A stretch of DNA of 29,017 nucleotides from a bacterium (GCA_041946805.1 JBHGBC010000068.1:1-29017); one strand, 5' to 3'; shown: positions 1-29,017, numbered from the stretch's first letter. Program-made: numbers and translations. Notes: generated by a model not told the origin, from the letters alone.

Positions 1-182
1 GTCGCCCTCGATAAGGATTTATATAGACTCACTTTACGATTTCAAACTCCATGATTATTGAATCTTTGGCGTAGTGCCTGGGGATAAAATATCCACAGGC
101 ATCAATATATATACAAATTGGAAAGACTAACGAATGTCATTTATGTGCTTAACATAACCATGTGATCACGAGGTTATTAACC

Positions 183-1190
183 ATGAAAATAATCGTTGTC
201 ATATTTATTTTCCTTCTTTCATCAGTTCTCACTTCATTAGCGCAATTAAGTCCAGTCGAAACTATTCTCCCACCCGTGCCGAACATGGAAGCACACTCGG
301 GTGAAGGACAACCCGAAATCTTATGGATGAAATGTGAAGGTGTTTATTTGAACATAAATTTTGTGTCACTATTGATATTAGGAGGAGAGTCACATCCCCT
401 TTCATTCACATATTATATTGATAAGTCATATCTTGTGCAATATGATATAAAAAATATAAAATATATTGATCCCGTTTTGCGATTTGATTTTCAACATGGA
501 ATGTATGAGCATGAGCTATGGAATGAACAACGATGTGATGGATTAATACATGATGCTTCATCGGTCACCGTGGATAATCAAAAGATATTTTTAGAGAATG
601 CTTATTTCCATCGCGAGGATTGGATTGATGAGTTTCCTGAAAGGGAATTCTTAGGTAAAGCTTGTGTACCCAATGAACGATATATAGTCGGAGTGACCCA
701 TTACCTTCATGATTATTACGCGCACGAAATGTTGCGCGTATGGAATTCACACACCGGTAAAGAGTATTCCGATTTACGCCAAATTTTAGGATTAGGATAT
801 CATGAGATATATTTTTCTCCTCAAGGCAACTATGTTATAGCCAGACATTTTTATGATAATGAACTGATTTACCTTGGTGAGGAAGGATATGTTCAATCTC
901 CACAGTCTTTTCTCATTGATCTTTCCCATCCCCGGAAGTTAACATCCAACCGGGATGTCGCCTTCACATCCGACGACGAGTATTTCGTCACCGAGCGGGA
1001 CGGCGTCCCCACGTTGGTGCATGCCCGGACGGACACCAATATCCTCCGGTACGCCATGGAATCGCCCATGATCTCCGCCGCCTTCTCGCCGGACAACCAG
1101 CGCCTCTACATCGAGGGAGCCAACAGCCAGATTTACGTCTTCGACAGCCATCTCCCCTCGCGCGCGGCGGGGTGGGAGGTGTATCCATGA
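183..1190 (+). CDS. Secreted protein with C-terminal WD40-like beta-propeller blades and a W-x-x-Y tail
   Basis: ATG at 183 gives a signal peptide (MKIIVVIFIFLLSSVLTSLAQ). WD40-like blades: IYFSPQGNYV, VAFTSDDEYFV, AAFSPDNQRLYI...IYVFD. Ends SRAAGWEVYP. The ORF track starts it at GTG 162. Confidence 0.75.
   Translation: MKIIVVIFIFLLSSVLTSLAQLSPVETILPPVPNMEAHSGEGQPEILWMKCEGVYLNINFVSLLILGGESHPLSFTYYIDKSYLVQYDIKNIKYIDPVLRFDFQHGMYEHELWNEQRCDGLIHDASSVTVDNQKIFLENAYFHREDWIDEFPEREFLGKACVPNERYIVGVTHYLHDYYAHEMLRVWNSHTGKEYSDLRQILGLGYHEIYFSPQGNYVIARHFYDNELIYLGEEGYVQSPQSFLIDLSHPRKLTSNRDVAFTSDDEYFVTERDGVPTLVHARTDTNILRYAMESPMISAAFSPDNQRLYIEGANSQIYVFDSHLPSRAAGWEVYP
1158..1190 (+). other. Candidate C-terminal sorting motif SRAAGWEVYP
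   Basis: Matches the tails of two other secreted proteins in the window (SAVPDWELW, VPVTEWMMY). Confidence 0.5.
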
Positions 1191-1238
1191 TGGGGATAGT
1201 AGTTGTACTATTGATAAGTTACGCTATGCTAACCCATC

Positions 1239-2357
1239 CTACGAATTAAGGCATTTCTCATACAATTCCTGAAACCGATTTGCCATGATGTCCGCCGAGA
1301 AAAGGAGTGCAACCCGCTCTCTCCCCGCCGCGCCCATGGTTTGGCGCTTTTCCGGCGCGGCGAGCAGTTCCGCCAGGGCGTCCCGCAAGCCCTTCCGGCT
1401 GCCCGGCGCGTGCAGCAATCCCGTCCCGCCGTGCGCCACCATCTCGGGGATGCCGCCCGTCCGCGCCGCCACGACGGGCAGGCCGGCCGCCATGGCTTCC
1501 AGGATCGACACCGGTTCGCCCTCCACTTCCGAGGGCAGAGCGAAGAGGTCCAAGCCCCGCAGCAAGCGCCGGGCGTCATTCCGGTAGCCCGTGAAAATCA
1601 CCCGGTCTTCCAGTCCCGCCTGTCTCGCTTGTTCCTGGAGCGCGGCTTCCATCTCTCCCTCGCCGACGATCAACAGCCGCAGATAGGGAAAGCGTTCTCT
1701 CAGATCCTGGGCTGCCTGGAGCAGCAGATCGTGCCGCTTGGGAGGCCGCAGCTGGGCCACGATGCCCACCACGAGGTGGCTGCCGGTCAGACCGAATTCC
1801 GTCTGGATTTCCCGCCGGATTCGGGCCGAATCCATTTCTTCTTCCAACAACTCCAATCCATTGTGGATAACCACCAGTTTGCGTTCCGGCAGCCCCATGT
1901 TGTCCTGGAGGCTGCGCCGGCCCGCTTCGGAATTGGCCACGAAAAAGTCATCGAGGGGATGGGTCAGGCGTTCACTCAAACCGTACAGCGGGCCGTAGGC
2001 GGCGGCCGTGTACACCGTGCGGATGCCTGCGATCACCCGCACGTCCCGGCGCAGCAGCCGCGTGAACCGCGCCAGCAGGTTGGCGTGATGCAGGAAGGCG
2101 TGGATCACTTGGGGCTGGAAATCCCGCAGAATCCTATCCCAGCGCCGCAACCCCTGCCAAAAGCCCCGGTCCATCTCCAGATTGAGGGCCTCCAAACCCA
2201 GCCGCGCGGCTGCCTCGACCAGATCGCCCGGCCCTTTCATGGTGGCCAGGAAGGGCGTGAAGCGGCCGTGGTCCAGGCGGCGGAGCAGGGATAAGATCAT
2301 CCGCTCGGTCCCGCAGATTTTCGAATCGGTGGTCAACAGCAGCACGCGGATGGTCAT
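1239..2357 (-). CDS. Glycosyltransferase family 4 (GT-B fold)
   Basis: CGTERM N-terminal motif, VIHNG, VAQLRPPKRHD, FALPSEVEGEPVSILEAMAAGLPVVA, GGIPE. Confidence 0.93.
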   Translation of the reverse strand: MTIRVLLLTTDSKICGTERMILSLLRRLDHGRFTPFLATMKGPGDLVEAAARLGLEALNLEMDRGFWQGLRRWDRILRDFQPQVIHAFLHHANLLARFTRLLRRDVRVIAGIRTVYTAAAYGPLYGLSERLTHPLDDFFVANSEAGRRSLQDNMGLPERKLVVIHNGLELLEEEMDSARIRREIQTEFGLTGSHLVVGIVAQLRPPKRHDLLLQAAQDLRERFPYLRLLIVGEGEMEAALQEQARQAGLEDRVIFTGYRNDARRLLRGLDLFALPSEVEGEPVSILEAMAAGLPVVAARTGGIPEMVAHGGTGLLHAPGSRKGLRDALAELLAAPEKRQTMGAAGRERVALLFSADIMANRFQELYEKCLNS

Positions 2358-3103
2358 CGTTTTCTCGCCGTCACCAGAAGTTTATGCGCCAGGATCCGCG
2401 CGGGGCCTTCGGTCATGGCGTAGGCCAGGCGGGGGACGAACCGGCACCAGTTCCCCATTTCCTGGAGCACGGGCATCCCCGCAGGAAGGAGTAGGTAATT
2501 GCCTTGAATGTGAAACTCCTCTGCCCATTCCGCCGCCACCCACGCCAGCCGTCCCGGGGTGGAGAGCGAGGTGTGGCCCAGTTCGCGCCCGAACCAGCGG
2601 CAGACAGCGCGCCAGGCGTGGTTGCTCAGCGTAGTGACGTGGAAGGTGTTCAGCATGTCGAAGACCACCAGCCCCCCCGGCTTGGCCACGCGAAAGAGTT
2701 CCCTCGCCGCCGCCTCGGGGTGGGGAACATACCAGAGCACGCTGAGGCTGTACACGGCGTCGAAACGGTTGTCCGCGTAGGGCAGCTGTTCAGCATCGGC
2801 GAGGCAGAGGTGCACCGGGCGGTCCGCCTCCACGAAGCGCGCCCGCGCGGCCTGGAGGTTGCCTTCCGAAAGGTCGCAACCGAACAGATCATTCGAATGA
2901 CTTGGGTACCGGGCCAGCAAATCCCCCCGGCCCACGCCCACTTCCAACACCCGGCCTTGCTGGATTTTCCGCACGGGCGCCAGGCACAGGTCCTGATATT
3001 TCACGTGATACGCCTGCCGGGAAAGCGCTTCGGAAAACGCCTCCCACTGTCCGGCGTAGCGCTTGCGGTAAAAATCTTTCCAGGATCCGGTGGCATCAGG
3101 CAT
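2354..3103 (-). CDS. Class I SAM-dependent methyltransferase
   Basis: VLEVGVGRG motif I, GCDLS, ADAEQLPYADNRFDAV, ELFRVAKPGG. 4-nt overlap with the GT4 gene. Confidence 0.92.
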   Translation of the reverse strand: MPDATGSWKDFYRKRYAGQWEAFSEALSRQAYHVKYQDLCLAPVRKIQQGRVLEVGVGRGDLLARYPSHSNDLFGCDLSEGNLQAARARFVEADRPVHLCLADAEQLPYADNRFDAVYSLSVLWYVPHPEAAARELFRVAKPGGLVVFDMLNTFHVTTLSNHAWRAVCRWFGRELGHTSLSTPGRLAWVAAEWAEEFHIQGNYLLLPAGMPVLQEMGNWCRFVPRLAYAMTEGPARILAHKLLVTARKR

Positions 3104-3236
3104 GGCGGTTGACAGGTCTCCCTCTTGAACTCTCGAAATGATTGGGTAGTCTCCAGAACCTCACCTAAATCAAAAATTTTGAAACCGACGATGAACTCCC
3201 GCCGGTTTTTTGATAAACTCTTAGGTATGGAGCCTT

Positions 3237-3869
3237 ATGGTATACGTTGAATACTACGATAGATTCTGGGAGTTGGATATGAACCTGAACTCATCCATCC
3301 ACCCGACAGACAGCCAATGGGACGTGCTTGCCCGGCAGCACTTCAAGGACGCGTATCCGGAGCTCGTGCGCCTGTTCCGGAACCTGTTGGGCCGCTCGTT
3401 TCTGTTGAACCATTGGATCCCGGATCCCCTGGCCCTCGATTATCTGACCAAGATTTTGATTTGTTTCCTGCCGGTTTCAACCAGCCGGGAGCTCGTTGAC
3501 ACGTTTTTAAATCAGCAGCACGCGGGCGCGGACGACCCGCGGGACATTATCCGCTTCTACGAACGGACCGGCGAGTTCATCCTCTGGTGGTCGGGAATCC
3601 ACAAGAAACCAGTCTTCCAGGCCGAGGGCAAGCGCTCGTTTACGATTGCCTACGAGCGCCTCTCCGATTTCGAGATTCCCAAGAAGCGCTTCATCATCAT
3701 GCCGGGGCAGGAGGAGGACCTTTCCTCCAAGCGCCTGAAGGTCAATAAGATGTTCAGCGCCCAGTTCGAGAACTACCAGGCGGTGCTGGAGCAGTCGGAC
3801 ATCCTTGACGATCCCGCCTACCGCCGTTTCCGGGAGTTGTTCATGACGGATGATTTTTCGATCAATTGA
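3237..3869 (+). CDS. Hypothetical protein (mostly helical)
   Basis: 210-aa ORF with GGAG RBS and host-like codon usage, divergent from the methyltransferase. No motif I can name. Confidence 0.7.
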   Translation: MVYVEYYDRFWELDMNLNSSIHPTDSQWDVLARQHFKDAYPELVRLFRNLLGRSFLLNHWIPDPLALDYLTKILICFLPVSTSRELVDTFLNQQHAGADDPRDIIRFYERTGEFILWWSGIHKKPVFQAEGKRSFTIAYERLSDFEIPKKRFIIMPGQEEDLSSKRLKVNKMFSAQFENYQAVLEQSDILDDPAYRRFRELFMTDDFSIN

Positions 3870-4070
3870 TTTCCGTCACGGGTTATAACAGCCCTAGGTC
3901 AAAACTTACGGCTATTCAGCTGGATCCCCGGCGGGGAGGAGGAAGGAAATGGGGATACCGGTGGATTTCGCCGCACACAACCCGCTCAACCTATGCAGGA
4001 ATTATTTTGGGTATTGTGTAGAAATAATTGAAGTCAGAGTGTTGAGGGGATTGGTTTTAGCCCGGGGCGG

Positions 4071-5612
4071 TCATGAGGTTTTCTTTTTCCCGGCAGCCTG
4101 GGGGACGGGGGAGGGTTCGTAGCCGCGGCCGCGCAACAGGCGGATCAGATTGCGCGCCCGGGATTCGGGGACGGCGAAGAAGCGTTCGGCGATGCGGGGG
4201 CCCAAGAGGGATTGGACCTCGGGAACGTGTTCCAATTCCTCGGCCAGGTCGGCGGCCGCGCATTCCACCAGCACGGTCCGGCGCAGCTGGATCTGGCCAT
4301 AGCGGGCGCACCATTCCTCCAGCGTGTAGCGGACGTTGCCCGGCAGAGCGCTTCCCGTGAGTTCCTCCAGAAATCCCAGCACCTCCGCGCGGCTCCAGCC
4401 CCGGCGCATGGCGGACATCACGCTCCGCCGGGAGAGGTGGTATTCCGTAAACACATCGCGGCGGCGGAACTCGGCGGTCTGCTCCAGTTTCCAGAGAGTG
4501 CCATACCCCACCCCCGGGGGGATCAGCAAATCGAAATTGGGCTGCAGGATGCAGGGAGCGGGGATGGTTTCGCCACCGGGCAGGTCCAGGTCGAACAGCA
4601 GGCGGGCCGCCGCACGGGTGAGGGTGAACGTAGGAGGCGTCTGCCGGCGTCCCAGCTGGACGATGCCCACAAACTCGAGCCACCGCAGCCATCGGATCAC
4701 ACGGTTCAGCGATGGGTATTCCGAATCGGGGCGGGAATTCGAAGCCAGCGCCTGGAATAAGTCATCCACAAGGAACATCGGTAATTTCTGTTGTTGACGT
4801 ACCCAGTCTTCGGCCGCGTAGAGGGCGATCAAGACACCCTGGATTTCCGGTTCCGAAACCAGAATCGAGCCGCGGAAATAATTCCAAAGATCATTCCATA
4901 ATTGACGTTCATCCTGGGAGAACCACGCGTCGGCGCCCGGGGCCAGCAGATAGGTTCCGTGGCGGGAAAGGAGCAGCCCGCAAGCCCGGGTGAAATCCAG
5001 CACGAACGGGAAAAAGTCTTCGGCGCCGGCCTCCTGGCCATGACGTTCCAGCCATTTTTCAAGGAACCGACGCGGGATGGCGCCCTTTAGGGTGATGCGC
5101 GCCTTCCGCCGGGACAGAAGGCTGAGCCAGTGGAAAACCGCTTCCAGCGCCGGGACGCGCGGCGATACGGATTCGGGGGAGCGTTCCGCGCGGGGACGCA
5201 GGGCCGCGAAGGGCGAGCAAAACAACGGGCGCAGCCCGCGGCGGATTTCCAGGGGGAACAACACCCGTTTTTCCGGCCCGGTCTGATCCAGGAACAACAG
5301 GCCCGATTCCAGCAACGGGGTTATGGGGTTCACCGGGGAGTCTCCAGAAGGACCGGCGTTCGGCGAGGCGTCTGGGAAGGGGAACGATTCGCCGCCCGGT
5401 TCGCTGAAGAACACCAAACGGCGCAACAGAATCCGGCTGCGGGAAGGCAATTCATCCAAGCGGTTGGAAAGAAAATGGGGATCGCGGTACTTCAGGGTAA
5501 GGGAATCCAGCAGAGTGCGCTTGGAAGGGGAAGCGGCCGTGATGCCGAATTCGTTGGCCAGGCGGCGGAGTTGATCATGTGGCAAATGCGCCAGAAGGGT
5601 AAAGAGGTTCAT
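4071..5612 (-). CDS. XPB-associated protein with C-terminal Helicase_C_3 (XPB/Ssl2 N-terminal-like) domain
   Basis: C-terminal ILQPNFDLLI...YHLSRRSV..AMRRG...LPGNVRYTLEEWCARYGQ resembles the XPB N-terminal domain next door (IVQSDKTVFL...YAISPLSL...IPENVELDIREYMGRYGR). No Walker motifs. 4 nt downstream of XPB. Confidence 0.85.
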   Translation of the reverse strand: MNLFTLLAHLPHDQLRRLANEFGITAASPSKRTLLDSLTLKYRDPHFLSNRLDELPSRSRILLRRLVFFSEPGGESFPFPDASPNAGPSGDSPVNPITPLLESGLLFLDQTGPEKRVLFPLEIRRGLRPLFCSPFAALRPRAERSPESVSPRVPALEAVFHWLSLLSRRKARITLKGAIPRRFLEKWLERHGQEAGAEDFFPFVLDFTRACGLLLSRHGTYLLAPGADAWFSQDERQLWNDLWNYFRGSILVSEPEIQGVLIALYAAEDWVRQQQKLPMFLVDDLFQALASNSRPDSEYPSLNRVIRWLRWLEFVGIVQLGRRQTPPTFTLTRAAARLLFDLDLPGGETIPAPCILQPNFDLLIPPGVGYGTLWKLEQTAEFRRRDVFTEYHLSRRSVMSAMRRGWSRAEVLGFLEELTGSALPGNVRYTLEEWCARYGQIQLRRTVLVECAAADLAEELEHVPEVQSLLGPRIAERFFAVPESRARNLIRLLRGRGYEPSPVPQAAGKKKTS

Positions 5613-5616
5613 GCAT

Positions 5617-7326
5617 CTATCCGGTCTGCGAGGTCAGGGAGGCCGGGGATCCGTTGATCACGTCTTCCATGGTCTGAATATGATAACTGTATCCCTGTTC
5701 GGTCAAAAACCGCTGCCGCTTTTGGGCGAATTCCCCCTCGCTGCTGTCGCGGGTGATCACCGAGTAAAACATCGCGATCTGTCCGTCGCTTTTGGGGCGC
5801 AGGATCCGTCCCAGCCGTTGCGCTTCTTCCTGCCGTGAGCCGAAGGTGCCGGAGATTTGGACGGCCACGTTGGCTTCGGGCAAGTCCACGGCGAAATTGG
5901 CCACCTTGGAGACGACCAGGCGGGTGATTATCCCCTGCCGGAACTGTTCGTACAGTTTTTCCCGCTCCATGTTGGGGGTTTGTCCGGTGATCAGGGGGAT
6001 ATGGAAGGCGCCGGACACGATCTTGAGTTGCTTGAGATATTGTCCGATGATCAGCACGCGGTGTTCTTTGTGCTGTTCCAGCAGCGATTCGAGCACGTCC
6101 AGTTTCAAGGGATTTTCCGAGGCGATGCGGTATTGCGCGCGGAGGGGCGACATGACGTACTCGCGGCGTTGTTCAAGGGGCAGCGGGACGCGGATCTCGT
6201 GGCATTGCGCCTGGGCGATCCATCCCTGTTTTTCCAACGCTTTCCAGGGGATGTCAAAGCACTTGGGGCCGATCAGGCTGAAAACGTCCGTTTCCAGGCC
6301 GTCCTCCCGCACCAGGGTAGCAGTCAGGCCCACCCGCCGCCGGGCCTGGATGTCGGCCGTCATGCGGAACACGGGGGCGGGAAGCAGGTGCACTTCGTCG
6401 TAGATGATAAGGCCCCAGTCCTCCGATTCGAACACCGCCAGGTGCGGGTATTTTTCCGACTTTGGGCGGCGGTAGGTTAGGATCTGGTAGGTGGCGATGG
6501 TCACCGGACCAATGTCCTTGCGTTCCCCGCTGTACTCGGTAACGTCCGCGTCGCGCAGCGTGGTTTTTTCGAGGATTTCCCGTTTCCACTGCCGCAGGGC
6601 GACGATGTTGGTGACCAGGATCAGGGTTTGGCGCTTCAGTTCGGCCATGACGCCCAGGCCGATGACCGTCTTGCCCGCCCCGCAGGGCAGCACGATCACC
6701 CCACTGCCGCCCGCCGCACTGCCACCCCGGTAAAACGCCGAGACGGCCGCCTTTTGGTAATCCCGCATTTGAAACGGCGCGCCCGACTCCAAGGCCGGGG
6801 AGAGCGACAATTCCAGCGGCGCGCCTTCCACGTAACCCGCCAGGTCCTGGACGGGAAATCCCAGTTTGATCAGTGATTGTTTCAGTCGGCCGCGGTAAGC
6901 CCCCCCCACTTTCAGCGTCCGATCGTCCAGGCGTTCCTCGACAAACGGCTGAGTGTTTTTGTGCCGGCGGATTTGGTCCAGCAGCAATGGATCTTGGCTA
7001 CGCAGTACCAGGGAGCCGCTCTCGCGTTCGAGCACCAGGCGGCCGTAGCGTCCCATGTATTCCCGGATGTCGAGCTCGACGTTTTCGGGGATGGGATACC
7101 GGGAAAAGCGGCGCAGTCCTTCCAGGACATCGTCCGGGGTCAGCCCGGCGCTGGCGGCGTTCCAGAGCGACAGGGGGGAGATGGCGTAGGTGTGGATATG
7201 TTCCGGGCACTTGATCAATTCCGCGAATCCGCAGAGGGTGTCGCGCGCTTCCTCGAAGGCGGGCGAGTCCACCTCGAGGAAAACGGTCTTGTCGCTTTGC
7301 ACGATTAAAGGCTTGACAGACGCCAT
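5617..7326 (-). CDS. DNA repair helicase XPB/Rad25/Ssl2-like (SF2)
   Basis: RDYQ Q-motif, LPCGAGKT Walker A, YDEVH, GLTATLVREDG (RED motif), SKVANFAVDLPEA, SRQEEAQRLGRILRPK. Confidence 0.96.
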   Translation of the reverse strand: MASVKPLIVQSDKTVFLEVDSPAFEEARDTLCGFAELIKCPEHIHTYAISPLSLWNAASAGLTPDDVLEGLRRFSRYPIPENVELDIREYMGRYGRLVLERESGSLVLRSQDPLLLDQIRRHKNTQPFVEERLDDRTLKVGGAYRGRLKQSLIKLGFPVQDLAGYVEGAPLELSLSPALESGAPFQMRDYQKAAVSAFYRGGSAAGGSGVIVLPCGAGKTVIGLGVMAELKRQTLILVTNIVALRQWKREILEKTTLRDADVTEYSGERKDIGPVTIATYQILTYRRPKSEKYPHLAVFESEDWGLIIYDEVHLLPAPVFRMTADIQARRRVGLTATLVREDGLETDVFSLIGPKCFDIPWKALEKQGWIAQAQCHEIRVPLPLEQRREYVMSPLRAQYRIASENPLKLDVLESLLEQHKEHRVLIIGQYLKQLKIVSGAFHIPLITGQTPNMEREKLYEQFRQGIITRLVVSKVANFAVDLPEANVAVQISGTFGSRQEEAQRLGRILRPKSDGQIAMFYSVITRDSSEGEFAQKRQRFLTEQGYSYHIQTMEDVINGSPASLTSQTG

Positions 7327-7385
7327 GTGATCTCTTACGCCTCCAGGCCCGGGTAAATCGGCCGGTATTCACAGTGGAAACGTAT

Positions 7386-7414
7386 AGTATACCTGGAGAA
7401 GGCCGTTTTTCGAA
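7386..7414 (-). promoter_or_regulatory. Putative sigma70-type promoter for the XPB operon
   Basis: Minus strand TTCGAA-17 nt-TATACT, about 60 nt upstream of the ATG. Confidence 0.4.
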
Positions 7415-7504
7415 GAGAATGACGGGGAAGGGAGGGGATGACGGAAATGGGAAGGTTGGTTTGATCAATGAGCGAGGCTCAAGGCGTTACCGGTTCTTTT
7501 GCGA

Positions 7505-8284
7505 TTAATTACTTTGGGGTGGCATAGGAGGTTGGCGGATAGATTGGAGGCGATGCTGATCCAAATACTTTCTCATGTAGGATTTGGCTTCATCAATATT
7601 CTGTTGGTGCTCATCCATTTCATTTCGCTCTAACTTTCGGGAAATGAATTCCCCTTTTTTATTCCGTGACAAGGTCGCGATGGAAATCGGGCCGTTGACA
7701 CCTCCCGGATTCACGTCGATGGCGTGCTGAATCGTCCAAGTGGCCGCGAAAATGCCGTCCGCTAAATCGGGTTGTTTTTCTTCCCAAAAAACTCTTTTTA
7801 AAAATGCCAAAAATGAATCGGTAATATGGATGGTCGATCCCATTGAGACAAACCAGGAATTGGGTGTTTTAATTTCAGGTTGGAAATCCTCCACCGCAAA
7901 TTCACATAAAAATTGATTCGTTCCTAATGGGAAAGCGAGTAAAGCACCCAATCCACCGGGTTTCAAATGCGTTGAGTTCATATCGTCAAGCATACACCGG
8001 CACAAATCCTTGGTGATCTGTATATGGGATATTTCGATTTCTTGCTGATTGACTTTTCGGATTTTTGAAAATAGATGATTTTTGTAAAAATCTTGGATGA
8101 TTTGATGATACCGTTGCTTCAGACCGACGGAACCAGTGGCCGTTAAAATGATTTTATTTTCTATTATTTCGATTTTTTCGGTTGTTTGTTCGATAATACG
8201 CTCATTGAAAACAGCACTGGTCGACGAACTGTCGGCCCCGACCACCACCCCATCGGTACAAAGAATGCCAACAATCGCAGTCAT
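7505..8284 (-). CDS. Proteasome-beta-like Ntn-hydrolase (putative threonine protease)
   Basis: M-T-AIVGILCTDGVVVGADS gives Thr1 after Met removal and Asp17. Lys in TTEK, ATGS and SMGS match proteasome/HslV beta-subunit motifs. Confidence 0.8.
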   Translation of the reverse strand: MTAIVGILCTDGVVVGADSSSTSAVFNERIIEQTTEKIEIIENKIILTATGSVGLKQRYHQIIQDFYKNHLFSKIRKVNQQEIEISHIQITKDLCRCMLDDMNSTHLKPGGLGALLAFPLGTNQFLCEFAVEDFQPEIKTPNSWFVSMGSTIHITDSFLAFLKRVFWEEKQPDLADGIFAATWTIQHAIDVNPGGVNGPISIATLSRNKKGEFISRKLERNEMDEHQQNIDEAKSYMRKYLDQHRLQSIRQPPMPPQSN

Positions 8285-8286
8285 CT

Positions 8287-8718
8287 CTACCCTTTGAATA
8301 CGCTATGGACTCTCATTTCCGGATAGGCTTGATAAATCGATGAAACCAATTCCGTGAAGCTCAAGCTCCGCACATATTCAGAAACATTCGTGAGGTACTC
8401 TTTCACGAGGGGCGGGAGTTGATTCCAGATGGCGTTTCCCTTCTCCAAACCTTGTTCGGTCAGTTCATAAAGGTTTTTCCGGCCATCGAATTTCACGATG
8501 GCGTCACCGGTTTTGGCGAGATCTTCGATTGTTGAATAGACCTCCTTGTCAAACGGTCCATAATCATACGGTTTAAAATCAAATTGAGGGCCGTCAATAT
8601 ATTGAGGAATATTTTTGTCGATCAAAAAGAACATTTTTTGAACTTGAACAGGCGTATACGTATGGCAACACTTGCTCCCTGCCGCTAAACCCGCTAGAAC
8701 CGTCTCTTTCTTGTTCAT
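8287..8718 (-). CDS. SocA/Panacea (DUF4065/YwgA-like) winged-helix antitoxin-like protein
   Basis: VQKMFFL...FDFKPYDYGPFDKEVY...L...YELTEQG pattern. AAGGAG RBS supports ATG 8718. Stop lies 2 nt before the Ntn-hydrolase start. Confidence 0.75.
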   Translation of the reverse strand: MNKKETVLAGLAAGSKCCHTYTPVQVQKMFFLIDKNIPQYIDGPQFDFKPYDYGPFDKEVYSTIEDLAKTGDAIVKFDGRKNLYELTEQGLEKGNAIWNQLPPLVKEYLTNVSEYVRSLSFTELVSSIYQAYPEMRVHSVFKG

Positions 8719-9126
8719 GATTCTCTCCTTGATCACTCTGCTGGGATCATTCTATATAGCAAATTTTGTGCCGAAAAGTACGCAGGGCATTTTCGTGCCA
8801 ACCCACCAATAGATCCCTGTGATCGCTTGATCCGCTTCCAGTATATTCGAAAATACGGAAATTCAGAATTTTTATCAAGCCTCAAGAACATGATTGGTTT
8901 TAGGAGTCGAACCAGGGAGCGGATTTGAACAGCCATCATCCCATCCTCGCCGATGTCATTCAACTCCATCCATCCTGCGGGATTAAAGGCCACGCAGGAT
9001 CGTTTACCATGGGAGTGTTTGTCCTTGAAGATGTTTCCCCCAAAAATCGCCGCCTTCCCGCTTGAATTTTGGGGGAAATCCGTCCACAATAAGAATGCTT
9101 CGGAAACGCGGGGGGATTTTCGCGGC

Positions 9127-9155
9127 TTCCGGAGAGGAGAAAGCGCGGTTATAAT
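9127..9155 (+). promoter_or_regulatory. Putative promoter of tRNA-Val
   Basis: TTCCGG-17 nt-TATAAT (perfect -10 at 9150-9155), 20 nt upstream of the tRNA. Confidence 0.55.
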
Positions 9156-9175
9156 CAAGCCATTCGAACAGGCAC

Positions 9176-9249
9176 GGGCGATTAGCTCAGTTGGTTAGAG
9201 CGCCAGTATCACAAACTGGAGGCCACTGGTTCAAGTCCAGTATCGCCCA
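9176..9249 (+). tRNA. tRNA-Val (anticodon CAC), CCA not encoded
   Basis: Acceptor GGGCGAT/ATCGCCC + discriminator A; D-arm GCTC..GAGC; anticodon stem CCAGT/ACTGG with loop ATCACAA; T-arm ACTGG-TTCAAGT-CCAGT. Confidence 0.95.
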
Positions 9250-9324
9250 TTTTGTTATTTATCCGGTCAACGACCATGGGTTCTCCTGTCCCGATCGAGG
9301 GAGCGCCTCACACCCGTAGCTCCG

Positions 9325-10704
9325 ATGGCCGATCCAACCGTTGCCTTGTCGTACTACCGCAAAGGGGCCGAACTCTACCGCGCCGGCTATTACGGTGAAG
9401 CGTTAACCACCCTGAAAAAAGTCCTCCTGTTGGATCCCGATTTTCCGGACGTGTATTTCCTGATCGCCCGCATCTACACCGAAATGAACCGGATGGCGGA
9501 CGCGATTTCCATGTTCGAAAAGGTGGTTTCCTTTCTCCCTAACGACCAGGAAGTGCGGTGGGCTTACGGGCGGGCGTTGCAACAGGCGGGCGAGGGGAAG
9601 AAAGCCGTCCAGGTGTGGCAAAAGGCCCTGAAACTCAATCCCCACGATACCCGGGTGCGGACCGACCTGATCCGTTATTACCTCCGCGTGGATCAGCCGC
9701 GCAAGGCGCTGGCCCTGGCGAAGGCTGGCATGGCCGTGGAGCCCGGCCATGCCCCGTTCTACGCGCTGGCCGGCGATATCCTGCGGCGTCGGAAAAAATA
9801 CCTGAAAGCCAAGATCTACTACGAGGAATGCCTGGAAGCCGATCCCGAGTCGGAGATGGGGAAACGGGGATTCAACCAAGTCATGCGCGCCCTGGAGGGG
9901 GAAAATCCGGACGCCGGGGAGCCCGGTCCCGAGGAAGAAGCCCGGATAGCGATGCGCGAGGCGGCGGGACTGTACGCGGCGGGACGATACGATCAAGCCA
10001 TCATCCATTTACTGGATTTGAAAGAGATCCCCGCGGTGGCGCGGGAGGCATCTCTCCTGCTGGGGATGGCGTTCACCCGCAAAGGCCTCTATAAGCGCGC
10101 CCAGGATGCGTTGTTGGCGTTCACGCGGGAGCACGCGCCGGATATCCTGGCGTGGTACAACCTGGGTCTGGCGTGCAACCGGACCGGGCAGTACGAGGAG
10201 GCGGTGGAATACTTCGCCCAGGCGTTGGCCCTCGACAACGAGTTCGAGGAAGGGCTGGTGGAAATGGGATATGCCTGTCAAATGGCCGGAGCCAATGCGG
10301 ATGCCCTGGATTTTTACACCCGCGCGTTGAAGATTCGCCGGAACCAGGGACGTCCGTACGCCCACCTGGCGCGGATGGTATACGACCAGGGCGAGAACGC
10401 CAAGGCGGCGGCGCTGATCAAACAGGCGCGGGCGGTGGATCCGGACTGTCCGGAGATCGCGGTCTTTTTCGGCTACAAAGCCCTGGTGGAAGGGCAATTT
10501 CAGGCCGCGGCCCAGCACCTGCAAGAGTGCCTCAACCGGATTCCGGACCATTTCGAGGCGCTGAAGCTTCTGGGCCGCGCCAAACTTGAGTTTCACGACC
10601 TGGCGGGAGGGCTGGCCTGCTACCAGGCGGCCGCCTTGTTGAACCCTTCCGACGGGGAATGCCGGCAAGTGCTGCGCGAATTGGAAATCGGCAGGGAAGC
10701 ATGA
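9325..10704 (+). CDS. Tetratricopeptide repeat protein
   Basis: Many TPR units, e.g. AWYNLGLACNRTGQYEEAVEYFAQALALDN and EALTTLKKVLLLDPDF. Confidence 0.92.
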   Translation: MADPTVALSYYRKGAELYRAGYYGEALTTLKKVLLLDPDFPDVYFLIARIYTEMNRMADAISMFEKVVSFLPNDQEVRWAYGRALQQAGEGKKAVQVWQKALKLNPHDTRVRTDLIRYYLRVDQPRKALALAKAGMAVEPGHAPFYALAGDILRRRKKYLKAKIYYEECLEADPESEMGKRGFNQVMRALEGENPDAGEPGPEEEARIAMREAAGLYAAGRYDQAIIHLLDLKEIPAVAREASLLLGMAFTRKGLYKRAQDALLAFTREHAPDILAWYNLGLACNRTGQYEEAVEYFAQALALDNEFEEGLVEMGYACQMAGANADALDFYTRALKIRRNQGRPYAHLARMVYDQGENAKAAALIKQARAVDPDCPEIAVFFGYKALVEGQFQAAAQHLQECLNRIPDHFEALKLLGRAKLEFHDLAGGLACYQAAALLNPSDGECRQVLRELEIGREA

Positions 10705-11315
10705 ACGCACAAATGACACCGGAATTTTTTCTAATGCTGGCGATCGGCCTGGGTCTGCTGGCCTTCGGATGGGTGCTGGTCCGGTTCGGCATCCAGGCAG
10801 CCGGTTTCGGGCTGGGTTTTCTGTTTGGCTTCAACCTGTACACGGCGCTGCTGGATCTCGTCCCGCGCGTCGATCCGAAGTACGCGCGCCTGTTTCCCGA
10901 CAATCCCTACACGGCGCTCTTCGTGGGAGCGGTGATGGGGATCTGCGCCCTGTTGCTCTCCAAGAAACTGTTCCAGGTGCTGATCTTCGTGGGTTCGCTT
11001 TCCGGAATTCTATACGTCTTGTATTTCGACGAACAGCAACGGGCCTTGTTGGACCGCTTTTTGACCTGGGCGGGTGTGCTCGAACCGCTCAACCGCACGG
11101 TGGGCAACCTGTGGCCCGCGGCGGCGGCCATTCTGCTCGCCCTGCTGGTGTTGTACCTGCAGAAGCGGATCTTGATGATCATCACCGCCTGCGTGGGCAG
11201 CTACATCATTTCCGACACCCTCCGCATCCCCATCCTCTTTTTGCCCCTGTGCTTCATCGGCATTCTTCTCCAGCAGGCCAAGCGCCGCCCCAAACGGAAG
11301 GAAGCCGAAGGATAG
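10701..11315 (+). CDS. Multi-pass membrane protein (DUF4203/TMEM198-like)
   Basis: About 6-7 hydrophobic segments with GFGLGFLFG and TACVGSY. ATGA overlap with the TPR gene stop supports the start at 10701. Confidence 0.75.
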   Translation: MNAQMTPEFFLMLAIGLGLLAFGWVLVRFGIQAAGFGLGFLFGFNLYTALLDLVPRVDPKYARLFPDNPYTALFVGAVMGICALLLSKKLFQVLIFVGSLSGILYVLYFDEQQRALLDRFLTWAGVLEPLNRTVGNLWPAAAAILLALLVLYLQKRILMIITACVGSYIISDTLRIPILFLPLCFIGILLQQAKRRPKRKEAEG

Positions 11316-11372
11316 TAACTCGGTTTTCAAGCGCTGTTGGCGTTCTCCAATATATGTTGCGTTTGAGTTGAG

Positions 11373-11551
11373 GTATCCATTTACGCGATTGCACAGATAT
11401 AGAGGATGAATTACACGGTTTCCCTCATCCTAGCCCTCTCCCAGAGGAAGAGGGAATAAATTTGCAGTTTTCGAAGATGAATGCTTTAACGGAAGGCCAG
11501 TGACTGCCAGGGTATTAAAACCAGGCACTGCCTGGAAGATGAAACAGTTCC
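11373..11551. mobile_element. Degenerate copy of MITE family 1
   Basis: Left-end-like GTATCCATTTACGCGATTGCA, internal CCCTCATCCTAGCCCTCTCCCAGAGGAAGAGGGA (11422-11455), right-end-like GATGAAACAGTTCC. Boundaries are uncertain. Confidence 0.4.
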
Positions 11552-11881
11552 ATGTCAGAATTTGAAGATTACTCATTCATCGCTGAAGCGCTGGATGGAA
11601 TGAAGGACCTTGTCCCCGAATACCCCAATGGCGCGCTGGTCGTGGGAACCGGATATAACGGCCTTGACCATGAACTCGACATTGGAAAGTACGCGCCGGA
11701 CGACTCCGCGGTCCTGGAACGGCTTGAGATTCTCCGGAAACAAAAACTCCATCCGGCCGTGATCGCTTTTCGCCATCGCTTCGTGCTTTATGGTTACAAA
11801 AGGAATCCGTATGCTCTGTATGTTTGGCGAGAGAACAAAAAGCGGTTCATCCACTTGAACATGAAGGAATTCTACGATTGA
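11552..11881 (+). CDS. Hypothetical protein
   Basis: 109-aa ATG ORF, lower GC than the backbone, followed 13 nt later by a co-oriented ORF. Confidence 0.55.
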   Translation: MSEFEDYSFIAEALDGMKDLVPEYPNGALVVGTGYNGLDHELDIGKYAPDDSAVLERLEILRKQKLHPAVIAFRHRFVLYGYKRNPYALYVWRENKKRFIHLNMKEFYD

Positions 11882-11894
11882 AGGGAAAACTGAC

Positions 11895-12356
11895 TTGAGC
11901 GGCAAGAAAAAGCGCAAACAATCCAATCCCCAACCCGGGAAATCCTTCGGCGGGCCGAAGGTCTCCGCAATGATCATCGAAATGGGTGGAGATTACATTG
12001 GCAGCGGAAAAACCTTGAAAGACCGGCAAAATGCGATGAGTCATGTGGCATTCGCCTGGAATCTCGCGCTTCTCACCAAGGAAAAAAGAGAAATGAAATT
12101 CCTTCTAATCAAGAATTTATATATGAATTCCAATACCGCGATGACCGAAGTGGATTTCCAACATCTCAAAACGGTCTTGGAAAAACTGGTGTCCAGGAAA
12201 TTGAAACTTTTCCCTGATATCCGCAGGGTGATCTTCAACGCGGAATTGCACGTGATCGATGGCAAAGAGCATATCACGGTACTATCCACCGAAGAGGAGG
12301 TTTTGAAGGCCTCCCGCCGCCAGCCGGATCCTAGCCTCCTGGGCTTGAAGTTGTAG
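11895..12356 (+). CDS. Hypothetical protein
   Basis: 153-aa ORF with protein-like segments (KVSAMII...AFAWNLALL...LVSRKLKLFPDIRRVI). TTG start with a purine-rich RBS. Confidence 0.65.
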   Translation: MSGKKKRKQSNPQPGKSFGGPKVSAMIIEMGGDYIGSGKTLKDRQNAMSHVAFAWNLALLTKEKREMKFLLIKNLYMNSNTAMTEVDFQHLKTVLEKLVSRKLKLFPDIRRVIFNAELHVIDGKEHITVLSTEEEVLKASRRQPDPSLLGLKL

Positions 12357-12453
12357 GATGGGCTCAAAGCGCAGTATAGCCCACGAATATGACCAGAGTT
12401 CCCTTCAGGGGACGGCTTTATAGCAGACTGGTGGATCAACCCTGGCCCGTGGC

Positions 12454-12480
12454 CTGGCTCCCCGCTTTCACGGGGATGAC
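12454..12480. repeat. dRS3/REP-like short palindrome
   Basis: CTGGCTCCCCGCTTTCACGGGGATGAC, hairpin TCCCCG-CTTTCA-CGGGGA, resembling the ATTCCC-N8-GGGAAT class of repeats. Confidence 0.55.
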
Positions 12481-12497
12481 ATCTTTATAAATTGAGG

Positions 12498-12685
12498 GTA
12501 ACTTTTTCTCAATTGCAGAGAAAGGGTGAATTCCGCCCTTTCAGGGCTTCCCTCACCCGAACCCTCTCCCAGAAGGAGCGGGAATTCAAGGCCATGGCTG
12601 TGACCCTCCCAGGGCCAAAGCCCTGGGCTAGTTTAAACGCTCCGTTGGCGCTCAAAAACTCTTCTGCAAAACAGTAACGAGTTGA
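12498..12685. mobile_element. MITE family 1 copy (~188 bp)
   Basis: Collinear with 25633-25822 and 21479-21670: GTAACT...TTGCAG left end, CCCTCACCC..CCCTCTCCC motif, CCCAGGGC/GCCCTGGG hairpin, CCGTTGGCGCTCAAAA, CTGCAAA..AGTT right end. No target duplication retained. Confidence 0.75.
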
Positions 12686-12693
12686 GTAGTGGC

Positions 12694-14208
12694 ATGCATA
12701 GAATGATACCCCCCTCCCCTCCTTTCCAAAGTACTTCACTCTCACTTGCCTGGAATGCCTTGATTCTGTTTCTAACCCTGAGTTTTCCATTCTGCGTTAC
12801 GGCTGAGACCACCATCCGCGAGGAGCATTTCGACCGCGAACCGCCAAATTGGGAAGGAATCAACAACCGCGGGACGCATTTCGAACCCAAAACCGTCACC
12901 CAGGATTTCGGGTACAGCGCCGCGACCCATTTCGCGGGCGGGCAGCCGGGTGAAATCGGCGGCCTTCTCAATCCGGCGGGCGAAGCGGCATTTTACGGCT
13001 ATCGGCTGCCGGCTCCGCTCGACTGGAACCACCCGCTCAGCGCCTCAGGCCGGATCCATGTCGCCACCGGGGCGAATCACTTTCTGCTGGGCTTCTTCAA
13101 CGAAAACACCTTGAATGAATGGCGCACGCCGAACACGCTGGTGGCGCGGATCAACGGCCGCGGCGATGTCTTTCACTGCCATATCGAATACGCTTCCGCC
13201 CGCTGGCGCGCCAATGCGGGGTTGATCGGCGAGATCGCGCCGGGCGAAAGGATCCGCCCCAAGGAAATCCCCGGCGGCCGGCCCTACAGTTGGCGGCTTC
13301 AATATGATCCCCAAGGCGCGGAAAGCGGCGGAAAACTTACATTCACCCTGAATGGCGAAACGGCGGTTTGCGAGATCTCGAAGGATCACCGCGACGACGG
13401 GGCTGTCTTCACCCATTTCGGCTTGCTGCCGATTCCCAAAACCTGGGACAGTCCCGGACAGGCCTGGATCGATGACGTGAACATCAACGGGGAGAAATTC
13501 GACTTTGCGGATGATCCCCATTGGGACCAGAAAAACAACCGGATTACATACATAACCAAGGACACCCGCCCGCGGTTTGATTTCGGCTGGAGCCCAACCC
13601 ATTGGGCCGGCGGCCGCGCGCCGGGCGAACTGGGCGGGCTGATTTTTCGCGGGGACTGCCGCGAGCTGGCCCGCCTGGCGGCCTATGGAGACCGCATCGG
13701 AAGGCTGACGCTGGACACTCCGCTCCTCGCCCGGGGAAAAGTGTGCATGATCCGCGGGATTTCGGACAGCACGGCGTCGATCGGTTTTTACAATTCCACC
13801 TGGAGTTTGCGTTCCAATCCGGCGCAGAACCAATCGATTCCCATGGACTATGTGGGCATTAACATCGAAGGGCCGTCGAGCGACGGGTTTTACTTTTATC
13901 CGGTCTATCGCGTTCATGGAGAAATTTCCGGCTACCTGGGCGGTGGATCCAATCCCGCGCCGCGGATCTATCCGGACCGCCGGGTTCACGATTGGTCTCT
14001 GCGGTACGATCCCGCCGGCGCCGGCGGCCGCGGGCGGATCACGGTCACCCTGGATGATCAAACCGGCGTGTTGGACCTTGGCCTGGACGCCCGCCCCACC
14101 GGAGCAACGTTCGACCGCTTCGGCCTGTGCACCCCCTGGATCGACGGCAACAGCGTGACGGTCTATTTCGATGATTTGGAGTACACGGCGGGGGAGGGGG
14201 GAGGGTGA
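12694..14208 (+). CDS. Secreted hypothetical protein made of two homologous beta-rich halves
   Basis: Hydrophobic N-terminal segment ending VTA-E. Internal duplication: DFGYSAATHFAGGQPGEIGG vs DFGWSPTHWAGGRAPGELGG; WRLQYDPQGA vs WSLRYDPAGA; GAVFTHFGL vs GATFDRFGL. The track's TTG at 12682 lies inside the MITE end, so the start is uncertain (12694 or 12703). Confidence 0.8.
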   Translation: MHRMIPPSPPFQSTSLSLAWNALILFLTLSFPFCVTAETTIREEHFDREPPNWEGINNRGTHFEPKTVTQDFGYSAATHFAGGQPGEIGGLLNPAGEAAFYGYRLPAPLDWNHPLSASGRIHVATGANHFLLGFFNENTLNEWRTPNTLVARINGRGDVFHCHIEYASARWRANAGLIGEIAPGERIRPKEIPGGRPYSWRLQYDPQGAESGGKLTFTLNGETAVCEISKDHRDDGAVFTHFGLLPIPKTWDSPGQAWIDDVNINGEKFDFADDPHWDQKNNRITYITKDTRPRFDFGWSPTHWAGGRAPGELGGLIFRGDCRELARLAAYGDRIGRLTLDTPLLARGKVCMIRGISDSTASIGFYNSTWSLRSNPAQNQSIPMDYVGINIEGPSSDGFYFYPVYRVHGEISGYLGGGSNPAPRIYPDRRVHDWSLRYDPAGAGGRGRITVTLDDQTGVLDLGLDARPTGATFDRFGLCTPWIDGNSVTVYFDDLEYTAGEGGG

Positions 14209-14241
14209 TCTGATTCGGCGTAATTATTTTGCAAAGCGATA

Positions 14242-16266
14242 TCACATCAATCCCATTTCGTGCAAATAAGGGGAAGGGCTGGTATTGTATCCGAGAATAT
14301 TATTGACGACTATAAATAGTATTTTTTTCTTTGTTCTCGTTAATGCGACATACATCAATCGTCTTTCTTGTTCTAACTCTTCCCTCGTCTCCGCATATTT
14401 AATAGGCCATATGCCATTATTTACATCAAGCACAATAACATTTTCAAATTCTTTTCCCTTGGCTCTGTAAGCCGTCATTAAATGGACGTGAGCTTCGATC
14501 TCCTGATCAATAACATCATCACCTTGATTGAGTGATTCGTGCACTTTTGCAATTGTTTTTTGTATGTGTTTGATGAATTCCATAAAATTATCATCATATT
14601 TCCTGGCATATTCCGCCAAATACATGAATGGAGGATCTTTGTAAAATATGTCATCTTCTGACCGAACATAATTCTGTTGAAGACCTTTCATATTTGTACT
14701 CATTAAATCTATTGCTTGTGTTACCGTTACAGCACTGAGTAAGTTTCCAACTCCAAAAGATAATTCATCCCGTAAATTATGAGGAATTCCATGACATTCC
14801 ATTAATACTCGTACTGCTTCATTGGTATTTTTAGGCATTGTTTGGTATAAAGCGTTTTTTATTGCGGATCTATCTTGGGAATTCAAAGGGAAAGGTCTTA
14901 CATAATTACAGCAAGTCACAAAATTATTGATTACATCATTTGGATGACGATCAATATCTTTTGTTGCAATCATCACAAGTATATCTTTCATTCCTTCATA
15001 TGCTTGGCTTAATAAGATATTTAAATCCTCTTTTGCATAAAAAAATATATCATTTGAAATTAACGTGATTTGGGTGGGTATAAGTTGACTTTTTTTTCTT
15101 GAAATGATACCCAATTCTTTGGGATTGGTCGAATTAGACGCATGATTCAATATTAAATTCAACGCATCGAGGTGGGTCGGGAAATTAATAATTTTTACCT
15201 CAGCCTCGCCCTGCACTGTCGGGATAATCGTTTTAGTGATTCGATAAGTGTTGTGATTGATCAATCTCATTGAAAGTTCGACAATATTTTTAGGGTATCT
15301 ATAATTCTTCTCAAGTATGAATGTCTTGAAATTTTCATCAAAATACAATTCAGGCTCCACAATGAATCGAGGAGTTGCCCCTCTCCATTCAAAAATGGCT
15401 TGATCATCATCTCCGACAATAGAAAGATCACGTTTGTGTAGTTCACATATCTTTTTTATAAGAAACAAATCAAGAGGATTTATATCTTGAAACTCATCTA
15501 TGAAAACCGTATGATAGCGATTCGGTTCTGGAATACATCGATTTTCATATTTTCTCTCCAATTGAATCAAGCACCAATATTTTTGATCTTCAAAAGTGAT
15601 TATATTAGACAAGAACAAGTGATCCGTGCACTTTTTCCAAAATTTGGAAAAATTTATTAAATTTTTGGCAACTTCATCGATTGATTGACCTAATAATTTC
15701 AAGGTGCATAGAGGTTCGAATATATTTTTTTTAAAAAATCTTTCAAGATCACTGTTTCCTATCCACTCTAAATGTTCAGGAATACTATCAAGCATATCAT
15801 GTCGAAATCCCAAGGTTTTTAGAATATCGAAAATCGACAAAATATCTTTATAAGCATATTTTTTGTTCTCAAATATTTTTGTCAATCTTTTGCTTTTTGC
15901 CCAAATTGGCCTCAAAATATTATTGAAAAGAAAGTACCTTTCATTATCGGAATCAAGTAAGCGCAATCTACCATTCACATTTCTCCTCAAATATTGATAC
16001 CCCCAGCTATTTAGAGTTTCAATCATGCAACGATTTCTCAATATTCCAAAACAATCGTTCGACTCAATCCTTGACTTTAATTCGTCTCTGGCAGCTCTCG
16101 TAAAAGTGATAATAAGAAATTTTGCATTACTCATTTCCGGTTCGCTTAGTATAGCTGCACATTTGTGCAAAATACATATGGTTTTTCCTGTTCCCGCAGG
16201 AGCCAACAGCCGAGTGAAACGTTCCCTTGAATTAATATAGGCTAGTTGAGAAGAGTCCAGAAGCAT
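14242..16266 (-). CDS. UvrD/Rep-family SF1A helicase, AT-rich and orphan
   Basis: APAGTGKT, ITFTRAA, IDEFQD, VGDDDQAIFEWRGA, LEKNYR, MTAYRAKGKEF, ERRLMYVALTR. Confidence 0.93.
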   Translation of the reverse strand: MLLDSSQLAYINSRERFTRLLAPAGTGKTICILHKCAAILSEPEMSNAKFLIITFTRAARDELKSRIESNDCFGILRNRCMIETLNSWGYQYLRRNVNGRLRLLDSDNERYFLFNNILRPIWAKSKRLTKIFENKKYAYKDILSIFDILKTLGFRHDMLDSIPEHLEWIGNSDLERFFKKNIFEPLCTLKLLGQSIDEVAKNLINFSKFWKKCTDHLFLSNIITFEDQKYWCLIQLERKYENRCIPEPNRYHTVFIDEFQDINPLDLFLIKKICELHKRDLSIVGDDDQAIFEWRGATPRFIVEPELYFDENFKTFILEKNYRYPKNIVELSMRLINHNTYRITKTIIPTVQGEAEVKIINFPTHLDALNLILNHASNSTNPKELGIISRKKSQLIPTQITLISNDIFFYAKEDLNILLSQAYEGMKDILVMIATKDIDRHPNDVINNFVTCCNYVRPFPLNSQDRSAIKNALYQTMPKNTNEAVRVLMECHGIPHNLRDELSFGVGNLLSAVTVTQAIDLMSTNMKGLQQNYVRSEDDIFYKDPPFMYLAEYARKYDDNFMEFIKHIQKTIAKVHESLNQGDDVIDQEIEAHVHLMTAYRAKGKEFENVIVLDVNNGIWPIKYAETREELEQERRLMYVALTRTKKKILFIVVNNILGYNTSPSPYLHEMGLM

Positions 16267-16385
16267 GATCTTTCTCGAAATTCATATTAAAATAATATAA
16301 TGGAAAACCCCAAAGGACTAAATAAAAATTTCATTATCTAGAACTATATGATACAATTAATTATTTTTCAACAATCATTCCCCCC

Positions 16386-16964
16386 TCACGGCCCGAACCG
16401 GTAGATATCCCCGTAGCTGTTCAGCCCGTTGCTGGCGTTGTAAAGGATGAATCCCGCCGCGCCGGGATGGCCGATGGATTCCACATACGATCCCTCCACC
16501 CCCTGCAGGTTGTCCGGCCCCAGGGAGTTCAGGCAATACTTGAACGGTCCGGGCAAAACGGTGCCCTGGTACGTGGGGCCCACCATGAACCAGGCGACCG
16601 CCTGATCATGGGGATCGAAGTACCCGTAGCGGGGCTTCCAGTATCCATCCGCGTCCTTCTCCTGCCGGCGGCGGAACGGATCCCAGATGCTGTCCGCGGA
16701 GGAAATATACGCCACGGGGGTGGACAACGCGTTCAGGTAGCTGGGATTGGTATAGCCTCCCCAGTCCGAGTACGGCATGTAGTCGTTGTTGTCCATGCGG
16801 TACTGCTCGATGGCCGTGGCCAGGTTCCGGAAATCCGCCTCCACTTTGGCGATTTTGGCCCGGGTCTGCGCGTTCAGAAAGTTCGGCACGGCGATCGCCG
16901 CCAGGACGCCGATGATCGCCACCACGATCAGCAATTCGATTAAGGTGAATCCGCTCCGTTGCAT
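16386..16964 (-). CDS. Prepilin-type N-terminal cleavage/methylation protein (GspG/pseudopilin-like)
   Basis: Class III signal SG|FTLIELLIVVAIIGVLAAIAVPNF with Glu5, helix ending AIEQYRMD, C-terminal SLGPD. AGGAG RBS. Confidence 0.92.
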   Translation of the reverse strand: MQRSGFTLIELLIVVAIIGVLAAIAVPNFLNAQTRAKIAKVEADFRNLATAIEQYRMDNNDYMPYSDWGGYTNPSYLNALSTPVAYISSADSIWDPFRRRQEKDADGYWKPRYGYFDPHDQAVAWFMVGPTYQGTVLPGPFKYCLNSLGPDNLQGVEGSYVESIGHPGAAGFILYNASNGLNSYGDIYRFGP

Positions 16965-17135
16965 GGCTGGCTCCTATATAAACTAATTGTAACCATTACC
17001 GGTACACGAAACTTTTTTACATGCGCCAATGGCGCGCGCGAAGCCAGCCTGGGCATCACCATGAAAACATGAAATACAACGATGCCATGCCCGGTATTGG
17101 CAATCCATTTTACCTTCAATGCAAAATAAGTTACA

Positions 17136-17173
17136 ATTCCTTCCCCTCTCCCGGGCGAGAGAGGGGAAGGAAT
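17136..17173. repeat. 15-bp perfect stem-loop (CCCTCTC-type REP-like; possible terminator of the minus-strand gene ending at 17206)
   Basis: ATTCCTTCCCCTCTC-CCGGGCGA-GAGAGGGGAAGGAAT, 32 nt past the stop at 17206. Confidence 0.65.
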
Positions 17174-17205
17174 GGCTTGGCGACACTAAAAATCGCCAGG
17201 AAGAA

Positions 17206-17235
17206 TCACCACAACTCCCAATCCGGCACCGCGGA
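17206..17235 (-). other. Candidate C-terminal sorting motif SAVPDWELW
   Basis: Shared with two other secreted proteins in the window. Confidence 0.55.
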
Positions 17236-18363
17236 GCCCTTGGGGCGGGAGAGGCGGATGTTGTCCAGGTACGCCGGCACGCCGTCCAGGGAATCGCCAC
17301 CCTGCGAAGTCAGCGTGAGGGTGATGGTCCCGTTGGGGTCGTCGTACACACCGGCGATTTCCGGCAGCAGCCAGTCGCGGGTGTAGCCCTCGTCGTTCAA
17401 CGGCCCGTACTGCCCGGAGAATTCCCCCCAGGCGCCCACCGCGTTGCCGCCTCCCATGATCGTTTCATCCAGCGTGGTCCAGCCGGTTCCCCGGCCGTTG
17501 CCGTTCGCGTCGGTCCAGGACACCCGCAGCACCGAGGATACCCCGCCCCAATCGGAAGGTCCGTCCACGAACAAGTCGAAATGGATGCGGTCGTAGTTCC
17601 GGAATTCGGGAAAATCCCGCAGGTTGATGGTGATGTTCTCGTTCCAGCCCGCGGTCCAAACGAATTGCAGGAATCCGGCGCCCTCGGTGGGCGCGGGATT
17701 GCCGGAGAGGTTGACTTCGGCGCTGGTCCCGCCGCCGGCCAGGGTGACCAGATCCGCGTCCGCCGCGCGGTTGAAGCCGATCAGCGGCAGGTATTCGCGC
17801 TCGACGGGAACGCGTTTGCGCAGCCGCATGTCGTCGAAGTAGATGGTGCCTTCAAACGTGGCGGGGACCTCCACTCCCTCGATCGTGCTCGCGTCGGGAT
17901 TGATCCACATGCGCAGGGAGTTGACATTGGCCAGCAGGTCGGCCCACAGTTTGCCCTGCTCTTCCGTGTACCAGAAGACCATTTCTTTCCACTTCCCGAC
18001 GTCACTGGGGCCATAGTCGCGGAAGCCCAGTACCACTTCCACACCCAGGTCCACGCGCAGCCGGAAGATCTGGTCGGAATAAACCCACAGCCGGAACTGG
18101 TCGGTCCCCGTGGCGTCGAGTCCTTCGGGGAACACCACGCGGGCGTCGGTCCATCCCGCGTCCTGGAGGGCTTCCACTTTTACCGCGTACTCCCCGCCAT
18201 GGACGGGCTCGCCCGGGACCGTGTAATCGGCCATTTGGGCCCAGCCGCTCCAGGTACCGATTTCGATCTCGAAATCGTTGAAAAGGATGTATTCCTGGCT
18301 CTCCACGGATGCCGTGACCGCGGCCGACATGATGAGAATCCCGATGATGCGTTTGTAATTCAC
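17206..18363 (-). CDS. Secreted protein with two tandem carbohydrate-binding-module-like jelly-roll domains and a W-x-x-W tail
   Basis: GAGGAGG RBS before GTG 18363, signal peptide (NYKRIIGILIMSAAVTASVES). Two repeats ending GTIYFDDMRL and PAYLDNIRL. Ends SAVPDWELW. Confidence 0.8.
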   Translation of the reverse strand: MNYKRIIGILIMSAAVTASVESQEYILFNDFEIEIGTWSGWAQMADYTVPGEPVHGGEYAVKVEALQDAGWTDARVVFPEGLDATGTDQFRLWVYSDQIFRLRVDLGVEVVLGFRDYGPSDVGKWKEMVFWYTEEQGKLWADLLANVNSLRMWINPDASTIEGVEVPATFEGTIYFDDMRLRKRVPVEREYLPLIGFNRAADADLVTLAGGGTSAEVNLSGNPAPTEGAGFLQFVWTAGWNENITINLRDFPEFRNYDRIHFDLFVDGPSDWGGVSSVLRVSWTDANGNGRGTGWTTLDETIMGGGNAVGAWGEFSGQYGPLNDEGYTRDWLLPEIAGVYDDPNGTITLTLTSQGGDSLDGVPAYLDNIRLSRPKGSAVPDWELW

Positions 18364-18381
18364 GTCCCTGTCCTCCTCAAT

Positions 18382-18417
18382 TCCCATGGTTCACGCGTCT
18401 CCCATGGTTCACGCGTC
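18382..18417. repeat. Perfect 18-bp tandem duplication
   Basis: TCCCATGGTTCACGCGTC x2, just upstream of the RBS of the 18363 gene. Confidence 0.9.
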
Positions 18418-18524
18418 CGCCCGCCGGATTCCCCGGGCAGTCCGCCGGACCCAACCCGGGGGTGATTTTTTCATAACGGGAAGACGCTGTCCAGCGGGGA
18501 GGGGGGAGGAGGGCAGGTGAATAT

Positions 18525-19976
18525 TCATCTGCGCAGGCGGTCCCAAGAGGCAATCAAGTCATCTACCCGGGCGCCGGGCGGGATTTTCAATGGCAGGCCG
18601 GCCAAGGCCAAGGTCAAAGTCCGGCCGTGATGATTTAGCTCGGCCTGGGCCAGAGCACGGCCCCGCCGCGACAAGCGTTCCCAAGTAGTTTCCTGCATGG
18701 GATAAACCAGCATCGCGGTGATGGGCGCGGTTTCAAAAAGCGCGGCATAGGCCAGGACCTGGTGGACATCATGACGGTGTTGCTCGCGGAGATCCTCGCC
18801 CATCTCGGCCCAACGGTGGTCGTCCAGTTCCTCAAAATGGCTTTTATATTTGGCATCAATGATGAGTACATGATCTCCGTTGTGGACTACAATGTCCGGC
18901 GCGAGACTCTTCAGGCTGCTCTGCCCTGCCTGGCTCCAGCGAATTGGGATGGTCGTCTCTCCCGCAAAAACCGACCGCACGTGTCCGCCAAATTGATGAG
19001 CCCAAAGCCGGGCCAGGCATTCCACCCAGCGTTCAAAGAGCTCGTGCATGGGCAGACACCAGGCCAGACCGTCGTTTTCACTAGTATCGCCCAATCCGCG
19101 CTCATCCACCAACCAGCCCAATGCCTGGAGTCCGCCACGCAGATAATCGGAAGGCAATCCTTCGAACAGCAGCCAACGATCCAGAATAGAATGATCGGGC
19201 ACTTGAGATCGGATATGACGCAATTCGAATAACAGGGATTCGGCGGCAAGGGCCAAATGCCGCGCAATGGTGTCATGGTTGCTGAAAGGGATCAGCGAAA
19301 ACCACACCTTTTCTATTCCCCACCGCAAATAACTCTGGAGCAAGAGATCCGGTCCCAAGTCTGAAAAGCGGCAAGGGAGTTGATGAAACGCTCCGTGGGA
19401 GGCCAGTTCTGTCGCATACCGAGTCCAAAGGATCTGCCCGCGGGGACTTTGGCGCACTTCTTCCCGCATCCGGAATCCTCGGCGGATTTCCTTTACGAGC
19501 CGGCTCAAACGAGTGAGGATGGGTCCTGCCAACACCCAGGGAGGCACTTCACGCGCGCTTCCGGGTACCAATGGCAATGATAAGATCCGGGGGGCCGCCG
19601 ACCATCCCACCTGCTGCAACAGAAGGCCGATGCCATCCCAATCGTATCGCGGCCGCACGACGACTCCCGTAGTGATTTTTCGAGTATCGGGAGCGTAGAG
19701 CGGTACCGCGCCGATAACCCCACCTGGGCGTAATCGCACGGTCATTTCATAATTGGCCAGGGCAAGTTCCGATGAAATGTTCAGGGCGGCCAACGAGTGT
19801 GAATTGGCCGCGAGAAAATTCTCCGCATAAGATCCCCGTAACGGTTGGCGTTTGGAATCCCCCAACAAATGGCTTACCTCCACCGGACTCCCTTGGTCGG
19901 AAAGGCGCACCAAAGGTTGTAGCTTGGGATGTTGATACACCCTCGGTTCAGGAGAGGGATTCCGCTTCCGGGCCAT
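18525..19976 (-). CDS. McrC-like restriction subunit (PD-(D/E)xK nuclease)
   Basis: PRGQILW, MHELFERWV, LAPDIVV...IIDAKYK, DVHQVLAYA, MLVYP. Overlaps the McrB-like gene by 29 nt. Confidence 0.88.
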   Translation of the reverse strand: MARKRNPSPEPRVYQHPKLQPLVRLSDQGSPVEVSHLLGDSKRQPLRGSYAENFLAANSHSLAALNISSELALANYEMTVRLRPGGVIGAVPLYAPDTRKITTGVVVRPRYDWDGIGLLLQQVGWSAAPRILSLPLVPGSAREVPPWVLAGPILTRLSRLVKEIRRGFRMREEVRQSPRGQILWTRYATELASHGAFHQLPCRFSDLGPDLLLQSYLRWGIEKVWFSLIPFSNHDTIARHLALAAESLLFELRHIRSQVPDHSILDRWLLFEGLPSDYLRGGLQALGWLVDERGLGDTSENDGLAWCLPMHELFERWVECLARLWAHQFGGHVRSVFAGETTIPIRWSQAGQSSLKSLAPDIVVHNGDHVLIIDAKYKSHFEELDDHRWAEMGEDLREQHRHDVHQVLAYAALFETAPITAMLVYPMQETTWERLSRRGRALAQAELNHHGRTLTLALAGLPLKIPPGARVDDLIASWDRLRR

Positions 19977-21465
19977 GATTCGCGATTGTCCCCTCCAGCC
20001 AATCCAGATAGGCGTGCAATTCCGATTCGCACATACCCAGGCGTCCCTCCAGCAAATATTCGTGAAGCAAAGGTATCAATTCATGCCGTAATCGCCGCGC
20101 AAGTTCACCTTCGTTTCCCGCCAAAAAGTAAGCATGCCCCGGGATCAGGACGAGGGCATCGTTGGGAGCAAACTGAGTGAAAATATCCAGGAGTCGGCCA
20201 AAAGCTTCGGTAGCCAGGGGGATGCCCTGCCGTTCGATCACAGCCAGATCCGGCCACAGGTCCACAAAAGCGAATCGGCGGCGCACGGCCAGATCCAGAA
20301 TGGCAATCGATCGATCGGCGGAATTCATCGTACCCAGAATGTATAAATTCTGGGGAATCTGAATGAATCGGGTTCCATCCGGAAGGGGATAGGGTAGCTG
20401 AATCGCGCGCTCTTCGTCACTCCCGATTTCCCGGGGTTCAAAAAGATAGATGGCTTCGCCCAGCACTTTCCCCAAATCGGCGCGATTGATCTCATCGATG
20501 TGCAGCAAGTAATTTCGCGACGGATCCGCATGCGCAGCCAGGATGGATTGAACTAACCAGCCCGCCTTGATCTCGAATTGCAAATTGGATTTATTGACAT
20601 CGGGAGTGATCCCCGCGATGAAGGTTTCATAGGTTACGGCCGGGTGGAATTGGATTGACATCCCGTGGTTTTGAAATTTCTTCTTCAGCATTTCAACCGC
20701 CATGCGGGTTTTGCCGGTTCCCGGAGGTCCCTGCACAATGACAAACCGGCGTTCCCTCAGCAAGGCGAAAAGGGGATCTAGATGAGTACACGGGAACAAA
20801 TGAGAACGAAGGGCATTGATCAAATCCTCGAAATCGGATTTCGCGGCGGCCATCGGTGTCCAGCCCCGCTCCCAGGCATAAAAATCCAGAAACGAGGAGA
20901 TCACCACTTGTGCCTTCTCAAGATTTTCAGGGACCTCGACCGCGGCATAGATGTAATTCCCATACCGTTTGATTACACTTTCAAAACGAGACCAAACTCC
21001 AGCCTGAATTCGCGGAAAGGATTGGGATAGGTTGGTGGGATCGGGCTTGGCCCACATGGAGACCTGTTGCGTGGAGTCCAGGTAGCGGCGCATCGCGTGA
21101 AGATAGCGGGCGTGACCCGGGCGTCCTAGGATTTGTTCATCCGGAGCCAGGCCCCGAGTACCACAAACCAAAGTCAGCAAAGAACCGGCTTTTTGTTCTT
21201 GTTCTTCACCAACAGGAAACCAGATCAGGGACATGCCCCCATAGACGCCGCTGGTGGGACTATCGGGATGAATGAAACCCGCGAAAGAAACCTGGTCTTC
21301 ATCCGGCATCAAAACCACCCGCGGGGCTCGTTCCGTTCGCTTGGGATACCGTTCCCCGAATAACGCGTCGAGCGCACTTTTGATAGTTTCCGTCAAATCG
21401 TCCTTATTCGAATCCTTTGGAATCCCGGCAGCGAGTAGGCGAGCAAGATTGGCGATGCAGTCCAT
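19948..21465 (-). CDS. McrB-like AAA+ GTPase restriction subunit
   Basis: QGPPGTGKT, IQFHPAVTYETFIAG, IDEINRADL, GTMNSADRS (NxxD signature), AVRRRF. Confidence 0.92.
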   Translation of the reverse strand: MDCIANLARLLAAGIPKDSNKDDLTETIKSALDALFGERYPKRTERAPRVVLMPDEDQVSFAGFIHPDSPTSGVYGGMSLIWFPVGEEQEQKAGSLLTLVCGTRGLAPDEQILGRPGHARYLHAMRRYLDSTQQVSMWAKPDPTNLSQSFPRIQAGVWSRFESVIKRYGNYIYAAVEVPENLEKAQVVISSFLDFYAWERGWTPMAAAKSDFEDLINALRSHLFPCTHLDPLFALLRERRFVIVQGPPGTGKTRMAVEMLKKKFQNHGMSIQFHPAVTYETFIAGITPDVNKSNLQFEIKAGWLVQSILAAHADPSRNYLLHIDEINRADLGKVLGEAIYLFEPREIGSDEERAIQLPYPLPDGTRFIQIPQNLYILGTMNSADRSIAILDLAVRRRFAFVDLWPDLAVIERQGIPLATEAFGRLLDIFTQFAPNDALVLIPGHAYFLAGNEGELARRLRHELIPLLHEYLLEGRLGMCESELHAYLDWLEGTIANHGPEAESLS

Positions 21466-21478
21466 GGTTAAATCCTTC

Positions 21479-21670
21479 GTAACTGTTTACCTGATTACAG
21501 AATTTCATGAAGGTATTGATTCCTTGCGGGTCTTCCCTCACCCTAACACTCTCACCGAGGGAGAGAGGATTCATTACTGTTGTTTTATCCCTCCCAGTGC
21601 TTACGCCCTGGGCTACTCATGCCGCGCCGTTGGCGATCAAAAGCTGCACTGCAGTCCGGTCATTAGTTAT
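21479..21670. mobile_element. MITE family 1 copy (~192 bp) abutting the RBS of the McrB-like gene
   Basis: GTAACTGTTTACC left end, same internal hairpins as 25633-25822, right end CTGCAGTCCGGTCATTAGTTAT. Confidence 0.78.
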
Positions 21671-21692
21671 TGCATTGCGATTTTTCCCATCC

Positions 21693-21715
21693 TGTATGTA
21701 CTTGTCGGATGAGCC
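21693..21715. repeat. Orphan right terminal repeat of MITE family 2
   Basis: TGTATGTACTTGTCGGATGAGCC resembles 27854-27876 GGTACGTACTTCTCGGATGAACC. Confidence 0.6.
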
Positions 21716-21831
21716 CCAAATTATCATATCTTGGTAAATAATTAATGTTATTTTATGAAATTATTTAATAAGATATTATATTTACAGGATTTATACAAAC
21801 CAGTTTCACTTAGATCCTCCACGCCCCCCCC

Positions 21832-22893
21832 TCACAGCCCCAGCCCTTCCCGCGCCTGCTGGAAGATGTCCTCGAGGATGGGGAACACGCTGGGATGGTG
21901 GATCCGGTGGTAATGAAACTCCGAATACGCCCACAGCCGCGTCGGATTGGGGAAAAAGCGTTCGAAGATCTCGCGGTCCTCCACCTGGCGCGCGGCCTGC
22001 ACCCGCTCCCGCTTCTCCTTCCAGCGCGGCAGGGCGGCGAAAAAGGCGCGCACCGCCTCGAGGATGGCCGTCCCGTCGGGCGAGACCCGGAACGGGAGAT
22101 CGAAACTGCTGATCCCCTTGGCGCGGAACAGGGCCTCGCGCACCGCCAGGGGCAGCACCACGGCCAGCGAATCGGCGGCCAGGTTTTTGTACAGGGTTGC
22201 CAGGCTGTTGCGTTCGTAGTAGAGCGCTTTTTCGGCGTAAGGCACTTCCTTGAGCGAGGCGTGGCCGCGGTGCAGCAGACGCGCGCCGGGCACGAGGTAG
22301 ACAGGATAGCCGAGCAGCCGCAGCCGCCAGCCGAGATCCACGTCTTCGTAGAGCATGAAATAATCGTCGTCGAAGCCCCCCGCGCGCAGGAAAACGTTGC
22401 GGCGGATCAGCATCCCGCAGCCGCAGGGGAAGAAGATTTCGTACGGCCGCGGGCCGCGCAGCTCGTTGCTTTCGAATCCCTTGCCGAAAATATTGATCCA
22501 TCCCCCGGCGAACTGCGTTTGCCGCCCGGTCCAGTTGAGGAGATGAGACGAAAAACACGGCGCGTCGATTTCGTGGGCGGCGTGCAACAAGTTGGACAGC
22601 CAATCCGGATCGGCTTGCACGTCGTTGTTGAGAAAACACAGCCACGGCGATTCGTAGGCGCGGGCGGCCTTGTTGAGCGCCGGGGCGAAGCCCTCGTTGC
22701 GGCCCAGGGAAAAGATCTTGACGGCGGGGAACTCGCGGTGAACCACGCCGGCCGAGCCGTCGGTGGAGCCGTTGTCGACCAGCACGAACTCCACTTGGGC
22801 GGGATCCATATCCATTTTGTACAGCGAGGTGAAAAGCGGGGTAAGCAGCCGGGGATTGCGGTGATGGGGGATCAGGACACTGACGCGCGGCAT
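21832..22893 (-). CDS. Glycosyltransferase family 2
   Basis: MPRVSVLIP, LVDNGSTDGS, NEGFAPALN, CFLNND, GGFDDDYFMLYEDVDLGWR. The real start is ATG 22893; the longer track ORF extends into the upstream gene. Confidence 0.92.
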   Translation of the reverse strand: MPRVSVLIPHHRNPRLLTPLFTSLYKMDMDPAQVEFVLVDNGSTDGSAGVVHREFPAVKIFSLGRNEGFAPALNKAARAYESPWLCFLNNDVQADPDWLSNLLHAAHEIDAPCFSSHLLNWTGRQTQFAGGWINIFGKGFESNELRGPRPYEIFFPCGCGMLIRRNVFLRAGGFDDDYFMLYEDVDLGWRLRLLGYPVYLVPGARLLHRGHASLKEVPYAEKALYYERNSLATLYKNLAADSLAVVLPLAVREALFRAKGISSFDLPFRVSPDGTAILEAVRAFFAALPRWKEKRERVQAARQVEDREIFERFFPNPTRLWAYSEFHYHRIHHPSVFPILEDIFQQAREGLGL

Positions 22894-22895
22894 GG

Positions 22896-24341
22896 TCAAT
22901 ACCCCAGCAGGCGCTGCCACCAGCTTTTCCCCTGGGGGCGGGTATGGATCACCGGCTTGTGCGGCCGGGGGATCGTGGGATCGGGACTGGCGTCCTCTTC
23001 CGGAAAGGCCCACGAACGCCACAGCGCGTCGATCCGGTTGAACGTCTGGCCCGCGGTCAACCGCTCGCGTTCCAGGTTGTCGCGCGCCCGCTGCGGCTTT
23101 TTCGCCCATTGCACCAGGGGAAGTGCGGTTTCCTCGAAGGTCAGATATTCGAAGGCGAACCGCTTGGCCTTGACCGCCCGTTTTTTCAACTCGAGGGGAT
23201 CCATCGCCGCCTCGTGGATCTTCTGGGCGATAGTCCGGCACGCGCCCGGCGGCACGCCGAGGGCCATCTGATGTTCCGACAGGATCTGGGAAATCTCGGT
23301 GTTGACGGTGGTGAGGATGGGCAGGCCGCATTGCAGCCAGAAGAGCAGGCGGTTGCGGCTGCCCAGCACCGATTCGTAAATGGGCAGGTCGACGTTGAGC
23401 CCCAGGTCGCATTCCAGCGTGATTTGATCCACATCCGCAGTGGGCAACCAACCCAGGAGGTGGAATCGCCGCTCGTAAGGACTCTTGGCGATCAGGTTGC
23501 GAAAACGCTGGAAACCCTCCTCGTGGTGCCCGTTGATGGCCCCCCCGGTGACCACGCACCGCACGCGGCGGTTGAGGGCCATGGCGCCTTCCACGCCCTC
23601 GAACAACGTATCGACATCCGTCCAGGTGTTGAATCCCCCGCTGCATAGCACCAAAAAGTCGCCGGCTTCCACCTGCCTGCCGCGCAGCAACGGCCGGCGG
23701 GACACCGGGGCCACCTTGCCGTTCATGGCGCACGGGATGGTCCACACCAGTTCCTCGCCCAGGGTGTATTCATTCAGGCGGCCCATCAGGCCCAACTGGC
23801 CGATGGCCGCGCCCCGCTGCATCTCGGAAACCACCGAAAACCGGTCGCCGCGCAGCAGCACGCGGGTCAACACCTGGTGAAAGTACTCGATCTCCTCGTC
23901 CGCCTTGGTGAAGGGCGTCTTGGCCTGCACCTCGGCGAAGAGATCGCCGAACATGTCCATCCACATGGGCAGCGGCGTATTGAGGCTGGCGGCCAGGTTG
24001 GTGGCGATGGTGGATCCGGCGGCGACAATGCCATCCGGCTGGGCGTTGCGCAAAATTTCCTCGATCCGCGTCAGCAGCAGGTTGAAATTGCGGGGATTGG
24101 GCTGCGGCAGGGGAAAATGCTCCATCGCCGCCCACTGGCAGGGATTGGAGCGGTACTTGACGGCCAGTTCGCTGTCCCGCTCGACGCCAAACTCGCAGGT
24201 TACCAGCGTGACGCGGTGCCCGGCGTCGAGCAGCGGCAGGGCGAACTGCCATGCGCGGATTCCGAATCCGTACAGGTGGTCGGATTGGTAAAACGGCAAC
24301 GGTCCCACGCCGATCAAGAGGAGATGGCTCAATTCCAGCAC
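22896..24341 (-). CDS. Glycosyltransferase (GT-B/GT4-like)
   Basis: GFGIRAWQ, GHRVTL, GGFNTWTD, RFHLLGW, RNRLLFWLQCGLPILTT. Stop 2 nt before the GT2 start. Confidence 0.8.
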   Translation of the reverse strand: MLELSHLLLIGVGPLPFYQSDHLYGFGIRAWQFALPLLDAGHRVTLVTCEFGVERDSELAVKYRSNPCQWAAMEHFPLPQPNPRNFNLLLTRIEEILRNAQPDGIVAAGSTIATNLAASLNTPLPMWMDMFGDLFAEVQAKTPFTKADEEIEYFHQVLTRVLLRGDRFSVVSEMQRGAAIGQLGLMGRLNEYTLGEELVWTIPCAMNGKVAPVSRRPLLRGRQVEAGDFLVLCSGGFNTWTDVDTLFEGVEGAMALNRRVRCVVTGGAINGHHEEGFQRFRNLIAKSPYERRFHLLGWLPTADVDQITLECDLGLNVDLPIYESVLGSRNRLLFWLQCGLPILTTVNTEISQILSEHQMALGVPPGACRTIAQKIHEAAMDPLELKKRAVKAKRFAFEYLTFEETALPLVQWAKKPQRARDNLERERLTAGQTFNRIDALWRSWAFPEEDASPDPTIPRPHKPVIHTRPQGKSWWQRLLGY

Positions 24342-24522
24342 CCGCTTTTATTTTATTAGTATTCGTACAGAGACACCATACTGTATCAAGAAATCCGGCG
24401 GCGTGAAACCCCATTCCTTGGGGAAATTGCGGGCCGGATGTCCCAGGCGGGTTTTTTCTTTCTGTCCGATTCGGTATGCTACGTAAAAATCCATATTCCT
24501 TCGCGCGAAAGGGAGCCGCGCC

Positions 24523-25569
24523 ATGACCGCCCGCCCGCCATTTCCTTCCCGTATTGAATCCGTGACCGAACTGGAAGACCTGCTCTCCACTCCCGCGTCC
24601 GGCGTGGCCGAAACCCTGGCGCACCTGGAGGGCGACATCCTCATTTTAGGCGTGGGCGGCAAGATGGGCCCCACGCTGGCGCGCATGGCGCAACGGGCGT
24701 CCGCCGCGGCGGGCGTGACGCGCCAAGTGATCGGCGTGTCGCGCTTTTCGGAGGCCGGCCTGCGTGAGGCGTTGGAGCGGCGCGGGGTGGAAACCATCGC
24801 CGCCGACCTCTTGGACCGCGCGGCCCTCGAACGGCTGCCGGACGCGCCCAACGTCGTCTTCATGGCCGGGCGCAAGTTCGGCTCCACCGGCCAGGAGTGG
24901 CTGACCTGGGCCATGAACGTCTATCTGCCCGGAATGGTGGCCGAACGCTTCCGGAATTCGCGCATCGTGGTCTTCTCCACGGGCAACGTCTATCCGCTGG
25001 TCCCGGTGGCCTCTGGCGGCGCGCGCGAAACCGATCCCCCCGGCCCAGTCGGCGAATACGCGCAGTCGTGCCTGGGGCGCGAACGGATGTTCGAGTATGG
25101 CTCTCAGCAACACGGCACGCCGGTGTTGATCGCGCGGCTCAACTATGCCGTGGAGACGCGGTACGGAATCCTGCTGGACGTGGCCCAGAAAGTGCGCGCG
25201 GGGATTCCCATTCCCCTGGCCATGGGCTACGTGAACGTCATCTGGCAAGGCGACGCGAACGGCTGGATATTGCGGTGTTTCGATCACTGTCAAAGCCCGC
25301 CGGCCGTGTTGAACATTACGGGAACCGAGACGCTTTCCATCCGCCGCCTGGCCGAGGCGTTCGGCGAACGGCTGGGCCAAGCGCCGGTGTTCGAGGGAGA
25401 AGAAAACGCGACCGCCCTCCTCAGCAACGCCTCCCGCGCGGCCGGCCTCTTCGGCCCTCCCCAGGTGGCCGTCGAACAGGCGGCCGAATGGGTGGCCCAT
25501 TGGCTCGAGCAAGGCGGCCCCACCCACAACAAGCCCACCCATTACGAAGCCCGCGACGGAAAATTTTAA
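24523..25569 (+). CDS. NAD-dependent epimerase/dehydratase family protein
   Basis: ILILGVGGKMG Rossmann motif, FSTGNVY, GEYAQSCLGRE, ARLNYA. Confidence 0.9.
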   Translation: MTARPPFPSRIESVTELEDLLSTPASGVAETLAHLEGDILILGVGGKMGPTLARMAQRASAAAGVTRQVIGVSRFSEAGLREALERRGVETIAADLLDRAALERLPDAPNVVFMAGRKFGSTGQEWLTWAMNVYLPGMVAERFRNSRIVVFSTGNVYPLVPVASGGARETDPPGPVGEYAQSCLGRERMFEYGSQQHGTPVLIARLNYAVETRYGILLDVAQKVRAGIPIPLAMGYVNVIWQGDANGWILRCFDHCQSPPAVLNITGTETLSIRRLAEAFGERLGQAPVFEGEENATALLSNASRAAGLFGPPQVAVEQAAEWVAHWLEQGGPTHNKPTHYEARDGKF

Positions 25570-25592
25570 GACACGGACGAAAGGACAAGGGA

Positions 25593-25621
25593 TTCACCGC
25601 AGAGGCGCGGAGGACGCGGAG
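25593..25621. repeat. Short tandem GC(A/G)GAG repeat element
   Basis: TTCACCGCAGAGGCGCGGAGGACGCGGAG: three CGC(A/G)GAG units at 8-9 nt period. Confidence 0.45.
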
Positions 25622-25632
25622 GTTTGTCTGAA

Positions 25633-25822
25633 GTAACTGTTTACTCCTTTGCAGAAAATGTATGAATTTCACCCTTTCAGGGCTTCCCTCACCCTGATCC
25701 TCTCCCAGAGGGAGAGGGAAATAATCCTGTTGTCATCCTTTTCCCAGGGCTTACGCCCCGGGCTATACTCATGCCTCGCCGTTGGCGCTCAAAAGCAGCA
25801 CTGCAAACCGGTAAACAGTTAC
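25633..25822. mobile_element. MITE family 1, intact 190-bp copy with IS66-type ends
   Basis: Perfect 12-bp terminal inverted repeat GTAACTGTTTAC/GTAAACAGTTAC, extending to 22 bp with 3 mismatches. Flanked by the 8-bp direct repeat TGTCTGAA (25625-25632, 25823-25830). Confidence 0.9.
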
Positions 25823-25881
25823 TGTCTGAATTCGGATGGTTAGATGAGGGATGCCCGGAAAAGGTAAAAGGCATCCCATCT

Positions 25882-25903
25882 CTGCATGCGGGTGAAAAGT
25901 TAC
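25882..25903. repeat. Orphan right terminal repeat of MITE family 1 type
   Basis: CTGCATGCGGGTGAAAAGTTAC vs CTGCAAACCGGTAAACAGTTAC. Confidence 0.55.
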
Positions 25904-25957
25904 TACTATTCAATCACCTGTATCGTGTTATACATTCCTGATTTTTCAAGAAAAATA

Positions 25958-25986
25958 TTGACATGCCGGGCTGGATATGAGATAGT
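25958..25986 (+). promoter_or_regulatory. Putative sigma70-type promoter of the 26067 gene
   Basis: TTGACA-17 nt-GATAGT with an extended -10 TG. Confidence 0.5.
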
Positions 25987-26066
25987 GGCATTGAACCAGG
26001 AAATTATTGATTATTCTTGACTAATGCGTACTTTCCTGGCATCCATGAAAACAAAGGAGAACGGGT

Positions 26067-27245
26067 ATGCAACTTCGCGGTTTGGCCGTGGTCATGTCAC
26101 TCGTAGTCATCGTTTCGATGGTGTTGCCGGTGATGGGCCAAGAGATCAGAACCTACACCGTCAACAAAGTCCGTGGCGTTTCCCCCACGATCGACGGAAA
26201 TTTTTCCGAGGCGGAATGGGCCGGTTCGGAATGGACGGATGAATTCGTCGGCACCCGGCACCAGTGGAACTACGAGGAATTCTGGAGCGCGCCAGCCGAT
26301 ACGAATTACCGCTGGCGCGCCCTGTGGGATGAAGAGTACCTGTATGTGGTGATGACCGGCGATCTGAAGTATGTAAATTCGAACGGCATGTATTGGGATC
26401 CCAACGCGGGAGAAGAGGTATCCTATGATCCTCCCTTCGCCTTGCTGGAGGATGATGTCGCGAACGATGCGGACAATTGGAACATGGGGCAATGCATTGA
26501 TTTTGAATTATTCATCGTGCCGAAATGGACCGAAGATCTGGGGAATGATGCCGCCCTGGCGCCCGCGCATTATCATTTCATTTACTTTCCCTTGCATGAG
26601 TTGAAGGATGCCGCCGGCAACGTGGTGAATCCTTCCAACTTCGGGGTGCGGGGGCCGTCGGGACCGCCTTTCTTTTCCGCGGATTATGCCGGGGACAGCG
26701 CGAAATACCCGGGGGCGCCAACTTGGGTATTCCCTCCGGATTACGCCGAACCCACCTACACCGTCGAATGGCAGCCGATAACCGATCCCGCCCTGGCCCA
26801 GGAAAAGGGAGTGAAGACCTTCATGCTGGCCGCGCAAGAACATGCCATCCCCGGAGCCAAATTGGGAACGGACGTGGTGGCCCAACCGATTATCGAAGTG
26901 GCGTTTCCCTTTTCGCAATTCACGCTGGCGGCCTCGTGGGTGACCTTTACCATTATCGATCCGGATACCGGGGAACAGACCACGGAGACCCGGAACTTGA
27001 CCATGGAAGAAGTCCCTTACGATGGATTGAACGCGATCCTGGAGAAAGACGCGCAAGGCCATTGGGTGAAAGCGGGGGATCAGTGGCTGCTGAACCTATG
27101 CGCCTACACGGATGGCGTACGGGCGGCCGATGGCTTGTCGCTGATCAATTGGAACGACATGGTCGACGGCGGATTCCATAATTGGCCGAAAGGAATTATC
27201 ACCTTTGCCGTTCCCGTTCCTGTGACCGAATGGATGATGTACTGA
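26067..27245 (+). CDS. Secreted CBM9/DOMON-like sugar-binding domain protein with a W-x-x-Y tail
   Basis: AAGGAG RBS, signal peptide ending VMG-Q, PTIDGNFSEAEW, RALWDEEYLYV, IIEVAFPFSQF. Ends VPVTEWMMY. Confidence 0.82.
   Translation: MQLRGLAVVMSLVVIVSMVLPVMGQEIRTYTVNKVRGVSPTIDGNFSEAEWAGSEWTDEFVGTRHQWNYEEFWSAPADTNYRWRALWDEEYLYVVMTGDLKYVNSNGMYWDPNAGEEVSYDPPFALLEDDVANDADNWNMGQCIDFELFIVPKWTEDLGNDAALAPAHYHFIYFPLHELKDAAGNVVNPSNFGVRGPSGPPFFSADYAGDSAKYPGAPTWVFPPDYAEPTYTVEWQPITDPALAQEKGVKTFMLAAQEHAIPGAKLGTDVVAQPIIEVAFPFSQFTLAASWVTFTIIDPDTGEQTTETRNLTMEEVPYDGLNAILEKDAQGHWVKAGDQWLLNLCAYTDGVRAADGLSLINWNDMVDGGFHNWPKGIITFAVPVPVTEWMMY
27216..27245 (+). other. Candidate C-terminal sorting motif VPVTEWMMY
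   Basis: Shared with two other secreted proteins in the window. Confidence 0.55.
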
Positions 27246-27496
27246 CATTGACACGGACAGATCCAATCCACAATCCTTCCACCCATTACGAAGCCCGTGA
27301 CGGGAAATTCCGATATTGAACGCCTCCGGTCACACCGTACTTGTTTTTACGAAAGCGTGTTCCGTTTTCAATTGGGCTGGCCGGAGATAACGACTCCTTT
27401 TCCTCCAGTCTGGATTGCGTGTGGAAATTTGTGGTACCGGCATCATGACCGGATCTGCCTACACCCGTGTGCGATGCGGGCCGCTTGCCTGCAAAC

Positions 27497-27540
27497 GCCC
27501 CGCAGGGGCATTCCTGGCTTAGCCAAGGGCAACGCCCCGG
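27497..27540. repeat. REP-like double hairpin
   Basis: GCCCC-GCA-GGGGC followed by TAGCCAAGGGC-AAC-GCCCCGG; an inverted relative of the CCCAGGGC..GCCCTGGGCTA motif inside MITE 1. Confidence 0.55.
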
Positions 27541-27666
27541 TCGCCACTCCACTAGCCCCCCACCCTTGGTGAAATTCCAGGCGCAAGCCCATAACCTCTC
27601 TCTTCTACTCCCTCTCCCCTCGTGCTGATCTTTACCCACAAGTTCCGATCCGGACAAAGCATTTCA

Positions 27667-27876
27667 GGCTCATCCGGCAAGTGCGTACCTTTTTTCAGAT
27701 CGCCGGTTCGCATCTCTTCGAAGTGATCGATGAAAACCACCCCCAAAGTTCCCTCTCCCTCTGGGAGAGGGCTAGGGTGAGGGATTTGTTTTAGAGGCGG
27801 ACCTTGGTTTCCGCCCTCATCCCGGAGTGAATGAAATCGATTTTACCTCATTAGGTACGTACTTCTCGGATGAACC
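27667..27876. mobile_element. MITE family 2 (210 bp)
   Basis: 24-bp terminal inverted repeat with 4 mismatches (GGCTCATCCGGCAAGTGCGTACCT / AGGTACGTACTTCTCGGATGAACC). 8-bp direct repeat GCATTTCA at 27659-27666 and 27877-27884. Contains the CCCTCTCCC-TCT-GGGAGAGGG hairpin. Confidence 0.88.
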
Positions 27877-27883
27877 GCATTTC

Positions 27884-28064
27884 ATCCCCGCAGGGGATCC
27901 ATGTGAATCGCCGTAGGCGATAGCCTACGGTTTCATATAAAGAATCAATACCCACCCCGTAGGGATTGAATACCCCATTCGACCCCTGCGGGGTCGATAT
28001 CTTCAGGAATATTACCGGGGGTTGTCACCCCCGGCTATTCCCATTCAATCCCTTCGGGATTGAA
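27884..28064. repeat. REPIN-like cluster of nested palindromes in inverted arrangement
   Basis: Hairpins ATCCCC-GCA-GGGGAT, CCGTAGGC-GATA-GCCTACGG, TCGACCCC-TGC-GGGGTCGA, CCGGGGG-TTGTCA-CCCCCGG, TTCAATCCC-TTC-GGGATTGAA. Left and right halves are mirror-ordered (ATGTGAATCGCC / GGCTATTCCCAT). Confidence 0.75.
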
Positions 28065-28687
28065 TTCGATTTAAACGAAAAAGGGAGAACGCTTTTCGCT
28101 TTCTCCCTCCAAAATAACCGCTTGAAAATGAATATTCGCCCTACCGGCTATTGTTGGGGCGTTTGCGGTGGTTCGCCTTTTTGGAACGCCAGCGGAGTTG
28201 ATGATTGCGTTTATTCTTGCCCTTGGCCATGATCGGCTCCTTCCGTCAATAAATCGTCGAATTTTCGGTTCATTGCCTGGAGGTATGCAAAGTCCTGACC
28301 GACGCGCGCCGGCAGAGCAAAGCCCCCACGTGAGAGGATATAGTAGCCCGAAAGAAAAAAATGCCAAGCGTTGCGTGAGGGCTTGCTATACTGAATGCCA
28401 TCCGGCGGCCGATTCTCTCTTCCCCGGAAAAAAGTTCCGCGCGGGATCACATTGCCATATGCCCCTAAGGCATTCAGCCGGCGGATTCCTTGATTCGGGA
28501 ATCCCGTGTGCGCGTGGATGACAGTTCTTTGATGATTGTATAAATTGCCCCGGGTTCTTCAGTTTCTCAGGCCGGGCGCGGACTTGAAGGGGATAGCCGA
28601 TCCCGTTAATTTAATAGAGAGAACGATCCTCCGTGGAGCGCGTTGACGAATGGGTGAGTTCCGCGGTGGAGATCGAGGAGTTTGGGG

Positions 28688-29017
28688 ATGTTGCCTTTTT
28701 CCCGCGCGCCCGGTTTTCCTCACCGTTCCGGCCGCGTCACAACCAAGCCTCTGGGGGGATTCGGCGGACTTTGGCCGGCGGTGTTTTGGTTCGCCTGGTG
28801 GACCGCTTGCGCGGGTTCCCAGCCCAAGTTGTCGGATATCAATCAAGACCTCAACTCGATCCAGATGCGGATGGACCGCACTGTTCAAACCCAGGAAGAG
28901 ACTCGCTCCCGCCAGCGGGAACTGCTCGCCCAGATCAAGGGCCTGCTGGAATCGGAGCCGCCTGTCATCCTGCAGCCCCAATCCGGTTCCACTCCCCCGG
29001 CCGCTTCCCTTCCCCCC
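28688..29017 (+). CDS. Partial CDS running off the window; putative lipoprotein or membrane-anchored protein with coiled coil
   Basis: GAGGAG RBS 7 nt before ATG 28688. Open to the window end: MLPFSRAPG...LWPAVFWFAWWTACAGSQPKLSDINQDLNSIQMRMDRTVQTQEETRSRQRELLAQIKGLLE, then a Pro-rich linker. Absent from the ORF track. Confidence 0.65.
   Translation, partial: MLPFSRAPGFPHRSGRVTTKPLGGFGGLWPAVFWFAWWTACAGSQPKLSDINQDLNSIQMRMDRTVQTQEETRSRQRELLAQIKGLLESEPPVILQPQSGSTPPAASLPP

Follow-up and report, generated by a model that had tools for sequence, protein, structure and literature searches.

A widespread gene pair of a proteasome-beta-like Ntn hydrolase and a SocA/DarG-like winged-helix protein as a candidate toxin-antitoxin-like module

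A small gene encoding a winged-helix protein and a gene encoding a proteasome-beta-like Ntn hydrolase form a pair that is real, widespread and strongly conserved. The reading we favour, with evenly balanced confidence, is that this pair would be a type II toxin-antitoxin-like module, in which the protease may act as the effector and may be bound and held in check by its winged-helix partner. The pair was analysed in a 29,017-nt stretch of bacterial DNA (hereafter, the window), whose relevant features are the following:

8287..8718, minus strand: winged-helix protein gene, 143 aa, distantly SocA/Panacea-like and DarG C-terminal-domain-like; predicted antitoxin or regulator (profiles, model with pLDDT 95.7, fold search)
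7505..8284, minus strand: proteasome-beta-like Ntn hydrolase gene, 259 aa; predicted effector (profiles, model with pLDDT 94.0, fold search, conservation)
8725..8730, minus strand: Shine-Dalgarno-like AAGGAG, 6 nt 5' of the ATG of the winged-helix gene (sequence)
8285..8286, minus strand: intergenic gap of 2 nt, from stop to next ATG (sequence)
7422..9041, no strand assigned: low-GC acquired segment carrying the gene pair (composition, congener comparison)
5617..7326, minus strand: XPB/Rad25-type helicase gene, downstream of the pair; flanking host gene outside the module (profile match)
9176..9249, plus strand: tRNA-Val(CAC), upstream of the pair; flanking host gene outside the module

The start of the winged-helix gene was placed at the ATG at 8718, an alternative GTG at 8736 giving a protein of 149 aa. 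The 2-nt gap suggests translational coupling of the window pair; in 147 homologous tandem pairs the gap ranges from -4 to +25 nt, and is mostly between -4 and +9. The GC content of the winged-helix and protease genes is 0.44 and 0.42, versus 0.61-0.63 in the XPB gene, its partner gene and a TPR gene, and GC at third codon positions is 0.51 and 0.45, versus 0.75-0.78 in the same three genes, in agreement with the compact, lower-GC two-gene operon of the preliminary description. The latter had also placed the operon between XPB and tRNA-Val as an insertion. The congener G001 has both host genes internally on contigs, but on different ones and each with other neighbours, and no segment matching positions 7422-9041 was detected; the window copy is therefore an acquired low-GC segment at a synteny break, and the idea of a simple, clean insertion between the two genes was not borne out. 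A repeat scan of the flanks revealed neither att sites nor terminal repeats around the window copy, no operator-like repeat stood out 5' of the pair, and the window scans for promoters (5 sites versus 3.0 expected) and terminators (2 versus 2.6 expected) gave results at chance level. Positions 6000-9204 are matched with 0 differences by one independently assembled contig, which may derive from the source sample, and 2 of the 35 genomes of the source phylum carry the module at high score. Among the 28 window ORFs scanned by profile, none encodes an alpha subunit, HslU, a transglutaminase or an ATP-grasp protein, as had been noticed from the sequence, and the single other PF00227 gene of the same genome is located on a different contig, next to an AAA+ gene (HslVU-like). 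Elsewhere in the window, 5-13 kb from the module, are found a UvrD/GajB-like helicase gene of very low GC (0.34; 14242-16266, minus strand) and a McrBC-like pair (18525-21465, minus strand).

The downstream protein is predicted from its conserved residues to be a catalytically active threonine protease. It matches Pfam Proteasome (PF00227) above the cut-off (E 1.2e-8; 35.3 bits versus 22.4) and scores 32 bits against TIGR03634, for which the cut-off is 224. With its model (pLDDT 94.0), which includes helices H1/H2, the fold search retrieved proteasome beta subunits at Z 20-21 (best Z 21.4, rmsd 2.8, 183 residues aligned), together with Anbu (Z 20.0, 214 aligned), HslV (18.8), BPH (18.2) and Connectase (12.7), at 12-18% identity. 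Residues T2, D18, K37 and G51, which correspond to Thr1, Asp17, Lys33 and Gly47 by alignment and by the definitions in PMC8665760, are conserved in 252, 254, 256 and 255, respectively, of 256 near-full-length homologues. Met1 directly precedes Thr2 in 239 of the 256, with no propeptide, and the GS motif is kept at G149 in 253 and at S150 in 198 of them, so that the catalytic features and missing propeptide read earlier from the window protein are found across the family. Ser150 is presumably the counterpart of proteasome Ser129, from an alignment with an HslV-like protein; Asn192 and Gly195 appear to stand in the places of the auxiliary residues Asp166 and Ser169. The chain ends in a long C-terminal helix (220-248) and a Pro-rich tail; residues 250-256 are encoded at about 7514-7537 of the window, on the minus strand. 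At 50% identity, the family comprises 972 clusters at E<=0.001, 670 at E<=1e-10 and 193 at E<=1e-30, the weaker tiers of which may take in other proteasome-like families. No PADLOC family was convincingly matched by the protease family, PHROGs offered no useful family, and a viral fold library returned just generic proteasome/HslV-like matches at 8-19% identity. No match to the protease was obtained in 50,697 phage records or 72,556 plasmid records.

The upstream protein had been described as Panacea/SocA-like. This stands as a distant relationship, to SocA/Panacea and also to the C-terminal domain of DarG; membership of DUF4065 at the Pfam level does not, since the window protein scores 17.1 bits against SocA_Panacea (PF13274, DUF4065; E 0.011), below the cut-off of 25.7. 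At E<=0.01, SocA_Panacea is matched by 57 of 116 partner homologues (best 1.1e-5) and PadR by 30 of the same 116, and 3 of 120 homologues, among those listed, bear a precomputed PF13274 label. The top fold match of the winged-helix model (pLDDT 95.7) is the DarG C-terminal domain 7yk3_D (PDB 7YK3; rmsd 3.8, 133 residues aligned, 14% identity) at Z 10.7, a moderate value for a mostly helical protein and one with which the sequence profiles concur; generic winged-helix regulators come next at Z <= 8.1, the best-ranked of them over about 80-90 residues. PADLOC models PDC-M19A, DarG (C-terminal part) and one LmuC model are matched by 116, 111 and 12 of the 116 homologues, respectively. In the Atlas, the partner aligns with SocA_Panacea cluster models at TM 0.73 over 133-134 residues (predicted versus predicted), and its distant plasmid matches are annotated as SocA/DUF4065; in 50,697 phage records no match to it was found. 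The QKxxFL...YxYGPF signature noted beforehand is present in the window protein as QKMFFL and YDYGPF, with K28, F31, G54 and P55 invariant in 148 of 148 paired homologues; these invariant QK..F and YGPF residues are those of the SocA/DarG-type core. The C-terminal motif YPEM..NSVF is conserved as well. Within the GP motif, G and P are invariant in all 148 and the third residue is F in 141, rather than the V of GPV, which Kurata 2022 (PMC8832971) gives as the Panacea signature. The below-threshold profile score, the GPF in place of GPV and the likeness to DarG and SocA thus make the partner a Panacea-like protein of a separate SocA/DarG-CTD branch, not a Pfam member.

More distant branches of the partner domain were also observed. 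In one of them the domain is fused to DUF488 (L063:3518-4342, L215, L216, L239, L241, L243-L246; DUF488 was Pfam-checked for L063), and this branch probably corresponds to the PADLOC candidate PDC-M19A. At L216 and L245, the DUF488 fusion gene is followed by one for an unnamed protein that has an ITVKTYP motif close to its N-terminus. Another branch is C-terminally extended and has no protease neighbour (L213, L214, L242, L198; proteins P0433 and P0437); most of its members conserve a D..AI..DW..VG.DL motif in the extension, and at L198 the extended gene comes after a terminase-like gene.

Pairing of the two genes was found to be near-obligate. The protease loci compared comprised the best 80 among 150 matches in genomes, the best 80 among 354 in metagenomes, and each of the 6 viral ones. 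After leaving out 10 of these 166 loci that lie at contig edges, the winged-helix gene was present at 155 of the 156 informative ones, confirming the co-occurrence that the preliminary description had called for. It lies directly upstream in tandem at 152 loci; at the remaining three, the genes are convergent (L076, L143) or split by an IS1595 transposase (L111). The sole unpaired informative locus (L057) encodes a protease without the catalytic N-terminus. All-against-all ORF clustering revealed no third conserved gene in the 166 loci, the next real cluster occurring in 10 of them; large antisense ORF clusters were considered as further conserved genes and rejected as shadows of both module genes. 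A proteasome-winged-helix fusion (P0438, a single sequence among 17 longer-protein matches) was likewise discarded: its frame is lost within the winged helix, so that it reads as a frameshift artefact.

The reverse test, in which the partner profile was run against 1,238 genomes of four phyla with the five genomes known via the protease left out, matched 28 non-seed genomes at E<=1e-8. In 15 of these, the partner gene abuts a proteasome-like gene, intact or as a remnant; the other 13 encode longer forms, four of them C-terminally extended and nine DUF488-type or long-frame (L248 was checked for absence of the protease). Nine of the 15 pairs, all from the Chloroflexota scan, contain a divergent protease clade: the protease at L230 shares 20% identity with the window protein, and the four that were scanned match PF00227 above its cut-off. 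On viral contigs, 18 partner loci were found, of which 11 have the protease, 3 retain its first ten codons, 1 lies at a contig edge and 3 are without it.

The loci span 17 phylum-level labels, methanogenic archaea included, and these labels change 30 times on the tree versus a minimum of 16, which suggests horizontal transfer of the pair. Both genes are under purifying selection, with median dN/dS of 0.10 (38 pairs) and 0.09 (40 pairs) out of 75 pairs, the remainder being saturated. Conservation across phyla is strong and alike for the two proteins (mean identity 45% and 42% in 148 pairs), and their pairwise identities correlate with r 0.77 (148 pairs; shuffle maximum 0.19), a correlation that linked inheritance alone would also predict. 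At four loci the tandem order is broken (convergent L076 and L143, divergent L228, split L111), which precludes co-transcription. The link between the two genes is thus independent of co-transcription and agrees with every model that has the two proteins acting jointly.

The pair is a mobile module, carried in IS1595 elements and in prophages. In genome G037, a 2,476-bp IS1595 element with terminal inverted repeats and 8-bp target duplications contains the transposase and the pair as its sole content, and is present in several copies. The copies were recorded as L031, L033, L034, L054, L210, L226 and L227. The flanking 8-mers of L033 and L054 are swapped, suggesting recombination between copies; L031 and L034 have common flanks and could represent a single site that was assembled in duplicate, and two of the copies carry an identical internal deletion of 675 nt. 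IS1595-like transposases lie near 9 of the 166 loci, two of which (L050 and L066) have a canonical Panacea gene close by. On viral contigs L188, L194, L164/L190 and L197, the pair or the lone partner gene is placed like a moron within the DNA-packaging block, either directly following the large terminase gene or adjacent to the portal gene. Integration at tRNA genes was considered as a general rule and rejected, a tRNA being found within about 600 nt at 6 of 75 genome loci.

The neighbourhood comparison recovered the conserved pairing, and the defence-island enrichment that the preliminary description had proposed to look for was weak. Restriction/Abi genes make up 8 of 134 nearest ORFs (7 loci) versus 2 of 97 distal ORFs (>5 kb; Fisher p 0.20) or, among annotated ORFs only, 8 of 52 versus 2 of 44 (p 0.10); neighbour ORFs were picked by a greedy rule in which wrong frames are frequent, and the distal ORFs were drawn from the same loci, which makes the control conservative. 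Numerous copies of the pair lie among housekeeping genes. In five Thermoanaerobaculia/Acidobacteriota loci (L032, L035, L047, L049, L065), the pair occupies one site with high dS. There it is tail-to-tail with a moaD-moaE fusion bearing a ubiquitin-like ThiS domain (Pfam-checked in L035 and L047), and at L040, L078 and L079 the pair flanks thiC; both adjacencies probably reflect insertion-site history.

Decay of the two genes bears on which of them may be harmful. All five partnerless protease remnants lack Thr1 and the catalytic N-terminus (L057, L221, L223, L226 and L227, the last two representing one deletion). Intact partner genes, in turn, were found beside structurally broken proteases (L191-L193, counted as one event, and L165) and alone (L195, L197). 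At L191-L193, the protease is cut after codon 10 by a rearrangement, for which misassembly is possible; L141 has a winged-helix gene identical to that of these loci and an intact protease. The one case of a frameshifted partner with an intact protease (L046) comes from a record that resembles a long-read assembly, in which such errors are common. Point lesions number five in the protease versus one in the partner, near the expectation from gene length, and several may be long-read assembly errors; moreover, deletions from the upstream side would take the partner and the start of the protease together even without selection. The asymmetry lends weak to moderate support to the protease as effector, and is better evidence against the reverse arrangement.

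In the favoured toxin-antitoxin-like reading, both genes would be translated together, with the partner first. Removal of Met1 would expose Thr1 of the protease without a propeptide step, and the enzyme would for that reason need an inhibitor supplied in trans; the SocA/DarG-like domain of the partner may be that inhibitor and perhaps a sensor too. Once the partner is lost or displaced, for instance upon phage infection or element loss, the protease would be free and might then cut a conserved host protein independently of ATP and stop growth. The architecture is that of type II systems, i.e., a conserved two-gene operon with no further conserved gene, patchy spread and carriage by mobile elements. 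Known relatives of the partner behave in a compatible manner: the DarG C-terminal domain occludes the active site of the DarT toxin (PMC11481870), and toxins are directly neutralised by stand-alone Panacea, for which a sensor role has been proposed (Ernits 2023, PMC10440598). Counting against the toxin-antitoxin reading are the four loci that are not co-transcribed, which is unusual for type II, the L046 case, the housekeeping surroundings, the vertical-looking retention of sites, the weak defence excess, a protease family with no convincing PADLOC counterpart, and a partner below the Panacea cut-off. Complex prediction of the two proteins gave scores of 0.33, 0.06 and 0.26, with a median of 0.26 versus a mark of 0.32, and points neither way. 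Of the two branches left open by the preliminary description, the one with the protease as toxin has modest support from gene order, mobility and the gene-decay pattern, and the one with a SocA-like adaptor has no specific support. A role in anti-phage defence, also raised there, is plausible, given that the pair travels as cargo of prophages and IS elements and that restriction/Abi genes are in excess, though not significantly, next to it.

In the adaptor model, which we consider unlikely, the winged-helix protein would bring a phage or host target to a private, non-toxic, ATP-independent protease, or activate it, in the manner of SocA-SocB-ClpXP. SocA is indeed a proteolytic adaptor (Kurata 2022, PMC8832971), a sensor role is proposed for Panacea (Ernits 2023, PMC10440598), and the equally strong conservation of both proteins across phyla, together with survival of the pair when rearranged to convergent or divergent orientation, would suit such a partnership; however, the 166 loci hold no conserved third gene as a possible substrate, the partnerless protease remnants are all without Thr1, and other Panacea antitoxins act by direct binding, independently of ClpXP/Lon (PMC8832971). 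It is less probable still that the winged-helix protein binds DNA to repress the operon, perhaps being cleaved by the protease as in ImmA/ImmR, and that the enzyme serves a benign function in housekeeping or stress. The PadR matches, the regulators ranking after DarG in the fold search at Z 7-8, the one divergent locus (L228) and the vertical inheritance of some copies speak for this possibility, but the DarG domain aligns over 133 residues versus about 80-90 for the best-ranked regulators, the invariant QK..F and YGPF belong to the SocA/DarG-type core, and neither a conserved regulated cargo nor an outstanding operator-like repeat upstream was found.

Instead of degrading proteins, the enzyme might also act as a transpeptidase or amidase, adding the partner or another tag to targets or removing it, as a proteasome-like fold need not mean proteolysis and Connectase is a ligase (PMC8665760). 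The fold is nevertheless far nearer to proteasome beta subunits and Anbu, at Z 20-21, than to Connectase, which scores Z 12.7, and the model contains helices H1/H2. In favour of such an activity, the YPEM..NSVF tail of the partner is conserved and Asn192/Gly195 presumably replace the auxiliary Asp166/Ser169; a similar tail motif, however, occurs in DUF488 fusions without the protease and is thus probably structural, and we regard this activity as very unlikely, a little more so than the repressor model. The reverse arrangement, with the winged-helix protein as toxin and the protease as an antitoxin that destroys it, as in RosmerTA, seems scarcely credible. Protease antitoxins do exist (RmrA; PMC10440598), yet winged-helix genes remain intact where the protease is broken or absent (L191-L193, L165, L195, L197), and the known relatives of the winged-helix fold are antitoxin domains.

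Comparison with described systems places the module beside several of them. PanAT is likewise a two-gene module with the small gene first, patchily distributed across bacteria, archaea and phages and with a related partner fold and a GP motif; it differs in that the window partner is below the Pfam cut-off and has GPF versus GPV, and in that one partner fold is kept here and many are found in PanAT. The term 'proteasome' is missing from the main texts of Kurata 2022 (PMC8832971) and Ernits 2023 (PMC10440598), and 'proteasome', 'Ntn', 'HslV' and 'PF00227' from those of their supplements that were searched. DarTG has, in the DarG C-terminal domain (PDB 7YK3), the best structural match of the partner, a domain which binds and blocks its toxin; here, in contrast, there is no macrodomain and no ADP-ribosyltransferase, and the domain stands alone beside an Ntn hydrolase. 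The type VI system SocAB of Caulobacter has the same domain superfamily and a link to proteolysis, but SocA uses the host ClpXP to destroy SocB, whereas here the protease is encoded by the module and a SocB-like gene is missing.

On the protease side, Anbu, HslVU and the 20S proteasome share the fold, at Z 20.0, 18.8 and up to 21.4, respectively, but with 12-20% identity, and no transglutaminase/ATP-grasp/alpha-E genes (Anbu), HslU or alpha subunit are conserved near the module in the window or the 166 loci; the Anbu operon as given in PMC5666114 is missing here. Fuchs, Alva and Lupas (2021, PMC8665760) described 22 new prokaryotic proteasome homologues, for which no genomic context or co-occurrence was found. 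Their group II (PMI, PHD, WPH) resembles the module protease in its propeptide-less proteasome-beta fold, the Thr1/Asp17/Lys33 triad with Gly47, the lack of an AAA+ partner, the long C-terminal helix as in Anbu and WPH, and the presence in bacteria and Euryarchaeota. By its C-terminal helix and its bacterial and euryarchaeotal spread, the module protease would probably belong to this group; none of the accessions listed for 28 of 30 module proteases is among those of the 22 family representatives (PMI-1 to 6, PHD, WPH). No description of a proteasome-like/winged-helix pairing was found in the literature searched, although a recent one is possible, subscription papers and bioRxiv supplements having been outside its reach. 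The module has a toxin-antitoxin architecture, but its proteasome beta fold was not found among described toxins.

We consider it possible, at somewhat less than even confidence, that this is the first toxin-antitoxin or anti-phage module with a proteasome-fold threonine protease as effector and a SocA/DarG-like sensor switch, in a partnership that would span at least two divergent proteasome-like clades in bacteria and archaea and would assign some of the orphan proteasome homologues a function in biological conflict. The near-obligate partner from an antitoxin superfamily provides a functional lead for proteasome homologues that were left without gene context in PMC8665760 and, as a protease family of about 670 clusters (E<=1e-10) has such a partner, its function becomes approachable with two small genes. 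Should the protease be the toxin, the proteasome fold would join the effectors of toxin-antitoxin systems, with an Ntn protease that lacks a propeptide and is kept under control by a separate inhibitor; should the partner be an adaptor, the pair would be a minimal system of ATP-independent targeted proteolysis. Either outcome bears on the role of simple proteasome relatives and on the workings of SocA/Panacea/DarG-type domains.
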